64,000 bases of DNA from positions 282,227 through 346,226 of the forward strand of contig JBDRWW010000001.1 in assembly GCA_039802605.1 (NCBI GenBank), written 5' to 3'. How positions within the stretch are numbered: the stretch's first letter is position 1; each line of letters opens with the position of its first letter. Below are positions 1 to 64,000 of the stretch, one piece after another. The stretch is from a candidate division WOR-3 bacterium. GTDB lineage: Bacteria; Hydrothermota; Hydrothermia; LBFQ01. Under the pieces are notes generated by a model. It searched no databases and was not told the origin of the DNA. It saw only the letters and a program-made list of their open reading frames with translations. The translations under genes were made by a program, and so were the position numbers.

Positions 1-121
1 CCCCATAAAAGAGTTAAAACCAAAAGCTTTTAACAGTGCTTTTAGAGGGGGGACTGTGGGGATATTTTTGGGTTTAGGGACTGTAATAGTCTTAAAGCGT
101 TTAGGGGTATTTTAGAAAATT

Positions 122-1309
122 ATGGCAAATACAAAACTTGTTGAAGAGATTAAGGCGGAAATAGAGAATTTGAAGGAAACGGGGTTTTATGTGAATATCA
201 GAACTGTACAAAGCCCCGTGGATGCGTGGGTTATAGTTGATGGTAAGAGGGTGTTAAACTTAACCTCCAACAACTACTTGGGATTTGCAAACGAACCGAG
301 GTTGAGGGAAGCGGCAAAAAAAGCAATTGATGAATACGGCATAGGTCCCGCCGCGGTTAGAACAATATCCGGAACTATGAATCTCCATCTTATTTTGGAA
401 AAAATGCTTGCAGAGTTTAAGAAGGCCGAGGCGGTAATATCCTATCAGAGTGGTTTTAAATCCAACTTATCCGTAATACCTGCAATAGTCGGAAGGGAAG
501 ACGGTATATTTTCAGATGAGTTGAACCATGCCTCAATAATAGACGGTTGCAGGCTTTCAAGGGCAGAGATCATAAGGTATGCCCATGCGGATGTTGATGA
601 TTTAAGGAAAAAGTTGGCGGAAAACAGACACAGGTTCAGGCGGGCATTAATAGTTACGGATGGCGTTTTCTCGATGGACGGGGATATAGCACCTTTACCG
701 GATATAGTGAAGGTTGCGAAGGAATATGATGCCATAGTTATGGTAGATGACGCCCATGGTGAGGGTGTTCTGGGTAAAGGCGGTAGGGGTATAGTGGATC
801 ACTTTGACCTACACGGGGAGGTTGATATAGAAATAGGAACGCTTTCAAAGGCTTTTGGTGTTGTTGGTGGATACGCAGCATCTTCAAGCGTTATAGTGGA
901 TTATCTAAGGCAAAAATCAAGACCTTTCCTTTTCTCCTCAGCAATGACCGTTCCGGATGTGGCCGCATGTATAGAAGCGGTTAGGATTTTGCAGGAAAGC
1001 GAGGATAGGGTTAAAAAGCTTTGGGATAACGCAAACTACTTTAAGAAAAGGATGCAGGAGGCGGGTTTTAACACTTGGAAATCCCAAACACCTATAACAC
1101 CGATAGTAATAGGAGACGAAAAGACAACCCAAGAGTTTTCCAAAAGGCTCTTTGAAGAGGGTATATTCGTTCAGGCAATAGTTTATCCGACGGTTCCAAA
1201 GGGTACTGCAAGAATGAGGGTTATGATCTCAGCGGTACATACCAAGGAAGATTTAGATTTTGCTGTTGATAAGTTTATAAAGGTGGGTAAGGAGTTGAGG
1301 GTTATATGA
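122..1309 (+). CDS. kbl: 2-amino-3-ketobutyrate CoA ligase / glycine C-acetyltransferase (PLP-dependent, class II aminotransferase; BioF-like)
   Basis: 395 aa; near full-length similarity to E. coli Kbl (NNYLGx[32 protein letters not shown] lysine motif). Confidence 0.8.
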
Positions 1310-1734
1310 AGGTGTATTTGAGGTATAACGGAAACTTTTGGGAAAACTCAAAAAGGTATGAATATAAAGGCAACAAGGATGTGGTTAAGTATGTACTTTT
1401 CGGAGAAGAGGAAGGTTTAAACTTTGAGGTTAGGGTCTTTGTGGTGGAACCGGGGGGAGCAACATCCTTAGAAAAACACCAACACCAGCACGCCGTTTTG
1501 GTTTTGGAAGGTGAGGGCTCAGTGCTAGTAGGTAATAAGATATACGATATAAAACCCCTTGACGGTATATTCGTTCCACCATTAACGCCTCACCAGTTTG
1601 TGGCAAACAAGGGAAGTATTTTAAAGATCCTATGCATTGTTGATGCGCGTAGGGATAGACCACAAAGGTTAAGCGACGAGGAATTGAAGGATCTTTTAAA
1701 AAATCCGGAAATAGCGGGCGTTATAAAACCTTAA
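1306..1734 (+). CDS. cupin-domain protein
   Basis: 142 aa; ATGA-overlapped with kbl; small beta-barrel-like conserved His-rich segment (HQHQH). Confidence 0.5.
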
Positions 1735-2467
1735 CGATTTCACAAACCTCGCTTGCAATTTTTCTTAATATTTCCTTATCCCTTTCATCAAGGTTTGCCT
1801 TTTTGAGTAAATCCGGTCTAAAAAGCAATGTTCTCTTTAAGGCCTGTTCCCTCCTCCACAGCGCTATGGCTTTGTGATTTCCGCTTAAAAGTATATCCGG
1901 AACCTTCTTCCCTTCAAAATCATAAGGTCGGGTATAAACGGGACTTTCCAATAGGTTATCGTAAAAAGAATCCGTTTCAGCCGAACCCTTATGCGTTAAT
2001 ACTCCTTCCAAAAGTCTAACAACGGCATCCAATATCACCAAGGACGCCAATTCCCCCGATGAAACTATAAAATCCCCAATGGATATTTCAATATCAATGT
2101 AATCGTATATCCTGCTATCAATCCCCTTATAGTGTCCTCCAACCAGTATAATTTCTGGCAACTTGGCGATTTCTTTAATGTCCTCCTGATTTATCCTTTT
2201 GCCCGAAGAAGACAGTAAAAATACCGGTGCATTTTTTAACCAATCTTTCGCATCTTCTATCGCCTTTACTATGTAATTTACCTTTAATACCATTCCCTCA
2301 CCGCCACCGTATTGATAATCCTCAACATCCTTAGGGCCCTCGGCGTAATCTATTGGAGAATAAAATTTTATTTCCAAAATACCTTTTTCTATTGCCTTCA
2401 TTAAAGGTGCATACTTTAAAGGGCTTTTAAAGTATTCCGGAAAAAGACATATTATTCCCACCTTCAC
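1721..2467 (-). CDS. trmD: tRNA (guanine37-N1)-methyltransferase
   Basis: 248 aa; TrmD SPOUT knot motifs (LVGGHYKGIDSRI, SIGDFIVSSGELASLVILDAVVRL). Confidence 0.85.
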   Translation of the reverse strand: MKVGIICLFPEYFKSPLKYAPLMKAIEKGILEIKFYSPIDYAEGPKDVEDYQYGGGEGMVLKVNYIVKAIEDAKDWLKNAPVFLLSSSGKRINQEDIKEIAKLPEIILVGGHYKGIDSRIYDYIDIEISIGDFIVSSGELASLVILDAVVRLLEGVLTHKGSAETDSFYDNLLESPVYTRPYDFEGKKVPDILLSGNHKAIALWRREQALKRTLLFRPDLLKKANLDERDKEILRKIASEVCEIVKVL

Positions 2468-3550
2468 CCCTTTACCTTTTGTTGAACGAGATAAGCCTTT
2501 ATAAATTCATCCAAATCCCCTTCCAAGACACTTTCGGCGTTTCCGGTTTCGTATCCCGTTCTATGGTCTTTAACGAGTTTATAAGGATGTAGAATATAAG
2601 ACCTTATCTGGTGCCCCCATTCTATTGAGGATTTTGGACCCATAAGTTTTTCAAGTTCCTCTTCTTGCTGTCTCTTATAATACTCGTAAAGCCTTGCTCT
2701 CAAAATTTTTAAAGCATTTTCCTTGTTTTGGTGTTGAGACCTTTCGCTTTGCATTACCACGGTTATACCGGTTGGTATATGTCTAACCCTAACGGCAGTT
2801 TCATTCTTTTGCATATGCTGACCACCTGGACCTCCGGATCTAAAAGTTTCTATTTCTATTTCATCTTCCTTTATCTCAACTTCTACCTCGGGCATTTCCG
2901 GATATACCGTAACCGCAGCGAAAGATGTATGCCTCCTCTTATTGGCATCAAAGGGTGAAATCCTTACAAGTCTATGAACACCCTTTTCCCCCTTTAAATA
3001 ACCATAAGCGTAAGGACCCTTTATATGTATGGTTGCGGATTTTATCCCAGCAACATCCCCCTTTTGATAATCCAATATTTCAACTTTAAAGCCTTTTCTT
3101 TCAGCCCATCTGATATACATTTTCAAAAGCATTTCCGCCCAATCTTGGCTTTCGGTTCCACCCGCTCCTGGATGGATTTCCAAAAAGGCGTTTTGAACAT
3201 CTTCCTTTTGTGTAAATAGGGTTCTTATCTGAAAATCCAATACATCCCTTTTTAACCTTTTAACCTCTTCTTCCAATTCCTTCAACATATCCGGATCACT
3301 TTCCGCCATTTCATAAACTTCCCTTACATAACCTATCCTATCCACCAAGTCCTTATAATCCTCCAAGAGTTTTTTCAGAGCCCCCAATTCCTTCATTTTC
3401 TCGGATGCCCTACCAGGATCGCTCCAAAATTCCGATCTTCCACTTTCTTCTTCCAAAGTCTTTATCTTCTCTTCAATTTCTTCTATGTTAAAGATACCCC
3501 CTTATGGTTTCAATTTCCTCAATCAATTCCTCAATTTCGGAAAACATCAT
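2464..3550 (-). CDS. prfB: peptide chain release factor 2, requires programmed +1 frameshift
   Basis: SPF and GGQ motifs in the 330-aa ORF; upstream 20-codon ORF0 (MMFSEIEELIEEIETIRGYL) ends at AGGGGGTATCTTTAAC; shifting +1 after CTT joins the frames. Confidence 0.85.
3487..3502 (-). promoter_or_regulatory. RF2 programmed +1 frameshift site (SD-like AGGGGG, slippery CUU, in-frame UAA stop, then C)
   Basis: reverse complement of 3487-3502 reads AGGGGGTATCTTTAAC, identical to the E. coli prfB site except UAA replaces UGA. Confidence 0.8.
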
Positions 3551-3576
3551 AAGTGGGAATTATAAAACCGTTTGAT

Positions 3577-4737
3577 TCACCATTCCCAACGCGTTTGCCT
3601 GTTTATATCGAGGGAAGGCACGGAGGAAGGTCTTGAAAACCTCGTCTCCTCTGGGTCGTTTGTCTTTATTAAGACATACTCGCCGGTACCCACGGGATCG
3701 CCGAATATATAGTCGTATCCCCCTCCGGAATAGTATATCCATCTAATATAAGGTTTATCACTAATGCCCATATCAACGGATGTTATCTCATCGGGTTTTC
3801 CCCTCTTTATATATATCCTACCCATATCGGTATATCTACCCCTTAAAGCGGGCGTTGAAAAGGCGCTATCGGCGTATTTAACCCTTTTCCTGAACTCCAA
3901 GTAATAATCCCATCCCCTTTTTTCCCAGAAATTCTTCAAAAACGCCAATCTACCCTCTAAGGTTATAATCTTCTCAAATTCCTCCTTCTCTTTTGGTGAT
4001 GCTATGTAATCTATAAATGAGGCTATATCATCCCCATAAGGCGAAACGAAAAACTCCCGCTCTAAATTGATCTTTTCTCCAAGAGAAGGGGAGATTACCT
4101 CTAAAACCAAACGGTATTTTCCATCTTTTAAATCCTCTATCGGAACCTGGGAATATACCGTTGATGAGGAGTTAAATGTTTTGGGAGGAAGTCTCAATAC
4201 GGGCTTATCCCCATCAAATATAGCACCCACAACTATAAAGGGGCTATCGGATACCACCTCCAAGTAATAATTCAAATTCCTATAAAAAACGCAGGGAAAA
4301 CATGGCCTTATATATAGGTTTCCCCTTTTGAATAGGGCGGTTGAATCGTTTTCCGATATGTTGTATGCGAGGATTAAGGAGGAGGTTTTAATATTTCCAA
4401 ATCCTTGGATAGAATCCTCCTTTTTAAAATCCATACCCTTACCCTTCAAATTGCCCTCAAACACCAAATTCTCCCAACCCGCTACGCTTTCATAAAACAA
4501 AATTGCATACCTACCCTTTGGCAATTTCTGTTTAACCTTATCCGTAAATTCCTTTTTATCCGAAGACTTAAAGGATACGCTTAAATTTACATCACCGCCG
4601 AGGACTTTATCGGACATCAAACTATAAACCAAGATTATATTTCTGAGATTATCGTTTATAGGAAACCAAACCTTATAAACTTCAACATTTACAGCCGCCA
4701 CCAAAAGCATAATGGATATTTTAAAGGTGAAATGCAT
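3577..4737 (-). CDS. secreted GWxTD-domain protein
   Basis: 386 aa; N-terminal signal peptide; C-terminal GWDYY...RGRYTDMGRIYIKRGKPDE matches the GWxTD family pattern. Confidence 0.5.
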   Translation of the reverse strand: MHFTFKISIMLLVAAVNVEVYKVWFPINDNLRNIILVYSLMSDKVLGGDVNLSVSFKSSDKKEFTDKVKQKLPKGRYAILFYESVAGWENLVFEGNLKGKGMDFKKEDSIQGFGNIKTSSLILAYNISENDSTALFKRGNLYIRPCFPCVFYRNLNYYLEVVSDSPFIVVGAIFDGDKPVLRLPPKTFNSSSTVYSQVPIEDLKDGKYRLVLEVISPSLGEKINLEREFFVSPYGDDIASFIDYIASPKEKEEFEKIITLEGRLAFLKNFWEKRGWDYYLEFRKRVKYADSAFSTPALRGRYTDMGRIYIKRGKPDEITSVDMGISDKPYIRWIYYSGGGYDYIFGDPVGTGEYVLIKTNDPEETRFSRPSSVPSLDINRQTRWEW

Positions 4738-4775
4738 ATTCCAACTTTCCCCATCATCATTAAAATAGACGGTTT

Positions 4776-6965
4776 ATGTTGTTTTTGATTTTAAACCACA
4801 TAACCCTTGAAGGTGAGATAAGGGATAGTTTAAATCAAAAAATCCCTTTTGCGGTTATAAGGGTTAAGGAGTTGAAAAAGGGAACCTATTCGGACGAAAG
4901 GGGTTATTTTTACTTAAAACTCCCGGATGGCAAATGGACAATAGAGGTAAAGGCCATTGGTAAAAAAACATATACCTTTGTGGTAGAGGGAAGGGATACC
5001 GTAATAAGCAAAACCATAACTTTAAAGGATGAGCCTTTAACAACACCCGAAATAATAATTACGGCTAAGAGGGAAGAGTTTAAGCAGGGTACGGGTCAAG
5101 CCATAAGGTTCAAGGCAGAGGTTATAAGGCAAACCCCTACATTTATTACGGCGGATGTTTTAAGGACAATCCAAGATTTTCCAGGGGTTCTGGGTTTAGC
5201 GGATTTTTCTGGGAAATTTTCCGTTAGAAGTGGTGGTCCAAACGAAAACGCCGTTTTATTGGACAACGCAACCGTTTTCAATCCCTATCACTTGGGTGGA
5301 TTCTTTTCTGTATTTGATTCGGATGCCCTTGAAAGCTTCACATTTTACAGGTCAAACTTCCCTCCAAAATTTGGAGGTGTTATGTCTTCCGTTTTGGATA
5401 TGAAAACCTTGGAACCGGACAGCATTTACGGGAACCTTTCGGTAAGCCTCCTTGCGACAAAGGTATTTCAAACATTTAAAGGCGAAAGGTTTGGAGGCTT
5501 GGTATCCCTTAGGAGGTCCTACTTCGACGCAACGCTTAAGCTCTTCGATTACGATTTTCCATATTACTTTTACGACGCCTTGGGCAAGGTGTATTACAAC
5601 TTAAACGATAAATGGACGGTTTCCACCACATTTATGCACGGAAGGGATCACTTCAACTTTACCATTAACAGGGCTTTTTTGAATACCTTCTGGGGGAACG
5701 ATTTGGTAGCATTTAATTCTAGGGTTATTTTCGGCAATTGGATAAACTTCACCACTTTCAGCAGTACATACTTTACAAACGGCATATCCGTTGGGTATGA
5801 AAATCAAAACTTTGTTTCCATAAAAACACCTATGGATTTAACAGAGTTTAAAACGAACTTTATAAGTATAGCCGAAGGTAGCGAGATAAACATGGGGTTG
5901 GATGTTCAAAGGGGTAGGGGGAAATTTGATCAGGAATTTTTTGGTTCCAATCTCCAATTCTCGGGTATTGGTTATACATCGGCCTTTTTCGGTGAGTATA
6001 TGTTGAAAAGGGGTTTGTACAACTTATCCCTTGGATTTCGCATAAACGCGTTTTTAAGGAAACTCATAAACGATCCAAAAAGGGATGTAATGTATTTAAA
6101 CCCGGAGCCAAGAATAACCTTTAAGCTATTTTTAACCCCGGATGTAGCATTAAAGGGTGGATTTGGTGTTTTCCATCAGTATTATGTGGGTTTATCCGGA
6201 GGTGGTGGAACACTTGGTGAAGTCCTATCATCTTTTTACTACTGGGTTCCGGTTTATAGGGGGTTTGAGCCGGAAAGGTCATACCATTATTCCTTGGGCT
6301 TATCCGGAATAACCACTTGGGGGGATTGGGAAATAGAAGGGTTCTATAAAGACTACCCATACATACTAATTGACAACCCAAATGTTGATCCAAACGACAT
6401 TTTCGGAACACTGTTCAGAAAGGGATACGGCTGGGCTTACGGGTTTGACGGTTATATTAGAAAGGACATGGGAAGGCTTAGGGGTATGGTATCTTACTCC
6501 TTTTTGGTCGGCAGGGTAAAAATTTCGGATTCCCTTATGAATTCCCCGTATGATAGGAGGAACGCGGTGATAATCGCCCTATCTTATGATATCCGTAGGG
6601 GTTTTGAGGGAGGTTTTAGGTTTGCCTATCAGAGTGGTCTTCCTTACACGGGTGTTATCGGTAGGTATGATATATACACCATTTACAACCCGGGAACGGG
6701 ACTACCCGCGAGGCTGAGAACCGAGGAGATTTATAGTTATCCCTATTCCTTACGGTATCCCCCATATCACAGGGCGGATGTTTATATATCAAAGGCCTTT
6801 GGCATTAAGCGGTTTAAAGGGAAATTATTCCTATCGGTTATAAACATTTACAATCGGGAAAATGTATTCACATACTTTTACGACTACTCCAAGGATCCAC
6901 CTCAGAAAATAACAATTCCCCAACTCCCTTTATTCCCATCCTTAGAGATTTTCCTAAACTGGTAA
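4776..6965 (+). CDS. TonB-dependent-receptor-like outer membrane protein with N-terminal carboxypeptidase-regulatory-like (CarbopepD_reg) domain
   Basis: 729 aa; CarbopepD_reg-like N-terminus, plug-like region, long alternating beta-strand region ending in aromatic residues (LEIFLNW). Confidence 0.55.
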   Translation: MLFLILNHITLEGEIRDSLNQKIPFAVIRVKELKKGTYSDERGYFYLKLPDGKWTIEVKAIGKKTYTFVVEGRDTVISKTITLKDEPLTTPEIIITAKREEFKQGTGQAIRFKAEVIRQTPTFITADVLRTIQDFPGVLGLADFSGKFSVRSGGPNENAVLLDNATVFNPYHLGGFFSVFDSDALESFTFYRSNFPPKFGGVMSSVLDMKTLEPDSIYGNLSVSLLATKVFQTFKGERFGGLVSLRRSYFDATLKLFDYDFPYYFYDALGKVYYNLNDKWTVSTTFMHGRDHFNFTINRAFLNTFWGNDLVAFNSRVIFGNWINFTTFSSTYFTNGISVGYENQNFVSIKTPMDLTEFKTNFISIAEGSEINMGLDVQRGRGKFDQEFFGSNLQFSGIGYTSAFFGEYMLKRGLYNLSLGFRINAFLRKLINDPKRDVMYLNPEPRITFKLFLTPDVALKGGFGVFHQYYVGLSGGGGTLGEVLSSFYYWVPVYRGFEPERSYHYSLGLSGITTWGDWEIEGFYKDYPYILIDNPNVDPNDIFGTLFRKGYGWAYGFDGYIRKDMGRLRGMVSYSFLVGRVKISDSLMNSPYDRRNAVIIALSYDIRRGFEGGFRFAYQSGLPYTGVIGRYDIYTIYNPGTGLPARLRTEEIYSYPYSLRYPPYHRADVYISKAFGIKRFKGKLFLSVINIYNRENVFTYFYDYSKDPPQKITIPQLPLFPSLEIFLNW

Positions 6966-6976
6966 GGGATCCTTTT

Positions 6977-7867
6977 CTATTGTGCTCCTCGCATTAAAAC
7001 CCCAAGGGCTTTTTTAAGCCTATTTTTTGCGTTTTGAATTGAAAAGTATTCAAGGTTTGCATTTGGGGGTTTAATTCCGCCCTTTATGTATTCCGCCATC
7101 TCCTCTAAGGAATCAAAGCCGTAATCGTATAAACCCAACATTTGGAGTATCTCCCACACACCACCGGATGTTTTGAATGTTATAACGGGTGTATTGTAAT
7201 AAAGGGCTTCAAGGGCCGTTAGGGAAAAGGATTCGTAATATGAGGATACTATTAAGGCGTATGCCCTTTCGTAAAATTGTGATAAATCTTCAACATACCC
7301 GAAGAACTTTACATTTTTTTTATCTTTACCTTCCAAGCCTATAACCCAACCCTCATATCCGGTAATATCAACGAGCTTTAAAAACCTATCAAAACCCTTT
7401 ATCCAAGCATTTCTACCCACCCATAATAACGCCCTTTCCCTATTTAAACCCTTGGGATTTGGGAGTTTGTTAAAATCCAAACCTATATGAACCACATAAG
7501 GATTTATCCCATAAAACTTATTACACATCTCCGCCATTGAAAAACTCGGGGCAAGCCAACCGTCAAACTTTTTTACCCATTTTTTAAACTTTAAGAGTTT
7601 ATAAAGATTTAAAGGGTTTTTCTCAAAACCTCCAAAAACCATTCTCCTTGATAGCGCCCTCAAGCCGTGAAAGAAGAAAAACTTGGGAACACTAATACTT
7701 TCAGGGTTTAAGTTTTTAAAGTATCCGTTTATAACAACCGCTTCATAACCGCTTATCTCCGGAAACCCGCCTTTCTCCACTTCCCAAATTTCAAAATTTT
7801 CACCTTCAATTTCGCTTAAAAATTTACCGACACCCCCTCCCTTTTTTCCTAAGATGAATAATACCAA
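6977..7867 (-). CDS. glycosyltransferase family 1/4-like protein
   Basis: 296 aa; GT-B C-terminal half motifs (ESFSLTALEALYYNTPVITFKTSGG). Confidence 0.5.
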   Translation of the reverse strand: MVLFILGKKGGGVGKFLSEIEGENFEIWEVEKGGFPEISGYEAVVINGYFKNLNPESISVPKFFFFHGLRALSRRMVFGGFEKNPLNLYKLLKFKKWVKKFDGWLAPSFSMAEMCNKFYGINPYVVHIGLDFNKLPNPKGLNRERALLWVGRNAWIKGFDRFLKLVDITGYEGWVIGLEGKDKKNVKFFGYVEDLSQFYERAYALIVSSYYESFSLTALEALYYNTPVITFKTSGGVWEILQMLGLYDYGFDSLEEMAEYIKGGIKPPNANLEYFSIQNAKNRLKKALGVLMRGAQ

Positions 7868-10021
7868 TTATCTGATCACAACCCTATAAACCCTATTTCC
7901 GGTCTTGATAAAGAATACACCTCTGTTTAGTTCAACCCTTTCACCCTTGCCAAACTTGCCTATGAGCCTTCCCGTTGATGTGTATATATTAGCATTTTCG
8001 TATAGGATTATATCCTTACCCTTTAAGACGAAGGGAGTTAAGGAAGTCCCCCTTGAAACCATATCTTCGCCAACACCCAAGGGATCGTTATTTCCACAGG
8101 GGCCGCCGTCTATGGCTACGAGACTATAAGGCTGGCCACCCGGCTTGGGATTGTTTAATGTTATACCCTTGACATTTACCGTCCAATACCCCCTTTGTGC
8201 GTTTTCAACATACACGACTTCAACATTATTTACATAATCGGTGGGACCAGACGGATTTGGTATTGATTGACCGCCTGAAAACTTATTCCCTTTATACACC
8301 GTTCCATCCGGGGCTATAACTTCAAGGTCAAGGTTGTTTTGTAATGTGCTTCCGGGTGCGTCCGTCCAAGCCAAAACCACTTTGAAATATGGAGTTGTAA
8401 ATTGGGAATGGCAACCCACGGGTATGTTATATGTCTCAGTTGCACCGGCCTGGACCCCAATACTATCATCAACCACAAAGAGCCTATGCTTTTCGGCAAC
8501 ATCGTCAAAAAACAATACCCTCTTTAAGTTTATCCTTCCCCAACCTATTGCGTTATTGGGTGGGAGGTTTTCATTTAACATTTTTTGTGCCGATGCTATA
8601 AGCATGGCCTTTAATAGGGAACCTTGTGGGTTGAAAGCGTTTGAGGAAACGGGACTACCCGTTGGATACCAGCCCTCGCGGAAATATTGCCTTACGATCG
8701 CGGCCGCACCCGCCGCCGCGGGTGTTGCCATAGATGTACCCATAAACCCAGAACTAACGGCGGCGCAGGAATATGTCCTATCGGTTCTGTTCTTTGCGGA
8801 TGTTATATAACTTGGGGTAAATCTGTTATCACCTCCGGGTGTCATAACATCGGGCTTTATTCTACCGTCATATGTGGGGCCTTGGCTGGAATACCAAGCC
8901 CTGTTCTCATCCGGGGGGATTGCCGCATTTGAAAATGCCCCGGCCGCGCCTACGGTTAAAATATTTTTTGCGGTTGCCGGTGCTCCCACCGTACCATCCT
9001 CATAAGAGGAGGCGCTGCTGCTATTTCCAGCGGCGAACAACACCAAAGCATCCGGGTGATCCCACATAAACTGGTCGGCATCACGGGCGTTTGATGTGTA
9101 AGCGTTTAAAGAACTTCCCCAAGAGTTCGTTATAACCCTCGCCCCATCGTTGTAAAACCAAGTAAAAATCGTGTTTATTGAATACGAATAGCATATGCCT
9201 CCACAACTGCCACAACTTGGGCCCCCGGCATCTCCGAATGTAATTTTAGCCTTATAGGCCATACCCCTAATATCCAAAAATACGCCCGTGGTATCCGGAT
9301 CGCCGGCTGCCGTCCCAGAAACATGGGTTCCGTGCTCATCCGGACAGGTGGCAAAATCATCGGCATAAGGTGATAATTGCCTATAATTAACCACCTTTCT
9401 GTGGGATGGGCCGGGCATTATGACGGATGTATCCCTGAAAAAGCAAGAGTAGTAATCAAGACCCGTGTCCATCACACCTATTATTTCCCCCTCTCCGTGC
9501 AATCCGTGGGCCCAAATCAAGGAATCTCCGAATACATGTGTTTGGATAGACCACCTCGTATTCCTATTCCACAAATAATTTTTATAATTGGGTTCTATCC
9601 TCGCAACATAAGGCAAAGATGCCATCTTTTGGGAAAAGTATAAAACCTCCTCTTCCGGAACCAAAACCTTAAACCTTGGAACATCTTCAAATGGTACCGC
9701 TTCGTATCCCAATTTCTTTATTTCAAGTTCCAAAATCCTTTTATCCGCATTCGGAAAACCCACTACCAAGAGTTCCACGAGGGAACCTTCCTTTGCATCC
9801 CCAAACTTACCTTCATATATCTCTTTTGCTATTTTTAGCTCCTCTGGAATTCCCGTTATTTGAAAGTTGGGGAGTTTAACACCGTTAGGGATATAGGCAA
9901 TATAGCCGTATTGCGGAATGTATTCGTATATTTTCACACCCCTGTTTGCAAGACCCAATGCATCCGCATTTTCACCAACGGGCTTAACAATCGCCCAATA
10001 CGATAAAACCATTAACATCAA
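7868..10021 (-). CDS. subtilisin-like serine peptidase (S8) with T9SS-type C-terminal sorting domain
   Basis: 717 aa; catalytic triad contexts (VMDTGLD, HGTHVSG, GTSMATPAAAG); C-terminal GVFFIKTGNRVYRVVIR resembles the Por_Secre_tail CTD. Confidence 0.8.
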   Translation of the reverse strand: MMLMVLSYWAIVKPVGENADALGLANRGVKIYEYIPQYGYIAYIPNGVKLPNFQITGIPEELKIAKEIYEGKFGDAKEGSLVELLVVGFPNADKRILELEIKKLGYEAVPFEDVPRFKVLVPEEEVLYFSQKMASLPYVARIEPNYKNYLWNRNTRWSIQTHVFGDSLIWAHGLHGEGEIIGVMDTGLDYYSCFFRDTSVIMPGPSHRKVVNYRQLSPYADDFATCPDEHGTHVSGTAAGDPDTTGVFLDIRGMAYKAKITFGDAGGPSCGSCGGICYSYSINTIFTWFYNDGARVITNSWGSSLNAYTSNARDADQFMWDHPDALVLFAAGNSSSASSYEDGTVGAPATAKNILTVGAAGAFSNAAIPPDENRAWYSSQGPTYDGRIKPDVMTPGGDNRFTPSYITSAKNRTDRTYSCAAVSSGFMGTSMATPAAAGAAAIVRQYFREGWYPTGSPVSSNAFNPQGSLLKAMLIASAQKMLNENLPPNNAIGWGRINLKRVLFFDDVAEKHRLFVVDDSIGVQAGATETYNIPVGCHSQFTTPYFKVVLAWTDAPGSTLQNNLDLEVIAPDGTVYKGNKFSGGQSIPNPSGPTDYVNNVEVVYVENAQRGYWTVNVKGITLNNPKPGGQPYSLVAIDGGPCGNNDPLGVGEDMVSRGTSLTPFVLKGKDIILYENANIYTSTGRLIGKFGKGERVELNRGVFFIKTGNRVYRVVIR

Positions 10022-10078
10022 CGGGTATTATATCCCCGTTGGGTTTATTTGTGGGAAATACTGGGGGTGGAGGGGTTT

Positions 10079-11068
10079 CTACCCATGCTGACCGATTAGA
10101 GTATCAACTATCCTTTTTTCGGCATAAGGTTCAAAGTATTGGGAGAGCTTGGATATATATCTTTCGGAATTTTTGAGCAATTTTTCAAGGATTTCAACCA
10201 CTTTGGCAATATTTGTATCCCTTTCCAAAAGCATCTCCGCGGCACCAAAATTATATACATCCATTGCATTAAATACCTGATGACCCCCTGCATAAGAATA
10301 TGGGATAAACAAAGCGGGTTTTTTAAAATAGCATATTTCACCTATGGAACTCACACCCGCACGGGATATTATGACATCCGCCGCCGAGTAAAATGGGGAT
10401 ATGTCCTTTAAAAACTTTACAAATTTGTAATTCTTACCTTCGGCGTCTTCACCCCTTTTCCCCACTATCCCCAAAATGAAAAACTTATTTAAATCGGCCA
10501 AGTTTTTTGCAATTTCGTTTAGGATTTTTGAACCCTGACTACCACCTATTATTCCGACTACCGGCAACTTTGTATCAATTCCCAAAACTTTATGGGCATG
10601 TTCCCTTTCATAAACCTCCAACTTCCTAACGGGTATTCCAACAAAGATACCCTTTGAAAAGTATTTAACCGCGCTCCTGAAAGCGCAAAAAACACCCCTT
10701 GAAAACACCGATAATACTTTATTGGATTTTCCAGCAACGGCATCCCCTTCGAAGAGGTAATAGGGTTTATTGTTGATTATGGCGTTTATCATAGGAGGTA
10801 ATTGCGGATAACCCCCAAAACCCAACAAAACATCTCCCTCCACGACGGGATCAAAGGTTTGAAAAATCCCTTTTAAAATTGCGTTTAAATTCCTTAATTT
10901 TATTTCACCTGCGGAGAATTCCAAAAAACTCTCCTTTATGGGGAAATCAACCTTTAAACCCCCAAGAAGTAAAACCTTAGATATTTTTCTCCTGTCCAAT
11001 TCGGCCGATACGGATAGTGCGGGGGATATATGCCCTCCGGTGCCGCCGGAAACCAAAACGACCTTCAT
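10079..11068 (-). CDS. murG: undecaprenyldiphospho-muramoylpentapeptide beta-N-acetylglucosaminyltransferase
   Basis: 329 aa; SGGTGGHISPALS N-terminal motif and GT28 C-terminal domain. Confidence 0.85.
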   Translation of the reverse strand: MKVVLVSGGTGGHISPALSVSAELDRRKISKVLLLGGLKVDFPIKESFLEFSAGEIKLRNLNAILKGIFQTFDPVVEGDVLLGFGGYPQLPPMINAIINNKPYYLFEGDAVAGKSNKVLSVFSRGVFCAFRSAVKYFSKGIFVGIPVRKLEVYEREHAHKVLGIDTKLPVVGIIGGSQGSKILNEIAKNLADLNKFFILGIVGKRGEDAEGKNYKFVKFLKDISPFYSAADVIISRAGVSSIGEICYFKKPALFIPYSYAGGHQVFNAMDVYNFGAAEMLLERDTNIAKVVEILEKLLKNSERYISKLSQYFEPYAEKRIVDTLIGQHG

Positions 11069-11703
11069 TTCTCCCCAAAAATTAAGCCCTCAACATGTTT
11101 CCAAGCCTCGTTTATCACCCCTTCAACACTCTGATTTCCGTTTATAACCTTTATCCTCTTTTTAGCCCTCCTTGCCAATGCCAAATATCCATACCTAACC
11201 CTTTCAAAGAATTCCAGGCCAAGCTTCTCGTAATAATCAAAATCTTTTGTTCTCTTTAACCTTTCCAAGGCGATCTTTGGGTCTATGTCTATAAGGAGGG
11301 TTAGGTCGGGCTTCAACTTCATACTCGCTATTTTGTTTAAACGGGTTATCAGGTAATACTCCAACCCTTTACCAAAAACCTGGTATGCAAAGGTTGAATC
11401 CGAATACCTGTCGCTTATAACTATTTTCCCTTCCCTCAGCGCAGGTATTATTTTCCTCTTAGTGTGGTCATACCTTGAAGAAAGTAAAGCGAAAACTTCC
11501 GCCAAAGGCTCCCTCGCTATGGGTTTTGATAAGACCTTTCTTATTTCCTCCGCGAAATCCGTCCCACCCGGTTCCCTTGTTATAACTATTCTTTCGGGTT
11601 TTACCCCCCTTTGAAGTAATCTCTCCCTTAATCCCTCAATTAAAGAGCTTTTGCCGCTACCGTCAATGCCCTCAACGGTTATAAACTTTCCCCATCTACC
11701 CAA
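11065..11703 (-). CDS. tmk: thymidylate kinase
   Basis: 212 aa; P-loop ITVEGIDGSGKSS, DRY-like motif. Confidence 0.85.
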   Translation of the reverse strand: MGRWGKFITVEGIDGSGKSSLIEGLRERLLQRGVKPERIVITREPGGTDFAEEIRKVLSKPIAREPLAEVFALLSSRYDHTKRKIIPALREGKIVISDRYSDSTFAYQVFGKGLEYYLITRLNKIASMKLKPDLTLLIDIDPKIALERLKRTKDFDYYEKLGLEFFERVRYGYLALARRAKKRIKVINGNQSVEGVINEAWKHVEGLIFGEK

Positions 11704-11706
11704 AGT

Positions 11707-13656
11707 TTAAAGTGCCAAAATCCCGAGAATAAACAGGGCACCAACAACAAGCCACAACGCGTATGTTCTGACGGAACCCGTTTGCAATTTCCTAAATAGG
11801 GAACCAAATGCGTAAGATATCCAAGCCAAGGCATTAATGGTACCGTCAATCAAAATCCTATCAACGAGTAGGAACAATATCCACTTTGAAATGAAGTTCA
11901 AACCCTTAACAAAAACAAAGTAATAAATCTCATCCACCCAATACCTGTTATACAGCACAACATAAACGGGTTTGAAAACCTTAGCCATAACGACGGGAAT
12001 ACTCGGGGAAAGTACATACATAAAGTAGGCCAACAAAATTCCCAGAACGCCGGCGGTTATACCGAGAAGCATGGGCAAGGATGTATGGGATATGTGGAAG
12101 TGTTCGGGTAATACGAATGCATCCTTAAAGAGTTTTGCCCACAAGCTGTGCTCACCTCCCAAACCGACAAAACCGGCAACTATTGAACCCATTGCCAAAA
12201 TTCCCATAGGTATAAGCATTATAGGGGGACTTTCATGGGCGTGTTCGTAAAGGTGATGATCCCTAGGTTTCCCAAAGAAAACCATAAAAAACATCCGAAA
12301 CATGTAGAAAGCGGTTAAAAATGCGGTGATGACCAAAAGCCAAAAGACAAAGGGGAATTCCTGGGTTGCCAAAAGAATTTCGTCCTTACTGAAAAAGCCG
12401 GCAAAAGGAGGGATACCCGCAAGGGCCAAGCCCCCTATCGCCATAAACAAACCCGTCCATGGGAGTTTTTTCCAAAGCCCTCCCATCCTCTGAATATCCA
12501 ATACATCGTGTAATGCATGCATTACGGAACCGGCGGTTAAGAACAACAGGGCTTTAAAGAAGGCGTGTGTGTATAGGTGGAAAACCCCCGCGGAATACCC
12601 AAACATACCCGCAGCCGAAAACATGTAGCCCAACTGTGATATGGTTGAAAAGGCGAGGATCCTCTTTAAGTCGTTATTTACAAGGGCCATAGTTGCGGCA
12701 AAGAAGGCGGTTAAGGCCCCTATTATAGCCACCATTTCGGGGGATGATAGACCAAAAAGTATGGGGACATCCTTAACGGATGAGTATAAAAACGATGTCC
12801 TCGCCACGAGATATACGCCGGCCGTTACCATAGTTGCGGCGTGTATTAATGCCGAAACCGGTGTTGGACCCTCCATGGCATCCGGCAACCAAACATAAAG
12901 GGGGATCTGGGCCGATTTACCGGTTGCCGCCACAAAAAACAGCAAGCCCGCTAATGCCAAAGAAGATGCCAATGTTTCTTTATTTTGCAAAACAAAGTTA
13001 TTAACCTCCGTATATTTTAGCGTCCCAAAGAGGGCAAATATTAAGAACATACCCAATAAAAACCCCGCATCCCCAATTCTATTAACCACAAAGGCCTTCA
13101 TACCGGCCTGACGGGGTGCATCCCTAAAATACCAGAACCCTATTAAAAGGTAAGAGGCCAAACCGACACCTTCCCAACCCACAAATGTAACCGGGAATGA
13201 GTTTCCCAAAACCAAAACCAGCATAAAGAACACGAACATATTTAAATAGGAGAAATACCTCCAATAACCCTCATCGTGCTCCATATAGCCTATGGAATAA
13301 AGGTGTATCCAAAGGGATACGAATGTTACAACGAATAGCATTATGCCCGCAAGGGGATCAAGTAGATAACCCACGGTAATGTTTAGGTCTCCGGCGAACA
13401 TCCATGTGTATAGGTCTTTTTCAACGGTAAGACCCCCGAATAGGGTTTGGTACGCGAGATAACCCCCGGTAAGGGTGGAGATCAAAAGCATAAGGGTGGC
13501 TATCCATCCCGGAAGTTTGCCGAGTTTTCTACCGAATATTCCGTTAATCAAAAACCCAAAAAAGGGCGCACTAACGGTGGTAATAACGAGAATATCCACG
13601 GTATTCATGAACGGATATTCTAAGCCCGAAAAACGATTATTGGGTTCGGTATGCAT
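11707..13656 (-). CDS. nuoL: NADH-quinone oxidoreductase subunit L / complex I antiporter-like subunit
   Basis: 649 aa polytopic membrane protein with NuoL/ND5 conserved segments; not flanked by other nuo genes. Confidence 0.7.
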   Translation of the reverse strand: MHTEPNNRFSGLEYPFMNTVDILVITTVSAPFFGFLINGIFGRKLGKLPGWIATLMLLISTLTGGYLAYQTLFGGLTVEKDLYTWMFAGDLNITVGYLLDPLAGIMLFVVTFVSLWIHLYSIGYMEHDEGYWRYFSYLNMFVFFMLVLVLGNSFPVTFVGWEGVGLASYLLIGFWYFRDAPRQAGMKAFVVNRIGDAGFLLGMFLIFALFGTLKYTEVNNFVLQNKETLASSLALAGLLFFVAATGKSAQIPLYVWLPDAMEGPTPVSALIHAATMVTAGVYLVARTSFLYSSVKDVPILFGLSSPEMVAIIGALTAFFAATMALVNNDLKRILAFSTISQLGYMFSAAGMFGYSAGVFHLYTHAFFKALLFLTAGSVMHALHDVLDIQRMGGLWKKLPWTGLFMAIGGLALAGIPPFAGFFSKDEILLATQEFPFVFWLLVITAFLTAFYMFRMFFMVFFGKPRDHHLYEHAHESPPIMLIPMGILAMGSIVAGFVGLGGEHSLWAKLFKDAFVLPEHFHISHTSLPMLLGITAGVLGILLAYFMYVLSPSIPVVMAKVFKPVYVVLYNRYWVDEIYYFVFVKGLNFISKWILFLLVDRILIDGTINALAWISYAFGSLFRKLQTGSVRTYALWLVVGALFILGILAL

Positions 13657-13682
13657 TTAATTCAACCTTAAAATAAATTCTT

Positions 13683-15335
13683 ATGCTTATACTGACGGCT
13701 TATATAACTTTTGCAAGTAGGTATGGAAACGGCAATGAGGAGCCCTACTCAATGGTTAGAATATCCGAAGGCTATGCGATTTTCGGGCAAACCAATTCGT
13801 TTTCCGGGGGTGGACTGGGATACGGCGACTTATTTTTGATAAAAGTTGATACTATGGGAAATCTTCTCTGGAACAGGGTTTACGGTAGATACATAAGTCC
13901 TTCCACACCACGAGAGGATTATGCCACTTGGATGATAGGAACATCGGATGGTGGTTTTTTGATGTTGGGTTATACGGGTGTCGACCCCTCGCCTTCCGAT
14001 AGTATGCACCTTTTTATGATAAAAACAAATTCTCTTGGGACAGTATCCTGGGCAAAAAGAATAGGTGTTAATCCAATTGCCGTTGGAGAAATTGATAAGG
14101 CTTGGAGTGCTGTGGAGGATACGGGTGGATATATTCTCGCCGGACAAACAAACACATCACCGGGTGCAGACTTTGATGCAATAGTTTTAAAAGTGGCTTC
14201 GGATGGGAGTGTTATAAGGTGGCAAAAGCGTTTGGGTAGGTTTAAGTTTGGAACCGATACGGTTCTGGCACAGCTCATGTTTGACATAGCAAAAGGACCG
14301 GACGGAAACTATATTTTGGTTGGAAGGGTTGAGGACAGTTTAACAACCCTCCCTTCGGGAGACCCGGAAGATTGGGATATTTATGCGGTAAAGATTAGAC
14401 CCAATGGGGATACTGTATGGACTAAAAGGTATAGGGGGCAGCCAACGCGCACATTTGTATCGGGGAATAGAGAAAGCGCCATAGGTTTGACCATGCTACC
14501 ATCGGGAAATTTTGTAGTCGTTGGATACGCCAACACTTGGGAAAGTCCATCAAACAATCCGGCTTATAGGGATATGCTGGTTATGAAGATAAGGGGAACG
14601 GATGGGGCGGTGCTGTGGGCAAAAAGGGTCGTAAGCAATGGAACATACGACCTTTTCAGAAACGCGTATTACTCAAACGGATATGTTTTCCTAAGCGGTG
14701 AGCTAAACGGCGATGCGGTTTTAATAAAGATGGATACATTGGGTAATCTCATATGGGCTAAGAGGTTTTCAACACCTTCAACGGATATAGGGAGATATGC
14801 CTTTCCAACAAACATAAATGGACAACAACATGTGGTGTTTTTACTATCGTCAGGTGGGTATGCTATTTTGATTCAATTGGATAGCAGTGGAAATTATTTA
14901 AGACCACCTCTTTGCGGATATTTAACGACAATAAGCCCTACCATTAGCAATGTTAGCCTTTATGCAATACCCACAAGGGATAGCGTTTACAACCTCTCGT
15001 TTTCTATAAACGACGCATCCGTGGCAACCACGAATGGAATAAACTCCAACAACCTTTGCCCCCTTAACGGCGATTACGAACTCGTTGTAGGGGAGAGGGA
15101 AAGTTGCAAGGATGCAATTGTTGTAAAATCTTCCAAGGGTGGTTTAAAATTGGATGTTTATAAGGCCGGAGATTATGAAATAAGGGTTTATGATGCGAGC
15201 GGGAGGTCGGTTAGGGAATTTAACGGTTATATGGGTTTGGGAGTTTATACCTTAAATGTTCATAGAGGGCTGTTCTTCGTAGAGATAATAAAGGACGATA
15301 AGAGTTTGGGGATATTTAAAGCGGTAATAATGTGA
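13683..15335 (+). CDS. secreted beta-propeller-repeat protein with T9SS-type C-terminal domain
   Basis: 550 aa; recurrent GGY/GNY-ILxG blade-like repeats; C-terminal GLFFVEIIKDDKSLGIFKAVIM resembles the T9SS CTD. Confidence 0.5.
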   Translation: MLILTAYITFASRYGNGNEEPYSMVRISEGYAIFGQTNSFSGGGLGYGDLFLIKVDTMGNLLWNRVYGRYISPSTPREDYATWMIGTSDGGFLMLGYTGVDPSPSDSMHLFMIKTNSLGTVSWAKRIGVNPIAVGEIDKAWSAVEDTGGYILAGQTNTSPGADFDAIVLKVASDGSVIRWQKRLGRFKFGTDTVLAQLMFDIAKGPDGNYILVGRVEDSLTTLPSGDPEDWDIYAVKIRPNGDTVWTKRYRGQPTRTFVSGNRESAIGLTMLPSGNFVVVGYANTWESPSNNPAYRDMLVMKIRGTDGAVLWAKRVVSNGTYDLFRNAYYSNGYVFLSGELNGDAVLIKMDTLGNLIWAKRFSTPSTDIGRYAFPTNINGQQHVVFLLSSGGYAILIQLDSSGNYLRPPLCGYLTTISPTISNVSLYAIPTRDSVYNLSFSINDASVATTNGINSNNLCPLNGDYELVVGERESCKDAIVVKSSKGGLKLDVYKAGDYEIRVYDASGRSVREFNGYMGLGVYTLNVHRGLFFVEIIKDDKSLGIFKAVIM

Positions 15336-17765
15336 TCATCTAACCACCACCTTATAAACCCTACCGCCTTCTTTTACAAAATAAATACCCCTTTTCAGTT
15401 GCACAAATCCCTTTCCTTTGAAAACCCTTCTGCCATCCACAGAATAGATTTCACCGCTTAGATAAACCCCGTATTTTGATGAATAAAATCCCATCGCAAC
15501 CCCCTTTTCATTCTCAACATAGGATAACACCGGGCATATTGGGTTTGTGGTGTAAAACAACCTTAAATAAAGGGTTGCGGAATCCCCGGGTGAAAGGGTA
15601 TAAGGTCCTGAACCGATCATAGCCGACCAATCGCTTACGGTATCTGGTGGAAAGGATATATCACCCCTTAAAAGGAGAAACTTTACGCTATCGTCCATTA
15701 TCTCAAACCAGCTTGCGTTTTTTATAAAAGAAATGTTTGAAAGCGGGTTCAAAGCCTGCAAACCTATATAACCGTTGAAGCTGCCATCAACCGCCCCCAT
15801 TAACAAACACCTATAAGTTGGATACATGTATCCCGTATCCTTACTCGGCCTTCCAACATCAAAATCCGCAAAAAATCCTATATAACCGGATATAGTTGAA
15901 GGTGTAGTATTTTTAACGGTAAAGGCCAAATGTATAAATGTATCCCCGCCGTACCCGTATCCGGAAAGGGTGTATTCCAAACCGTTGCTATCACGCTGTT
16001 CAATGTAGTAGCCCTGCGGGACAAAGGGTATAAACTTAAATGTATCCGTAGGGTAAAAGTCTCTATCGTTTCCGTCTTTACCTATCCAAGCATCGCTAAC
16101 ATTTGAATGGGAAATTCCAAAGGCAAAACTCCCCAAATATAAATTTCCAATGCCCCCATACCAGAGGTTAAAAAACTTTCCCGTTCTCGTAAAAGAGACC
16201 TTTAAAGCGGTTGTATCAATGCTAACATATTCCCTTGGAGGATTTCCAAAAGGTACGAGTATGCCGTTTATAGTGCTATCGCTATAAGAAATCTTTAAAA
16301 CAAAGGATATGTATTCGCCGTCGTTTATACCACTTGCGAATATTTCAAAGGATACGGAAAATGTATCCGAGGCCGGGACGGTGGCATTAAAGGGTGGTGT
16401 GTTTATGGAAACCCTTGTATCGGATGTTTGTAGGGAAAAGTTTGCCAAGGAAGATGAAGCGGTATAATTCTTTATTAAAACCACCAAAGTGTCAAGTCCA
16501 TCAAACCTTCCATCCTTTATTTGCCAAGATAAAACCCTTGGTAAAATTGTTGAAGGTAAGGGTGTATTCTTTACGGCTTTCCAAGCGTTAACCCTTCCCC
16601 AACCGTATGAATTGTTGGGATAGGGGGAACCCCATGGGAAGGTATCGGTTGAATAGGTTAAAATGTTATAAATATCGTAAAATGTTAAAGATGGATTCTT
16701 TTGAAGCATTAAGGCTATTACCCCCGCGGTTATAGGTGATGAAAGCGATGTTCCACTTGCGGTTCTAAAACCCCCCCCTATGTTTGTGGTCAATACAGCT
16801 ACGCCCGGGGCAACCACATCGGGTTTTAAAAGGTTCCATGTCGGATAAGGCCAGTATGTGGGGTCATTCCAAGGGTTTTTGTTGGGGGCTGGGCCCCTTG
16901 ATGAAAACGATGCCAATGTATCGCCGGAATTTGTAGCCCCAACACCTATAACCAACGGATAGTTTCCAGGGGAGAAATTAACACCCGGGGTATTCCCCAG
17001 AGCAAATACGGGAATAATTCCGGCCATCCTTAAAAGGTATATATCGTTCCAATATTCAAGCGAGCCACTCGTATCACCGGTTTTCCAAGAGCCGTTATAC
17101 ACCCTTATGTCATAGCCGGAGTCTATTTTCCATTCGAGGATCTTTGAAAAACCCAGGTGAGTTGCAACTTCGTTTGATGTTATATAATATCCAAACATCC
17201 TAACAACCGCTATTTTTGCCCCGGGTGCCACGCCCGTGCTATCCGCCACCAAAACCCCCGATACCAAGGTTCCATGCGGGAGTATGGGGGAATCCGTGGG
17301 CCTTTCACTACCCTCAACGGCGTCGTACCATATGCCCGACCACTTCCCTATTAAATACGGGTGACTCGTATCTATTCCGGTATCCATTATAACCACCAAA
17401 ACCCCATTTCCATTATAGCCGTTTGCCCAACAGGAGTCCGCCATAATTTTATCTAAGGCCCAAGAACCCGTTGAATTCCTTCCGTAATCGTATATTGGTA
17501 AAAGTTCAACCGTTCCGGCTTTGTGGTACCCAACCGCGCCTAATACATCCCTTATTTTGTTCAGGTTTTCTTTGGATGTATATACGGCCACGGCGTTTGC
17601 CGATGGTAAGGGTATAACGCTATCCGCGAGGTTATAACTTTTTAAAAGGTTTGCCCTTTGACTTGTTTGCAGTTTTAACATTTGAAAAAGGGGTTTTACA
17701 TCCCTAAACTTATAATCCACAACATTACCAAGGGAAAAAATATACCAACCCATCATATCGCACAT
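15336..17765 (-). CDS. subtilisin-like serine peptidase (S8) with T9SS-type C-terminal sorting domain
   Basis: 809 aa; VIMDTGID, HGTLVSG, GTSLSSP triad contexts; C-terminal GIYFVKEGGRVYKVVVR CTD paralogous to the 7868-10021 protein. Confidence 0.8.
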   Translation of the reverse strand: MCDMMGWYIFSLGNVVDYKFRDVKPLFQMLKLQTSQRANLLKSYNLADSVIPLPSANAVAVYTSKENLNKIRDVLGAVGYHKAGTVELLPIYDYGRNSTGSWALDKIMADSCWANGYNGNGVLVVIMDTGIDTSHPYLIGKWSGIWYDAVEGSERPTDSPILPHGTLVSGVLVADSTGVAPGAKIAVVRMFGYYITSNEVATHLGFSKILEWKIDSGYDIRVYNGSWKTGDTSGSLEYWNDIYLLRMAGIIPVFALGNTPGVNFSPGNYPLVIGVGATNSGDTLASFSSRGPAPNKNPWNDPTYWPYPTWNLLKPDVVAPGVAVLTTNIGGGFRTASGTSLSSPITAGVIALMLQKNPSLTFYDIYNILTYSTDTFPWGSPYPNNSYGWGRVNAWKAVKNTPLPSTILPRVLSWQIKDGRFDGLDTLVVLIKNYTASSSLANFSLQTSDTRVSINTPPFNATVPASDTFSVSFEIFASGINDGEYISFVLKISYSDSTINGILVPFGNPPREYVSIDTTALKVSFTRTGKFFNLWYGGIGNLYLGSFAFGISHSNVSDAWIGKDGNDRDFYPTDTFKFIPFVPQGYYIEQRDSNGLEYTLSGYGYGGDTFIHLAFTVKNTTPSTISGYIGFFADFDVGRPSKDTGYMYPTYRCLLMGAVDGSFNGYIGLQALNPLSNISFIKNASWFEIMDDSVKFLLLRGDISFPPDTVSDWSAMIGSGPYTLSPGDSATLYLRLFYTTNPICPVLSYVENEKGVAMGFYSSKYGVYLSGEIYSVDGRRVFKGKGFVQLKRGIYFVKEGGRVYKVVVR

Positions 17766-17799
17766 TTTATAGTTGAAAAACCCACCTTAAAATACTTGT

Positions 17800-18825
17800 T
17801 TGTCCTTGAAGGAAGTCAGGGAGATAATCGAAGGTGTTGTTAAGGGGAAGAAAACGGGGGTTTTGAGGATTTATAGGAAAATGTTCGGCGATCCCCTTTT
17901 GTATGTAACATTTTTGAAAGGCACACCTGTATATGCTTACTCGTTTCTCGTAAAGGAGAAGTGGTATGACGGTCTTCTGAGTTACGAAGAAGTGGAAAAC
18001 AACCTTTTTGGAAACCTTTTTGAATACGCCTTCAAAAAACACGGACAAAAATATGTGGAACACCTCGTTGTTTATTCAAATAGGGTTATTCAAGAGGCTC
18101 TAACCGGTGCCGTAGAAAACAATTGGCAATTGGAGGCGGAATTTATCCATGAGGATGAGGATACCGTAAGGGAAAGTATTGGGATTTTAAAGGTTAAAAG
18201 TGAAATAGAAGCCTTCGCAAAAACCTTGCAATCACTTGGGGCAAAAGAGATTTTTATACCCAAATTGGATAAGTTCATAGGTTATTACGCCCAGAGCGAT
18301 TTAAGGGATATTTACAACTTTATGGTTAAGGCATTCGGTGATTGCGACAACATATTTTCATCTCCGTTTGGAAACATTTTTATTATCCACAAATACGGCC
18401 AACCAGTCGTATTTTCTATGGAAAATGTTTTAATAGGTGAAGATGTTGAAAGGTTGATCAGTATAATTGAGGGTTCGGAAAAGGTGTTGTTTGGAGGCAA
18501 AATTGAAGGGGGACAAAGGATTGAGGTTCCGGTATTTAAAACCTACGGGAAACCCTTTTTAATATCGTTAAGAACGGATGAAGGGTTTTTAACCCTGCAT
18601 TTAAAAAGCGACAAGGTTTATATGATGGATGTAAAACCTACAAACGCGGTTTTTTCAACAATTTCGGAATACAACGAGAAGATAAGTATCGCGCTCTATG
18701 ATATGCTCGGTAAGGAGACAAAAATTAAGTCTCAGGATATCGTTGATATGCGAATAAAAATCCTTTTGATGAAGTACCCCAATCCACAGGAGTTTAAGGA
18801 AGTTGTTCAGAAGGAGAGGTTTTAA
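17800..18825 (+). CDS. hypothetical protein, possible DUF4388/PATAN-like N-terminal domain
   Basis: 341 aa; TTG start; N-terminal GVLRIYRKMFGDPLLYVTFLKGTPVYAYS resembles the DUF4388 pattern. Confidence 0.35.
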   Translation: MSLKEVREIIEGVVKGKKTGVLRIYRKMFGDPLLYVTFLKGTPVYAYSFLVKEKWYDGLLSYEEVENNLFGNLFEYAFKKHGQKYVEHLVVYSNRVIQEALTGAVENNWQLEAEFIHEDEDTVRESIGILKVKSEIEAFAKTLQSLGAKEIFIPKLDKFIGYYAQSDLRDIYNFMVKAFGDCDNIFSSPFGNIFIIHKYGQPVVFSMENVLIGEDVERLISIIEGSEKVLFGGKIEGGQRIEVPVFKTYGKPFLISLRTDEGFLTLHLKSDKVYMMDVKPTNAVFSTISEYNEKISIALYDMLGKETKIKSQDIVDMRIKILLMKYPNPQEFKEVVQKERF

Positions 18826-19621
18826 GGGTTTTTATGTATTCCAATATGCTTTCCACAAATGGGGGTTTTTCAATGTTTAGTTTTGTATCCAGTAATATTG
18901 AGGTTTTTGGTCTAATACCGAGGTCGGGTTTTATAATGTAAATTTTTGAATTTGATCTTATGGCATCCTTTATCAAAACCGTACCCTCAAATGGGGTTAT
19001 CGGGGTTTTCCCCGTTATATGATAAATCCCCGGGGATTTTTCCAAAACCTTTAAGATATTCTTGGCCAAAAAATCCGCAGGGGTTGGGCAAACCAACTGT
19101 TCGTCGTGCGTATAAATATCCTCGTTTTTTATAAGTTTTAAAGGCATGGTGCTAAAAAAGTTTTTACCGTTTTCTCCAAAAACCCAAGATGTTCTTATAA
19201 CATAAGAGTTTGTGCATATACTTAAAACCGCCTCTTCCGAAAGCGTTTTTGTTTTTCCATACCAACTTATTGGGTTAGGTTTATCGTCCTCTGTATAAAG
19301 ACCAACTTTACCGTCAAACACATAATCCGTGGATATGTGAATAAGTTTAATTCCGTTTCTTTCACAAAATTCGGCTAGGATTTTTGGAAAAACAAAGTTT
19401 ATATTATAACACCTCTCCCTCTCCTTTTCGGCCAAGGAAACATTCGTATAAGCAATGGAATTTATGACAACGCTTACACCATCTAAAAACTTTTCCAAAA
19501 AGCCTTCTAAACCCCGGATGTTTTCAACATCAAAATCCTTACGCGTATGAAACTTGGCATTTTTTAAGGTTTTCCTTAATGCGGTTCCAAGGGTACCGGT
19601 TGAACCGAATACGGCTATCAA
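18794..19621 (-). CDS. rmlD: dTDP-4-dehydrorhamnose reductase
   Basis: 275 aa; Rossmann GSTGTLG, YxxxK short-chain dehydrogenase context, RmlD-like length. Confidence 0.8.
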   Translation of the reverse strand: MIAVFGSTGTLGTALRKTLKNAKFHTRKDFDVENIRGLEGFLEKFLDGVSVVINSIAYTNVSLAEKERERCYNINFVFPKILAEFCERNGIKLIHISTDYVFDGKVGLYTEDDKPNPISWYGKTKTLSEEAVLSICTNSYVIRTSWVFGENGKNFFSTMPLKLIKNEDIYTHDEQLVCPTPADFLAKNILKVLEKSPGIYHITGKTPITPFEGTVLIKDAIRSNSKIYIIKPDLGIRPKTSILLDTKLNIEKPPFVESILEYIKTLKTSPSEQLP

Positions 19622-19678
19622 AGGAAGTATTTTATATCCGCATAATAAACCGTTCGCCCTTAAAATACCCGTTTACTC

Positions 19679-19751
19679 GGCGGCCGTAGCTCAGCGGTAG
19701 AGCACCAGACTGTGGCTCTGGGGGTCGCGGGTTCGAATCCCGTCGGCCGCC
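19679..19751 (+). tRNA. tRNA-His (anticodon GUG) with encoded G-1
   Basis: manual cloverleaf: G-1 plus GCGGCCG acceptor pairing with CGGCCGC, D-arm GCTCAGCGGTAGAGC, anticodon loop CTGTGGC, T-arm GCGGGTTCGAATCCCGT, discriminator C; CCA not encoded. Confidence 0.85.
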
Positions 19752-19753
19752 CT

Positions 19754-20728
19754 TTGCGAATAGCAATTGTTGGGGCTACGGGGTTGGTGGGGAGGAAAAT
19801 GTTAGAGGTTTTGGAGGAAAGACTCTGGAAGGAAAATCCCGAAATTATCCCCTTAGCCTCCGAAAAATCCGCCGGTAAAACCCTGCACTTTCTAAACAAA
19901 ACCATAAAAGTTTTGCCTTTGGAATACGAAATTCCCGAGGTTGATTATGCTTTATTTTCGGCGGGTTCCGAAATATCCAAAAAGTTTGCCCCACTTTTTG
20001 TTGAAAGGGGGGCGGTTGTAATTGATAATTCAAGCGCTTTCCGTTTGGATGAGAGAGTACCCCTTGTGGTACCGGAGGTAAATCCGGAAGATATAAAGAA
20101 TCACAAGGGCATAATATCCAACCCAAATTGTTCCACGATACAAATGGTAGCTTTTTTAAAGCCACTACTGGACGCCTTCGGCATAGAAGAGGTTTTTGTT
20201 GCCACATATCAGTCGGTTTCGGGTGCGGGTATGAAAGGTCTGATGGCTTTGAACGAGGAGGAGAGGGGTGGAATATACGATGATACGCCTTTCCCCACAA
20301 GGATATACCGCAATGTTATCCCACAAATTGGAGATTTTTTTGAGGGTTATTCAACCGAGGAGTGGAAGATGATAAAGGAAACAAAAAAAATACTGAAAAG
20401 CGATATAAAGGTTTATCCAACAACGGTTAGGGTTCCGGTTGAGGTTGGGCATTCGGAAGCGATAACGGTTATATTAAAAAGTTCCCCATCAATTGAAGAT
20501 GTTTATGAGGTTTTGGAAAGGGCAAAGGGTTTAAAGGTTTTGAGGGATGGATATTCAACCCCCATAGATGTTGAGGATAAGGACTATGTTGTGGTAAGTA
20601 GGTTAAGGTTTAACCCTGACAATTCAAGGGCTTTGAGCGCCTGGGTTGTGGCGGATAATTTGCGTAAGGGTGCCGCAACGAATGCGGTTCAAATTTTGGA
20701 ACTTTTAATAAAAGGTGGATTGGAATAA
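19754..20728 (+). CDS. asd: aspartate-semialdehyde dehydrogenase
   Basis: IAIVGATGLVGRKML Rossmann motif and NPNCSTI active-site Cys; the ORF-track start at 19712 lies inside the tRNA, so the likely start is TTG at 19754. Confidence 0.85.
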   Translation: MRIAIVGATGLVGRKMLEVLEERLWKENPEIIPLASEKSAGKTLHFLNKTIKVLPLEYEIPEVDYALFSAGSEISKKFAPLFVERGAVVIDNSSAFRLDERVPLVVPEVNPEDIKNHKGIISNPNCSTIQMVAFLKPLLDAFGIEEVFVATYQSVSGAGMKGLMALNEEERGGIYDDTPFPTRIYRNVIPQIGDFFEGYSTEEWKMIKETKKILKSDIKVYPTTVRVPVEVGHSEAITVILKSSPSIEDVYEVLERAKGLKVLRDGYSTPIDVEDKDYVVVSRLRFNPDNSRALSAWVVADNLRKGAATNAVQILELLIKGGLE

Positions 20729-21404
20729 CATAATCCCACACCTTGAAGAACTCAGGAATAGAATAATACGGGCTTTTCTTATATACGCCTTAGTTTCGGT
20801 TATAATGTGGTTTTTTCACGATTATGTTATAAGGTTTATATCCCAACCCGTTGGGAAGCTGTACATTTTTAATGTTCAGGATGCCTTTATGCTTAGGTTA
20901 AAGGTTTCATTAATGTCTGCCCTGTTTATATGTCTCCCATACTTTGTTTTGGAAATTTGGGGTTTTATATCCCCAGCACTCTATCCCAACGAAAAACTCG
21001 CCGTAGGGCTTATTCTCATTTCAACCCTTGTACTTTTTTACTTAGGCGCATTTTTGTCCATTTTTGTGATATTACCCAGGGCGGTTGTTTTTCTACTTTC
21101 TTTTTCTTCTGGATTTCAGACCATAATAGGCGCAAACCAATATTTGGACTTTATATTTTGGAGCACATTGATATTCGGAGTTTTATTTGAACTTCCGGTC
21201 GCGGTGGGTATATTGGCAAGATTAGGGATAATAAACAGCAAGTTATTAACCAAGAGGCGTAGGGAGATGATAGTGGGTATAGTCATAGTGGCGGCGGTAA
21301 TATCCCCTACCGTAGATGCTTTTAGCCTTATAGCAATGTCTTTACCTTTAATATTGTTGTATGAAATCAGTATATGGGTGGCCAAGGTTGTTGAAAAGAA
21401 ATAA
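20715..21404 (+). CDS. tatC: twin-arginine translocase subunit TatC
   Basis: 229 aa; GTG start; HLEELRNRII N-terminal motif and six predicted TM segments. Confidence 0.7.
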   Translation: MDWNNIIPHLEELRNRIIRAFLIYALVSVIMWFFHDYVIRFISQPVGKLYIFNVQDAFMLRLKVSLMSALFICLPYFVLEIWGFISPALYPNEKLAVGLILISTLVLFYLGAFLSIFVILPRAVVFLLSFSSGFQTIIGANQYLDFIFWSTLIFGVLFELPVAVGILARLGIINSKLLTKRRREMIVGIVIVAAVISPTVDAFSLIAMSLPLILLYEISIWVAKVVEKK

Positions 21405-21431
21405 TTTACAACCTTAGAATATAAAACGAAT

Positions 21432-21986
21432 ATGGAGGTTTATTCAAGGGAAAAGGTTTGGACATATGAGGATTACTTAAAACTTGAAGACGATAAGCGT
21501 TATGAGGTTATTAACGGGAGGTTGGTAGAAATGCCCGCGCCGGGTTTTGAACATCAAAAGGTTTTAAATGCCATAAACTTGAAGATTTACACTTTCGTGT
21601 TGGAAAAGGATTTTGGCGAAATTGTCCCATCACCCTTTGATGTTATATTATCCGAGGATATCGTAGTTCAGCCGGATATAGTTTTTATATCCAAAGATAA
21701 CTTGAAAAACATAAGAGAAGGCCGTTTGTTTGGCGCCCCGGACATGATTGTTGAAATAGTATCGCCAGGTAGTTATAATAGGGATAGGTATGAAAAATTC
21801 AAAATATATGAAGAGTTTGGTGTTAAGGAGTATTGGATAGTTTTACCCGGTGAAAAGGCGGTGGAGGTGTGGGTTTTGGGTGAGAAGGGAAAATATGAAC
21901 TTTACTCCTTTGCGGAAAAAGAGGGGAAGGTTAAAAGCAAAGTTTTAGAAGGCTTAGAAATTGATTTAAAGGGGGTGTTTGGATGA
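21432..21986 (+). CDS. Uma2-family (DUF820) putative PD-(D/E)xK endonuclease, tandem copy 1
   Basis: 184 aa; PDIVFI ... APDMIVEIVSP motifs; paralog of the next three genes. Confidence 0.7.
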   Translation: MEVYSREKVWTYEDYLKLEDDKRYEVINGRLVEMPAPGFEHQKVLNAINLKIYTFVLEKDFGEIVPSPFDVILSEDIVVQPDIVFISKDNLKNIREGRLFGAPDMIVEIVSPGSYNRDRYEKFKIYEEFGVKEYWIVLPGEKAVEVWVLGEKGKYELYSFAEKEGKVKSKVLEGLEIDLKGVFG

Positions 21987-22537
21987 ATACGGAAGTTAAG
22001 GAAAAAGTTTGGACTTATGAGGATTATTTAAAACTTGAAGATGATAAGCGTTATGAGGTTATTAACGGGAGGTTGGTAGAAATGCCCGCGCCTACTCCTT
22101 GGCATCAGGATATTTCAAGGAATTTGTTATTTCTACTTTGGGGATTTGTTAAGGGCAAAGACTTGGGTAAAATATACCACTCTCCCATAGATATAGTGTT
22201 AAGAGAAGATGTGGTATTACAACCCGATATAGTTTATATTTCAAAGGAAAAACTCGGGATAGTAGGGGAGAAAGCGGTAAATGGCACGCCGGACTTGGTT
22301 GTAGAAATAGTTTCGCCATCAACGGCACGGAGGGATACGGTAGTTAAGAAGGGGATATATGAAAATTTTGGTGTTAAGGAATATTGGATTGTTTATCCCG
22401 ATGAAAAGGCGATAGAGGTATGGGTTTTAAATGAAAGCGGAAAATATGAACTTTATTCCTTTGCAGAAAAAGAGGGGAAGGTTAAAAGTAAAGTTTTGGA
22501 AGGCTTAGAGGTTGATTTAAAGGAGGTGTTCGGATGA
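21983..22537 (+). CDS. Uma2-family putative endonuclease, tandem copy 2
   Basis: 184 aa; ATGA overlap with copy 1; N-half variant (TPWHQ), C-half type B. Confidence 0.7.
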   Translation: MNTEVKEKVWTYEDYLKLEDDKRYEVINGRLVEMPAPTPWHQDISRNLLFLLWGFVKGKDLGKIYHSPIDIVLREDVVLQPDIVYISKEKLGIVGEKAVNGTPDLVVEIVSPSTARRDTVVKKGIYENFGVKEYWIVYPDEKAIEVWVLNESGKYELYSFAEKEGKVKSKVLEGLEVDLKEVFG

Positions 22538-23085
22538 AGGAAATGGTTAAGGAAAGGATTTGGACTTACGAGGATTATTTGAAACTTGAAGACGATAAGC
22601 GTTATGAGGTTATTAACGGGAGGTTGGTAGAAATGCCCGCGCCGGGTTTTGAACATCAGAAGATTTCGGGCTTAATAGACTTTATATTGCGGAAATTTGT
22701 CTATAAAGAGCGCATAGGGGAAGTTTTATATGCCCCCTTTGATGTAATACTTTCGGAAAATATCGTAGTTCAACCGGATATAGTTTTCATATCAAACGAA
22801 AATCTGAAAAACATAAAAGAAGGGCGTCTTTTCGGTCCTCCGGACTTGGTTGTGGAAATAGTATCTCCGGGCAGTTATAAGAGGGATAGATTTGAAAAGT
22901 TCAAGATATACGAGGAATTTGGGGTTAAAGAGTATTGGATAGTTTTACCGGGCGAAAAGGTAATAGAGGTTTGGTGTTTGAAGGAAGGTAAGTATGTTTT
23001 ACACTCCATAGCCGTTGAAAAGGGGGAGGTTGAAAGCTGCCTTTTAAAGGGTTTAAAGGTAAAAGTTGAGGAGGTGTTTAAATGA
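22534..23085 (+). CDS. Uma2-family putative endonuclease, tandem copy 3
   Basis: 183 aa; ATGA overlap; N-half type A, C-half type A. Confidence 0.7.
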   Translation: MKEMVKERIWTYEDYLKLEDDKRYEVINGRLVEMPAPGFEHQKISGLIDFILRKFVYKERIGEVLYAPFDVILSENIVVQPDIVFISNENLKNIKEGRLFGPPDLVVEIVSPGSYKRDRFEKFKIYEEFGVKEYWIVLPGEKVIEVWCLKEGKYVLHSIAVEKGEVESCLLKGLKVKVEEVFK

Positions 23086-23633
23086 AAGTGGATGTTAAGG
23101 AAAAAGTTTGGACTTACGAGGATTATTTGAAACTTGAAGATGATAAGCGTTATGAGGTTATTAACGGGAGGTTGGTAGAAATGCCCGCGCCGGGTTTTGA
23201 ACATCAGGATATTCTTACCGAGCTGATTTTAAAATTTAAAGTTTTTACTAAGGAGAATACTTTGGGAAAGGTTATTCCCTCCCCATTTGATGTAATACTC
23301 TCGGAAAGTGTTGTCGTTCAACCCGACATAGTTTATATATCAAAAGAAAACCTGAAAAACATAAAAGAGGGTCGCTTATTCGGGGCTCCGGACTTGGTTG
23401 TAGAAATAGTTTCGCCATCAACAACGAGGAGGGATACGGTTGTCAAGAAGGGGATATATGAAAATTTTGGTGTTAAGGAATATTGGATTGTTTATCCCGA
23501 TGAAAAGGCAATAGAGGTGTGGGTTTTGGGTGAGAAGGGAAAGGAGGGTTATGAACTTTATTCCTTTGCCGAGAAAAAAGTTAAAAGCAAGGTTTTAGGA
23601 GGCTTAGAGGTTGATTTAAAGGAAGTGTTTTAA
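23082..23633 (+). CDS. Uma2-family putative endonuclease, tandem copy 4
   Basis: 183 aa; ATGA overlap; N-half type A, C-half type B (mosaic). Confidence 0.7.
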   Translation: MKVDVKEKVWTYEDYLKLEDDKRYEVINGRLVEMPAPGFEHQDILTELILKFKVFTKENTLGKVIPSPFDVILSESVVVQPDIVYISKENLKNIKEGRLFGAPDLVVEIVSPSTTRRDTVVKKGIYENFGVKEYWIVYPDEKAIEVWVLGEKGKEGYELYSFAEKKVKSKVLGGLEVDLKEVF

Positions 23634-23667
23634 TATCAAAATCCCTTCAACCTTATAATTTTCACCC

Positions 23668-26211
23668 GTGAAATCAAAGGAAATTAGGAAAGTTTTTTTG
23701 GAGTTTTTTAAAGAAAGGGGGCATACCATTGTTCAATCTTCCCCACTATTACCGCCAGACCCCACGCTCTTATTTACAAATGCTGGGATGAACCAGTTTA
23801 AACCCTATTTTCTCGGGGAGATGGAACCCCCTTTCAAAAGGGCGGCATCCGTACAAAAATGTTTAAGGGCGGGTGGGAAACATAACGACTTGGATAATGT
23901 GGGATTTACGAGAAGGCACCACACATTTTTTGAAATGCTCGGTAATTTTAGTTTTGGGGATTACTTTAAAAAGGAGGCCATTGTTTGGGCTTGGGAACTT
24001 TTAACGGGAGTTTTCAAAATACCCAAGGATAGATTGTGGATAACCGTGTACGAGGAGGATGAGGAGGCTTATAGCATTTGGAAGGATGAGGTTGGAGTAA
24101 GCCCCGATAGAATTATAAAAATGGGCGCCAAGGATAACTTTTGGGAAATGGGCGATGTCGGTCCATGCGGTCCATCTTCCGAAATAATTTACGATTTGGG
24201 AGAAGAATCCGACCCAAATCAAAAAACCCCAAAGGATGAAGGTGAGAGGTTCTTGGAGTTGTGGAATCTCGTTTTTATGCAGTTTAACCGCAAAGCGGAT
24301 GGTAGTTTGGAACCCCTACCCAAAAAGAACATAGATACCGGCATGGGTTTGGAGAGAATAGCATCGGTTTTGCAGGGTACATACTCCAACTACGAAACGG
24401 ATCTGTTTATGCCGATAATAAACTTTATAGAGGATATAACTGGGGTTAAATACACATATGAAACCGGAGCCCCCCATAGGGTTATAGCAGACCATACAAG
24501 GGCATTGGTTTTTGCAATATCTGACGGTATATACCCTTCAAATTTTGGCAGGGGTTATGTTTTGAGGAGGATTTTGAGGAGGGCTTACAGGTTTGCCCAA
24601 AAGTTAAATGTGGCGGAGCCAATAATTTATAAGGTGGCGGATGTCGTAGCGGATATTATGGGGGATGTATATCCCGAGGTAAGGGAAAACATTAAAACGA
24701 TCAAGGAGATTATTAAAAACGAAGAGGAAAGGTTTTTGAATACACTCGGCAGGGCTATTCCGGTTTTAATTGAAAGCCTTGAAAACGCAAAAGAAGGGGG
24801 TATATTGGACGGTAAGACGGCTTTCACCCTATATGACACATATGGTATACCCCAGGACATGATAGACGACTGGGCAACAACTTATAAAATAAAAATTGAC
24901 TGGCAGGGATTTTGGGAGGAGATGGAAGATGCAAAGGAAAGGTCAAGGGAGAGCGCAAAGTTTAAGCTCTTAGTGCCCGAGTGGTTAAAAGTTTCCGAGG
25001 ATTACACGGGTTCAAAGTTTGTTGGGTATGATAATTTGCGATGGAAATCGCGAGTTGCAAAAATAGGTAAAATAAACAATCTGGATGCATTGGTATGTTT
25101 TGAAACACCTTTTTACCCAGAAGGTGGAGGGCAGGTAGGTGATGTGGGGATTATTAAGGGCAAGACTTGGGAATTTAAAGTTGAGGATACGAAAAGGATA
25201 GGAATGGATATCATACATTACGGGAAATTAAAGGGAAGCGTAGATATCGGGGATGAATGTGATCTGTTGGTTTCCGAAAAGGAAAGAAATGCGGCAAGAA
25301 GGGCGCACACTTCAACACACCTCCTTCACGCATCTTTAAGGGCCATTTTGGGTCATCATGTAAGGCAGCAGGGTTCTTTGGTTGAAAGGGAGAGGTTGAG
25401 GTTTGACTTTTCCCACCCAAAACCCCTATCCGATGAGGAAATAAATGAAATTGAAAACCTGGTAAACGAGAAGATAAGGGAAAATATTCCGGTTTCACAG
25501 GAGTACAAACCTTATAGGGAGGCGGTAAGAGAAGGGGCCATTGCCATTTTTGAGGAAAAATATGGCGAAATAGTTAGGGTTATAACCATTGGGGATTTCT
25601 CAAAAGAACTATGCGGGGGAACACATGTCGATAGAACCGGGGACATTGGGGTTTTCATTATAACAAAAGAGGAAAGCGTATCAGCCGGGACCAGGAGAAT
25701 AGAGGCATTGGTTGGTGAGAGGGCTTTAAAGTATATCCAAGAGCATAGGGATATATTAAAGGCTTCGGCCGGATTACTCAACACCGGTATCAAGGATTTG
25801 CCGAAGGTGATTAACAAACGCTTGGAGGAGTATAGGCAACTTGAAGGGGAACTCAATTCAATTTACGATAAACTTGCGGAAATATACGCCGAAAGGGTTA
25901 AGGTTATGGATAAGGGGGAATTTAAGGTTATATATGGAATTGCGCCACTACCAAAGGATGCCCTTAGAAGGGTTGGGGATAAGGTATCGGAGCCCTTGGG
26001 AATAACCGTTCTCGTGTCGGAACATCCAAAGGATAGGGGTTTTATACATATCAGAATAGGGAACGGATTAAACGGGAAGGTATCGGCAAAGGAGATAATT
26101 TCAAAGATAACAAAGGAGTTAGGAGGGGGAGGGGGTGGAAGCGATGTTAAAGCCGAGGGGAAAATAAAGGATGTTAAAGGGCTTGAAAAGGTTTTGAAGG
26201 GTGTGATATGA
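23668..26211 (+). CDS. alaS: alanine--tRNA ligase
   Basis: 847 aa; GTG start; class II aaRS catalytic core, editing domain HxxxH (HTSTHLLH) and CxxxH. Confidence 0.9.
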   Translation: MKSKEIRKVFLEFFKERGHTIVQSSPLLPPDPTLLFTNAGMNQFKPYFLGEMEPPFKRAASVQKCLRAGGKHNDLDNVGFTRRHHTFFEMLGNFSFGDYFKKEAIVWAWELLTGVFKIPKDRLWITVYEEDEEAYSIWKDEVGVSPDRIIKMGAKDNFWEMGDVGPCGPSSEIIYDLGEESDPNQKTPKDEGERFLELWNLVFMQFNRKADGSLEPLPKKNIDTGMGLERIASVLQGTYSNYETDLFMPIINFIEDITGVKYTYETGAPHRVIADHTRALVFAISDGIYPSNFGRGYVLRRILRRAYRFAQKLNVAEPIIYKVADVVADIMGDVYPEVRENIKTIKEIIKNEEERFLNTLGRAIPVLIESLENAKEGGILDGKTAFTLYDTYGIPQDMIDDWATTYKIKIDWQGFWEEMEDAKERSRESAKFKLLVPEWLKVSEDYTGSKFVGYDNLRWKSRVAKIGKINNLDALVCFETPFYPEGGGQVGDVGIIKGKTWEFKVEDTKRIGMDIIHYGKLKGSVDIGDECDLLVSEKERNAARRAHTSTHLLHASLRAILGHHVRQQGSLVERERLRFDFSHPKPLSDEEINEIENLVNEKIRENIPVSQEYKPYREAVREGAIAIFEEKYGEIVRVITIGDFSKELCGGTHVDRTGDIGVFIITKEESVSAGTRRIEALVGERALKYIQEHRDILKASAGLLNTGIKDLPKVINKRLEEYRQLEGELNSIYDKLAEIYAERVKVMDKGEFKVIYGIAPLPKDALRRVGDKVSEPLGITVLVSEHPKDRGFIHIRIGNGLNGKVSAKEIISKITKELGGGGGGSDVKAEGKIKDVKGLEKVLKGVI

Positions 26212-26903
26212 TAGTTTACGGTAGGCGTGTAATATACGAAATGTTGAGAAGCGGATTTAAACCAAAGGTTATATACCTACAAAAGGGGGCAAAGTTTGAG
26301 GATAAGCTTTTGGAAATGATAGCGGGTTTAAACGCCGTTATGGTTTCACAAAAGGAGATAAATTCCCTAACTTCAACAAGGGATCACCAAGGTATTGCGG
26401 CGGATATAGGGGAGTTCATAACATATGATAGAAAGGAGATAATAAACGAATCTATAAGGAGAAACAAACCCGTCCTCGTATTAGACCACTTACAGGATGT
26501 TAGAAATGTTGGGGCATTGATAAGGAGTGCGGAGGCATTTGGGTTTGTCGGTGTAGTAATATCATCCCATAAGGCCGCTCCCATTACCCCAACCGTTGTG
26601 AAAACCTCCGCAGGTGCGATATTTCATATAAAGGTTAGCATATACAACACTTCAAGGTTTATAAGGGAGTATAAAAGGGCTGGTGGGTGGAGTATTGCTT
26701 TGGATTTGGATGGTATGGATATAAAAAAGGTTAAAAAGGTAAAACCCTTTGCCCTTGTAGTGGGTAGTGAGGGGGAGGGGGTTTCGGAAATTATAAAAAA
26801 ACAGGCGGATATAGTGGTGAAAATCCCCATGGTTGGAAATATAGAATCCCTTAACGCATCCGTGGCCGGAGGTATAGCAATGTTTTTTCTAAGCATGCTA
26901 TGA
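26208..26903 (+). CDS. SpoU/TrmH-family RNA 2'-O-methyltransferase (RlmB-like)
   Basis: 231 aa; SPOUT motifs ([20 protein letters not shown]). Confidence 0.7.
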
Positions 26904-27952
26904 AGGACAGATATTTGGAAATCTTGCAAAGGTTTAAAGAGTTAGAGAAAAAACTCACGCAAACCACGGATTTTTCAAGTCCGGAATTTTCTAAGGTTTT
27001 GGAGGAGTATAGAAATTTGAAGGGTGTGGCGGAATTAATAGAAAAGTTAAAGAAAACCGAGGAAGATATATCGGCATTAGAAGAAATACTCCAAGAAACT
27101 CCCGATACGGATTTTCAAATGGAACTTGAAAGGTTGAAAAAAATGGCTAAGGAATTGGATGAGGAGATTACCCTAAAACTTATACCCAGGGACCCAAGGG
27201 ATGTAGGAAACGCAATACTTGAAATAAGGGCAGGTGTGGGAGGGGAAGAGGCGGCATTATTCGCAAGGGATTTGGCGAGGATGTATATAAGGTTTGCCGA
27301 AAGAAAGGGTTGGAAGGTGTCAATAACGGATTACACCGAAAGCGAGCTAGGGGGTTATAAGGAATTGGTTTTGCTTGTAGAAGGTAAAGGTGCTTATGGT
27401 TTGTTAAAGTTTGAGGGAGGTGTTCATAGGGTTCAAAGGGTTCCAATTACGGAATCATCCGGAAGGATACATACATCTGCGGCATCAGTGGCGGTTTTGC
27501 CGGAATTTGAGGATATAAAAATAGAAATAAAACCGGAGGATTTGAAAATAGAGACTTTTAGGGCTGGTGGCGCCGGCGGGCAGTATGTCAATAAGACCGA
27601 ATCGGCCGTCAGGATTACCCACATACCCACCGGCATAGTTGTAAGTTGTCAGGATGAAAGGTCACAACACCAAAACAGGGAAAAAGCTATGAGGATATTA
27701 ATGGCGAGGTTAAAGGAGTATTTTGAAAGGCAGCAGGATGAAAGTATCCAGAATTTAAGAAAGATTTATATCGGGACGGGTGATAGGAGTGAAAAGATAA
27801 GAACCTACAATTTCCCACAAAACAGGGTTACGGATCATAGGATAAACTTAACCGTTTATAACCTCGAAGCTGTATTGGATGGGGAACTTGATGAAATTAT
27901 AAATGCACTCGTTGATGCCGATTTAAAGGAGAGATTAAAAAGGATTGGGTAA
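26900..27952 (+). CDS. prfA: peptide chain release factor 1
   Basis: 350 aa; GGQ motif ([27 protein letters not shown]) and PxT-type motif (PIT). Confidence 0.85.
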
Positions 27953-30806
27953 ACGGTTTATTCACAAATTATTTGACCGTATAATACACGCTCCTATGAC
28001 GGATAAGATAATAGTTAAAGGGGCGAGGCAACACAACCTAAAAAATATAACCGTAGAAATACCAAAAAACAAACTTGTGGTTATAACGGGGGTTTCCGGT
28101 TCCGGTAAATCTTCCTTAGCCTTTGATGTTATATACGCCGAGGCGCAGCGTAGATATGTTGAGAGTTTGTCCCCTTACGCGAGGCAATTTTTGGGGATAA
28201 TGGAAAAACCCGATGTGGATGAGATCATAGGTCTATCTCCGGGTATAGCAATAGAGCAGAGGAAAATAATGAGAAATCCGAGGTCAACCGTGGCCACTTC
28301 AACGGAGATATACGATTATTTAAGACTCCTGTTTGCGAGGGCAGGGACACCTTACTGCCCAAACGATGATTATCCTTTACAAAAGTGGAGTGTTGACGAG
28401 ATTGTTGAGGAGATATTTAAGAGGTATCCTTTAAGGAGAATACAGATATTGGCGCCCGTTGTTAGGGGTAGGAAAGGGGAATATAGGGAACTTTTTAACA
28501 AACTCGCCAAAAAGGGCTTTGTTAGGGTTATGATTGATGGGATTATGTACGAAATAAATGAAGTTCCAAACCTTGACAAGAACAAAAAACACGATATAGA
28601 TGTGGTCGTTGATAGAACCATAGTAAAAGAAGAGGAGAGGAGTAGGATACACCAGTCAATAAGCACGGCGCTAAAAGAGGCGGAAGGCGTCGTAAAAATC
28701 ATTACCGATAGGGATGAAGAAGACGCTTTTAGCGAAAACCTTGCGTGTCCAAAGTGTGGGTTTTCTATGCCCGAGTTGGAACCCAGGTTGTTTTCCTTTA
28801 ACTCCCCCTATGGTGCTTGCCCAACATGTACGGGCTTGGGTGTAAAAATAGATTTTGACCCGGCAAAACTCGTTTCAAATCCGGATTTGAGCATATTAGA
28901 AGGGGCAATAAAACCCCTTTCGGAACCGCATCCCATAACTGCAAGGGTTCTTGAAAGGATAGCGAGGAAATACGGGGCGAGCATTGAAGAACCTTGGAGG
29001 CTTTTGCCGGAGGAGTTTAAAAATGTGGTAATGTGGGGGGATGAAACCCCGCCGGAATTTCTTGACGACGAAAACTTTAAGCCGAAGTATAAGGAATGGG
29101 AGGGGATAATCCCGCAGCTTTGGAGGAGGTATAAAACCACGGATTCCGAATGGGTTAGGTCGGATATAGAAAGGTATATGGTATATACCACATGCCCAAC
29201 CTGCGGCGGGTCAAGGCTTAAAAAGGAGGCCCTTTATGTAAAAATAGACGGAAAATCCATATGGGATATAGTGCAAATGGATGTGAAATCCGCCCTTGAA
29301 TATTTTGAAAACCTAAAACTTGAAGGTACAAAGGGAATAGTAGCGGAGAGAATAGTGGAGGAAGTAAAGAAAAGGTTGAGGTTTTTGGACAATGTGGGTT
29401 TGGGTTATTTAACCCTTGATAGGAGGTCGGATACATTATCCGGCGGTGAGGAACAGAGGGTTAGATTGGCTACACAAATAGGCTCGGGTTTATCGGGAGT
29501 GGTATATGTTTTGGATGAGCCGTCAATAGGTTTGCATCCAAGGGATGTCTCGAAACTTATAAATACCCTTAGGGAATTGAGGGATTTGGGTAATACTGTT
29601 ATAGTGGTGGAGCACGACGAGGAAACGATCAGGAGCGCCGATTGGATAATAGATCTTGGACCTTATGCGGGCGTTTATGGCGGTGAGGTTGTAGCCCAAG
29701 GGACGGTTGAAGATATAATTTCAAACGATAAGTCTTTAACCGGGGCATACCTATCCCGTAAAAAGGAAATACCCGTTCCAAAGGCGAGGAGAAAACCTAA
29801 GGGCGAATATTTAAGGATTGTCGGGGCAAGGGCAAACAACCTAAAAAACATAACGGTGAATATACCTTTGGGTTTGTTTGTGGTGGTAACCGGTGTTTCC
29901 GGTTCTGGAAAATCAACCCTAGTTTTTGACATACTATACAAGGCTTTGGCGAAAAAACTATATAACGCAAAGGAAGACCCAGCCGAACACGATGCCATAT
30001 ACGGCTTAGAGTATATAGACAGGGTTATAGACGTTGATCAGTCCCCCATAGGGAGAACTCCGAGGAGCAACCCCGCCACATATACCGGAGTATTTACATA
30101 CATCAGGGATTTCTATGCAAAACTCCCAGAGGCTAAGGCAAGGGGTTTTAAGGCCTCACATTTTTCCTTTAATATGAAAGGCGGGAGGTGTGAGGCTTGC
30201 GAGGGTGAAGGTTATATAAGGATAGAAATGCACTTTTTACCCGATGTGTATGTCCCCTGTGAGGTATGCAAAGGTACGAGATATAACTCCGAAGTTCTTG
30301 AAGTAAAGTATAAGGGTAAATCCATAGCAGATGTTTTGGATATGACGGTTGATGAGGCCTTTGAATTCTTTGAGGATGTACCCAATATAAGGAGAAAACT
30401 ACAACTTATGGTCGATGTGGGTTTGGGTTATATCAAATTGGGGCAACCATCAACGACGCTTTCCGGAGGTGAGGCCCAAAGGATTAAGTTGGCAAAGGAG
30501 CTCTCAAAAATGGCTACCGGTAGAACCCTGTACATACTTGACGAGCCCACAACGGGATTACACTTCGACGATGTGAAGAAGCTCATAAATGTACTACACA
30601 GGTTTGTTGATAACGGGAATACCGTCCTCGTAATAGAGCACAACCTTGATGTTATAAAGAATGCGGATTGGGTGATAGACCTGGGTCCGGAAGGTGGAGA
30701 TGAAGGCGGTTATGTGGTGGCCGAGGGAACACCGGAAGATATAGCAAAGGCTGAGAACTCCTATACTGGTATGTATTTGAGGGAAGTTTTGGGCGTATGG
30801 GTATAA
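27945..30806 (+). CDS. uvrA: excinuclease ABC subunit A
   Basis: 953 aa; two ABC ATPase cassettes (GVSGSGKSS twice), zinc-finger Cys clusters; true start may be the internal MTDKIIVKG near 27996. Confidence 0.9.
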
Positions 30807-30835
30807 AGACAATTTAACACCCTTAAAATGTAGAG

Positions 30836-31105
30836 TTGTATAAGGATAGACTTGACGAGTTGGCTTACAAAATTTACAAAATGGGTTTGGGTACTGTTGC
30901 CATTTTTTTCTTAGAGAGCATGAAACCCTTAAACAATGTTGTGTTCAACGCGGGCTTGTTTTCAAAGCCCTTTGCGGAAGTGTTCCTAAAAGAGGAAATA
31001 TACAAAGAGATTTTGGGAATCATTAAGGACAAGGACGCATTGGAATATCTGATTAACAGATTGGAGGAATTGGAAGATGGTATGGTTGGTAATGGGGCAA
31101 ATTGA
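30836..31105 (+). CDS. hypothetical small protein
   Basis: 89 aa ORF overlapping the start of the following gene; no recognised motif. Confidence 0.25.
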   Translation: MYKDRLDELAYKIYKMGLGTVAIFFLESMKPLNNVVFNAGLFSKPFAEVFLKEEIYKEILGIIKDKDALEYLINRLEELEDGMVGNGAN

Positions 31106-33062
31106 GGGTTTAAGCCTTCAACCTCAGGGAACATTTGGTGGGCCTTCAACGGAAGTGGTTATCCTAATAGATGTTTCCGGTAGTATGGTTAAACTGGATC
31201 CGGAAGGTCTCGCCCGCGAAGGTTCAAAAATGATAAACGATATAGCGGATATCCTTCAAGCCCCTGTAAAGGTTAATGTAATATTTTACGGGGAAAAGAG
31301 TAGGGTAATAGCCTTGGGTTTAAATCCGGCGGAGGTTAAAAATATATTAACCGATTCCTTAAAGGCTGTAAAATACGAGAAATATTCCGATCTGAGGTCC
31401 GCATTGGTGCTCGCGAAAGATATACTTAAAAAGCGCTCGGATAAAAGACAGGCGTTTGTAATAATTTTAACGGATGGGCGGATCAAAGAGGACGATATAC
31501 CTTCGGGAGAAGATATAAACAATTACCTCGCAACCCTTTCATCCATGGCGTCGGATTTTAAGGATAACAACTGGAACATTTTTGTATTTTCAACACATGA
31601 AGCCGTTCAAAGCATAATTGATTTGGCCAACTTTTCGGGTGGTGCATATGAAAAACTGGATAACTTGTCCGAGTTATCTTCAAGGTTTATAAACCTTATG
31701 GAGGAGAAGGTATTGAGGTTTAAGGTGGATGTGAAACCAAATTCACTTATTGAACTTCCAGTGGAAGAGGGAGTTGCGGAAATAGGTTTGGTTATAGGGT
31801 TCAATCCGAAAGAGAGGCATTACTTAAAAATTTACGACCCATATGGGAAAGAGGTTGAGGGTAAAAGGAAGGAAGGTAAAGGATATATCGTGGTTATAGT
31901 TGAAAACCCTAAACCCGGAGTATGGAAGTTTGAAATATCCAAAGGGGCTACAATACTATTATCAATGGCCATTCCGAAGATTATTTCCCCAAGTTGGGAA
32001 CATCCGTATACGGAGCCGATAAATGTTAAACTCAAGCTTGAACCGATATTACCAAAGCATCCCGATTGGAAAAACTTTAATGCCAAAATATATGTGGAAT
32101 ATCCTTCCGGAAAACAAGAAGTATATGACCTATACGATGACGGCAAAAACGGAGATGAAAACCCATGGGATGGTATATTTGGGAGGAACATAGGGAAGTT
32201 TCCCGAAGGGGAATATGTATTCACGGCGGTCGTTAGCCATAGGCCCACAAATGCGGAAATCCGCATAAAAAAGAGGGTAAAATTGGTTTATATACCCATT
32301 CCCAAAATAGACATTGAAGGACCTTGGATATTGAGCAGGCCATTAAAGATTTCCATAGGAATATCAAACAGGAGCGGGAAGGTTTTTACGGAGGAAAACT
32401 ACACCCTCAGGGTTGTGGATCCAAAGGGGAATACGGAAAATGTAAATCTTCAAAGGGACAACTTCGGCCAGTGGTTTGGATATTACGAAAAAACCTTCTA
32501 TCCGGGGAAATATAAGGTTTTTGGCGCTGCAAATGTTGTGGTTAAAGATTCAAATAGGGTTATGAGGTTTTCAAACATCACAATTGAGGATACATTTACC
32601 CTATGCGTGGATTTTTACAAATCAAAGATACCCTCTTTCTTGTTCTTCGGCCAAATGCCCGGTAGGACATATACCCATAAATTAACCCTATTAAACTACT
32701 GCGATACCGATATAAGGATAAGGTTCTCGTATCTTAGGTCTGTTTTTTCGGATACTTTAAAGGATAAGACCATTTCCGAATCCCAAAGGCCACAGTTTGA
32801 AAAGGTTGAACCGATAGAAATTCCACCATCAAAGGGGCAACCAACGGCCGCATATGTAAATTTAAAGTGGATTATACCAAGGGAGGCAAAATCCGGAACA
32901 TATGACATTGTTTTAAAGGGGACGCAGGCACCGTCTTATAGGCCGATAGAGATAAGGTATCCCTCCAAAGTTGGCTCTTGGAAACAGGTTTGGATAACAT
33001 TCGTAGGGATGGGAGTTCTCGTCGTTGGTGGGGGATTTGCCGCCTGGCACTTCACAAGATGA
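31077..33062 (+). CDS. von Willebrand factor A (vWA) domain protein, C-terminally membrane anchored
   Basis: 661 aa; MIDAS motif DVSGSM near the N-terminus; central Ig-like-looking region; C-terminal hydrophobic helix VWITFVGMGVLVVGGGFAAW. Confidence 0.6.
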   Translation: MVWLVMGQIEGLSLQPQGTFGGPSTEVVILIDVSGSMVKLDPEGLAREGSKMINDIADILQAPVKVNVIFYGEKSRVIALGLNPAEVKNILTDSLKAVKYEKYSDLRSALVLAKDILKKRSDKRQAFVIILTDGRIKEDDIPSGEDINNYLATLSSMASDFKDNNWNIFVFSTHEAVQSIIDLANFSGGAYEKLDNLSELSSRFINLMEEKVLRFKVDVKPNSLIELPVEEGVAEIGLVIGFNPKERHYLKIYDPYGKEVEGKRKEGKGYIVVIVENPKPGVWKFEISKGATILLSMAIPKIISPSWEHPYTEPINVKLKLEPILPKHPDWKNFNAKIYVEYPSGKQEVYDLYDDGKNGDENPWDGIFGRNIGKFPEGEYVFTAVVSHRPTNAEIRIKKRVKLVYIPIPKIDIEGPWILSRPLKISIGISNRSGKVFTEENYTLRVVDPKGNTENVNLQRDNFGQWFGYYEKTFYPGKYKVFGAANVVVKDSNRVMRFSNITIEDTFTLCVDFYKSKIPSFLFFGQMPGRTYTHKLTLLNYCDTDIRIRFSYLRSVFSDTLKDKTISESQRPQFEKVEPIEIPPSKGQPTAAYVNLKWIIPREAKSGTYDIVLKGTQAPSYRPIEIRYPSKVGSWKQVWITFVGMGVLVVGGGFAAWHFTR

Positions 33063-33109
33063 CAACATTTTTGACCCTTCAACCCTTAATATTTGGAAGG
33101 TGGGATTTA

Positions 33110-33709
33110 ATGTTGGGGTACGGTCTTGATGAGAGGGGTTATTATACGAGGTTTGACATGATAGGTGAATGGCTGATAACGGGAGAGGACATGGCTTTAA
33201 TATTTGATATGCCTTTTGTTCATAACGGATTGGAATTTTCCCTAACGGATACAAAGTTTGGAGCAAAGGTTAGGTTTTTGGAAACCGGATATGTTAATTT
33301 TAACCTCATTTTCCCCACTGGGAAGTTTTCGAGCAGGAATCCCGCCGGTGAAGTGCTTTTCGGTAGGTATATAAAAAGGGATACGAATTTCGGTTTGTTC
33401 CTTATTGCAGGGGGGTCTTTTACCGCCGCATCGGACACAAACGAGTATGCATATAACAATAAGGTTTCTTATAGGAGGGCTTACAGGCATATGAATGTTG
33501 AACTCATGGCATACAAAGGCATCGGCGAAACCATGGGAGCCGGTATCTCCATAGCGGGGGATTACGCGTACTCTTTGAACTCCTTTTGGACATCCGTAAA
33601 GGTTGGATATTATATAGCGCCGTTTGTTGAAATTGGGGGGCAGTTTTGGTTGTACAAGCCGAGGCCCGAGGTTTTCAGGTTGTATATACTTGGAAACCTT
33701 TTCATATGA
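33110..33709 (+). CDS. hypothetical protein (possible beta-barrel)
   Basis: ORF track starts at 32978 overlapping the vWA gene; ATG at 33110 has GGAAGGTGGG upstream; alternating hydrophobic pattern; no signal peptide seen. Confidence 0.3.
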   Translation: MLGYGLDERGYYTRFDMIGEWLITGEDMALIFDMPFVHNGLEFSLTDTKFGAKVRFLETGYVNFNLIFPTGKFSSRNPAGEVLFGRYIKRDTNFGLFLIAGGSFTAASDTNEYAYNNKVSYRRAYRHMNVELMAYKGIGETMGAGISIAGDYAYSLNSFWTSVKVGYYIAPFVEIGGQFWLYKPRPEVFRLYILGNLFI

Positions 33710-34653
33710 TAGATCACCTCGAATTTTTCAAAAAAAACCTTGTCCCGAATTTAATAATTATGGCGGGTGAGGAACAATATCCCGCCGATATGATAGTGAA
33801 GGAATATAAAAGGAGGATTGAGGCGGATTCAACAACCGTTATATGGGCGGACGAATACGAAAACCTGATAGGGAAGGTTGTGGAAAAGTTGGGTGCGGGT
33901 ATAATGAGGAGAAATGTGGTTTGGGTTAAGGGTTTGGAGAGGGTAAAGGGGTATAAAAAGGTTTTGAGGGATTTGGTAAAATCCGTAAGGGGTTTTAAGG
34001 GTTGTGCAATTTCCGTATCGGATAGCGTTGAAGAGTTTAAGGACTTGGAAGGTCAGGGGGTTTTGTTGATAAATATGAGGCCTTTAACCGAAGATGAATT
34101 TAAAAAATGGTTAAAAAAACATCTACCCTGGATTGCGAGTAGGCCCGAGCTTATGGGGATATTAGAAGATAGTTTTAAGGGTATGCACTTGTCGGAAATA
34201 TACCTTGAAATTAAAAAGTTAAAGCTCTTTTCGGAAACACCCGCAAGGGAATCACTAAACCTTCTATGGCATCAACCCACAACAAAGGTTTATGAACTCG
34301 CGAATTACATACTTTCAAAGGATATAGAAGGTGCTTTTAGGGTTTTGGACAACTTAAAAGAGCAGGGAGAGAATCCGATAAATATAGTGTCGTTTTTAAT
34401 GAGGGAAGTAGAAAGGTTGGTTTATATAAAATTGGGTAAAAATCTTCCCAAATACCAATACGCAAGGTTGAAAAAATACCAAAACTGGATTTCAAACGGG
34501 GAAATTTCGTTGGCACTTGAAAAACTCAAAAGGGCGGATTTTGATCTAAAGGGGAAAATAAGGGGAGAATCCCAGTGGTCTTATTTGAAGGTTTTGGTAA
34601 AGGATTTGGTTAAACTCTTGGGTAAAATACCCTATGAAGATTCTCGCCCTTAG
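33706..34653 (+). CDS. holA: DNA polymerase III delta subunit-like protein
   Basis: about 315 aa from the ATGA-overlapped ATG; N-terminal LIIMAGEEQYPADMIVKEYKRRIE and overall length fit HolA; weak. Confidence 0.4.
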   Translation: MIDHLEFFKKNLVPNLIIMAGEEQYPADMIVKEYKRRIEADSTTVIWADEYENLIGKVVEKLGAGIMRRNVVWVKGLERVKGYKKVLRDLVKSVRGFKGCAISVSDSVEEFKDLEGQGVLLINMRPLTEDEFKKWLKKHLPWIASRPELMGILEDSFKGMHLSEIYLEIKKLKLFSETPARESLNLLWHQPTTKVYELANYILSKDIEGAFRVLDNLKEQGENPINIVSFLMREVERLVYIKLGKNLPKYQYARLKKYQNWISNGEISLALEKLKRADFDLKGKIRGESQWSYLKVLVKDLVKLLGKIPYEDSRP

Positions 34654-35560
34654 GCTTTCCGCCCTCGGAGATGTAATACTATCAACACCGATTTTGGAAT
34701 ATTTAAGTAAAAAGGGTGTTTTGGATTTTTTAACTTATGAAGAATATGCGGATATTTTTAGGGAAGACCCGAGGATAAACAGGGTTTGGAGGGTTAAGAG
34801 GAAGGGTTTGATGAAATTGGTGGATATTTTAAAAGAGCAGGATTACGACCTTCTTGTTGATTTACAGGTTAAACCCATAACGGTTTTTTTCTCAAAAATT
34901 CTAGGTGTAAAAACCATTAGGGTTGATAAGAAAACTATAAAAAGGAGACTACATGTTTGGTTTGGGTTGGATTACGAAGGCGGTGTTGTTTGGAAGAGGT
35001 ACCTTAAAAATGTTGCGGATTATTTTGGCGAGGAACCACCAAATACTTATCCAAAAATATATCCGCCGGATGTCCTTTTACCCTTTGATATTCCGGATAA
35101 CTTTGTGGCTATATTTCCCGAGGCGAGTACAAAATTAAAGAGGTGGGATTTTGAAAGGTTTTTAAATGTTGCAAAAGTTTTAACGGATAAGGGGATAAAT
35201 GTCGTGTGGATGGGAAAAGAAAGTTTTCCCGAAGTGGATGTAGGTTTGGATTTGAGGGGTAAAACGGATATTTTACAAACGATAAAGGTTATAGGTTCGG
35301 CCAATTTAGTTTTATCAAACGATAGCGCACCGGTTCATATGGCGAGGGCTTTAAACATACCGGTTGTCGTGATTATGGGACCCACAGCAAAAACTTTGGG
35401 TTTTGTTTATGAAGGGATTAGGGTTGTTGAAAAAAACTTAAATTGTAGGCCATGCTCAACAAACGGTGGGGGTAGGTGTTGGAGGGGGGATAGGGAATGT
35501 TTGAACATAAACGAATTTGATGTCATTTCCTCAATTTTTGAATTAATTCGTCAAATTTAG
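34634..35560 (+). CDS. ADP-heptose--LPS heptosyltransferase (GT9 family)
   Basis: 308 aa; MKILALRLSALGDVILSTPILEYL N-terminal GT9 signature. Confidence 0.75.
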   Translation: MKILALRLSALGDVILSTPILEYLSKKGVLDFLTYEEYADIFREDPRINRVWRVKRKGLMKLVDILKEQDYDLLVDLQVKPITVFFSKILGVKTIRVDKKTIKRRLHVWFGLDYEGGVVWKRYLKNVADYFGEEPPNTYPKIYPPDVLLPFDIPDNFVAIFPEASTKLKRWDFERFLNVAKVLTDKGINVVWMGKESFPEVDVGLDLRGKTDILQTIKVIGSANLVLSNDSAPVHMARALNIPVVVIMGPTAKTLGFVYEGIRVVEKNLNCRPCSTNGGGRCWRGDRECLNINEFDVISSIFELIRQI

Positions 35561-36224
35561 AGTATATTTCTTCCCAATCCACATTTTCAAAGGGTACCGT
35601 ATCGTCCTTTGATTTACCCGTTTTTTTACCCCCGGTTTCCTTATTTTTTACATAACTTTCAAAATCAACTTCAATCTTCCTTTCATTAAAGTTTTTTAAC
35701 ATTTCTAGGTTCTCGGCAGTTGTATCGGGCTCTTTCTTCGTGTATTTTATAAACCCCCTTTCAAAATCCTTCTCATTAAAGTTTTTTGACATTTCTATTT
35801 TCTCGGCCGTTGTATCGGGTTCTTTCTTCGTGTATTCCACCTTAGTGTTTTCCTTTTTTGAAAGTTTGTTTAAATAATCGTCAAATTCCGCGGGATCCCA
35901 TATTACAACATTTTTGTTAATCCACTTTACCCTATTCGCAAGGGCTTTATCCCTCGTTATCACTTTAATATTACCCTTATTTTTTGAAACGAATTCAATT
36001 ATCCAATCGTCCGCTTTTTTATCACTACCAACCCAAACCATATGATTTGCACCCGCGTAGTTCTCGTTATATCCATCAAAAACGAATAAGAAGTCTTTCT
36101 TACCGGCCTCTTCCAAAATCCTTATGGCATCCTCTACAACCCCAATGGCCTCTTCTAATGTAATGGCTTTACCGCCCTTTGAAAATGCATAGTTTAAGGC
36201 ATCAACTATTATCATCATTTTCAA
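35523..36224 (-). CDS. NYN-domain (YacP-like) predicted RNase with internal 30-aa tandem repeat
   Basis: 233 aa; MIIVDALNYAF...FLFVFDGYN PIN/NYN-like N-terminus; duplicated YTKKEPDTTAE-x-EM-x-KNFNE segment. Confidence 0.5.
   Translation of the reverse strand: MKMMIIVDALNYAFSKGGKAITLEEAIGVVEDAIRILEEAGKKDFLFVFDGYNENYAGANHMVWVGSDKKADDWIIEFVSKNKGNIKVITRDKALANRVKWINKNVVIWDPAEFDDYLNKLSKKENTKVEYTKKEPDTTAEKIEMSKNFNEKDFERGFIKYTKKEPDTTAENLEMLKNFNERKIEVDFESYVKNKETGGKKTGKSKDDTVPFENVDWEEIYSKFDELIQKLRK
35683..35860. repeat. two ~90-nt direct tandem repeats inside the NYN gene
   Basis: tcattaaagttttttaacatttct...cgtgtatt is repeated at 35683 and 35773 with a few substitutions. Confidence 0.7.
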
Positions 36225-38266
36225 AATACAGCTCTCAAAACTATTGAAGATATCGGATAGGATGTTGTTAGGTTTGCGAAATCGGCATCCGGGTTTGTGG
36301 GGTCAAAGGTAATGTTTTTATTGGGGAAAAGGTTAATAACGGAAAAGGAAATGTCAAACTTAAACCCACCAAATTCAAGGGGTATGGGTGCCCTGCTGAA
36401 AACATCAATGCGAGCATAGGGTGGTAGTTTTAGCCTATTTGTGGTATCCTGTATATAAACCTCCCCGTAAAAAGGCGTCCTGTAATGGCTTAAATACCCC
36501 CTGTAAGGCCTTCCCACCAAGTAAGCTATGGAAACCCCCAATATAACCTCGTATTTGTCCCTTATAAGGTGAAAGGATGCCGTTCCGTTTATAGTATGAT
36601 TTACATCCCAAGGGGTTGGTAAAAATTCGGATGTATCCGTCAGTTTTATCCTTGAAATCATAAATGTGTAAGACAAATCGGCGGTTAGGGGTACGGGTAC
36701 CTTGCTCTCCTTCCTTACCCAAAGGTCAAAACCGAAGGAGTTCATGATCCCAACCCTTTCGTTTAAATCCTCATCCAAATATACAAACTTCGGGTAATAC
36801 TTCTCAAATATGTTTATTTCGGATATGCCCCAGGGGAAAACCCTTTCACCACCAAATATAACCTGATAGGATAGTATTTCGTTTTGTTTTACGGGGGTGT
36901 AGAAGAAGAATTGGGGGGGGAATGCATAAAGGGATGTTATAAACTGCCTATAAATACCACCCTGAACCTTTAACGCATTCGTGGAATTAAAGTAATACTT
37001 AAAAAATCCCGAAGGGGATGGTTTTAATCCCACATCGTACATATAATCCAGCCTTATACCGAATTCCGTTAAAATGTTTATGTTTTCAAACCTATACTTT
37101 ATGTAGTTTCCGATAAAGGGCTTTTTCTCGCCTTTGCTTATGGAATCCTTATCAATGTTTGCGTTATAAAGGCTTATTTCGTTTCCGAACGAAAAGGAGG
37201 AAAACTCGGCATCGTTCCTAAGGGTTAAAACCGAAAAGTTGGAGTTTATGCTCTTGGGCTGTATTCTAGGGTTAAAGGGGTCTTTCCTTGAACTGTCCCA
37301 AGAATTGAATGTTGATATTGAATAAACCAATCTGGGCCTTAAAAATACCTTGCCCATGTAATACCTTCCGTTTATTGAGAATCCGCCGTTTAAAATGCCC
37401 GCTTTGTAATACAACCCCCTGTAATCGTTTAAATATATGTTATCCGAAATGTTTGCAATGTACGAAAGGGAAAAGCCTTTTAAAGAGTTGCCAAAATCAA
37501 ATTTGCCGGATAAATCCCCAAGCCTTATTCCCACCTTTCTCCAATACTTCAAAGGTGCAAACAACCCCATCCTCAAAGAGAAGAGCCAACCCTTAGCCAG
37601 TGCGGAAAAACCCGTATTTGTTCTGCTAAACCTGAAAACATACCTCAAACTATCAGAACTCTTACTCTTAAAGGATATTAAAGAACCCGATAGGTTGCCG
37701 ATTTCAGGCGTAAATCCACCCCTCAAAAACTCAACACCACCAACAATATCCACATTTATGGGTGTGTACATCCCGTAATAACTGAAAGCGTTATAAATGG
37801 GTATGTTATCAAAGGTTATAAGGTTTTCAAAGGGGGATGAACCCCTAACGGAAAAGTATGAAAGCCCGTAAACGGGAACAACACCCGGTGCTATTGATAT
37901 GAAATAACCCACATCCTGATCCCCCACAAAGGGTATCGCCTCTAAGAATTTGGGTTCTGCGGATTCAAAGACGCTTTTGGTTTTAGGAGAAACCTCTATT
38001 TCACCCAGAGTGTATTCAAGGGGTCTTAGGGATAAAGTTATGGCCGTATCGGAATTAATGGTTATACCAATCCTTTCAACCCTATATCCCAAGGATTGAA
38101 CGATTAACGTGTATTTCCCTTTGGGTAAATTCATTTTGAAATTCCCTTTATCATCCGTATAAGCCCTAATACCCAATTCCTTAACATAAATTACGGCATC
38201 ATTAATACCCTTGCCGTTTGAAACAACCTTACCGCTAACGGTAAAATTTAAGATAACCCCTATCAA
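36221..38266 (-). CDS. TonB-dependent-receptor-like outer membrane protein with CarbopepD_reg domain (paralog of 4776-6965)
   Basis: 681 aa; N-terminal CarbopepD_reg-like segment, beta-barrel pattern ending in VLRAVF. Confidence 0.55.
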   Translation of the reverse strand: MIGVILNFTVSGKVVSNGKGINDAVIYVKELGIRAYTDDKGNFKMNLPKGKYTLIVQSLGYRVERIGITINSDTAITLSLRPLEYTLGEIEVSPKTKSVFESAEPKFLEAIPFVGDQDVGYFISIAPGVVPVYGLSYFSVRGSSPFENLITFDNIPIYNAFSYYGMYTPINVDIVGGVEFLRGGFTPEIGNLSGSLISFKSKSSDSLRYVFRFSRTNTGFSALAKGWLFSLRMGLFAPLKYWRKVGIRLGDLSGKFDFGNSLKGFSLSYIANISDNIYLNDYRGLYYKAGILNGGFSINGRYYMGKVFLRPRLVYSISTFNSWDSSRKDPFNPRIQPKSINSNFSVLTLRNDAEFSSFSFGNEISLYNANIDKDSISKGEKKPFIGNYIKYRFENINILTEFGIRLDYMYDVGLKPSPSGFFKYYFNSTNALKVQGGIYRQFITSLYAFPPQFFFYTPVKQNEILSYQVIFGGERVFPWGISEINIFEKYYPKFVYLDEDLNERVGIMNSFGFDLWVRKESKVPVPLTADLSYTFMISRIKLTDTSEFLPTPWDVNHTINGTASFHLIRDKYEVILGVSIAYLVGRPYRGYLSHYRTPFYGEVYIQDTTNRLKLPPYARIDVFSRAPIPLEFGGFKFDISFSVINLFPNKNITFDPTNPDADFANLTTSYPISSIVLRAVF

Positions 38267-39498
38267 CGATCTACATCACCGAGTACTATGTCTATGGTTC
38301 CTATCAATACGATTATGTCCGCTATCAAGTGCCCGGGTGCCAAGTGTTCAAGTGCCTGTAAATTTACAAAGGATGGGGTTCTTATGCCGAGTCTCCAAGG
38401 CCTTGCGCTTCCATCCGAAACTATATAAAACCCCAGCTCGCCCCTTGGGCTTTCAACCGCCGCATAAACCTCACCCCTTGGAACCTTAAAACCTTCGGAC
38501 ATCAACTTAAAATGGTGTATGAGCTCCTCTATTGAACCGTATGTCCTCGCCTTCGGTGGAGGAACTATTTTAAAATCCTCAATTAAAACATTTCCATCCG
38601 GAATATCCTTTAAGGCTTGCCTTATTATCCTAACGGACTGCCTAACCTCTTCCATCCTAACCAAATACCTATCATAACTATCACCCCTTTCGCCCACGGG
38701 TATTTCAAAATCAAACCTGTCATAAACCGAATATGGTTCGTCCTTTCTCAAATCCCTCTTAACACCCGAACCCCTCAACATTGGGCCGGTGATTCCAAGG
38801 TTTAAAGCGTCTTCCTTTGTTAAAACACCTACATCCCTTGTCCTCTGGATGAATATGGGGTTTTTCGTTACGAGTTTATCCATTTCCGCAAAGGCCTTTT
38901 CAAACTGGTTTAAAAACCCTTCAACCTTTTCTAGCCATCCATCCGGAACATCTGCTGCAACCCCTCCTATCCTGAAATAGCTGTTATTCATCCTCTGGCC
39001 GCTTATTTCTTCAAGGAGGTCGTATATCAATTCTCTCTGCTTAAAAGCGTGTAGGAATGGCGTCCAAGCCCCTATATCCATAACATGGGTCCCAAACCAT
39101 ACCAAATGGCTCGCTATCCTGCTCAATTCGGCGGTTATAACCCGTAAATATTCCGCCCTTTCCGGTATATCCTTTGTTATTCCGAGTAGTTTTTCAACGG
39201 CCAAAACATATGCAAAATTGTTGTTTATAGGCGATAGGTAATCAAGCCTATCGGTATAAGGGAGGATTTGATAATAATTCCTATTCTCCGCGGTTTTTTC
39301 CGTTCCCCTATGTAAATAACCTATAACGCATTTTGCATTAACAACCGTTTCCCCGTCAAGTTCAAGCATAACCCTCAAAACCCCATGAGTTGCGGGATGC
39401 TGGGGTCCAACATTCAATACAAATGTCTCCGTCCTCACTCCACCGGCTGGCATAGTGGATATTTTAAGGGTGCTAAACCTCATAAAGGGTTTTAGCAA
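38263..39498 (-). CDS. nuoD: NADH-quinone oxidoreductase subunit D
   Basis: 411 aa; GPQHPATHGVLR motif, C-terminal IVLGDVDR; lacks NiFe-hydrogenase Cys ligands; no nuoC/nuoB adjacent. Confidence 0.8.
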   Translation of the reverse strand: MLKPFMRFSTLKISTMPAGGVRTETFVLNVGPQHPATHGVLRVMLELDGETVVNAKCVIGYLHRGTEKTAENRNYYQILPYTDRLDYLSPINNNFAYVLAVEKLLGITKDIPERAEYLRVITAELSRIASHLVWFGTHVMDIGAWTPFLHAFKQRELIYDLLEEISGQRMNNSYFRIGGVAADVPDGWLEKVEGFLNQFEKAFAEMDKLVTKNPIFIQRTRDVGVLTKEDALNLGITGPMLRGSGVKRDLRKDEPYSVYDRFDFEIPVGERGDSYDRYLVRMEEVRQSVRIIRQALKDIPDGNVLIEDFKIVPPPKARTYGSIEELIHHFKLMSEGFKVPRGEVYAAVESPRGELGFYIVSDGSARPWRLGIRTPSFVNLQALEHLAPGHLIADIIVLIGTIDIVLGDVDR

Positions 39499-39602
39499 AA
39501 GGTTTTATGGCCGCACGCCCAGATCAAGCCATAGCACCCGAAATTGTGATGGACAACGATGCGGGAAGCCTTATAAAAAGGGAGGCGTAGGGGGTTGTTT
39601 TC

Positions 39603-39932
39603 GTGGAAAACCCTTCCGAGGTTGTACCGGAATTTTCAACGCAGGCGGGTAGACCGGATTACGCTTTAAAGGTTGATAATAGAATTGTGGCATTTGTGGG
39701 CGCAAAAGCCTTGGGAAAACTTGAAGATACCTTACAATACATTTCGTATTGCGTCGCCGAAGGTATCCCGTATTTTATAACAACGGATGGGGATAAATGG
39801 GAAGTTTATAAAGTTAATAACGAAATCAAAAGGGCGCTTATACTTTTGGAATTAAAGGACCTCAGAGCCGTTTCAAAACAAACGGAATACCCTTACCCAA
39901 TGCAAAGACCGATAGAAATTATTCCGAGTTGA
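39603..39932 (+). CDS. small restriction-endonuclease-like (HsdR_N-type) domain protein
   Basis: 109 aa; GTG start; GRPDYALKVDNRIVAFVGAKALGK resembles the HsdR_N/PD-(D/E)xK pattern but with Gly in place of the catalytic Glu. Confidence 0.35.
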   Translation: MENPSEVVPEFSTQAGRPDYALKVDNRIVAFVGAKALGKLEDTLQYISYCVAEGIPYFITTDGDKWEVYKVNNEIKRALILLELKDLRAVSKQTEYPYPMQRPIEIIPS

Positions 39933-40097
39933 TCTTTCCGGATGGAAAAACATATCCGGTTAAAAATTGGGCTTCAATCTTAGTAAATGTAATAGTTTTA
40001 AACTTTCAACCTTACCATAAAAGCGGCGATAAGTTTAAAAATCCCCATAAAAACATTTCGGAATAGACCCTTATAAAGTTGCATTGCGGTAAGCTCT

Positions 40098-40292
40098 GGT
40101 GTCTAAATTTTGTCTAAAAAGAGTCTAAATTTAGACATTCGGGATAAAGGGTGTCTAAATTTGTCTAAGCGTAAAAACAAGTTTTTTAAACTAAAAACGC
40201 TAATATTTGATCTTATACCCAGTAAAGGGTTTAGACAGTTCAATCTCGCATGGTTATTAGGATTTTTAAACGGGTGTCTAAATTTAGACACC
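40098..40292. promoter_or_regulatory. array of GGTGTCTAAATTT half-sites including a perfect 20-bp palindrome, upstream of purS
   Basis: GTCTAAATTT at 40101, 40123 (palindrome GTCTAAATTTAGAC), 40153, 40275 (GGTGTCTAAATTTAGACACC, perfect 20-bp palindrome); partial copies at 40112, 40163, 40230. Confidence 0.6.
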
Positions 40293-40414
40293 ACAAAAAT
40301 CAAATTAAAATAGTAAAAAATGAAACTTATACCGCTTAGGCGCTTGCCGTCGATTCGATATTTACATGAACATAAAAACTCTAAACGCATACACCGTTAT
40401 AATGGCGGGTTGGA

Positions 40415-40657
40415 ATGGAATACAGATTTAGAATAATAGTTATGCCCCGTAAGGATTTGTTGGATCCACAGGGAAGGGCGGTAAAACGCGTTATAAACGA
40501 TATGGGAATAGATGTAAAGGATGTTAAAATAGGGAAAAGTATAGAGGTAATTATAGACGCCAAAAACGAGCGAGAGGCGATGAAAACCATAAAAGAACTA
40601 TCGGATAAAATCTTCTCCAACCCTATAATAGAGGATTACACAATTGAAAGGATATGA
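40415..40657 (+). CDS. purS: phosphoribosylformylglycinamidine synthase subunit PurS
   Basis: 80 aa; typical PurS length and pattern (VMPRKDLLDPQGRAV...LSDKIFSNPIIEDYTIE). Confidence 0.75.
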   Translation: MEYRFRIIVMPRKDLLDPQGRAVKRVINDMGIDVKDVKIGKSIEVIIDAKNEREAMKTIKELSDKIFSNPIIEDYTIERI

Positions 40658-41616
40658 ATATAGGGGTTTATGACCTTGTATCCTTAGTCGTTCCCATTGC
40701 AATTTTGGCTTTTGTAATTTACTTGCTTTATAGATACGGAACACAGGAGGTTTTGGTTGAGCAGCATGGAAATATAAAGACGGTTAGAAAGATAACCATA
40801 ACACCCCAGTTAATTGCCATAATAATAGTTGCCGTAATAGTTGCCATATTCTCAATGTCTTATAAGATCATACCCCAGGGATACGGGGGGGTTAAGTTTA
40901 ACCATATATTGAAAAAATACAGCATAGTCGGTGAAGGAGGAAATTTTATAATACCGTTTTTAGAAACCATTTACCAATACGATCTACAAATCAGGGAATA
41001 TACCATAAGCACATCGGTTAGTAGGAAAGGTGAGGGGACCGTTTGGAGTATAAGCTCCGACGGTGTTAGTGTTGGGCTTGAAGCCACCCTCTTATACCAG
41101 TTAAACAGGGATAATTTGATGCTTATCCACAAAAATCTCGGTATGGACTATGATGTTAAAATAGTTCAACCTGTATTTAAATCGGCGCTAAAAAGTATAA
41201 TATCCGCGCACACATCCGAAGAACTAATATCTTTTAGTAAAAACGAAATTGATGAGGAATTAAAAAAAATCGTTAAAAGTAAGTTGGAACCTTTGGGTAT
41301 TAGGGTGGTTGATGCCCTTATAAGGGATGTAAAGTTTTCGCCGGATTATGAAAAAGCATTAGAGGAAAAACAAATAGCCCAACAAGAGGCCTTAAAAATG
41401 AAGTATTTGATAAAAAAGGAGAGTTTAAGTGTTCAGCGTATGCTGGTAGAGGCAAAGGGTAAAGCCGAGGCTATATCCATTGTGGCCAAAGAATTAAAGA
41501 AAAACCCCGAATACATAGGATATCTATATGTTGATAAGCTTTCCGATAAAATAAAGGTTATAATTGCAAACGAAAAAACCCTTTTAAACCTTGATGAGGT
41601 TTTAAAGGAGAGGTAA
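40654..41616 (+). CDS. SPFH/band-7 (prohibitin/HflK-like) membrane protein
   Basis: 320 aa; N-terminal TM helix, SPFH core, C-terminal coiled-coil region. Confidence 0.75.
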   Translation: MNIGVYDLVSLVVPIAILAFVIYLLYRYGTQEVLVEQHGNIKTVRKITITPQLIAIIIVAVIVAIFSMSYKIIPQGYGGVKFNHILKKYSIVGEGGNFIIPFLETIYQYDLQIREYTISTSVSRKGEGTVWSISSDGVSVGLEATLLYQLNRDNLMLIHKNLGMDYDVKIVQPVFKSALKSIISAHTSEELISFSKNEIDEELKKIVKSKLEPLGIRVVDALIRDVKFSPDYEKALEEKQIAQQEALKMKYLIKKESLSVQRMLVEAKGKAEAISIVAKELKKNPEYIGYLYVDKLSDKIKVIIANEKTLLNLDEVLKER

Positions 41617-41619
41617 AAT

Positions 41620-42426
41620 ATGTTCTTATTTTTGTCGTTCTTGGCAGAAGATTATGGAATTATGCCCCTTTTCCCGAGTTATAGGGATAGTTTTAAAATT
41701 TCCGTAAGCCATTATTACCCTTCAAGGTATCCTTTAATATCCGGATGCTTTAAGGGTTTTTGTGTATATGCGGGCACATTTAAGGGTTTTAAGAAGGATT
41801 CAAGTTTTATATTGCGGGATCATATAAGGATAATTGACACCATAAACGCCACAAGGGGGGAATTGCAAGAAATAGCAATTCTTGAAAGGTACTTTGGTTC
41901 TGGAATAATAACTATGGGTTTTCATATTGGCATAATAAGGGAGGTTTATTTTTCATCTTTAATATCGCATAACGAAATTTTTCCAAATAATTCGCTATCC
42001 TTGGGTAGGTATCTATCCGGTATAATCTTTGGTGGGGTTTTGGGTTTGAGTTTTAAAAATTGGTTTTCTTACACAATGCTTAGGTATAGGAATTTTAACG
42101 GGGATTCTTCGCTTTCCAATGGGGATACCACGGGTTGGTTTATTACGGTTCCAGAAGGAGAAAGGAATAAAACGGAAATTCTGTTAAACATTTCCGATAA
42201 TAAAAATTCCATAAAAGTTGGGTATAGGGATTGGTTTGGGCTTTGGTATGATAGAAAACTCAAACTTTCCATTTTTAATGTGAAATTGGGTGGTGGGTTT
42301 TACGGAAAAGCCCCTTTAATATATGGGAATTTTGGGGTACTTTACAGGTCTTGGAATATAATTTTAGGACTTGCGTACTACAAAAATCCATATGTGGGTT
42401 TGGGTGTAAGTTTTGGTGGCATATAA
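41620..42426 (+). CDS. hypothetical protein
   Basis: 268 aa; Gly/aromatic-rich, possible beta-barrel; no recognised motif. Confidence 0.3.
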   Translation: MFLFLSFLAEDYGIMPLFPSYRDSFKISVSHYYPSRYPLISGCFKGFCVYAGTFKGFKKDSSFILRDHIRIIDTINATRGELQEIAILERYFGSGIITMGFHIGIIREVYFSSLISHNEIFPNNSLSLGRYLSGIIFGGVLGLSFKNWFSYTMLRYRNFNGDSSLSNGDTTGWFITVPEGERNKTEILLNISDNKNSIKVGYRDWFGLWYDRKLKLSIFNVKLGGGFYGKAPLIYGNFGVLYRSWNIILGLAYYKNPYVGLGVSFGGI

Positions 42427-42467
42427 TTTACCACAACGGAATATCACTCCCATAGTATAACCGTACT

Positions 42468-42674
42468 ATGAAGGTAAAAGCGATGAAAAACGGGCCTTAT
42501 GTTATAGAGATGGGCGAAAAGGCTAAGATTATTATAGGGGGTCAGGAAAGGGAAGTTAGGAGTAAAGTGGTGGCCCTATGCAGGTGTGGACATTCCAATA
42601 ACAAGCCCTTCTGCGACGGATCGCACGCTAAGATCGGTTTTCAAGGTGAAGAGGCGGAAATAGAGATAGATTAA
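42468..42674 (+). CDS. CDGSH iron-sulfur domain protein
   Basis: 68 aa; CRCGHSNNKPFCDGSH matches the CDGSH 2Fe-2S motif. Confidence 0.65.
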   Translation: MKVKAMKNGPYVIEMGEKAKIIIGGQEREVRSKVVALCRCGHSNNKPFCDGSHAKIGFQGEEAEIEID

Positions 42675-43072
42675 CCACCCATACCCTTACCGCGATGATG
42701 AGCATCTCTTAGTATTTCTGAAAACTTTTCCGGGCCGAGGATTTTCCTGAGTTGTAATATATACGAAAAGGTTGTCCTGTATAGTTTCTCTTTCACATTA
42801 ACGATTTGCTCATGGGTCTTCCTTATTTCCTCATCGCTTGCCTTTGGTGATCTCATCAACTCGTGCAACTTTACATGTAGGGCTTTTATTTCCGCTTGGA
42901 GTTTGAATACATCTTCCGCGGCCTTAACCTTTAATTTTGATATTTCCTCCCGTTGATTACCCTCTGCAACCGTTTCGGCCTTCTTAAAGATTCTCATTAG
43001 GTGCTTCCCCGGATCCGCATATGCCATTAATGGCATTGCCATTAAAATCAAAGCTATCCCTTTCATATCCAA
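42671..43072 (-). CDS. hypothetical periplasmic helical protein
   Basis: 133 aa; signal peptide (MKGIALILMAMPLMAYA) then coiled-coil-like sequence. Confidence 0.35.
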   Translation of the reverse strand: MDMKGIALILMAMPLMAYADPGKHLMRIFKKAETVAEGNQREEISKLKVKAAEDVFKLQAEIKALHVKLHELMRSPKASDEEIRKTHEQIVNVKEKLYRTTFSYILQLRKILGPEKFSEILRDAHHRGKGMGG

Positions 43073-43111
43073 TATATTTGATTCCGATATGTTCCCTCGT
43101 ATAATACCGTT

Positions 43112-43942
43112 ATGAAGGTCTTGGGTGTTGATGTCGGAGGGAGTTATACAAAGTTCGTAATTTGGGATGGTGAAAGGGTTTTAAAGAGGGGAAGGTTAAA
43201 GTGGAATTACGGAAGCGATTGGAACGACTTAAAAATATTGGTTGATAAGTTAATGGAAGATTTTGATGTTCATTATGTGGGTTTTGCCATAAGGGGGGTT
43301 TGGACAAAGGGGGAAAAGAAGAAATTGGAAAAGGTATTAAATGGAAAGGTTATAAGCGATGTTGAGGGTGTATTTTTTGATGCTTTTGGCTATGATGAAG
43401 GGATGGTTTTGATAGCGGGTACGGGTTCAATATGCCTTGCAAAGAAGGGGAATAAAACTTTTAGATACGGTGGATACGGTTATCTATTTTCCGATTGGGG
43501 CAGCGCCTTTTGGATCGGAAAAATGGCGGTGGAATTACTGTTAAAAAAGGAGAGTTTTTTGAGAATGGCGATTTTTAGAACGGAAGACTTGGAAAAAATA
43601 AGGTTAAAGGTTAAAAGGATAATGGAATTGGATAGGGGAAAGATGATAAAGAGGGTTGCCTCATTCTCCAAGATAGTTTTGAAGGTTGCCGAAATTGGTG
43701 ATGAGGATGCGAATTACCTTGTAAATTCTGCAATAAGGGAATTGCTCGGAATGTGTATCAAGGTGTATGACATTTCGGGTGTTTCATCCTTGGCCTTGCA
43801 CGGGGGTTTGTTTAAAAGCAAACTTATAAGGGATAGATTTTTAAACTTGGCAAAAAGGTATAATTTTGATATAAAAGGCTACGGATTTGATGGGGCCTTG
43901 GGGGTTGCCAAGTTTATAATGGCATCCGGTGGTCTTAAATAA
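43112..43942 (+). CDS. BadF/BadG/BcrA/BcrD-type ATPase (N-acetylglucosamine kinase-like)
   Basis: 276 aa; ASKHA N-terminal VLGVDVGGSYTK and GTGS motifs. Confidence 0.6.
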   Translation: MKVLGVDVGGSYTKFVIWDGERVLKRGRLKWNYGSDWNDLKILVDKLMEDFDVHYVGFAIRGVWTKGEKKKLEKVLNGKVISDVEGVFFDAFGYDEGMVLIAGTGSICLAKKGNKTFRYGGYGYLFSDWGSAFWIGKMAVELLLKKESFLRMAIFRTEDLEKIRLKVKRIMELDRGKMIKRVASFSKIVLKVAEIGDEDANYLVNSAIRELLGMCIKVYDISGVSSLALHGGLFKSKLIRDRFLNLAKRYNFDIKGYGFDGALGVAKFIMASGGLK

Positions 43943-44496
43943 ACGGGCGTAAAGTTCTCATCCAATTCCTTACCAAAACCTTTAAAAAACAAAATGAATA
44001 GGGAGTGTGCCCTTATATATCCCGTATAGGGTTTATAGCCTTCCAGGTTTAATACATCGGGTTTGTATATACCCAATTCGATAACACCGTCCTCATAAGG
44101 TATTCCGCCTTTTACTTGGAATGTTTGTGCATATATCTCCCCCTTACGGGCATCCAAGTATGCTATGTACTTCCCATCATCCAAACCCACAAGCATACTT
44201 TGTAATGTGTTAAATCCCAACATCGGTATCCCCTTTGATAGGTATAAGGCCTTGGCGAAGGAAGCCGAAACCCTTAAAGATGTGAAAAATCCCGGGCCTA
44301 AGTTTATCAAAAGGATGTTAGGTGGATTTTTGTCAAAATCCACAAATTTTGAAACCAATAAATTTAACATTTCAAGGTGTTTAAATTCTTTTAGGTGAAT
44401 TGCTCCGCGAATTTTACCCCTTTCGTAATAAGCCACTGAGATCCATAAGAAGGATGTATCAACCGCTAAAATAGACTTTTCCCTATTTCCACCCAT
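43879..44496 (-). CDS. tsaB: tRNA threonylcarbamoyladenosine biosynthesis protein TsaB
   Basis: 205 aa; ILAVDTS N-terminus and YeaZ-like fold pattern. Confidence 0.65.
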   Translation of the reverse strand: MGGNREKSILAVDTSFLWISVAYYERGKIRGAIHLKEFKHLEMLNLLVSKFVDFDKNPPNILLINLGPGFFTSLRVSASFAKALYLSKGIPMLGFNTLQSMLVGLDDGKYIAYLDARKGEIYAQTFQVKGGIPYEDGVIELGIYKPDVLNLEGYKPYTGYIRAHSLFILFFKGFGKELDENFTPVYLRPPDAIINLATPKAPSNP

Positions 44497-44828
44497 AACG
44501 GATTACCGGATCCGTCATAAAAACCCCTTAAACCTACAAAAAATCCCGATTTTGCGAGTTTAATTCCGTAATTTATACCCGTGGAATAATTCGCTTTGTT
44601 TTGGATTCTAAATCTACCAAGGGATATACCTAAGAAAGGAGAAAACTCAAAACCTTTTAACTTGGCCTTATAAATTCCCCCAGCATTTAGAACAATCAAA
44701 TCGTAATCCCCATATCCCGCATAAAAAGACCCGTTTGTGTAAAAATATCCCTTATGAAACTCTAAAAAAACACCCGGCCAAAAGTTTTTTATTAAGGCCG
44801 CCAAACCTATGCTTATACCTACGCTCAC
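44466..44828 (-). CDS. hypothetical protein
   Basis: 120 aa; Gly/Tyr-rich, no motif recognised. Confidence 0.25.
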   Translation of the reverse strand: MSVGISIGLAALIKNFWPGVFLEFHKGYFYTNGSFYAGYGDYDLIVLNAGGIYKAKLKGFEFSPFLGISLGRFRIQNKANYSTGINYGIKLAKSGFFVGLRGFYDGSGNPLWVEIGKSLF

Positions 44829-44917
44829 TTCTTGCTCTTGTGCCTCATCTTTTTACGACGCTTCTTCAATTTGTGCCTTTTTATCTTTTTAAGTTTCCTC
44901 TTCCTTCCGCAAGGCAT
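44825..44917 (-). CDS. 30-aa Arg/Lys-rich peptide, candidate bS22/AURKAIP1-family small ribosomal protein
   Basis: not in the ORF track; reads MPCGRKRKLKKIKRHKLKKRRKKMRHKSKK; AAGGAGGG SD 8 nt upstream; ATG overlaps the HU stop (TAATG); KKRRKKM-x-HK motif resembles M. smegmatis bS22 / mitochondrial mS38 C-termini. Confidence 0.45.
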   Translation of the reverse strand: MPCGRKRKLKKIKRHKLKKRRKKMRHKSKK

Positions 44918-45189
44918 TACTTTTCCCTCCTTTTCCTATTTTCTTCTGCTATCATCCTTTGCCTTATTACCTGTGAAAGTTTAAATTTTATCCTCGGAAT
45001 TTTATCTTCGCTTTTTCTCCTCTTCCTTTTAACCGGTATGAATACCCCAAAGCCCCTTAGCTCTATCCTTTCCTGCCTAACAAAGGCTTCTGCCATCTCT
45101 TCAAGAATGGCATCCAATATTTCTACCAATTCCTGTTTTCTCAAACCCGTCCTGTGTTTTAACCTATCAATTAATTCCGCCTTTGTCAT
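44917..45189 (-). CDS. HU/IHF-family DNA-binding protein with basic C-terminal extension
   Basis: 90 aa; MTKAELIDRL..., GFGVF arm motif; K/R-rich C-terminal tail. Confidence 0.65.
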   Translation of the reverse strand: MTKAELIDRLKHRTGLRKQELVEILDAILEEMAEAFVRQERIELRGFGVFIPVKRKRRKSEDKIPRIKFKLSQVIRQRMIAEENRKRREK

Positions 45190-45218
45190 TTCAACCGGAA
45201 TTATAAGGTTGTCTAATT

Positions 45219-46400
45219 TTACGATTTTAGCAACCTCCTTAACAATATCAGCCTTTGAATTTCACTTGTACCCTCGTAAATCTCCGTAACCTTTGCATCC
45301 CTGAAAAGCCTTTGTGAGTTCGTCTCCCTTGAATATCCCATAGAGCCCATTATTTGTATGGCCTTTGTGGTAACCCACATCGCGGTTTCGCTTGCGAATA
45401 ATTTCGCCATTGATGATGCCCAAAAGTATTCTTTGCCGCTATCCTTTAAGTAAGCCGCTCTATAGAGCAATAGCCTTGCCGCCTCTATCTTCATCCACAT
45501 ATCCGCGAGGGTAAAACCCACCGCTTCGTGTTCGTATATAGGCTTTCCGAATGTATATCTGGTTTTTGAAAACTCCTTTGCCTCCTCGTATGCGCCTTCG
45601 GCTATACCGAGGGCCTGGGCACCTATCCCTATCCTACCATCGTTTAGTATTTCCATTGCTATTTTAAATCCCTCCCCTTCTTTTCCCAACACTTCACTTT
45701 CATCCGCCTCGTAATCTTCTAGGATTATTTCCCCACTCCAAGCACCCCTTATACCCAGTTTTTTCTCTTTACTCCCAACCTTCGCCCCGTCCCTCTCCAT
45801 ATCAATTAAAAACGCCGTAATACCATTGTGCCCCTTTTCGGGATCCGTTTGGGCGAAGAATATAACATACTTTGCAACCGGGCCATTCGTTATCCAAACC
45901 TTTTGGCCATTTATGATGTATTTTGATCCCCTTTTTATAGCCCTTGATTTCAAGCTCACCGCATCGGAACCCGTATGCGGTTCCGTTAGTGCAAATGCCC
46001 CTATGTTAATCTTCCCATTTCCCAAACTCTTCCCCGCACTTTCCGGGGATACGAGGGGTACTAAAAACCTCTTCTTTTGCTCCTCCGTTCCAAACTTTTC
46101 CAAGCCATAAGCGTACAATGAATTGTTAACAGAGGCTATTACACCATGGGAGGGACAAACCTTTGAGAGTTCCTCTATAAGGATTATGTAGGCCAATGTA
46201 TCCATACCCGCCCCACCGTATTGGGGAGATACCTTTATCCCCAAAAACCCCAACTCCCCCATCCTTCTAACATTTTCAAAGGGAAATTCCTCTTTTTCAT
46301 CAATATCGGATGCTACCGGTTTAACATACCTTTCAACGAAATCCCTAACCGTTTCCTTCAACATTAAGTGTTCTTCATCCAAGTCAAGGTTTATAGGCAT
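45219..46400 (-). CDS. acyl-CoA dehydrogenase
   Basis: 393 aa; three-domain ACAD pattern, catalytic-base region YEGTSEIQRLI. Confidence 0.85.
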   Translation of the reverse strand: MPINLDLDEEHLMLKETVRDFVERYVKPVASDIDEKEEFPFENVRRMGELGFLGIKVSPQYGGAGMDTLAYIILIEELSKVCPSHGVIASVNNSLYAYGLEKFGTEEQKKRFLVPLVSPESAGKSLGNGKINIGAFALTEPHTGSDAVSLKSRAIKRGSKYIINGQKVWITNGPVAKYVIFFAQTDPEKGHNGITAFLIDMERDGAKVGSKEKKLGIRGAWSGEIILEDYEADESEVLGKEGEGFKIAMEILNDGRIGIGAQALGIAEGAYEEAKEFSKTRYTFGKPIYEHEAVGFTLADMWMKIEAARLLLYRAAYLKDSGKEYFWASSMAKLFASETAMWVTTKAIQIMGSMGYSRETNSQRLFRDAKVTEIYEGTSEIQRLILLRRLLKS

Positions 46401-46953
46401 AAGCGGGAATTATAAAAGGGTTTAATGTGGGATCTCTTCTTCGGCCATCCCGTAGTACAAGAGCCAGAATGTCATCTATATCTCGGCATTACGCTGGGCC
46501 AGCTTTTGCGTGAGGCGAAGCATTGCGCTTAGGCTACCTTTTGCCATCCGTACTTCCTCCGGTGTGGCATAGCGGCGTACATGTGCCCACATGTGCTCCA
46601 AGGCGTTCTGCACGCCGCCTATCGTCGGCTGTTGGCGCAGGATCAGTGTCAGTTCGTCCATTACCGCGGGTAAATCTTCCCGACGAGCCTTGGTCATCCT
46701 GCGGCCCAACTCCCGGTAAATATTCGGAATACTTGTGATGAGCCCAGGCTTGCTGGGGATGCCCCGGTAGCGGGATTCGGCCAGCGGTTCGGGTTAGGAG
46801 GGATGGGCAGGGGTGAGTTATGCCGATATCCGCGCAATTTCATCTCGGCAACCAGCCAGCCATGGCGCACGGCAAGGGCTCCCAGGCAATCCTTCCAGCG
46901 CTTCGTTTCCGGATGGGCGGCGTAACCCCGCCGCCCTTCTAGGTGCACCACAA

Positions 46954-47280
46954 CTAAACACCCCGCAAGGACAATGCTCTACTGCTAACCACGCGGCGAC
47001 GCCCGGCCAGTTCAAAAATCTCATCAAACAGAAAAGGCGCCGTAATAACCGTGGGGCCGCCGTCGAAAACAAATCCATCTTGCTTGACGGCATAGGCGCG
47101 TCCGCCGGGTTTGTCCAACTTCTCAAAAACGACAACATCATACCCCCGCGCGGCAACCGCCAGCCCCCAAAGCCTGTACCGAAACATGTGCACGCCGTGT
47201 AAATACATCATAGTCGTGCGCTTCAATGTCGTCCAGAATGGCGCGATAGAGTTCCGCGGCGGTAACGGCAAACCGCCCAT
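46954..47280 (-). pseudogene. phytoene desaturase (CrtI)-like 5' fragment
   Basis: fragment [55 protein letters not shown] aligns to the CrtI N-terminus, then terminates. Confidence 0.5.
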
Positions 47281-47740
47281 CGCGATGCAAGAAAGCTATA
47301 CCGGGTAAAGATTCTTCATAAAGGCGACGGACACGAGCAATTTGGAAGTGCATAAAGGCTCGCCAGCGTTTATCAACACGTCCTGCGGAAGATATAGCCG
47401 CGTTTAACGGCGTAGGGAATGGCGGCAGTACTCGACAGTAGACGCCACGCCGTAGCAATAGTGTGCCAGGTCTTCGAAAGTGGCATAACGCGTATTGGTT
47501 AGGTCTTTTTCAAGTGCTTCCAAGCAACGAGGACGGGATGATCTTGGACGGTAAGTATTGGCGCCGATCCCCTTCAAGTGTATCCACAGTGTCGTCACTC
47601 ATACGGCAGAAGGCATAAAGTGCGCGGATGGCGCGCCATATAAAACGTACGACTTTTGAGGTATGTAATTTTTTCACACTCGGTATAGGCTCTGCTTGTA
47701 TCGTAATGCGCATGGCCTTACGGATCAAGGATTGCTCCAA
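47138..47740 (-). pseudogene. phytoene synthase (CrtB)-like gene disrupted by frameshifts
   Basis: three overlapping frames carry squalene/phytoene-synthase signatures: [14 protein letters not shown] (47510-47740), [19 protein letters not shown] (47404-47598), C-terminal part (47138-47458). Confidence 0.5.
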
Positions 47741-47777
47741 AAAACGGCTAAAAATCAGACTTTTTTGTATAAGTTAA

Positions 47778-48148
47778 TGGAGGCGGCGGGAATCGAACCC
47801 GCGTCCGAACGGATTACTAACCCCCGGGTGTTTTACAGGCTTAGCCCCTTCTTTCAATTTACATCCCAACCCCTAGGGCGTCGGGGCGATTCCCTTGTGG
47901 GCTGGGACGCCCATTTTTTGAGTTGGTTTCACCCCGGAAAAATGGGGAAAACCGGGGCGAAACCCCCACCCTAAGGGACCCCTTCCGGGCGCCGGGTGGG
48001 GAGCAACCCGGAAGAGGTGGCGGTCAATTAGGCCGCCAAGGCGTAATTCGCGTTCGCACTTATTTTGTTTTTGGGCTTTTTTACGGGGTTGCCCGCCCCG
48101 GCCTGCACCCGGTAGGCTTTCACCCGCCGTCGATACCCTTTCGCCCCC
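47778..48148 (-). ncRNA. ssrA: tmRNA (transfer-messenger RNA)
   Basis: reverse complement starts GGGGGCGAAAGGGTATCGACGG (G3-U70 acceptor pair) and ends GGACGCGGGTTCGATTCCCGCCGCCTCCA; tag ORF GCG AAC GCG AAT TAC GCC TTG GCG GCC TAA encodes ANANYALAA. Confidence 0.85.
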
Positions 48149-48170
48149 CTTTCATTCAAAGGAGAAGATA

Positions 48171-49433
48171 TTATAAGGCCGAAGAATTTACCAAAATTTT
48201 TTCTTTATACTTGTTCACAAACGCCCCCACCGCCATCTGGGCTGCTTCACCCAAAGCGCAAAAACACTTTCCTTTAATCTCGTTAGTAATATCGTTTAAA
48301 AGTTTTATATCCTCTTCGGTGGCATATCCCCTTTTCTCAATATCCACCAATATCCTGGTCATCCAAGCGGTTCCATCCCTGCAAGGGGTGCATTTCCCGC
48401 ACGATTCAAAGGCAAAGAATTCCGATGTCCTCCTTATTAGGGATAGGAGTTTAACGCTTCTGTCAAGCACTATTATAGCCCCGCTCCCCAGCATGCTTCC
48501 CCTCTTTGCAATATCCTCCATTGTTAATGGGGTATCCAACTCCTCCGGTGTTAGAATTGGTGCCGATATTCCCCCAGGTATAACCCCTAAGAGTTCCCTA
48601 CCCTCTAATAGACCACCGCAAACATCGTATATTAGTTCCCTTAAAGTTAAGGAACCCAGTTCAAACTCATAAACACCGGGTTTTTTAACCGGACCCGATA
48701 CCGCGAACAACCTCGTACCCGTACTTTCCTCTGTTCCAAGGGAAGCATACCAATCACCCCCTTTGTTTATTATGATGGGTACCGTTGCAAGGGTTTCAAC
48801 ATTATTAACAACCGTGGGCATACCGTATAAACCCGCCTGGGCTGGATATGGGGGTTTCAACCTCGGCAACCCCCTTTTACCTTCCAAACTATCCAAAAGG
48901 GCGGTCTCTTCACCGCATATATACGCACCGGCCCCCAAGTAAACATAAAGCTCAAAATCAAACCCGCTCCCCAATATATTTTTGCCGAGAAATCCATTGT
49001 TATAAGCCTCCTTTATCGCCTCTTTTAATCTCGGGAAAATCCATATGTACTCATACCTCAGATAAATGTATCCCTCCTTTGCGCCTATCGCCTTACCCGC
49101 TATAACCATACCCTCTATCAGCAGGTGGGGGGCTTTATACAAAATTTCCCTATCCTTAAAGGTTCCGGGCTCCCCTTCATCCGCATTACAAACCACATAT
49201 TTGGGGCCCGGGTGATCCTTTGGAACGAAATCCCACTTCAAACCCGTTGGAAATCCGGCACCGCCTCTACCCCTCAACTTTGATTTCTTTACCTCCTCTA
49301 TTATATCCTGCGGCTGCATTTCAAACAAAGCCTTCTTTAAGGCCGTATACCCCCCAAGGGAAAGGTATGCGTTAAGTGTATGACTGTTTTCAACATCGGT
49401 ATATGCAAGTAAAAGCCTGTATTCCTTCGCCAT
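48171..49433 (-). CDS. nuoF: NADH-quinone oxidoreductase subunit F (NuoF-like flavoprotein)
   Basis: 420 aa; [17 protein letters not shown] motifs and C-terminal 4Fe-4[13 protein letters not shown]; no nuoE/nuoG adjacent. Confidence 0.8.
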
Positions 49434-49510
49434 AAGTGGGGTATTTTACCGCTGTTTAAATTCCGAAAGCGGTTTATTATAATTTATGCCGGATACCAAA
49501 TATACGCACT

Positions 49511-49903
49511 ATGAAAGGCATATTGGCATTTTTATCCGGCATAGGTTTGGGGCTTGCCGTTTTGTACGGTTGCAATAAGGCCTCGGAAGGTGCGAAAGAG
49601 GTTAGCTTCAAGGTAAAGTTCAAGGCATACGATACAAAAATAGATTCGGCGACCATAGAGGGTTTTACCATAAGAAATGTTTTGGTGGTAAGGGTTGGGA
49701 ATAAAGTTAATGTTGAACTCATAAACGAATCCCCCATAAGCGAAAACTTCTCCATAGAGGGATACGGGGTAAATACCACATTAAAACCACAGGAAACGGC
49801 TAAGGTTTCCTTTACAGCCGATAGGCCCGGCGCATATACCATTTGGTGCAATTTGCATCCAAAGAATATACACCTACCGGGTAGCTTTGTGGTTGTGGAA
49901 TGA
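49511..49903 (+). CDS. cupredoxin-like lipoprotein (putative metal-binding)
   Basis: 130 aa; lipobox LAVLYGC; beta-sandwich-like sequence with C-x2-H-x4-H near the C-terminus (WCNLHPKNIH). Confidence 0.35.
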   Translation: MKGILAFLSGIGLGLAVLYGCNKASEGAKEVSFKVKFKAYDTKIDSATIEGFTIRNVLVVRVGNKVNVELINESPISENFSIEGYGVNTTLKPQETAKVSFTADRPGAYTIWCNLHPKNIHLPGSFVVVE

Positions 49904-50296
49904 AGGGTTTAAGGGTTTTTATAGCATCGTTTATGGGTATAATCGTAGTCGCATCCCCCGGGAAAAAACCGGTGCATATTCCGGATGTAAAGGTTTATAC
50001 CGACTACGACACGCTTAGTATAAATTATCGTATATCTCGGATATGCCAAATGCCCGGATGTGTGCAATTCGGCCCTATTCCTTATAAACTCCGCTTGGGA
50101 AAAATCGGAATGTAAATTCAATCTCGTGTTTATAGGTATAGACCCCAACGAGAGTATTGACGATTTGAAGGACTATACCGGTAAATTTAACAAAGACTTT
50201 ATTGCGGTAAAACCTTTGAGTTATTCTCAACTCAAAAGGGCATTTCCATATTTGTATATTACTACGGAAAAAGGGTTCAAAGGGTTTTTCCAATAG
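49900..50296 (+). pseudogene. SCO1/SenC-like thioredoxin-fold protein apparently split by a frameshift
   Basis: frame A (49900-50115) has signal/TM plus CQMPGC (CxxxC); frame B (50060-50296, +1) has VFIGIDPNESIDDLKDYTGKFNKDFIAVKP resembling the SCO VFISVDPERD...Y region with SCO-like spacing. Confidence 0.3.
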
Positions 50297-50373
50297 GTGT
50301 ATCTTTAACGGATGAACTTATAGAGACTCTGAAAAAAGATGGGTGTTGAAGGCTTTGAAACATCCCAAGACCT

Positions 50374-50634
50374 TTACCCCTTTTTCTTTAACCTATCCGA
50401 TAAGGTTTTATCCGGAATTTTTAAAACCCGCTTTAAAACCGTGAAACTGCAAGGACCCCTTTCAAGCCTCCGCAAAATCTCTTTACTCCACTTACATTTT
50501 ATAACCTTTTCGTAGCAATATACCAAATAATCGTTGTCAATGTTTTTAACAACATCTAAACCGGCCTCGGTTAGCGCGCCGTTACTGTAATCTTTCCCCG
50601 CCAATTTCATCAAAACCCTCAAAGCGTGCTTCAT
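50374..50634 (-). CDS. HxlR-type winged-helix transcriptional regulator (short)
   Basis: CYEKVIKCKWSKEILRRLERGPCSFTVLKRVLKIPDKTLSDRLKK fits the HxlR/DUF24 pattern. Confidence 0.45.
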   Translation of the reverse strand: MKHALRVLMKLAGKDYSNGALTEAGLDVVKNIDNDYLVYCYEKVIKCKWSKEILRRLERGPCSFTVLKRVLKIPDKTLSDRLKKKG

Positions 50635-50697
50635 ATTCTTTGGATATTTTAAAGTTGGAAAATTTAAAATTTACCACTTTAAAATACCTGCTTTTAT

Positions 50698-51759
50698 ATG
50701 AAAAGAACACCCTTTTACGACTATCACAAAAAATTTAAGGCAAAATTTGTAGAATTTGCCGGATATGAGATGCCCCTATTTTATGAGGAACAGGGGATAC
50801 TTGAAGAAACACTATGGACACGAAGTAAGGCCTCACTCTTTGATGTTTCCCATATGGCAAGGTTTTTGGTAAAGGGATCGGATGCAAAAAGCTTTTTGGA
50901 CTATTCCTTTTCAAATTCCTTAGCAAAACTAAAAGGCTCCATTGCGGCCCAATACACATTAATGCTCAACGAAAGGGGAGGAATAATTGACGACGCTTAT
51001 ATATACAAACTTGGAGAAAACGAATACATGGTGGTGGTTAATGCCGCAAATCATGAAAAGGATTGGGAAGTTTTGAACAACAGGAAAAAGGGTTTTAATG
51101 TTAATATGGAAGATATAACCGAGATGATTTCACAGGTGGCATTTCAAGGTCCTTTATCTTTGGAAATAATTTCTAAGATTATTGGAACGGATATAACGAA
51201 TGCAAAGAGGAACAGGGTTTTTAGGTTTGGCGATGTTATCATAACCACCACTGGTTATACCGGAGAAAAGGGTGTGGAAATATACGGAAACTTTGATAAC
51301 ATAAAGGGTTTTGTTGATGAAATCCTAAGGTTTTCGGAGGTTAAATGGGCGGGCTTGGGTGCGAGGGATATTTTGAGGGCAGAAGCCGGATATCCTTTAT
51401 ACGGAAACGATATAAACGAAAACACGGATCCGTTTTCGGCCGATTTGGGATGGGTTGTTTCATTTGATAAAGACTTTGTTGGGAGAAAGGCCCTTGAAGG
51501 TTTTGAACCAAAGGTTAAGAGGAAGGGGTTAATATATGAGGGAAGGGGAATAATTCCGAAAAATGGGGATAAGGTGTTTTATAACGGCGAAGAAGTTGGA
51601 CACATAACCACCGGTGTTTTCTCCCCGAACATATCTTCGGTTATATGCATGGGATACCTGCCAAAAGACCTTATAGGGGAGGTGGTTGTCAAATCGCGTG
51701 GTAGGGATATTGCGATGCGGATAACACACTTCCCATTTGTTAAACTTCCGCAATGGTAG
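50698..51759 (+). CDS. gcvT: glycine cleavage system aminomethyltransferase (T protein)
   Basis: 353 aa; SLFDVSHMARFLVKG motif and GcvT domain order. Confidence 0.85.
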   Translation: MKRTPFYDYHKKFKAKFVEFAGYEMPLFYEEQGILEETLWTRSKASLFDVSHMARFLVKGSDAKSFLDYSFSNSLAKLKGSIAAQYTLMLNERGGIIDDAYIYKLGENEYMVVVNAANHEKDWEVLNNRKKGFNVNMEDITEMISQVAFQGPLSLEIISKIIGTDITNAKRNRVFRFGDVIITTTGYTGEKGVEIYGNFDNIKGFVDEILRFSEVKWAGLGARDILRAEAGYPLYGNDINENTDPFSADLGWVVSFDKDFVGRKALEGFEPKVKRKGLIYEGRGIIPKNGDKVFYNGEEVGHITTGVFSPNISSVICMGYLPKDLIGEVVVKSRGRDIAMRITHFPFVKLPQW

Positions 51760-52511
51760 ATAATGTAATTTTCCTCGATTTGGAAACAACGGGATTGAAT
51801 TTTATAAGGGATAGGATTGTGGAAATAGGTTTGGTTCCGTTGAAAAAAAACGGTAAAAGTGGCAAAAGATTCCTTATAAATCCAAAGATACCCATTAAAA
51901 AGAGGGCTTACATGGTTCACGGTATATCCTTTGAGGATATTAAGGGTAGTCCGTATTTTGAAGATGTTAAGAATGAGGTTTTAAAGATTTTAGACGGAAA
52001 TGTTATTGTGGGTTTCAATGTGTTGAATTTTGACATACCATTTTTAAACTACGAACTTTTTAGGGTGGGGGAAAAGCCTCTATTTAATAGGGTTATAGAC
52101 CTAAAGGAGGTGGCAAAAATCCTGTTTGACGAACCCCCAAATTCTTTGTACTCTTTGGCAAGATTCCTCGGAATAGATGTTAAGAAAATTCACAGGGCGC
52201 TTGAAGATGCCGAAACCACGAGGAAGATATTCATCAAACTTATGGAAATCAAAGGGGAAATATTTGAAGATATGAAAACTTTGGAATCCATAACCTTTTC
52301 ATCCTATCCATATAAATCCCTACAAATTTTAAACTTGGCAAGGGAATATGGGCTTTTAAAGATCAAATATTTCACGAAATTTTCCGGTATCAGGGAATTG
52401 GAAGTTGAACCTTTTATAATCTTAAAGAACATAGTTATGGTAAAGGACTGGTTGGGAAATCCCAAGAAACTCTACATTCCGAGAATTATCCAAGTATCGC
52501 CTTTAAAGTAA
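51753..52511 (+). CDS. DnaQ-like 3'-5' exonuclease (DEDDh) with C-terminal extension
   Basis: 252 aa; Exo I (IFLDLETTGLN), Exo II (VGFNVLNFDIPFL), Exo III (HRALEDAETT). Confidence 0.7.
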   Translation: MVDNVIFLDLETTGLNFIRDRIVEIGLVPLKKNGKSGKRFLINPKIPIKKRAYMVHGISFEDIKGSPYFEDVKNEVLKILDGNVIVGFNVLNFDIPFLNYELFRVGEKPLFNRVIDLKEVAKILFDEPPNSLYSLARFLGIDVKKIHRALEDAETTRKIFIKLMEIKGEIFEDMKTLESITFSSYPYKSLQILNLAREYGLLKIKYFTKFSGIRELEVEPFIILKNIVMVKDWLGNPKKLYIPRIIQVSPLK

Positions 52512-52541
52512 TAAAACTTCCGGGATTATAATAACGGGTGT

Positions 52542-52859
52542 ATGTCCAAGGTATGGCCGGATTGGCATGATAGATACGATTTTGATGAGTTTGCTATTTT
52601 AAAGTTTGTGCCGGAAGAACCCGGGGTTTTCTTGATAAGGAGGAAGTTTTACGATGATTACATGAATTCCATAATAATGATAGATGCCGCGGAAAACCTT
52701 CGCAAAAGGCTTTTGGAGTATATAAACGATCCTCCGGAGGAAATAAGGCAATATTTAAACAAGGGGGAAATCCTTGAATTCGCGTTTTTAAGGACACTTG
52801 ACCCCTATACTATAAAGCATGGCATTGTTGAAGACCTTAGACGTCTTAGGAATCCTTGA
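52542..52859 (+). CDS. hypothetical protein with degenerate GIY-YIG-like segment
   Basis: 105 aa; PGVFLIRRKFYDDYMNSIIMIDAAENLRKRL resembles UvrC/Cho (PGVY...IYVGKAKNLKKRL) with the YIG position degenerate. Confidence 0.3.
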   Translation: MSKVWPDWHDRYDFDEFAILKFVPEEPGVFLIRRKFYDDYMNSIIMIDAAENLRKRLLEYINDPPEEIRQYLNKGEILEFAFLRTLDPYTIKHGIVEDLRRLRNP

Positions 52860-53715
52860 GGATTTTTATACACACCCCCTTTATTCCGGCAAGGGGTTAT
52901 GGAAGGAATTATCGGAGATTATACGCAATATAAAGGATAACTCGCTAAGTGGGATACTAACCTTATCAAGGTTAAACGAGATGATAATATCTTTTTACGA
53001 TTCGGGTAATTTTTTAGAAGGCATAAGCGTTGAGGGTGAAAAGACTTATTCCTTTAATTACGAAGGATTCGTAAAAGGGCTTTCGGCCTCTGCCCGGGTT
53101 AAGTCTTATCATTATAACTTTTACCCCCATAATAGCGAGGTAATAGCGGTAGTTTCTCTAATACACAGGTCCTCCAAGATTATGGAATCCATAACCCCTT
53201 ATCCAACAAAGGTAATGGATGACCTCAAAGATTTGAGGTTTTCCGGAATTCTTAAAATATTTTCACCAAAGCAGGCCTCCGTCGTTTTTTTATCCGGAAC
53301 TTCTTTAATTGCATTTTCAAGGGGCAAAAGTTTGGCAATAAAAGAAATAATTACGGAGGGTAATATATACGAAATGTCCGCATTTTCCGTTGAGGGACCC
53401 TTATCGGAGAGGAATTACGAATACCACTTTAACAACTTTTTACAGAGGCTAAACAGGGTTTACAAAAATTTAAGGAAAAATGACGAAAATTTGCCTATAA
53501 AAATTCGTGAAATTATGATAAAATACGCGGAGGAAGAACCATTCCTAGATCCCATATTGGGTTTTGTGGAACTTGATGGCGAGATTAAAATAAATGCACC
53601 ATTCTATCAGAGCCTAAGGATAATATCCTACCTATGCGATATACTTATGGAAGCGGGAAAAAGGTTTTCCGAGGAACTGGAGGGTATTAAGCGGGATTTG
53701 GAGGATTTATTATGA
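52819..53715 (+). CDS. hypothetical protein with two DUF4388/PATAN-like repeats
   Basis: 298 aa; LSGILTLSRLNEMIISFYDSGNFLEG and FSGILKIFSPKQASVVFLSGTSLIAFSRG repeat pattern. Confidence 0.3.
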   Translation: MALLKTLDVLGILEDFYTHPLYSGKGLWKELSEIIRNIKDNSLSGILTLSRLNEMIISFYDSGNFLEGISVEGEKTYSFNYEGFVKGLSASARVKSYHYNFYPHNSEVIAVVSLIHRSSKIMESITPYPTKVMDDLKDLRFSGILKIFSPKQASVVFLSGTSLIAFSRGKSLAIKEIITEGNIYEMSAFSVEGPLSERNYEYHFNNFLQRLNRVYKNLRKNDENLPIKIREIMIKYAEEEPFLDPILGFVELDGEIKINAPFYQSLRIISYLCDILMEAGKRFSEELEGIKRDLEDLL

Positions 53716-54326
53716 AATGGTTTGCGGGTATATTACTCTCTTCATTGGTTTGGATTACCCTAAGCATTTTGACGGTTATGGATATTTTAAGTTTTAAATC
53801 GGCTACAGATTTGAAGTTAAAAGTTATGAACCTAAGGGAAAACCTTTCCTATGTGGGTATGTATTATGCGCTAAAAAACGATGTATTAATGCAATCCCAT
53901 TTGCACACCTGTAAAAACCTATCCCTGGAAATTGGCGATAGTTCTTTAGTATCTTATACGGATTCTTTGGCTACACTCTTAATTTCTAAGAAATCCTCGC
54001 CATCCGATGTGGAAAGATATATTTCAAAAATTAAAGACTTAACGGGCAAAATGGTTTTGAAGGGTGAAAGGGGTTTGAACTTAATATTTCCGGCAAGTTC
54101 TGTTTTGTTTTTTGTCATAAGCGTTATATTTTCATTATTCGGAATTATTGAAATTAGGAATAATCTGGCCAAAATGGAGAGGTTTATATTGGATCTAAGA
54201 CTTGGAATAGTTTGGGAGAAAGTAGAATTATATGGGGATTTTGGAAGGGTGGGGTCCTTGTTAAACAACCTTATAAGGGATATAAGAAGGGTTCGTACAA
54301 ATGCGCAAAAGATTGCCAGGTCTTGA
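53712..54326 (+). CDS. hypothetical membrane protein
   Basis: 204 aa; two predicted TM helices; ATGA overlap with upstream gene. Confidence 0.3.
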   Translation: MKWFAGILLSSLVWITLSILTVMDILSFKSATDLKLKVMNLRENLSYVGMYYALKNDVLMQSHLHTCKNLSLEIGDSSLVSYTDSLATLLISKKSSPSDVERYISKIKDLTGKMVLKGERGLNLIFPASSVLFFVISVIFSLFGIIEIRNNLAKMERFILDLRLGIVWEKVELYGDFGRVGSLLNNLIRDIRRVRTNAQKIARS

Positions 54327-55527
54327 AAAGGTAAAATTGGCTATAAGGGAGTTTAAACTTATAAATGAAGGGGAGAAAGTTTTGGTGGGTTTTTCGGGTG
54401 GTGCGGATTCCACATATTGCCTGTTGGCACTTATGGAGTTGGGATTTGATGTGAAAGCTTTACATATAAACCACGGTTTAAGGGAAACCGCCAAAAGGGA
54501 TGAGGAATGGTGCATAAACTTTTGTAAGACCATAGGTGTGGATGCTTTTGTTGAAAGGATAAAAATAGAAGGTCATACGGCATTGGAAGAGATGGGAAGG
54601 AAAAAGAGGTATGAAATATTTAGAAGATACGCAAAGGAGTACGGTTTTAACGCCGTCGCCTTGGGACATAACCTTACGGATGCCTTTGAAACATTCCTGT
54701 TTAACTCTTTAAGGGGTAGCGGATTAATGGGTTTGGTATTACCACCCAAAGCGGAGATATTTATAAGGCCTTTGATATTGATGTGTAGGGAGGAAATAAG
54801 GGAGTATTTAAGGGATGCGGGATATGAATGGGTTGAGGATGAGAGCAACCTATCCGATAAATTCAGTAGAAACAGGATAAGGATGTATGTAGAGCCAAAC
54901 CTTCATAAAATTTTTCCGAACTGGTGCGATAGGTTTGCCAATACATATATAAACCTTTGGGAGGAGAGGGAATATTTTCAAAGGTTGTTAGAAGAATTTT
55001 CGGATAAAAATCTGATATTCACCGGTGGAGCGTTTGCGCTGAGGATTTCGGAAGATATACGGTTTTTAAGAACCTTATCCCGAATTCTGGATGTTGAGAT
55101 AAAACCATTAAGGCAGATTTTTTATTTAAAAAACGGCAAATGTTTTGTTATAAAGAACTGGAAAATTTACAGGTTTAATGATTTCTTTGTTGGGTTTAAA
55201 AGGGAGGCAAAATTAGAGGACTTAAACTTAAAGGTGGTAGAGGGTGAAGGCAGATATACCGGTAGGGTTAAAGGTTTGGGTGAAATAATTCTCAGGTTTA
55301 GGAAAGTGGGGGATGCTATAAATTCTAAGAGGTTGGGGGAGATATTCTATAAAAAGAAAATACCAACATTTTTGAGGGATTTTTATCCCATTGTTGAGAT
55401 TAACGGTAAAATTGCTTGGATACCCTTTGTTTATGAAGAAGGTGGAGAAGTAACCGTAGGGCTTGATAGGATAAACCCCAAAATGCCCGATTTCTTTGAT
55501 ATTCTAAGGTTTATGGGGTTGATTTGA
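54301..55527 (+). CDS. tilS: tRNA(Ile)-lysidine synthase
   Basis: 408 aa; PP-loop VGFSGGADS. Confidence 0.8.
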   Translation: MRKRLPGLEKVKLAIREFKLINEGEKVLVGFSGGADSTYCLLALMELGFDVKALHINHGLRETAKRDEEWCINFCKTIGVDAFVERIKIEGHTALEEMGRKKRYEIFRRYAKEYGFNAVALGHNLTDAFETFLFNSLRGSGLMGLVLPPKAEIFIRPLILMCREEIREYLRDAGYEWVEDESNLSDKFSRNRIRMYVEPNLHKIFPNWCDRFANTYINLWEEREYFQRLLEEFSDKNLIFTGGAFALRISEDIRFLRTLSRILDVEIKPLRQIFYLKNGKCFVIKNWKIYRFNDFFVGFKREAKLEDLNLKVVEGEGRYTGRVKGLGEIILRFRKVGDAINSKRLGEIFYKKKIPTFLRDFYPIVEINGKIAWIPFVYEEGGEVTVGLDRINPKMPDFFDILRFMGLI

Positions 55528-55560
55528 GATTCCGATTTATACCCGTTTAAAATACCTACT

Positions 55561-57270
55561 ATGAAGCACAGGATTTTAAGGGAACCCAAAGGTTATAAAA
55601 CCATAACGGAAGCATTTGAAAAATCTGCAAACCAATATAAAGATAGGGTTATGTCAAAGATCAAGATAAATGAGAAATGGGTGGAGTATAAGTACGGAGA
55701 AGTTCTAGGCAATGTCAGAAAGATAGCCGAATATTTAAAGGAAATGGGGGTTAAACCCGGGGATTTCGTAGCCCTTGTTTCCGAAAACCGCCCGGAGTGG
55801 GGATGGGGATATTTGGCAATTCAGTGGATAGGAGGGGTGGTTATACCCCTGGATGCGAGGTTAACGGATGTTGAGAGGAGGTTTTTAATGGATTTTGCAG
55901 GTGTTAAGGGTGTTATATGCTCAAAGGATTACTTGGACGAGATGCTTGAAGGGAAGGATGACTTAAAACTGAACTTTATCCTATGTATGGATGAAAACAA
56001 AAATGTCCCCCATTACCAAGAAGTCTTAAAAAAGTACAAGGGTATTGACCGCTTTGAGGTTGATGGGGAACACTTGGCGGAGATTCTCTTCACATCCGGA
56101 ACAACCGGCTCCCCAAAAGGCGTTATGCTTACGCACCGGAATATTATGAGCGATATTGAAGGGGTATATCAGATCATAGATATAAACGAGGAGGATATAT
56201 TCTTTTCAATCCTACCCCTTCACCATGTTTATGAATGCACGGTGGGATTTATAGCGCCCATTTACATAGGGGCTACCGTGGCTTATGCGAGTTCTTTAAG
56301 GCCAAATGTGATGATACAGGAGATCAAGGAAATTAAACCCACGCTTTGGCTAACCGTGCCGTTAATCCTTGAAAAGATATACCAAAGGATATTAAAAGAG
56401 TTGGGAAACCAGCCACCTATAAGGAAAGTTGTAATAGGGCTTATGAAAAGGTTCTTTAAAGATCGTCTATCCAAAAGGATAAGATCCACATTGGGTTTGG
56501 AAAGGATTAAATACATAGTTTCGGGGGGTGCTGCATTGCCCGTTTGGGTATCAAGGGGTTTGGAAGATTTGGGTTTTCCGATATTACAGGGTTATGGGTT
56601 ATCCGAAACTTCTCCGATATTAACCGTGAATCCCCCACATGCCCCGAGAAATGCTTCCGTTGGTTTGCCCATCCCGGGCGTGGAGATTAAACTATTTGAA
56701 GTTAATGAAAACGGCGAAGGGGAAATAGCGGCAAGAGGTCCCGTGGTTATGAAGGGTTATTACAAAAACGAAAAGGCTACAAAAGAGGTTTTTACGGATG
56801 ACGGTTGGTTTTTAACGGGTGATGTGGGATACTTCGATGGGGATGGATACCTTTACATTACGGGTAGGAGAAAGGCGGTTATCGTTAGCAAAGGGGGTAA
56901 GAACATATATCCCGAGGAAGTAGAAAACAAACTCTTAGAGTCGCCTTATATTGAAGAGGTTTTGGTCTTCGGCGCAAAAAATCCGGATACAGGAGAGGAG
57001 GAGGTTCAGGCCTTGGTATATCCAAACCTTGATGAGGTTAGAAATTTGGCGCATAAATTAAACGCCACCCCCGATGACGAATTTATATACGACTTGATCT
57101 CAAAGGAAATAGAGAGGTTGAGTAAGGATTTGGCACCTTATAAGAGGATAAAGAGGTTTGCTTTAAGGTATGAGGAATTTCCAAAAACTACTACTAGGAA
57201 AATTAAGAGACATCTCTTTGAGGGTGTTTTTATAAAAGTGGGGGAAAAGGTAAAGATAACCGAGCATTGA
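55561..57270 (+). CDS. long-chain-fatty-acid--CoA ligase (AMP-binding enzyme)
   Basis: 569 aa; AMP-binding signature FTSGTTGSPKGVMLTH, and GYGLSETS. Confidence 0.8.
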   Translation: MKHRILREPKGYKTITEAFEKSANQYKDRVMSKIKINEKWVEYKYGEVLGNVRKIAEYLKEMGVKPGDFVALVSENRPEWGWGYLAIQWIGGVVIPLDARLTDVERRFLMDFAGVKGVICSKDYLDEMLEGKDDLKLNFILCMDENKNVPHYQEVLKKYKGIDRFEVDGEHLAEILFTSGTTGSPKGVMLTHRNIMSDIEGVYQIIDINEEDIFFSILPLHHVYECTVGFIAPIYIGATVAYASSLRPNVMIQEIKEIKPTLWLTVPLILEKIYQRILKELGNQPPIRKVVIGLMKRFFKDRLSKRIRSTLGLERIKYIVSGGAALPVWVSRGLEDLGFPILQGYGLSETSPILTVNPPHAPRNASVGLPIPGVEIKLFEVNENGEGEIAARGPVVMKGYYKNEKATKEVFTDDGWFLTGDVGYFDGDGYLYITGRRKAVIVSKGGKNIYPEEVENKLLESPYIEEVLVFGAKNPDTGEEEVQALVYPNLDEVRNLAHKLNATPDDEFIYDLISKEIERLSKDLAPYKRIKRFALRYEEFPKTTTRKIKRHLFEGVFIKVGEKVKITEH

Positions 57271-57298
57271 AATTAAAACGGGGGTATAATATCCAACA

Positions 57299-57748
57299 TT
57301 GAGGAGGAAAATACTCTCACTGGAAATGTCCAATGAACTACTCGTAGAAATGGGAGAGGCGAGGAAATTTTTTAAAGCCGTAATTGATAAATTCACGGCG
57401 GATGATAAACTATCGGAAGATATGATGACGATATTTGATGAGGCCACATCAAACGCCATAAGACATGCATATCCAGAAGGTAAAAGGGGTATAGTTAGGG
57501 TTTCCCTTTACATAGAGGAAAAGAAGAACAAAAAATACTTTGTTTTAACCGTATTTGATAGGGGCGATATACCCAAAGGTTTCCCTATGGACATGAGTAA
57601 TTACGAGGTAAACTTGACCGAATGGTTTAAGAAAGTTGAGAAAATAGGGGGTATAGGGCTTATGGTTATATCGCGCTTGGCCGATAAGGCCTATTGGAAA
57701 AAGGTTTCGGGTGGAAAGTATTTTGTAGTTATAAAAAGGTTTGAATAA
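57299..57748 (+). CDS. anti-sigma regulatory factor-type Ser/Thr kinase (RsbW/SpoIIAB-like HATPase)
   Basis: 149 aa; N-box ATSNAIRHAY and G-box GGIGLMVISRLAD. Confidence 0.6.
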   Translation: MRRKILSLEMSNELLVEMGEARKFFKAVIDKFTADDKLSEDMMTIFDEATSNAIRHAYPEGKRGIVRVSLYIEEKKNKKYFVLTVFDRGDIPKGFPMDMSNYEVNLTEWFKKVEKIGGIGLMVISRLADKAYWKKVSGGKYFVVIKRFE

Positions 57749-59264
57749 AATGGGAAGATTGAGTTTATCGTTTAAATTGTTCCTACTGTTCGGTTTTATC
57801 TTAATTTTGGCCATAGGTGGTTCAATTGTGGTTATAACAAACATAGTATCCCAAAGGGTTCGCAATCAAATAGAACTTAGGGGTGTCTCCTTGGCACTAT
57901 ATCTTTCATCACAGGCCGCCGAAGCATACCTACAAGACGACGATTTAACCTTGGTTAGCATAACAGCGGGTTTGAAAAGGTCAAATCCCGGTGTCCTATC
58001 CGTGGTAGTTGTGAATGACAAGGATATAATAATATCCCACAGCGATAGCATACTTTTAAGGGGGAAAAAGTTTTTCTCTGGGGATATGAGGCTTTATAAA
58101 ACTATATTTGATACCTTAACCGGTGTAACCGTTAACCTTTACGAAAATCACAAGGGGATAGTCGTGGTATCGCCCATGATAGACAGGATAAGGAAGCAGG
58201 TCATGGGTAAGGTTTTCTTAACACTTTCAAAGAGGGACATAACCGAGACGACAAAAAACATATTTTTGGTGTTGATATCAACCGCAATTATAACCATAGG
58301 AATAGGCCTTATCGGAACCATGTTATTTACATATCTGCTTACAAAAAACATAGGTATATTGGTTGAAGATTTAAAAATCATAGGTGAGGGTAATTTGGAT
58401 CATAGGCCGAGGATTTCATCGGGAGATGAGATAGGGCAAATAGCGGACGCCGTGGGTAAAATGGCGGAAAAGTTAAAGGAAGTGCAAACGAGGTTGTTGG
58501 AGACGGAAAAGTTTAAACATGAGGTTGAATTGGCGAGGAGAATACAAAGCGTTTTGCTACCAAGAAGCATACCGAAGATAAAAGGTTTTGAATTTTCCTC
58601 GGCTTATAAACCTGCCCTTTTGGTGGGTGGGGATTATTATGACTTTTTCCGCATGAGGGATGGCCAAATAGGTTTTTTGGTTGCGGATGTTTCCGGAAAG
58701 GGGGTTGCGGGTTCGTTGGTTGTCGTGATGTTCAGATCAATAATACATTCCGAATCGTCAATCTCTTCATCTCCAAAGGAGTTAATGATTAAGGTTCATG
58801 AAAACCTTTTAGGGGAAATCCCCGAAGACATGTATATAACATCCTGTATAGCGGCTTTGAAACCCGATTATAAAACCTTAACCTTGTCTTCGGCCGGGCA
58901 TAACCCACCCATTGTATATAAAGCATCAAAGGAAAAGGCTTTTATGTTGGAACTGGAAGGTTCTCCTCTTGGTTTATCAATTTTAAGCGTTGATGATCTG
59001 GAACAAAACCTCCAAGAATATATGCTAACTATGGAAAAGGGGGATGTAGTGGTTTTATACTCGGATGGTATAACCGAGGCTACAAATTTGAAAAACGAAC
59101 AGTTTGGTGAGGAGAGGTTCTTAAAACTCGTTGAAGGTTTGGCGAAAAGGGATTACTCCGCAAACGATATAAAGGAGGGAATACTTGCGGGTATTAAGGA
59201 CTTTGTTGGGGATACCCCACAATCGGACGATATAACATTGGTGATAATGAAGTGCGTGGAGTAA
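57741..59264 (+). CDS. PP2C-type serine phosphatase (RsbU/SpoIIE family) with N-terminal sensor region, TM helices and HAMP
   Basis: 507 aa; two TM segments flanking a periplasmic-looking region, HAMP-like linker, PP2C core (VGGDYYDFF, VADVSGKGV, LYSDGITEA). Confidence 0.75.
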   Translation: MNKMGRLSLSFKLFLLFGFILILAIGGSIVVITNIVSQRVRNQIELRGVSLALYLSSQAAEAYLQDDDLTLVSITAGLKRSNPGVLSVVVVNDKDIIISHSDSILLRGKKFFSGDMRLYKTIFDTLTGVTVNLYENHKGIVVVSPMIDRIRKQVMGKVFLTLSKRDITETTKNIFLVLISTAIITIGIGLIGTMLFTYLLTKNIGILVEDLKIIGEGNLDHRPRISSGDEIGQIADAVGKMAEKLKEVQTRLLETEKFKHEVELARRIQSVLLPRSIPKIKGFEFSSAYKPALLVGGDYYDFFRMRDGQIGFLVADVSGKGVAGSLVVVMFRSIIHSESSISSSPKELMIKVHENLLGEIPEDMYITSCIAALKPDYKTLTLSSAGHNPPIVYKASKEKAFMLELEGSPLGLSILSVDDLEQNLQEYMLTMEKGDVVVLYSDGITEATNLKNEQFGEERFLKLVEGLAKRDYSANDIKEGILAGIKDFVGDTPQSDDITLVIMKCVE

Positions 59265-60235
59265 TTTGGTTTGATTTGGCAAATTCTCCACATGTTATGT
59301 TTTTCAGGCCAATAATTGAGGTTTTACAAAAGGATTTTAATGTTTTCATAACGGCAAGGGATTTCTCGGAAACCATATCCCTTTTAAGGATGCTTGACAT
59401 AAACTACATACCCGTTGGAAGGTATGGCGGAAGGGGGAAAATCGGGAAGGTTATATCAACTTTTAAAAGGGTTAAAGGTTTTATAAACCTTTTCAAAGGA
59501 GAAAAACCCAATCTTGCCGTGTCCCACAACTCATACGACCAGATACTGGCCAGTAGGTTAATGGGGATAAGAAACATAACGTTTATGGATTACGATAAGC
59601 AACCCGCCAACCATTTGGCTTTTAGACTTTCCGATATAGTTGTGGTTCAGGAGTGGTTTCCGGAAGATGCGTTAAGACAATTCGGTGCAAAAAGGGTTAT
59701 AAGGTATAAGGGATTAAAGGAAGAGGTTTATTTAAGGGATTTCAAACCCGATGCGGAAATACCCCGAAAATTTAACATAAAAAGACCTTTTGTCCTTGCA
59801 AGGCCTCCCTCAACCTCCTCCCTATACCAAAGGGGATATGGTATCTTTTGGGAGGTTTTAAAAACTTTAAAGGACAAGGGGGTAGATGTTAGGGTTTTGC
59901 ACAGAAATCCGGAGGATGAGGAGATATGTAAGGATTTAAACTTACCCTTACTTTCAAAACCCATAGATGCCCCACAGCTAATATTTTGGGCCGATGCCTT
60001 CATAGGGGGTGGTGGAACCATGACGAGGGAGGCGGTTATCTTGGGAACCCCGGCATATTCCGTTTTACCCATGCCCGGATTTTTGGATAGAAAATTGGAG
60101 GATTTGGGATTTTTGAAGTTTATAAGGGGTGTTGAGGATGTTAAAATTGACCTGAAAGGGGAGTTTAAACCCCATTTCTTCAACCCCAATATTCTGGAAG
60201 ACATCGTTAAAATTATAAAGGATGCCCTGAGCTGA
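59252..60235 (+). CDS. DUF354-family (GT-B-like) protein
   Basis: 327 aa; N-terminal IWFDLANSPHVMFFRPII...ITARD pattern typical of DUF354. Confidence 0.45.
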   Translation: MRGVIWFDLANSPHVMFFRPIIEVLQKDFNVFITARDFSETISLLRMLDINYIPVGRYGGRGKIGKVISTFKRVKGFINLFKGEKPNLAVSHNSYDQILASRLMGIRNITFMDYDKQPANHLAFRLSDIVVVQEWFPEDALRQFGAKRVIRYKGLKEEVYLRDFKPDAEIPRKFNIKRPFVLARPPSTSSLYQRGYGIFWEVLKTLKDKGVDVRVLHRNPEDEEICKDLNLPLLSKPIDAPQLIFWADAFIGGGGTMTREAVILGTPAYSVLPMPGFLDRKLEDLGFLKFIRGVEDVKIDLKGEFKPHFFNPNILEDIVKIIKDALS

Positions 60236-61193
60236 TTTTACAAAGGGTGTTTATGAGGAATTGCTTGAATTTTTCAATGCCCTCACCCGTTTTTGCGCTT
60301 ATGGGAATGTATTCAAATGGGAGCTTTGGGAGCCCATCTAATAAGTCTATTTTGTTTAGCACCACTATTTGCGGTTTTTTCAAAATCTCGCTTTTGAACC
60401 TATTTATTTCGGAAATGAGGATTTCGTATTGCTTTTCCGGATTCCTTGTCCCATCCAATACAAACACTATTAGATTAACCCTATCCAAATGCTTTAAAAA
60501 TTCCAAACCCAAACCCCTACCCTCCGATGCCCCCTCAATTATGCCCGGAATATCCCCTATGGTTATCTCACAATAGGGGGTTCTTATTACCCCCAAATTT
60601 GGGGAAAGTGTTGTAAATTCCCAATCCCCAACCCTGGCCTCCGTACCCGTTAAAGCGTTTAAAAGGGTGGTCTTTCCGGCATTTGGAAACCCAACCAATC
60701 CCACATCCGCAAGGAGCTTCAAAACAAGCCTTAAATTCCTCCTTTCACCGGATTTTCCCAGCGTTCTCTTTGAAGGGGATCTCTCCGTTGAGGTTGCAAA
60801 ATGTTTATTACCCAACCCACCATTTCCCCCCTTAGCCACCAATAATATCTGTCCATCCTCAATTATTTCTCCCAAAACCTCGCCCGAATCGTCATCAATT
60901 ACGACCGTCCCGAGGGGTACGGGTATGTACAAATCCTCACCCTTTCTTCCGTTTAAATCCCCCCTAGCATCTTTACCATCCTCGGCTTTGTAATACCGAT
61001 TATATTTGAAATCCAAAAGGGAATACAAGGACCTTTTCCCTATCAGGTACACATTCCCCCCTCTACCCCCATCTCCGCCATCAGGCCCCCCTTTTGGCAT
61101 ATACTTCTCCCTCCTAAAATGAACCGCTCCATCACCGCCCTTTCCGCCCTCAACCGTTATTACAACCTCATCAACAAATCTATACTTTCCCAT
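60213..61193 (-). CDS. obg: GTPase Obg
   Basis: 326 aa; Obg fold Gly-rich N-terminus (GGKGGDGAVHFRREKYMPKGGPDGGDGGRGG) and G1-G4 GTPase motifs. Confidence 0.85.
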   Translation of the reverse strand: MGKYRFVDEVVITVEGGKGGDGAVHFRREKYMPKGGPDGGDGGRGGNVYLIGKRSLYSLLDFKYNRYYKAEDGKDARGDLNGRKGEDLYIPVPLGTVVIDDDSGEVLGEIIEDGQILLVAKGGNGGLGNKHFATSTERSPSKRTLGKSGERRNLRLVLKLLADVGLVGFPNAGKTTLLNALTGTEARVGDWEFTTLSPNLGVIRTPYCEITIGDIPGIIEGASEGRGLGLEFLKHLDRVNLIVFVLDGTRNPEKQYEILISEINRFKSEILKKPQIVVLNKIDLLDGLPKLPFEYIPISAKTGEGIEKFKQFLINTLCKISSGHPL

Positions 61194-62208
61194 CCCTAAC
61201 CCTTTTTAAATCCTCCTCCACCATCAACCTTACCAATTCCTTAAATTTCGTCTTAGGCTCCCAACCGAGTACCCTTTTCGCTTTCTCGTAATTACCTATT
61301 AGGACATCAACCTCGGCGGGTCTGTAAAACTCGGGAGAAACCTCAACCAATACCTTACCGGTTTTTCTATCTATCCCCTTTTCCTCCAATCCACTACCCT
61401 CCCAAACAATTTCAAAACCCGCCACTTTAAACGCTTCCTCTATAAATTCCCTAACGGAATGACTTTCTCCCGTTGCCAAAACATAGTCATCCGGTTTTTC
61501 CCGCTGCATCATTAACCACATCCCATACACATATTCCGGGGCATACCCCCAATCCCTCTTTGCGTCCAAGTTCCCAACAACCAGCTTATCCTGTTTTCCG
61601 TATTTGATTTTTGCAACCGTTAAGCTTACCTTCCTCGTTATAAACTCCTGCCCCCTTAAAGGGGATTCGTGGTTGAACAATATACCCGAGCACGCAAAAA
61701 TGCCGTATGCTTCCCTATAATTTACGGTTATCCAATGCGCGAAGAGCTTTGAGACCGCATAAGGGCTGCGAGGATAAAAGTACGAATTTTCATCCAGGGG
61801 GAGAGTCTTGACCTTTCCAAACATTTCGCTCGTTGATGCCTGGTAAAACTTTGTATCCGGTTTAATAGTTTTAATCGCTTCCAAAATCCTTAAAGTTCCA
61901 ATGGCGTTAATTTCCGAGGTTATAATGGGTTGTTCAAAGGATGCGGCTACAAAACTCTGGGCTGCGAGGTTATACACCTCGTCGGGCTTAACCCTTTCTA
62001 TTGTCCTCCAAATGTTTGAAAACTCCAACAAATCCATATAAACAATCTTTACATCGTTTATTATTCCAAGCTCCTTTAACCTCCAAAATCCCCCCTCTCC
62101 ACTCCTCCTATCAGCCCCATAAACCTCATATCCCTTCTCCAAAAGCAGTTTTGCCAAATATGCCCCATCCTGTCCCCTAATTCCCGTGATTAGAGCCACT
62201 TTTGACAT
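61180..62208 (-). CDS. gmd: GDP-mannose 4,6-dehydratase
   Basis: conserved start MSKVALITGIRGQDGAYL (ORF track extends 17 codons further upstream to 62259); extended SDR family YxxxK. Confidence 0.8.
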   Translation of the reverse strand: MSKVALITGIRGQDGAYLAKLLLEKGYEVYGADRRSGEGGFWRLKELGIINDVKIVYMDLLEFSNIWRTIERVKPDEVYNLAAQSFVAASFEQPIITSEINAIGTLRILEAIKTIKPDTKFYQASTSEMFGKVKTLPLDENSYFYPRSPYAVSKLFAHWITVNYREAYGIFACSGILFNHESPLRGQEFITRKVSLTVAKIKYGKQDKLVVGNLDAKRDWGYAPEYVYGMWLMMQREKPDDYVLATGESHSVREFIEEAFKVAGFEIVWEGSGLEEKGIDRKTGKVLVEVSPEFYRPAEVDVLIGNYEKAKRVLGWEPKTKFKELVRLMVEEDLKRVRDGKV

Positions 62209-62261
62209 AGTCGGGTATTCTAAGGCCTTTAAAAAACAAAACGGGGGTAAAATTCCCACCT

Positions 62262-63029
62262 ATGAAGTTTGTCGTATTTGAGAAGAGGGAAAGAATGGCC
62301 ATTATAAGGATAAACAGGCCTGATAAGCTGAACGCCCTATCACCCGAAGTTTTGGACGAGTTGGAAACCTGTGTGGATGAAGTTTCCAAAGATAATGGTA
62401 TTTTAAGCGCAATAATTACGGGAACGGGAAAGGCATTCGTTGCCGGGGCTGATATAGGTTATATTAAAACCCTTGATGAAGAAGGCGGTTATAAAATGGC
62501 TTTGAGGGGTCAGGAGGTATTCTCAAAAATAGAGAATTCTCCTAAGGTTTTCATAGCGGCCGTAAACGGTTATGCCCTAGGAGGGGGATGCGAATTGGCC
62601 TTGGCTTGCGACTTTATAATAGCCTCGGAAAACGCCGTTTTTGGGCAACCCGAGGTTAATCTTGGGATTATGCCCGGATGGGGTGCGACGCAGAGGTTGG
62701 TAAGGAAGGTTGGCATGAATTGGGCCAAATATCTAATACTAACGGGTGATAGGATAGACGCAAGGATGGCATATAACATAGGTCTGGTTCAGAAGGTTGT
62801 AAATCACGATAACCTTATGGATGAGGCCATAAATATAGCAAACATTATAGCGGAGAAGGGGCCATTGGCCCTTAAACTTTCAAAGGAAGCTATCAATAAA
62901 TCCTTTGAACTCGGGGATTTCGGTTTTAATTATGAGGCCATTCTCTTTGGAAAAACCGTTGGGAGCCCTGAGAAGGATGAAGGGATAAACGCATTCTTTG
63001 AAAAGAGAAAACCCAACTTCTTGAAATGA
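62262..63029 (+). CDS. enoyl-CoA hydratase/isomerase (crotonase family)
   Basis: 255 aa; crotonase fold motifs (AAVNGYALGGGCELALACDF, oxyanion hole). Confidence 0.8.
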   Translation: MKFVVFEKRERMAIIRINRPDKLNALSPEVLDELETCVDEVSKDNGILSAIITGTGKAFVAGADIGYIKTLDEEGGYKMALRGQEVFSKIENSPKVFIAAVNGYALGGGCELALACDFIIASENAVFGQPEVNLGIMPGWGATQRLVRKVGMNWAKYLILTGDRIDARMAYNIGLVQKVVNHDNLMDEAINIANIIAEKGPLALKLSKEAINKSFELGDFGFNYEAILFGKTVGSPEKDEGINAFFEKRKPNFLK

Positions 63030-63739
63030 AACTTTCCATTGTTATACCGGTTTATAACGAGAAGGATTTTTTCCCCATCATATTTGATAAGGTTTATAAA
63101 ATGGATTTCGGTTTAGACAAGGAAATAATCGTAGTGGATGATTTTTCCAAAGACGGCACACGGGAATGGATAAGGGAAAACATAGAAGGTCTCCCCAATG
63201 TTAAGGTGATTTATCACGAAAAGAACGGTGGGAAAGGGGCGGCTTTGCATACAGCCTTTAAACACGCATCGGGTGACATAATAGCAATTCAAGATGCGGA
63301 TTTGGAATACGACCCTAACGACCTTATACCTATGATAAAACTCATAACCGATGGTCATGCGGATGTGGTATACGGTTCAAGGTTTTACGGAAGGCCCCAC
63401 AGGGTCCTTTACTTTCACCACTTTATGGGGAACAAAATAATATCAAACTTGATTAACCTTGTATGCGATATGACATTTTCCGATATTGAGGTATGCTATA
63501 AGGTTTTCAAAAGGGAAATCCTCAATTACTTTGATCTAACCCTTACGGATTTCGGTTTTGAAGTTGAATTTACGATGAAAATGTCAAAGGTTGCAAAGTT
63601 AAAGGGTTGGCGTGTTTATGAGATGGGTATAAGTTATCATGGGAGGACTTATGCGGAAGGCAAAAAGATAAACTGGAAGGATGGAGTAAAGGCCCTTCTT
63701 TATATCCTTCGTTTTGCATTTTGGAAACCAAAGGTGTAA
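63026..63739 (+). CDS. family 2 glycosyltransferase (polyprenol-phosphate sugar transferase-like)
   Basis: 237 aa; LSIVIPVYNE, DDFSKDGT, QDADLEYDP (DxD) motifs. Confidence 0.75.
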   Translation: MKLSIVIPVYNEKDFFPIIFDKVYKMDFGLDKEIIVVDDFSKDGTREWIRENIEGLPNVKVIYHEKNGGKGAALHTAFKHASGDIIAIQDADLEYDPNDLIPMIKLITDGHADVVYGSRFYGRPHRVLYFHHFMGNKIISNLINLVCDMTFSDIEVCYKVFKREILNYFDLTLTDFGFEVEFTMKMSKVAKLKGWRVYEMGISYHGRTYAEGKKINWKDGVKALLYILRFAFWKPKV

Positions 63740-63768
63740 AAGTTTAAATCTACCTTATAATGACGGCC

Positions 63769-64000
63769 TTATGAGAGAAGATTTAAGAAATGCTGTAAAA
63801 GGCACGGCTTGGGCAAAGTTTATATCGGTAATGATGATTTTAGGAGGAATAGTGAGTATCTTAGGGTGTATAACTATACCCTTAGGTATAGTTCAAATAA
63901 TGGCTGCTATGAAGCTGTTGAGAACCGCCGAAGAAATGAACAGATATAAGAATACGGCGGATGACAGATATTTATACGGTGTATTGGAGAATCTTAGCGG
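63769..64000 (+). CDS. hypothetical membrane protein (3' end truncated by the window edge)
   Basis: partial ORF with a predicted TM helix; runs off the window end. Confidence 0.3.

Follow-up and report, generated by a model that had tools for sequence, protein, structure and literature searches.

A tandem array of four Uma2-family genes in a candidate division WOR-3 bacterium is built from modules of two parental gene lineages

The window, a stretch of 64,000 nucleotides from an uncultured WOR-3 bacterium, contains an array of four head-to-tail genes of the Uma2 family, c1 to c4, which is located between tatC and alaS. Two old gene lineages, P1 (architecture A-a-2) and P2 (architecture B-b-1), supplied the modules of all four genes. 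The array is probably one of at least five operon-like Uma2 cassettes of this genome, in which P1/P2 mosaics have formed by recombination among paralogs and which encode predicted nucleases with a specificity set by a variable helix.

Each gene of the array (21432-23633, forward strand) overlaps the next by ATGA. The coordinates of the open reading frames and the Pfam labels of the flanking genes bear out this layout, which was proposed earlier from the letters of the DNA (the sequence-only reading). The array is separated from tatC by 27 nt and from alaS by 34 nt. No Uma2 gene besides c1-c4 is present in the window, and neither the ORF list nor the neighbourhood contains a non-Uma2 small ORF inside or beside the array. 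Two antisense ORFs (22453-22656 and 22875-23204, reverse strand) cross the conserved N-block and were judged to be by-products of the conserved sense sequence. The coordinates of all features are given in Table 1.

Table 1. Features of the Uma2 array and its flanks (positions in the window)
Feature	Position	Strand	Description
tatC	20715-21404	+	Upstream flank, outside the array; ORF and Pfam TatC on identical sibling contigs
Promoter-like site for the array	21391-21420	+	TTGAAA-18 nt-TAGAAT; -10 box within CCTTAGAAT (21412-21420), with 11 nt to the c1 ATG
c1	21432-21986	+	184 aa; Uma2 paralog, architecture A-a-1; P1/P2 chimera
c2	21983-22537	+	184 aa; architecture B-b-1; P2 throughout; TPWHQ type
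c3	22534-23085	+	183 aa; architecture A-a-2; P1 throughout
c4	23082-23633	+	183 aa; architecture A-b-1; P1/P2 chimera
Conserved N-block, codons 9-37	c1 21456-21542; c2 22007-22093; c3 22558-22644; c4 23106-23192	+	95% DNA identity overall
Candidate internal start: GGGAGG (codons 29-30), 9 nt, in-frame ATG (Met34)	c1 21516-21533; c2 22067-22084; c3 22618-22635; c4 23166-23183	+	
Hypervariable cassette, codons 43-66	c1 21558-21629; c2 22109-22180; c3 22660-22731; c4 23208-23279	+	
c1 breakpoint interval	21807-21872	+	Codons 126-147; P1 to about codon 125, P2 from 148 (diagnostic sites)
c4 breakpoint interval	23409-23423	+	Codons 110-114; P1 to codon 110, P2 from 114 (diagnostic sites)
SD-like AAGGGGGTG	21969-21977	+	In the final codons of c1; spacing of 7 nt to the c2 ATG
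SD-like GGAGG	22522-22526 (before c3); 23070-23074 (before c4)	+	Equivalents of the motif at the end of c1
Promoter-like site for alaS	23630-23659	+	TTAATA-18 nt-TATAAT; CCTTATAAT at 23651-23659, with 8 nt to the alaS GTG
alaS	23668-26211	+	Downstream flank, outside the array; ORF and Pfam label on identical sibling contigs

The four proteins are full-length members of the Uma2/COG4636 family and, as judged from their sequences, small predicted PD-EXX-K nucleases with intact catalytic residues. All four match the Pfam profile PF05685 (Uma2) end to end, scoring 122-127 bits (cut-off 27) and covering profile positions 2-171 of 172, as the earlier Uma2/DUF820 assignment had anticipated; an NCBIfam search gave no family match for them. 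His41, Asp82 (in QPD), Glu108 (in VEIVS) and Lys122 are invariant across c1-c4. In 45 relatives, H41, E108 and K122 are likewise invariant and D82 is conserved in at least 90%. The spacings of these residues agree with those of the published PD-EXX-K variant, exemplified by H43, D83, E111 and K127 of all3650, in which the catalytic lysine has moved to the following helix (PMC551604). In the predicted secondary structure, K122 lies within helix H112-129 and E108 within strand E105-109. The AF2 model (pLDDT 94) has the restriction-endonuclease-like fold, with a TM of 0.92-0.95 to 6OKH, and also matches the family structures 9Y1L, 3OT2 and 1WDJ. The literature searched contains neither biochemical data on any member of the family nor a description of the oligomer interfaces of 1WDJ, 3OT2, 6OKH or 9Y1L, and all PDB entries of the family are labelled uncharacterised or putative, in agreement with the remark that Uma2 proteins have no established function.

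The mosaic pattern of c1-c4 is confirmed to be real and beyond chance, and it is richer than originally described. The sequence-only reading correctly distinguished two N-terminal types, GFEHQ in c1, c3 and c4 and TPWHQ in c2, and two C-terminal types, SPGSY..RDRYEKFKIYEEF in c1 and c3 and SPST.RRDTVVKKGIYENF in c2 and c4. The DNA of c2 and c4 is indeed nearly identical (90-100%) over alignment columns ~316-435, but this span comprises about 120 nt and not about 150 nt. Columns 61-110 are 100% identical in all four copies, columns 126-200 are hypervariable with 30-50% nucleotide identity for every pair, and columns 436-555 form a third segment in which c1, c2 and c4 agree and c3 is the outlier. 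The odd-one-out sites are clustered, the outlier being the same at 72 of 136 adjacent sites (permutation p=1e-5). All 21 consecutive informative sites in columns 330-419 favour the 13|24 grouping, and the longest identical tracts, 50-77 nt, are above those of all 5000 column shuffles in every pair.

The parental types were defined from three distant WOR-3 genomes, JALUCS, JALWYV and WFXS. All 19 A-core genes of these genomes are A-a-2, all 8 TPW/TPL genes are B-b-1, and chimeric architectures are absent. At the 33 diagnostic columns, which were defined solely from these distant genomes, c3 is P1 and c2 is P2, and both c4 and c1 switch from P1 to P2. The helix class of c3 recurs in A-a-2 genes of three distant WOR-3 genomes. 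The switch in c4 substantiates the proposal that recombination has joined an A-type front to a B-type back in this gene; its breakpoint is where the conserved PDLVVEIVSP stretch, which contains the catalytic Glu108, ends. A second chimera, c1, was overlooked earlier and has a different breakpoint, within the conserved GVKEYWIV..P.EK..EVW stretch. Both breakpoints fall inside the most conserved DNA stretches. The A-b-1 (c4-type) and A-a-1 (c1-type) architectures also occur, with the same breakpoints, in the sister species CAYRSH and elsewhere among the arrays of this genome, and are therefore old or recurrent rather than the product of a recent event at this locus. The events behind c1 and c4 may be old, inherited, and from outside the present array.

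According to the predicted structure, the hypervariable cassette comprises the outward face of the core helix H39-59 and the following loop and strand. The helix begins at the catalytic His. The helix cassettes are discrete old classes, which are kept between species. The helix of c4 is 89% identical to that of a CAYRSH gene (L009_3) that has another C1 module and resides at another locus, and a single helix class (RISRNLEFKLWEFVKE..) is found on A-a-2, A-a-1 and A-b backbones. The helix has a dS of 0.46 in helix-orthologous pairs, versus 1.0-1.25 for the flanks. The helix cassette and the other modules are under purifying selection (omega 0.07-0.13 across all modules), and the omega of 0.13 within helix classes rules out ongoing positive selection on the helix. 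When about 15 paralogs were compared, the N-block, C1 and tail always had their nearest neighbours in the same genome; third-position identity of C1-b, an example of a general excess, is 0.80 within the genome versus 0.64 between species. These conserved modules are thereby shown to be homogenized within the genome, that is, to undergo concerted evolution, with an excess of similarity that is moderate and part of which recent duplications could explain. The mosaics would be generated when paralogs, both tandem and dispersed, undergo homologous recombination, gene conversion and unequal crossing-over, with the conserved blocks acting as the crossover sites. The variable helix face would set the substrate or the partner of each paralog. 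Each paralog is presumably an active nuclease, for which a restriction-like or toxin-like action on nucleic acids appears most plausible, and the gene family may in part also be selfish.

The genome holds at least five Uma2 arrays with about 15 genes, and the arrays of its relatives contain 2-6 genes each. All five are surrounded by housekeeping genes, tatC/alaS, kdtA/patatin, NUDIX, LolA/AhpC and GatB among others. Between the sister species the flanking genes are 89-98% identical and the Uma2 genes 60-80%. Both species examined carry Uma2 genes at the tatC and kdtA-patatin sites, and an empty orthologous site was not found; the sole tatC-site junction recovered (CAYRSH L033) is occupied, and its contig stops within the first Uma2 gene. 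The contigs of CAYRSH are broken in the arrays, and the comparison of orthologous arrays is not gene-for-gene. The closest relative of c1 is carried by L007, which lacks alaS. Some copies of the family are decaying: there are copies with in-frame deletions, a remnant of 141 aa and a relic of a 3' end. A test for A-type genes standing next to non-A genes, with the types shuffled within genomes, was not significant, either for adjacent same-type pairs (P=0.23) or for homotypic arrays (P=0.08), and the idea of non-random heterotypic arrays, which obligate heterodimers or toxin-antidote pairs would be expected to produce, was dropped.

In the sampled population the array is fixed, and is stable rather than actively diversifying. 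It is 99.8-100% identical, with the same segment combination, in six sibling MAG loci, which were compared out of about 20 contigs carrying c1. In the most divergent sibling MAG, 229 of 232 differences are inside an unrelated 3-kb tract (15432-18431). The sampled strains are near-clonal, and the tempo of recombination is therefore known just on the between-species scale. These data divide the earlier claim that unequal crossing-over or gene conversion is actively shuffling the array. Repeated reshuffling of the family is upheld by the combinations of helix class and 3' module, by the discordant dS and by copy number, but the sibling loci do not support the word "actively". Copy number and order are the same in the siblings, and the kdtA-patatin site has 2 copies in one species and 4 in the other.

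Sequence motifs suggest that the array is one transcription unit starting at the -10-like box just upstream of c1. The motif CCTTANAAT occurs 17 times in the window versus 7.1 expected, a count reached by none of 100 shuffles. It is found upstream of the first gene in four other Uma2 arrays examined (L057, L059, L063 and CAYRSH L056) and upstream of the orthologous tatC-site gene of CAYRSH (L033). A Shine-Dalgarno (SD) sequence is missing from c1, from which a leaderless or short-leader mRNA is inferred. Across the family, synonymous change is constrained at codons 181-182 (GAG GTG). The SD-like motifs at the gene ends and the ATGA overlaps indicate translational coupling, by which c2-c4 would be translated via SD sequences embedded in the preceding gene. 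A putative promoter-like site before alaS would mark the 3' limit of the transcription unit. Generic scans for sigma-70 promoters and terminators are at the chance level (13 versus 12.2 expected and 6 versus 5.9), and internal promoters or terminators were rejected on this result; of the promoter signals scanned, only the lineage-specific CCTTAnAAT box is informative.

SD sequences in this host are associated with internal cistrons only. Every copy of the array has a GGGAGG followed by an in-frame Met34 codon, which suggests a candidate internal ribosome-binding site and start codon. The motif is synonymously invariant, with GGG in 62 of 63 and AGG in 62 of 62 copies. In 19 of 20 D-type genes GGAGG (AAGGAGGT) is located 8 nt before the equivalent Met, though the encoded peptide differs. 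It is conceivable, if rather unlikely, that each Uma2 gene has two products, the full-length protein and an N-truncated core nuclease of about 150 aa, and that the short form modulates or inhibits the long one, resulting in a self-limiting repertoire. Tn5 Tnp/Inh and McrB-L/McrB-S are analogues of such an arrangement. If true, the internal start would explain how dozens of solo nucleases are tolerated without methylases or antitoxins, and the short form together with the swappable helix cassette would make a self-limiting set of nucleases with differing specificities.

Several other explanations of the mosaic have to be considered. Repeats do trouble assemblers, sibling contigs L005 and L006 end inside the array, and the CAYRSH contigs break in arrays, so the mosaic copies might be mis-assembly chimeras of repeated Uma2 genes in metagenome bins. 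Such an artefact is extremely improbable: the 2.2-kb sequence shows just 0-4 differences among independent MAG assemblies, whose contigs reach 198 kb, no ORF is interrupted and the ATGA junctions are precise, and the same architectures are present in other species assembled by other groups. The occurrence of A-a-1 and A-b-1 with the same breakpoints in two species and the stability of the array in the population would also fit a history without recombination, in which the genes are four ancient vertical subfamilies that look mosaic due to uneven rates and convergence. This view is strongly disfavoured, and very unlikely to be correct, in the face of abrupt topology switches with long runs of concordant sites, distant genomes that hold the two parental types and no chimeras, one helix class on three different backbones, the discordance of dS between helix and flanks, and the homogenization of synonymous sites within the genome. 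The sequence-only reading had gone in the opposite direction and speculated about a combinatorially diversifying, immunity-like module, in which ongoing shuffling would keep making new nuclease specificities. The shuffled modules, the fold, whose nearest characterised relatives are the nuclease domains of type IIG/IIL enzymes, and the exposed variable face adjoining the catalytic His are compatible with this idea, as are the matches of c1-c4 to the PADLOC profile HMM PDLC04832 of the candidate defence family PDC-S03 (151-164 bits each). These matches place the four proteins in the same broad protein family as PDC-S03 and are the sole link of the array to defence, but PDC systems are themselves candidates picked by "guilt by embedding", chosen as some of their homologs sit in BREX, DISARM or type I RM loci (Payne et al. 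2024 preprint, 10.1101/2024.01.29.577857). The near-identity of the sibling loci, discrete helix classes that are conserved between species under purifying selection and without hypermutation, housekeeping neighbours instead of defence islands, and the non-significant test of heterotypic composition make active diversification improbable. Nor does the neighbourhood contain a reverse transcriptase, invertase, recombinase or template repeat; a DGR or shufflon-type system was rejected for this reason, together with the sibling identity and the selection on the helix, and the immunity-like idea stays speculation.

A purely selfish origin is possible, although it is on the unlikely side. The breaks made by the nucleases in DNA would then drive recombination, duplication and spread of their own genes, with no function for the host. 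The family is known for erratic proliferation, with 95 copies in Gloeobacter as an example, and Feder & Bujnicki have proposed Uma2 genes to be selfish nuclease genes of this kind (PMC551604). At least 15 copies wedged tightly among unrelated housekeeping genes in at least five arrays, the decay of some copies and the unequal copy number between sister species accord with this mechanism. However, the two sites filled in both species indicate that the insertions are old and stable, the purifying selection on all modules, the helix included, is strong, each array has a promoter-like box of its own, and discrete helix classes are retained in distant species. In addition, no mobile-element genes are adjacent to the arrays, and phages almost lack the family, with a homolog in 1 of 50,697 records, while few plasmids carry it (123 of 72,556 records). 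A phage or plasmid origin was rejected on these negligible matches. A homing or mobile-element nuclease was rejected on the same scarcity, the lack of an intron or intein context and the occupied sites. A selfish component is nevertheless compatible with recombining cassettes of helix-specified nucleases, and the two explanations overlap. Makarova et al. suggested that COG4636 proteins may be a type II toxin-antitoxin module or a solo toxin (PMC2701414); the toxin-antitoxin module was rejected here, as there is no adjacent small antitoxin gene and the array directly abuts tatC and alaS.

The tandem arrangement of Uma2 genes is already known since the reports of 2005 and 2009. Cassettes of paralogous Uma2/COG4636/DUF820 (TT1808) genes were described by Feder & Bujnicki (2005, PMC551604) and Makarova et al. 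(2009, PMC2701414), including a run of four genes in Crocosphaera watsonii, many tandem pairs and 114 COG4636-COG4636 gene pairs. The WOR-3 array resembles these cassettes in Pfam family, fold, the His + PD-EXX-K variant, lineage-specific proliferation and tandem order, and it likewise has no methyltransferase or mobile-element association. It differs in its host, which is neither a cyanobacterium nor Thermus, and in the apparent translational coupling through ATGA overlaps. Tandem copies were called rare in the 2005 study, whereas arrays are the rule in WOR-3, with several per genome. The two parental lineages with their recurrent chimeras, the protected variable-helix cassette and the homogenization within the genome are new with respect to both reports.

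The lpl cluster of Staphylococcus aureus, in which a conserved stretch inside every ORF is the site of homologous recombination (Tsuru & Kobayashi 2008, PMC2568036), is similar in its tandem paralogs, shuffled variable regions, incongruent phylogenies of ORF segments and changing copy number. The lpl proteins, however, are unrelated lipoproteins, encoded in a genomic island that varies between strains of one species. Each WOR-3 gene combines several conserved blocks with a single short variable cassette, the arrays are scattered between housekeeping genes, and no such variation within the population was seen in the six sibling MAG loci. Unlike the PDC-S03 candidates, the WOR-3 arrays are neither embedded in nor located beside a recognisable defence system. 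The sequence identity to the type IIG/IIL nuclease domains (DrdV 7LO5, BpuSI 3S1S), NgoMIV and Hjc is just 4-13%, and the migrated catalytic Lys sets Uma2 apart from all of them. In contrast to the type IIG/IIL enzymes, c1-c4 are small, stand-alone proteins of about 184 aa to which no methyltransferase or target-recognition domain is fused or adjacent.

Uma2/COG4636 is among the largest families of predicted bacterial nucleases without a known function, with dozens to about a hundred copies in some genomes. The present locus and its relatives constitute a compact natural experiment, with two parental lineages, clean chimeras and mapped breakpoints. The short exposed helix face by the catalytic His is different in each paralog, yet conserved between species, and the candidate internal start site in every copy adds isoforms to look for. 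These features point to residues that can be swapped for specificity and to pairs that can be tested for hetero-oligomers. The analysis indicates that ordinary homologous exchange within a multigene family, rather than a dedicated diversification mechanism, has produced the mosaic, which tempers the immunity-like reading.

The Uma2 array of the window consists of four consecutive genes (c1 to c4) whose placement between tatC and alaS, coordinates and ATGA stop/start overlaps at each junction are as the sequence-only reading had described them. The spacers to tatC and alaS, which were named from Pfam labels on identical sibling contigs, are 27 and 34 nt long. The four proteins match the Pfam Uma2 profile (PF05685) end to end with 122-127 bits (gathering score 27), so the proposed family membership holds; no further Uma2 genes were found in the window. 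The PD-EXX-K plus His site (H41, D82, E108 and K122; H43/D83/E111/K127 in the reference all3650, PMC551604) is invariant in c1-c4. In 45 relatives H41, E108 and K122 do not vary, and the conservation of D82 is 90% or more. The AF2 model (pLDDT 94, pTM 0.89) contains the expected core. Two antisense ORFs of 67 and 109 aa both begin at the reverse complement of the His41 codon, run via the conserved N-block into the preceding gene and have near-identical N-termini (MFKTRRGHFYQPPVNNLITLI..). The conservation of the sense sequence probably accounts for them.

Features of the Uma2 array and its surroundings (window positions unless alignment columns of c1-c4 are indicated)
Feature	Position	Strand	Remarks
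tatC	20715-21404		5' flank of array
c1	21432-21986	+	ORF, 184 aa, Uma2
c2	21983-22537	+	ORF, 184 aa, Uma2
c3	22534-23085	+	ORF, 183 aa, Uma2
c4	23082-23633	+	ORF, 183 aa, Uma2
alaS	23668-26211		3' flank of array
CCTTAnAAT sites	3351, 13666, 17785, 19658, 21412, 23651, 30821, 63753	+	among 17 sites in all
CCTTAnAAT box of c1	21412-21420
CCTTAnAAT box of alaS	23651-23659
GGGAGG to Met34 ATG	21516-21533 (c1), 22067-22084 (c2), 22618-22635 (c3), 23166-23183 (c4)
Antisense ORF	22453-22656	-	67 aa
Antisense ORF	22875-23204	-	109 aa
S8 peptidase gene	15336-17756	-
ORF	17800-18825		341 aa
Tract divergent in L002	15432-18431
Zone	columns 26-110		near-identity of all four copies; 61-110 100%
Zone	columns 111-120		c2 alone differs
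Zone	columns 126-200		hypervariable, every pair 30-50% identical, close to random
Zone	columns 200-310		c1, c3, c4 similar; c2 outlier
Zone	columns 316-435		c1+c3 ~80%; c2+c4 90-100%
Zone	columns 436-555		c1, c2, c4 similar (~90%); c3 outlier

The mosaic of the array is real and richer than first described. The GFEHQ/TPWHQ and SPGSY../SPST.. segment types are correct, and sliding-window identity along the DNA alignment of c1-c4 defines six zones. Sites at which one copy differs from the others are strongly clustered, with the same outlier at 72 of 136 adjacent sites (permutation p=1e-5). The grouping of c1 with c3 and of c2 with c4 is backed by 21 informative sites in a row (columns 330-419), and the longest identical tracts, of 50-77 nt, are above all 5000 column shuffles in every pair. 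Such changes of topology are beyond what rate variation alone can generate, and they require at least two breakpoints.

Each gene was divided into three modules: the N-core (type A or B, codons 38-105), C1 (a or b, 106-145) and the tail (1 or 2, 146-184). In the distant WOR-3 genomes JALUCS, JALWYV and WFXS each of the 19 A-core genes is A-a-2 (parental lineage P1) and each of the eight TPW/TPL-type genes is B-b-1 (P2). Thirty-three diagnostic amino-acid columns, derived from these three genomes only and then applied to the window, identify c3 as P1 and c2 as P2 along their full length. They switch from P1 to P2 in c4 between codons 110 and 114, in agreement with the earlier description of this copy as a recombinant of an A-type front and a B-type back. 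Beyond that claim, c1 is a chimera as well, with the switch between codons ~126 and 147. The two breakpoints lie where conservation is highest (PDLVVEIVSP and GVKEYWIV..P.EK..EVW), the location that homologous exchange would predict. Other arrays of the window's genome and the sister species CAYRSH share both chimeric architectures, breakpoints included, and these are therefore old, recurrent, or both.

The window's genome contains at least four further head-to-tail Uma2 arrays: two genes between a kdtA-like glycosyltransferase and a patatin, five (the first degraded) between a NUDIX gene and a 530-aa gene, a pair adjoining a 354-aa gene, and two between LolA and AhpC. Together with c1-c4 there are about 15 Uma2 genes, all amid housekeeping genes. 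When species-representative genomes were scanned and their loci counted with an HMM, WOR-3 genomes typically proved to have several arrays, each of 2-6 genes; in Aquificaceae most homologs stand alone. A divergent subtype, D (WTYEDYLSGRIPxEVSEVxxGKEVRKMP...; 44-84 bits against a window-derived HMM), is interleaved in most arrays of other WOR-3 MAGs (loci L012, L053 and L014-L027; WGFI, JALUCS, JALWYV, WFXS and JALWZG), and L053 is made of D genes only. The subtype was sought in five arrays of the window's species and not found.

At the kdtA-patatin site the flanking proteins of the window's species and CAYRSH are 89-98% identical; the former has two Uma2 genes and the latter four, with mutual identity of only 60-80%. 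The tatC site of CAYRSH has Asd and TatC with 93-94% identity to their counterparts in the window. Its first Uma2 gene shares the unusual N-terminus of c1 (MGVYSKEK vs MEVYSREK) but differs from it in helix class and has a C1 of type b; its identity to c1-c4 is only ~70%. A 141-aa remnant in the window's species (L059, 2929-3354) retains neither the helix nor the whole core, and the C1 module carries in-frame deletions of 9 aa in L063 (5001-5528) and of 13 aa in CAYRSH L009 (5486-6001); thus single copies decay and arrays persist. The sequence ..GATATAAAGGAGGTGTTCGG|ATG before the first gene of a two-gene array (L061, 4970-5000; GCA_039802625.1, window's species) is what remains of the 3' end (..D-I-K-E-V-F-G) of a Uma2 gene that once lay upstream, and so records the contraction of an array.

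The hypervariable segment of the genes is the helix cassette, codons 43-66, which in the AF2 model covers most of helix H39-59 and the following loop and strand. The helix starts at His41-Gln42. A buried stripe in it consists of positions 44, 48, 52, 55 and 56, where the residue is hydrophobic in every case; high variability (2.5-3.4 bits) and frequent aromatic residues at positions 43, 46, 47, 49, 50, 53, 54 and 57-60 suggest an interaction surface. The cassette falls into discrete classes kept between species on differing backbones and loci. The c4 helix is 89% identical in DNA to that of CAYRSH L009_3, an A-a-1 gene at the kdtA site, and at most 53% identical to that of every other gene of the two species. 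The class RISRNLEFKLWEFVKE.. is found on A-a-2, A-a-1 and A-b backbones, and the c3 and c2 classes reappear in distant WOR-3 genomes.

The N-block, C1 and tail of each window copy always have their nearest relatives in the same genome, at any locus or architecture (0.93-0.98 identity). Third-position identity of the same module type is higher within the genome than between species (for C1-b, 0.80 vs 0.64); the housekeeping baseline between the window's species and CAYRSH is 0.88-0.93 nucleotide identity, 0.76-0.82 at third positions. In six helix-orthologous gene pairs the helix has a dS of 0.46, biased low by the choice of pairs by similarity, and an omega of 0.13; the flanking N-block and core have a dS of 1.0-1.25, still far above species divergence, so the histories of the flanks differ from that of the helix. 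On the whole, paralogs swap and homogenise their conserved modules; their helix cassette stays distinct under purifying selection. Hypermutation of the cassette is ruled out by its discrete cross-species classes and the omega of 0.13.

First cistrons of the window's organism are without a Shine-Dalgarno (SD) sequence and carry a CCTTAnAAT box 7-18 nt before the start codon. The window has 17 such boxes, a number reached in 0 of 100 shuffles, where 7.1 would be expected; the box also precedes the opening gene in each of four further arrays (L057, L059, L063 and CAYRSH L056) and the orthologous tatC-site gene of CAYRSH (L033). Internal cistrons have GGAGG-like SDs, which for c2-c4 lie inside the last codons of the preceding gene; these codons are synonymously constrained across Uma2 genes. 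Leaderless mRNAs, or ones with a very short leader, thus seem common in this WOR-3 lineage, and SDs seem reserved for internal cistrons. Judged by these sequence motifs, the box of c1 and the embedded SDs of c2-c4, the array most likely forms one transcription unit with a short or no leader and translational coupling.

Another SD-like element lies inside the genes. Codons 29-31 are GGG AGG TTR in 62/63, 62/62 and 63/63 copies (63 genes of seven genomes; loci L007-L027), a constraint far above that of any other column, and GGGAGG stands 9 nt 5' of the near-invariant, in-frame Met34 ATG. The D subtype has a different peptide there (G-K/E-E-V-R/K-K-M), yet GGAGG precedes Met by 8 nt in 19 of 20 genes, the exception being a truncated gene missing both GGAGG and ATG. 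In distant Gly-Glu homologs the codons at this position vary. The arrangement of GGAGG, 5-10 nt and an in-frame ATG is present in all four Uma2 genes of the window versus only three times in 43 other long ORFs. These findings point to a candidate internal translation start, a lead to a ~150-aa isoform of the core domain alone.

The exact c1 sequence is present on ~20 contigs of candidate division WOR-3 MAGs (GCA_0398024xx-0398027xx series). The most divergent sibling, L002 (GCA_039802765.1), has 229 of its 232 differences over 20.5 kb within a single unrelated tract, and the sibling strains are therefore essentially clonal. That tract, with up to 136 differences per kb and the rest identical, overlaps the S8 peptidase gene and the 341-aa ORF; strains that are otherwise clonal differ there either through a local import by recombination or because the region encodes a hypervariable surface protease. 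The sequence-only reading held that the array is being actively shuffled; in six sibling loci, though of near-clonal strains, it is 99.8-100% identical with gene order unchanged, which does not bear this out. The array is fixed in the sampled population, and the sampling is too shallow to judge recent shuffling.

Feder and Bujnicki (2005; PMC551604) defined the Uma2 fold and active site, and documented erratic proliferation with one four-gene run and many tandem pairs; they proposed that recombination is selfish and stimulated by the nuclease. Makarova et al. (2009; PMC2701414) likewise reported tandem cassettes and suggested that the family may act as toxins. In PADLOC the family appears as the defence candidate PDC-S03; Uma2 homologs are near-absent from phages and rare on plasmids. 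The diversifying, immunity-like module imagined earlier gives way to a plainer explanation: the array is a Uma2 paralog cassette of a kind already known, and its mosaic is ordinary homologous exchange within a multigene family, with no dedicated or currently active diversification mechanism. A mechanistic analogue is the S. aureus lpl cluster (PMC2568036), in which conserved blocks inside the genes serve as recombination sites and variable regions are shuffled. Confidence in the account of evolution and anatomy is considerable, and the explanation as a whole is probably correct. Tentatively, and with more doubt than trust, c1-c4 would be a set of active small predicted nucleases with paralog-specific recognition, a restriction-like or toxin-like role and partly selfish dynamics. 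Mosaicism or gene conversion in Uma2 was not found described in the literature searched. New here are the clean decomposition into two lineages and their chimeras, the protected helix cassette, the homogenisation of conserved modules across the genome and the conserved internal SD-ATG.

Follow-up and report, generated by a model that had tools for sequence, protein, structure and literature searches.

A very probable bS22-type ribosomal protein gene overlapping the end of the HU gene in a candidate division WOR-3 bacterium

The ribosomal protein bS22 is already known from mycobacteria, Cutibacterium, Bacteroidota and Borrelia. The actinobacterial, Bacteroidota and Borrelia proteins share a binding site, the h44/h45 pocket (PMC7797042, PMC10618245), and in M. 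smegmatis the loss of bS22 raises the sensitivity to kanamycin through h44 contacts (bioRxiv 10.1101/2023.03.31.535098). Similarly, the C-terminus of mS38/AURKAIP1/Cox24 (PF08213) and the eukaryotic eL41 occupy the corresponding rRNA pocket with a basic helix (PMC10618245). The bS22 of Borrelia burgdorferi was also unannotated and was discovered from cryo-EM density, mass spectrometry having failed to reveal it, and its authors predicted more unannotated cases; its gene, at positions 867605-867697 of the chromosome, is among the essential-gene candidates, and no HU neighbour is mentioned for it there (PMC10618245). A literature search returned no paper surveying the distribution of bS22 or naming bS22 for WOR-3 or Omnitrophota, a search of this kind being unable to prove absence. 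New here are a very probable, unannotated member of the bS22 family, the conserved pairing of its gene with HU, and the observation that two curated models (NF047430 and PF08213) miss the whole type to which it would belong.

In the window, that is, the whole stretch of 64,000 nt of WOR-3 DNA that was analysed, a minus-strand ORF reads ATG CCT TGC GGA ... AAG AAG TGA from 44917 to 44825 and encodes the 30-aa peptide MPCGRKRKLKKIKRHKLKKRRKKMRHKSKK, as seen both in the sequence and in the ORF list (Table 1). It is the only ORF of its kind within the window, in which no 16S rRNA gene was found. The first-pass annotation had described a 30-codon Arg/Lys-rich ORF with a strong Shine-Dalgarno (SD) sequence and an ATG whose A is also the last letter of the HU stop codon, all of which can be read directly from the sequence; its figure of 73% K/R/H has to be corrected, the count being 21 of 30 residues (70%). 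A GTGA junction at the stop codon is absent from that annotation, and the ORF is overlapped at both ends. AGGAGG-type motifs stand at the equivalent position in the HU-linked relatives, and the -1 overlap (TAATG or TGATG) is also present in nine relatives (L100, L101, L108, L113, L138, L143, L148, L156 and L185). Likewise, a -4 overlap (GTGA or ATGA) with the downstream gene occurs in 24 scanned loci, in which the downstream gene varies, being tsaB, a metallophosphoesterase gene, a UDP-GlcNAc 2-epimerase gene or the 120-aa ORF.

Table 1. Features at and around the putative bS22 gene (positions are those of the window)
Feature	Position	Strand	Evidence and remarks
Very probable bS22 homologue gene	44825..44917	-	ORF; homology to PDB chains; shuffle control; synonymous-only differences; family-wide purifying selection
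Shine-Dalgarno AAGGAGGG	44925..44932	-	Inside the 3' end of the HU CDS; GGAGG ends 8 nt before the peptide ATG
TAATG junction (-1 overlap)	44915..44919	-	HU TAA (44919..44917) and peptide ATG (44917..44915) have one A in common
GTGA junction (-4 overlap)	44825..44828	-	Peptide TGA (44827..44825) overlaps the GTG of the next ORF (44828..44826)
HU-family gene, 90 aa	44917..45189	-	PF00216, E = 7.6e-15, profile positions 1-60 of 90 only; directly upstream of the peptide
120-aa hypothetical gene	44466..44828	-	Between bS22 and tsaB; GTG start
tsaB, tRNA t6A complex subunit	43879..44496	-	TIGR03725, 73.1 bits vs cut-off 69.3; ends the same-strand run
Acyl-CoA dehydrogenase gene	45219..46400	-	Pfam Acyl-CoA_dh N, M and C-terminal domains; 29 nt upstream of HU; synteny in relatives
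Antisense 184-aa ORF	44735..45289	+	Leu/Ser/Phe-rich; frame broken in relatives; no Pfam match

The HU protein of the window, which GenBank names 'HU family DNA-binding protein', is a clade variant that has a shortened beta-arm and a charged C-terminal tail when aligned with other HU proteins. The 120-aa hypothetical protein has no Pfam or NCBIfam match, and its gene is found only in the closest relatives (L143, 46% identity; L148, 87%); L001 and L003-L008 are without it, and there bS22 overlaps tsaB directly. The opposite-strand ORF had been called a low-complexity artefact, a judgement that is borne out by the relatives. Its frame is interrupted in them (the longest run is 42 aa in L001 vs 121 aa in the window), no Pfam family matches it, and it is rejected as a gene; it is an artefact of the purine-rich sense strand. 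A scan for promoters and terminators around the operon gave counts at shuffle level, so that operon boundaries cannot be claimed.

The identical peptide is found in related WOR-3 loci that have other neighbours (HU has 88 aa, the 120-aa ORF is absent and tsaB is overlapped by the peptide stop). The ORF DNA of these relatives differs from that of the window at 12-14 of 93 nt, and all of the differences are synonymous; these relatives had been fetched by their identical protein, and two checks free of that bias were added. One was anchored on HU, and it reached three true orthologues (L009-L011, HU 78-79% identical), with the identical peptide right after HU and the ORF intact in 3/3. This is the conservation behind HU, with no disruption of the frame, that the first-pass annotation had proposed to look for. 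The other 77 loci fetched by HU carry distant HU/IHF genes (<= 48% identity) and no such peptide ORF nearby. The second check was a pattern scan, in which the first 11 back-translated codons (MPCGRKRKLKK, ATG required) were compared with species-representative genomes (MAGs). It yielded 101 stretches, and all 100 of the complete ones stop after 29-34 codons. Over codons 12-29, which are free of the pattern, 98 distinct homologous DNAs give a pS of ~1.0 (saturated), a pN of 0.26 and a pN/pS of 0.26. The residues H15, K18, K19 and R25 are invariant in these 98 DNAs, R25 by way of all six Arg codons. These comparisons of coding sequences indicate that the peptide ORF is under purifying selection at the protein level and is a real gene, not a chance frame.

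With respect to its identity, a phmmer search of the peptide as a single sequence against all PDB chains (177,635 distinct sequences) returned four sequences, all bS22 or mS38. B. burgdorferi bS22 (8FMW_V) was matched with E = 2.4e-6, and with E = 1.3e-12 when a family profile was used (alignment A1, 23 distinct family peptides). Likewise, F. johnsoniae bS22 (7JIL_5, 30 aa, aligned over 1-30) gave E = 0.053 with the single sequence and 6.1e-7 with the profile, and P. gingivalis bS22 (9I5V_10, a chain identified as such partly via PMC12123416) gave 0.13 and 1.9e-4. The sole non-bS22 match in the PDB, Polytomella mS38 (8A22_BC), is marginal (E = 0.37 with the single sequence and 0.16 with the profile), and the profile matched the same bS22/mS38 chains and no others. 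As regards similarity to bTHX (Thermus), eL41 and bL38, no chain bearing only these names was matched at E <= 10 by phmmer or the profile in the PDB. One sequence of the 7JIL group carries both the S22 and the L38 labels of its depositors; the sequence is that of F. johnsoniae bS22.

Because the composition of the peptide is extreme, a shuffle control was run. None of the 5000 composition-matched shuffles reached the observed best ungapped score (z = 11.0 for 8FMW_V, 8.3 for 7JIL_5 and 7.9 for 9I5V_10), and the identities number 21, 17 and 19, respectively, vs a shuffle maximum of 15-16. The motif register M-P-x-G-+-K-R-K, H15-K16, K18-K19 and R25-H26-K27 is matched without change when the peptide is aligned with each of the three solved chains, and the same positions are invariant or nearly so in the 23-sequence alignment and the 98 distinct DNAs. 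The N-terminus MP(C/S/N)G is common to the solved chains, which confirms the start codon. The size is also in agreement, as the peptide has 30 aa and is very basic, and the family members have 29-34 aa vs ~28-33 residues for bS22. The proposal of the first-pass annotation that the ORF encodes a bS22-type ribosomal peptide is thus upheld by the profile matches and the shuffle control; the ORF is very probably a genuine gene for a homologue of bS22 of the type that Borrelia and Bacteroidota ribosomes contain. For this uncultured organism, we infer ribosome binding from homology over ~30 residues of very biased composition.

The first-pass annotation had also suggested a PF08213 search and had seen a resemblance to M. 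smegmatis bS22, and neither lead was productive. With PF08213 (COX24_C) the peptide scores 7.2 bits (E = 6.5) vs a gathering threshold of 23 bits, and NF047430 (threshold 34 bits) has no match to it even at E <= 10. The solved chains of the Borrelia/Bacteroidota type, used as controls, behave in the same manner. NF047430 finds M. smegmatis bS22 with 62.6 bits and none of the solved F. johnsoniae, P. gingivalis and B. burgdorferi chains; PF08213 gives 46.2 bits to M. smegmatis bS22 and 11.8 bits to P. gingivalis bS22, and has no match to those of F. johnsoniae and B. burgdorferi. As these positive controls of its own type are missed too, the negative outcome reflects on the models more than on the peptide. 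NF047430 and PF08213 cover the actinobacterial/mitochondrial type, not the Borrelia/Bacteroidota type, and their failure argues against membership in those two model-defined families, not against a bS22 of the Borrelia/Bacteroidota type. The likeness to M. smegmatis bS22 itself is at the level of chance for such a composition (z = 0.4, with 1736 of the 5000 shuffles scoring as high), and the hhalign comparison of the family profile with M. smegmatis bS22 is uninformative (9% probability, 1 aligned column). A sequence bridge to mycobacterial bS22 is rejected on these values. The actinobacterial and the Borrelia/Bacteroidota proteins have been linked structurally, by a common pocket and a common bent helix (PMC7797042, PMC10618245), and it is on these published structures that a link between the two bS22 types would rest. 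With a model of its own, the Borrelia/Bacteroidota type of bS22 would be recoverable in WOR-3, Omnitrophota, Stahlbacteria, Hydrothermota, spirochaetes and other groups.

The 101 stretches of the pattern scan are labelled as WOR-3 including Caldipriscus (30), Omnitrophota (28), unclassified (15), 'Planctomycetia' (7), Stahlbacteria (5), Bacteroidia/Bacteroidota (5), Spirochaetes (Treponema, Rectinemataceae and Spirochaetia; 5), Hydrothermota (3), 'Thermotogota' (2) and Patescibacteria (1), these names being MAG labels of which some are probably wrong. Borrelia is missing from the set because the pattern required ATG and the Borrelia gene starts with GUG. WOR-3 is usually grouped with the Bacteroidota in the FCB group. 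When linkage is defined as an HU gene ending <= 400 nt upstream on the same strand, HU-linked loci make up 22/30 of WOR-3, 3/5 of Stahlbacteria, 3/3 of Hydrothermota, 2/2 of the 'Thermotogota'-labelled and 9/15 of the unclassified loci. Among the ten WOR-3 and Stahlbacteria loci without HU, four lie within 300 nt of a contig end. The upstream HU genes of the representatives are full-length PF00216 members. No HU gene was found within 2 kb of the loci labelled Omnitrophota (0/28), Planctomycetia (0/7), Bacteroidia (0/5) and Spirochaetes (0/5), and none near the Patescibacteria-labelled locus. In the Omnitrophota- and Planctomycetia-labelled representatives tested, the peptide lies between hisG and a TPR-protein gene, and the neighbour sizes recur. 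The HU-bS22 arrangement is, to state it accurately, a gene pair conserved at the level of lineages and not a universal one.

Several other explanations of the ORF have to be weighed against a bS22 homologue. Either a fortuitous frame in low-complexity DNA rich in A and G or a basic HU tail in a shifted frame could be imagined in a region that is purine-rich and in which long stop-free frames are common, the antisense 184-aa ORF being one example. However, all differences from the relatives are synonymous, the remaining two sense frames are closed in all but 7 and 11 of the 98 homologous DNAs, the ORF has its own SD and ATG, its MPCG N-terminus matches those of the solved bS22 chains, and the peptide occurs apart from HU in other phyla. 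The synonymous-only differences, the family stops at 29-34 codons and the selection in the 98 DNAs refute a chance ORF or a frameshifted HU tail, which is left with next to no probability. A regulatory leader or coupling ORF, passing ribosomes from HU to the downstream gene and encoding a peptide that is itself functionless, would fit well with the -1 overlap at the upstream stop and the -4 overlap at the downstream start, the latter recurring in 24 loci. Nevertheless, an ORF needed for coupling alone would be free to change its amino-acid sequence, whereas here the residues are fixed despite saturated synonymous sites, and on this ground it is rejected; in some lineages, moreover, the peptide is conserved also where its gene is free-standing, separated from both neighbours by 10-250 nt. 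That the ORF serves only as a leader of this kind is extremely improbable.

The neighbourhood of HU invites the further explanation that the peptide is a non-ribosomal, protamine-like binder of nucleic acids acting with HU on the nucleoid, the HU-peptide pair being the functional unit and the likeness to bS22 a shared basic-helix design or a second role. HU directly upstream on the same strand in 22/30 WOR-3, 3/5 Stahlbacteria and 3/3 Hydrothermota loci, with a varying downstream gene, speaks for it, as does the HU of the sub-clade, which lacks ~10 residues of the DNA-embracing arm and could call for a partner. It is nevertheless highly improbable, as HU genes with normal full-length arms are equally linked to the peptide, the Omnitrophota-, Planctomycetia-, Bacteroidia- and Spirochaetes-labelled loci counted above all carry the family without an HU gene within 2 kb, and the closest relatives have been physically modelled inside ribosomes (PMC10618245, PMC7797042, PMC12123416). 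It is also very unlikely that the HU-bS22 dicistron reflects a second nucleoid role of bS22 with HU, most plausibly in the short-arm-HU sub-clade, or a device tying the output of nucleoid protein to that of ribosomes. Much more likely than such a nucleoid or linking-device reading is that this type of bS22 is a widespread bacterial ribosomal protein, carried by MAGs with at least seven phylum-level labels.

The flanking proteins are recorded as MAG proteins of 'candidate division WOR-3 bacterium', and those of the acyl-CoA dehydrogenase, HU and 120-aa genes have consecutive GenBank accessions (MEO0138261/62/63). The exact peptide is missing from the protein collection that contains these flanking proteins and hence is not annotated in GenBank. 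The earlier statement that the ORF is unannotated accordingly holds for GenBank; the gene tables of other pipelines do call the peptide. Called relatives in WOR-3 are labelled 'hypothetical protein', some with over-long N-termini (for example, UCC13161.1 of 51 aa and KPK72316.1 of 61 aa). A phmmer search of the peptide against a representative library of 1.84 billion proteins gave only six matches at E <= 1e-3, because a 30-aa query scores little above 37 bits, and these matches were used only for how relatives are labelled. The bS22 reading would add a ribosomal protein to the genes listed for an uncultured phylum, whose genomes either leave it uncalled or give it as a 'hypothetical protein'. 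It is relevant to ribosomal-protein marker sets and to the biology of the aminoglycoside pocket, and it touches the question of whether bS22, mS38 and eL41 are one universal protein (PMC10618245). No new mechanism is involved, and the mildly new biology is limited to the phylum-level HU-bS22 gene pair.

The geometry of the locus suggests that bS22 would be translated from the same-strand run of HU, bS22, orf120 and tsaB. Ribosomes finishing the highly expressed HU could reinitiate at bS22, which has its own SD and a start overlapping the HU stop, and the -4 overlap of the bS22 stop with the start of the next gene points to expression along the run. HU is typically a very abundant protein, and riding on it would be a plausible route to a ribosomal component in quantity. 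By homology to the solved chains, the 30-residue peptide, 70% basic, should take up a bent alpha-helical fold only once it is bound. The predicted site is the 16S rRNA pocket of h2, h27, h44 and h45 beside the decoding centre, with a predicted contact to 23S H68/H70 on subunit joining. There it may offset the charge of phosphates, confer stability on h44, provide an additional intersubunit bridge and influence the form of the aminoglycoside pocket, the site and roles being those described for the solved homologues (PMC10618245, PMC7797042, PMC12123416, bioRxiv 10.1101/2023.03.31.535098).

Among the known systems, the actinobacterial bS22 (M. smegmatis; NF047430; bioRxiv 10.1101/2023.03.31.535098) is similar to the WOR-3 peptide in size and charge, but it has no sequence similarity to it beyond composition. 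The Polytomella mS38 chain 8A22_BC matches the peptide at RKL-KIKKHKLRKRRK, a marginal similarity (E = 0.16-0.37), and no eL41 chain is matched by the peptide at E <= 10. The Bacteroidota proteins, namely those of Flavobacterium johnsoniae (Fjoh_1533; 7JIL chain 5; PMC7797042) and Porphyromonas gingivalis (9I5V chain 10; PMC12123416), are both exactly 30 residues long and align with the WOR-3 peptide from end to end without a gap. They share with it the MPxG+KRK, HK+KK+ and RHK motifs and 17 (F. johnsoniae) or 19 (P. gingivalis) identities. Residue 3 differs, being Cys in the WOR-3 peptide vs Ser or Asn in the Bacteroidota, and so do residues 9-14, LKKIKR in the former vs RHKVAT or RHKMAT in the latter. 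The five Bacteroidia/Bacteroidota-labelled loci of the scan are without an SD, whereas the WOR-3 gene has a strong SD and, judging from its geometry, a putative coupling to HU. The bS22 of Borrelia burgdorferi (bb0822; 8FMW chain V; PMC10618245) has 28 modelled residues vs 30 in the WOR-3 peptide, and its gene starts with GUG (PMC10618245) whereas the WOR-3 gene has an ATG and a strong SD. The N-terminal 12 residues of the two proteins, MPCGRKRKLKKI, are identical, the H15-K16, K18-K19 and R25-H26-K27 positions are common to both, and 21 of the 28 residues are identical overall.

Among the related loci compared, the tmRNA gene (ssrA) and the acyl-CoA dehydrogenase (ACAD) gene are direct neighbours without a spacer, save in L002, which like this strain carries a GC-rich block between them (Table). 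The GC content of the block is about 52% vs. about 40%, and its content consists of foreign-gene fragments only. The two copies, in this strain and in L002, share 99% identity and differ in length by 11 nt. The other related loci compared (L148, L001, and L003-L008) lack the block; the tmRNA of L148 is 96.5% identical to that of the window. The block appears to be the decayed remains of an insertion that came from a GC-rich donor and used the classic ssrA integration site.

Features of the window, in order of position
Feature	Position	Strand	Details
tRNA gene	19680..19751	+	Rfam RF00005, 71.5 bits
BcrAD/BadFG-type ATPase gene	43112..43942	+	convergent with tsaB
Overlap of the tsaB (-) and ATPase gene 3' ends	43879..43942		64 nt
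120-aa ORF	44466..44828	-	Gly/Tyr/Phe-rich, last residue Phe
HU gene	44917..45189	-
GC-rich block	46401..47774		1.37 kb, exactly fills the gap from the ssrA 3' end to the ACAD gene
Block fragments	within 46401..47774		two phytoene synthase pieces, a phytoene-desaturase-like N-terminus, partial Pyr_excise and DUF1722 domains
tmRNA gene (ssrA)	47775..48148	-	Rfam RF00023, 163.7 bits, full length

The HU encoded next to bS22 is a variant in which the PF00216 match is limited to positions 1-60 of 90. In this sub-clade HU has a beta-arm shortened by about 10 residues and lacking the RNPxTGE segment, plus an extra charged helical tail, VIRQRMIAEENRKRREK. The variant is not a pseudogene, since it has been kept at 67-97% identity across 10 related genomes. 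On the other side of bS22, the 120-aa ORF, which has no match in Pfam or NCBIfam, is inserted before tsaB in the closest relatives only (87% identity in L148 and 46% in L143) and, where present, takes over the GTGA junction with bS22. Outside this group the bS22 stop overlaps tsaB directly. The convergent arrangement of tsaB and the ATPase gene is the same in relatives.

Among the 101 bS22-bearing stretches from species-representative MAGs, two loci labelled Thermotogota (L138 and L161) show the order WOR-3-type HU (75% identical), bS22, tsaB, and L182, labelled Patescibacteria, encodes a peptide of the Omnitrophota type; the taxon labels of these three MAGs are probably wrong. The bS22 gene also occurs on two separate contigs of one MAG in STA_84 (L093 and L131) and in binchicken_co6_478 (L150 and L179), which could reflect either two gene copies or mixed bins.

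Loci labelled Omnitrophota or 'Planctomycetia' (L092, L094, L098, L103, L105, L110, and others) place bS22 in another recurring context, and their peptides have W16 or a longer C-terminus (...RHLKKRDWG). In L094 the gene lies between hisG (ATP phosphoribosyltransferase) upstream and a TPR-protein gene downstream, and many other loci with these labels have comparably sized neighbours (about 291-303 aa upstream and about 320-330 aa downstream). In the five loci labelled Bacteroidia or Bacteroidota (L107, L126, L160, L167, and L188), the ORF downstream of bS22 is 514-515 aa long in all but one. No Shine-Dalgarno sequence was found at bS22 in these five; in its place, a TTTG motif precedes the ATG by about 10 nt, which agrees with the SD-independent initiation of Bacteroidia.

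Follow-up and report, generated by a model that had tools for sequence, protein, structure and literature searches.

Remnants of probably Chloroflexota-derived genes between ssrA and an acyl-CoA dehydrogenase gene in a hot-spring WOR-3 bacterium

The genome of a Caldipriscus-like WOR-3 bacterium from a hot spring carries, between the tmRNA gene ssrA and the acyl-CoA dehydrogenase gene acd, an insert in which no gene is intact, and the questions raised by this locus are where the DNA came from, how it entered, and what has become of it. A preliminary description of the 64,000-nt stretch of DNA analyzed here (the window) had regarded it as decayed, horizontally acquired DNA of higher GC content, with an assembly or contamination chimera as the alternative. 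The empty site in relatives, the affinity to Chloroflexota, and the recurrence in other assemblies described below uphold this core reading, and we consider the insert to be, in all probability, a real and lineage-specific insertion of decayed, Chloroflexota-derived DNA in the 5-bp ssrA-acd spacer. It is an ordinary relic of horizontal transfer and not a new kind of system; a literature search retrieved no earlier description of it.

Host genes and gene remnants at the locus

The features of the locus are listed in Table 1. The ssrA gene matched Rfam RF00023 over its full length (model positions 1-374), scoring 163.7 bits where the gathering score is 47. Its last base is the discriminator A, CCA is not encoded, and its final 29 nt are the same in the sister Caldipriscus clade. 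The first base of the insert, 47777, directly follows this discriminator, and the tmRNA end assigned by ARAGORN and Rfam, together with the empty site in relatives, supports the earlier placement of a foreign segment exactly at the ssrA 3' end. The acd gene shares 86-89% identity with its sister-clade orthologues, the starts of which lie 5 nt after the tmRNA. In the 1,377-bp interval separating these genes, the open reading frames had been described as all broken, which was also found here: the content consists of three broken genes on the minus strand, namely, crtB, crtI, and a gene fusing Pyr_excise with DUF1722 (pdg-DUF1722).

Table 1. Coordinates of the features at the ssrA-acd locus (positions in the window)
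Feature	Position	Strand	Basis or remark
Acyl-CoA dehydrogenase gene acd, intact, host	45219-46400	minus	ORF and Pfam domains; downstream boundary of the insertion
Insert, lineage-specific	46401-47777	minus	1,377 bp between the ssrA 3' end and the acd ATG
Right junction cccttttataATTCCCGCtt	46401-46421	minus	adjoins the acd ATG
Fused pyrimidine-dimer DNA glycosylase (Pyr_excise) and DUF1722 pseudogene	46422-46957	minus	Pfam and homologue comparison
crtI (phytoene desaturase) N-terminal fragment	46996-47190	minus	Pfam NAD_binding_8 and Amino_oxidase; ~65 of ~500 codons
crtB (phytoene synthase) pseudogene	47180-47717	minus	Pfam SQS_PSY, phmmer, tblastn, three-frame translation
AT-rich leader	47715-47777	minus	35% GC; directly after the tmRNA end
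tmRNA gene ssrA, intact	47778-48148	minus	ARAGORN; tag peptide ANANYALAA
NuoF-like (Complex1_51K) gene, host	48171-49433	minus	upstream of the tmRNA; synteny anchor

Regarding crtB, the pseudogene is split into at least six pieces in frames 0, 1, 2, 0, 2, and 1, which were mapped by tblastn with P0004, P0007, and L069 and by a comparison of the three-frame translation with homologue sequences. Three pieces matched the Pfam profile SQS_PSY (PF00494; 263 positions) at 21-41, 93-124, and 190-260; two of them were significant (E 6e-8 and 3e-13), and the N-terminal one was weak when taken alone (E 0.054). Positions 42-92 and 125-189 are largely absent. The first Asp-rich motif is retained and the second (RDxGED region) is deleted, with losses of approximately 39, 14, and 34 residues internally and 16 at the C-terminus. 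The phmmer match had an E value of 3e-36, and the C-terminal piece shares 70-80% amino-acid identity with its homologues. Since it is not a continuous ORF of approximately 280-310 aa with both Asp-rich motifs, the gene is a CrtB homologue, but a pseudogene. The SQS_PSY pieces in three frames confirm the crtB pseudogene with at least two frameshifts that had been recognized before, and several internal deletions need to be added to this account of the damage.

The crtI fragment aligned with positions 11-60 of the 443 positions of the Amino_oxidase profile (PF01593; E 5e-8) and reads from GFGG through FDGGPTVIT to ELAGRR; this match and the number of codons retained agree with the CrtI N-terminus of approximately 60 aa in the preliminary description. 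A 1-nt frameshift, read from the sequence, lies within the GxGxxG motif, and the remainder of the gene is deleted, leaving it far short of an ORF of approximately 490-510 aa with an FAD-binding fold and a substrate domain.

The stretch at 46476-46709, previously left as unrecognized, was identified as the DUF1722 part (PF08349; profile positions 9-73 of 117, E 4e-6) of a frameshifted fusion gene that includes the adjoining stretch, where Pyr_excise (PF03013; profile positions 37-78 of 81, E 2e-11) matched at 46694-46951. The two pieces are halves of one gene with 64% identity to the 244-aa homologue P0121 (99% query coverage, E 2e-68), and together they represent its residues ~26-238 in frames 1, 2, and 0, with approximately 21 and 11 residues lost internally and one internal stop. 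The gene still ends in its native C-terminus and stop codon; it lacks the first ~25 residues, to which the GEHRE region belongs, and the ORF of approximately 240 aa with the N-terminal catalytic region of the glycosylase that would mark an intact fusion is not found. In the comparison with the closest homologue, half of the codon differences are synonymous, and a run of 37 residues is identical to P0121 despite a DNA identity of 84%, which suggests recent pseudogenization.

Judging from the frame changes and deletions, by which the second Asp-rich motif of crtB and the N-terminus of pdg have gone, all three genes must be nonfunctional. For annotators, the small SQS_PSY and Pyr_excise ORFs in these MAGs are thus to be read as pseudogene debris, and they provide no evidence of carotenoid synthesis in WOR-3.

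Base composition and donor

The GC content of the insert is 55%, in comparison with 41.4% for the whole window, and the stretch 46430-47760 (54.7%) is the maximum among all 1.3-kb stretches of the window. The value of 60-67% GC given earlier holds locally and not for the whole segment, which averages 51-58%: the acd-proximal half (46430-47100) has 58% GC, reaching 65.5% over 200 nt and 68% over 100 nt, and 47101-47760 has only 51%. GC3 rises from 0.40-0.50 in the crtB pieces to 0.58 in crtI and 0.62-0.66 in pdg-DUF1722. The AT-rich leader showed no significant similarity to the window, the sister-clade loci, or the donor-like contigs, and this unmatched leader together with the uneven composition makes more than one donor or event possible.

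The named best matches of all three genes belong mainly or wholly to Chloroflexota (Anaerolineae, Caldilineae, and others), by which sequence affinity the insert is identified as foreign DNA with a donor in this phylum. All named phmmer matches of crtB are Anaerolineae/Anaerolineales. Those of crtI, at 62-71% identity, are mostly Chloroflexota (Thermomicrobiales, Chloroflexia, Ktedonobacterales, Herpetosiphonaceae, Caldilineaceae, and Anaerolineae), the other named ones being Chlorobi OLB5 and Gemmatimonadota. The DNA of pdg-DUF1722 is closest to contig L079 (70% GC; 77-84% identity), and the fusion gene product is 46% identical to that of Litorilinea aerophila. Among the donor groups suggested in the preliminary description, Chloroflexi fits and Thermus/Deinococcus is not supported, no such name being present among the named matches for the three genes. 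Chloroflexota occur in hot springs (PMC8129789), and the insert offers a clean and well-controlled example of how genes in geothermal communities pass between phyla, here from Chloroflexota into WOR-3/Caldipriscota.

It is plausible that all of the pieces were derived from one donor cluster. The debris pieces follow one another in order on a single strand; pdg-DUF1722 on L079 lies between an acyltransferase and a glycosyltransferase gene, kinds that are also present in the crt cluster of L072, and on the Anaerolineae contig L073, crtB is followed by an Amino_oxidase gene. The gene order is crtB, lycopene cyclase, and a crtD-like gene on L069/L070 and crtI followed by crtB on L083; on L080-L082, pdg-DUF1722 adjoins a contractile-injection-system cluster, and L089 provides no upstream context for the comparison. 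The Amino_oxidase genes of L069 and L073 are not close to crtI of the debris. Among the contigs examined, none combined crtB, crtI, and pdg-DUF1722. The Chloroflexota carotenoid clusters recovered (L069, L072, L073, and L079), which hold crtB with crtI or lycopene cyclase and acyl-/glycosyl-transferases, resemble the insert in gene families and orientation, with 64-80% amino-acid identity in the retained blocks; they differ from it in that no one contig recovered has crtB, crtI, and pdg-DUF1722 side by side, and the DNA identity does not exceed that to L079. A distant blastn search with the insert as query gave no match among PLSDB plasmids or INPHARED phages, and P0121 likewise had none in IMG/VR viral contigs, the latter result giving no sign of phage-borne cargo.

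Empty site, recurrence, and continuing decay

A comparison of the ssrA-acd junction in related genomes, as had been proposed, revealed only CTTAC (5 bp) between the tmRNA and the acd ATG in all six sister Caldipriscus-clade contigs (L008 from Ca. Caldipriscus sp. and five JGI metagenome contigs), which read ...GCCTCCA-CTTAC-ATG(acd) and conserve the synteny nuoF-tmRNA-acd. The next relative, WOR-3 S146_79 (L009), differs in synteny and was rejected as an outgroup since its nuoF is not followed by a tmRNA gene; it was the only outgroup recovered. The choice between insertion here and loss in the sister clade is based on composition and parsimony. Copies of the insert with both junctions, 98.7-99.9% identical, were found across different projects, assemblers, and years, in at least five NCBI MAGs, in Logan assemblies of SRR27730012/29/47, SRR21619494, and DRR082460, and in JGI 3300000865, with long NCBI contigs of 44-288 kb spanning the insert.

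The decay of the insert is continuing among these strains. Seven other strains have an insert of 1,388 bp, and that of L003 reaches 1,431 bp, in comparison with 1,377 bp in the window strain. An 11-bp indel, GAGGTTTGGGT, near 47760 in the AT-rich leader is absent from the window strain, and L003 retains 43 more in-frame bp of crtB, the frame being open back to an ATG. In most strains, SNP density is 0.15-0.29% in the insert and 0.01-0.04% in approximately 19 kb of flanks (Fisher p 0.007-0.18); the density in the insert is roughly 2-29 times the flanking values. Considering the density of SNPs and indels, the bulk of the insert is apparently unconstrained.

These features fit a general pattern in compact prokaryotic genomes, in which deletion bias removes pseudogenized, horizontally transferred genes. 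As in such pseudogenes, internal deletions and frameshifts are many and amino-acid decay is small, indels are polymorphic among near-identical strains, and SNP density exceeds that of the flanks; we see no essential difference from the textbook case, except that the steps are unusually readable. The Chloroflexota-derived DNA entered the 5-bp ssrA-acd spacer that related Caldipriscus genomes still have, and it is, in our preferred reading, the residue of a photoprotection gene set comprising crtB, crtI, and the pyrimidine-dimer glycosylase/DUF1722 fusion in one orientation. Deletions and frameshifts, at least 10 in all, have shrunk the insert from at least 3.2 kb to 1.4 kb, and it evolves neutrally and is still losing DNA. 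The locus serves as an example of how a compact thermophile genome erases useless DNA quickly, by deletion over point mutation, with intermediates still segregating.

Mode of entry and competing explanations

In Dehalococcoides, ssrA islands have been reported with a crossover in the T-loop and a 20-bp repeat (PMC3146451). The insert resembles such islands and prophages in being atypical foreign DNA directly 3' of an intact single-copy tmRNA gene, in being missing from close relatives, and in having a possible repeat remnant that starts in the T-loop, where these elements cross over. It differs from them in its size of 1.4 kb, made up wholly of pseudogene fragments, and in the lack of an integration module: no integrase or recombinase domain, of the tyrosine/serine type that islands carry, usually next to attL, was present in the insert (Pfam) or in the gene tables within approximately 10 kb on either side, and a search for direct repeats of the ssrA end detected none that reached 11 nt, which agrees with what had been seen before. 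The islands have direct repeats of 15-20 bp or longer; the search for a duplicated ssrA 3' fragment near 46430, advised in the preliminary description, yielded only the 8-nt ATTCCCGC (46403-46410), which lies 2 nt before the acd ATG and equals tmRNA positions 47786-47793 in the T-loop/T-stem 3' half. This match, weak, found post hoc, and only marginally significant, is a possible degraded attR; 0.27% of 20-nt windows hold any 8-mer from the last 30 nt of the tmRNA, and a local alignment of the tmRNA end with the 60 nt before acd recovered the 8-mer only (p ~0.03, also post hoc). The exact 23-nt tmRNA end is present in more than 120 IMG/VR viral contigs, and in 48 of the 80 examined, a tmRNA/tRNA gene was undetected around it. 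The integration "sublocations" of such elements are those reportedly described by Williams (2002/2003).

Based on the position at the ssrA 3' end, the 8-nt T-arm match, the 23-nt ends in IMG/VR, and the documented ssrA islands, we favor integrase-mediated entry, and the insert may well have arrived as cargo of an ssrA-targeting integrative element, the integrase module and most of attR having since been deleted, although we would put this at somewhat below an even chance. Illegitimate recombination was ranked nearly as likely. Environmental Chloroflexota DNA, possibly in several fragments, may have been captured without a site-specific recombinase, by illegitimate or microhomology recombination or by double-strand-break repair, and may have survived solely because an insertion in this spacer, unlike one at most sites of a compact genome, interrupts no gene; this we hold as a serious, if tentative, possibility. 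The missing integrase, the unconvincing att repeat, a short CTTA/CTT repeat at both junctions, the different composition of the crtB and pdg parts, the unmatched leader, and the lack of a donor contig with all three genes speak for it, whereas the fragments share their orientation and a functional theme, the T-arm match is exactly at the place expected of attR, the ends of tmRNA genes are well known as targets of recombinases (PMC3146451; IMG/VR contigs), and a chance strike in a 5-bp spacer at the tmRNA end is improbable, although selection filters other sites.

Explanations that dispense with an insertion are far less probable. An assembly or binning chimera, in which Chloroflexota reads were joined to a contig of WOR-3 at the conserved end of the tmRNA, might be suspected because the Logan contigs L006, L007, L087, and L088 break within the last ~28 nt of the tmRNA, implying that this k-mer is common to other organisms in the samples, and because the donor phylum is known from hot springs generally (PMC8129789). 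However, the right junction is in unique sequence, the insert is pieced together from deleted pseudogenes, unlike a stretch of an intact Chloroflexota genome, and the identical junctions in many independent assemblies, spanned by long contigs, rule out a chimera for practical purposes, leaving it a negligible chance. It is also very improbable that the Caldipriscus lineage originally possessed the genes at this site and that they decayed here and were cleanly deleted in the sister clade: the different synteny of L009 leaves polarity not formally fixed, but the same 5-bp spacer in all six sister contigs, GC and GC3 above host values, best named matches in Chloroflexota rather than WOR-3, and high amino-acid identity to Chloroflexota proteins despite pseudogenization argue against it. 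Compatible with the preferred reading of a real insertion, yet unlikely, is a partial co-option of the debris as a promoter or 5' leader of acd-hup, which would have been severed from the tmRNA promoter. The sister-clade distance of 5 nt implies co-transcription of tmRNA and acd, acd is intact here, and a perfect TATAAT hexamer (46409-46414), overlapping ATTCCCGC, lies at the edge of the insert 8 nt upstream of the acd ATG; on the other hand, a promoter and terminator scan of 46000-48400 gave matches at or below shuffle expectation and none at the tmRNA end or as a full consensus promoter at the acd start, and the SNP and indel density speaks against constraint on the bulk of the insert.

A more elaborate scenario, to which we assign a slightly smaller chance than to co-option, would combine these elements. 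In sister species, 3' processing of the tmRNA may free acd as an mRNA with almost no leader; an ssrA-targeting element from a Chloroflexota donor in a hot spring would have crossed phyla into the WOR-3 recipient and uncoupled acd-hup from the tmRNA promoter, after which attR, changed from TTCGATTCCCGC to TATAATTCCCGC, would have been selected as a new -10 element, leaderless acd restored, and the cargo deleted. In this scenario, the phyla could be crossed since many bacteria have an identical att core of 23 nt at the end of the tmRNA.

Gene debris between ssrA and acd

The 1,377 bp that separate the tmRNA gene (ssrA) from the acyl-CoA dehydrogenase gene acd (46401-47777) hold no intact ORF, and Pfam scans of the minus-strand frames recovered remains of crtB, crtI and a pyrimidine-dimer glycosylase gene (pdg). 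The tmRNA gene scored 163.7 bits with Rfam, against a gathering score of 47, and its last base is the discriminator A, with CCA not encoded. The GC content of 46430-47760 is 54.7%, the maximum among all 1.3-kb stretches of the window (mean 41.4%); the 60-67% quoted in the preliminary description applies as a local value only, because the acd-proximal half averages 58%, peaking at 65.5% over 200 nt and at 68% over 100 nt, and the tmRNA-proximal half 51%. The AT-rich leader had no significant match in the window, the sister-clade loci or donor-like contigs.

Features of the segment and its flanking genes
Feature	Position	Strand	Basis or remark
acyl-CoA dehydrogenase (acd)	45219-46400	minus	next intact gene on the tmRNA strand
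DUF1722 domain	46476-46709	minus	Pfam
pyrimidine-dimer DNA glycosylase, C-terminal half of domain	46694-46951	minus	Pfam, Pyr_excise 37-78 of 81
CrtI-type FAD-binding N-terminus		minus	Pfam, Amino_oxidase profile 11-60 of 443
phytoene synthase (crtB), three pieces		minus	Pfam, SQS_PSY profile 21-41, 93-124 and 190-260 of 263
AT-rich leader, 63 nt, 35% GC	47715-47777		adjoins tmRNA
tmRNA gene (ssrA), intact	47778-48148	minus	ARAGORN, tag ANANYALAA; Rfam RF00023

The crtB pseudogene with at least two frameshifts that had been described earlier carries internal deletions as well: mapping of the DNA against homologues, together with three-frame reading, gave six pieces in the frame order 0,1,2,0,2,1, with internal losses of approximately 39, 14 and 34 residues and a C-terminal loss of 16. 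The first Asp-rich motif is kept; the second, a region reading NILRDIGED in homologues, is missing. Approximately 65 of roughly 500 crtI codons are left, in agreement with the N-terminus of about 60 aa already noted, and a 1-nt slip lies within the GxGxxG motif. The DUF1722 piece had previously been seen as an unrecognised fragment and the Pyr_excise piece had been missed; homology searches showed that they are parts of one gene, the fused homologues of which are approximately 240 aa long, and the concatenated query matched one of these (P0121, 244 aa) with 64% identity, 99% coverage and an E value of 2e-68. The debris of this gene shares a run of 37 identical residues with its homologue and keeps the native stop at 46422-46424, but has lost the first ~25 codons, including the GEHRE region, to which the catalytic residues of T4 endonuclease V belong; two frame changes, two internal deletions and one stop codon were also found. 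In the debris as a whole, at least 10 disruptive junctions were counted, and the coding sequence has shrunk from at least 3.2 kb to about 1.3 kb. Promoter and terminator scans of the segment and its surroundings gave matches at or below chance, and nothing points to a current function.

Elsewhere in the window, four tandem paralogous genes at 21432-23633 (plus strand; 183-184 aa), with overlapping stop and start codons, all encode full-length Uma2-family proteins (PF05685, putative restriction endonuclease). Across 43000-50000, the GC skew is very strong and strand-specific, reaching ±0.6 per 200 nt; it tracks the coding strand and indicates that coding strands of this genome contain more G than C.

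Recurrence and continuing decay among strains

The exact acd protein was found in 36 blocks of the collection. Loci of 21 kb with the insert are present in the WOR-3 MAGs GCA_039802665.1, GCA_039802465.1, GCA_039802685.1 and GCA_039802765.1, and shorter ones in GCA_039802545.1 and Logan assemblies, the insert being 99.5-99.9% identical across these loci; debris ORFs also occur in the Logan runs SRR27730029, SRR27730047 and DRR082460 and in the JGI metagenome 3300000865. Some Logan contigs stop within the terminal ~28 nt of the tmRNA gene; since this stretch is common to many other organisms, these ends reflect a branch of the assembly graph and do not count against the junction. Both junctions are covered by NCBI contigs 44-288 kb long. 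The segment is a real structure, and the assembly or contamination chimera raised as an alternative in the preliminary description is contradicted by the same insert in several MAGs, runs and projects.

The flanks of these strains diverge by 0.01-0.04% across ~19 kb (0.15% in L004, GCA_039802765.1), and SNPs in the insert reach 0.15-0.29% (Fisher p 0.007-0.18 versus flanks). The insert also varies by an 11-bp indel, absent from the window strain, and by a 43-bp segment kept only by the near-identical strain L003. This segment puts the crtB N-terminus again in frame with an ATG (MLAFEDNSPVYHTNGAHYDTSRAYTECEKITYLKSRTFYMA…), and the L003 version is therefore the older one, a newer deletion having removed the segment from the other strains. 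The pattern is as expected for unconstrained DNA under deletion bias. L004 has two additional genes between purS and the Complex1_49kDa gene (16503-17584), which encode 289 aa (with a faint HSDR_N match) and 63 aa and are missing from the other strains.

Site and mode of entry

An empty site was found in a Candidatus Caldipriscus MAG (L008), obtained by scanning genomes with the NuoF-like protein encoded upstream (NuoF 84% and acd 87% identical), and in five further contigs (L074-L078) from a metagenome scan with the tmRNA tag-coding region. All six sister-clade contigs read …GGTTCGATTCCCGCCGCCTCCA-CTTAC-ATG(acd), with 5 bp from tmRNA to acd, and none has any similarity to the insert. The window junctions read …CCTCCA-TTAACTTATAC…(insert)…TTTTATAATTCCCGCTT-ATG, and the comparison places the insertion exactly in the 5-bp spacer and makes it specific to the window's lineage, which confirms the position at the ssrA 3' end proposed earlier. 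In L009, the next relative found, nuoF is not followed by a tmRNA gene; the polarity of the insertion therefore rests on parsimony, composition and foreign affinities.

In the sister clade (L008:9613-9650; L074-L078), acd starts 5 nt past the tmRNA discriminator base, and CCA is not encoded. Given this spacing, tmRNA and acd-hup are presumably co-transcribed, which implies that tmRNA 3' processing would free a nearly leaderless acd mRNA. The insertion parted acd from the tmRNA in the window's lineage, in which a perfect TATAAT (46409-46414), overlapping the putative T-arm remnant 8 nt ahead of the acd ATG, may drive acd.

We tentatively favor entry by the integrase of a tmRNA-targeting integrative element, for which the position exactly at the tmRNA end argues. 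Two nucleotides ahead of the acd ATG, 8 nt (ATTCCCGC, 46403-46410) are identical to part of the tmRNA T-loop/T-stem; this match sits where a degraded attR would be and starts in the T-loop, in which ssrA-targeting elements cross over (PMC3146451). It is a weak, post hoc indication: some 8-mer from the tmRNA's terminal 30 nt is found in 0.3% of all 20-nt stretches, and local alignment against 60 nt gave a p value of about 0.03. More than 120 viral contigs of IMG/VR contain the exact 23-nt tmRNA 3' end (GGGTTCGATTCCCGCCGCCTCCA); among 80 of these, the copy is part of a tmRNA gene in 32, and neither tmRNA nor tRNA genes were detected near the copies in the other 48, which would be consistent with att sites. 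As previously noted for integrases, no recombinase was found in the insert (Pfam) or among the called genes within ~10 kb, and the suggested search for a duplicated ssrA 3' fragment near acd gave no direct repeat of at least 11 nt. These two absences, with an 8-mer only marginally unlikely by chance, favor illegitimate capture of environmental DNA, selection leaving only the harmless spacer as a surviving site; we consider this possible, with a somewhat lower probability, and nearly as good an explanation as integrase-mediated entry. The segment resembles the final remains of a genomic island linked to ssrA and probably is such a remnant; it differs from known islands in the missing recombinase and in the putative repeat of only 8 nt. 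It belongs to a well-known kind, and literature searches found no description of this segment.

Affinities of the donor

The named matches of crtB were all Anaerolineae or Anaerolineales (70-80% identity across the C-terminal piece), and the sole named match of pdg-DUF1722 was Litorilinea aerophila (Caldilineae, Chloroflexota). Those of crtI were Thermomicrobiales, Chloroflexia, Ktedonobacterales, Herpetosiphonaceae, Caldilineaceae and Anaerolineae, besides one Chlorobi and one Gemmatimonadota. Among the donor groups suggested in the preliminary description, Chloroflexi were recovered and Thermus and Deinococcus were absent from the named matches of all three genes. The closest DNA found (L079, 70% GC) is 77-84% identical. 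Approximately half of the codons differing from the closest homologue are synonymous; therefore, most divergence arose while the genes were still selected in living donors, and the window copy became a pseudogene comparatively recently. The segment is certainly a pseudogenised inter-phylum transfer, and the earlier view of a decayed, horizontally acquired high-GC remnant stands.

One photoprotection cluster is a plausible source: pdg-DUF1722 in L079 has an acyltransferase gene on one side and a glycosyltransferase gene on the other, genes of these two types accompany crtB and lycopene cyclase in L072, crtB and an amine-oxidase gene are direct neighbors, in this order, in an Anaerolineae contig, and all fragments share one orientation. 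On the other hand, a composite origin from more than one donor is possible because GC3 is uneven (0.40-0.50 in crtB, 0.58 in crtI and 0.62-0.66 in pdg) and no donor contig with crtB, crtI and pdg-DUF1722 was recovered.

In two contigs with close crtB homologues (L069:2904-3829 and L073:7732-8705, the latter from a named Anaerolineae MAG), crtB is split into two ORFs, either by a possible frameshift or by a possible error of assembly, and such contigs therefore need care when used as references for an intact donor. A 186-aa CrtB homologue on a 1,942-bp Logan contig (P0051) has a large internal deletion that starts just past the first Asp-rich motif and extends to the VDDRW region, resembling the deletion pattern of the window crtB. 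In one set of contigs (L080-L082), the Pyr_excise-DUF1722 gene immediately precedes a BTAD regulator gene and a contractile-injection-system cluster (about 5026-13757 in L080) with Pvc16_N, phage sheath and T4 gp19-like tube genes.
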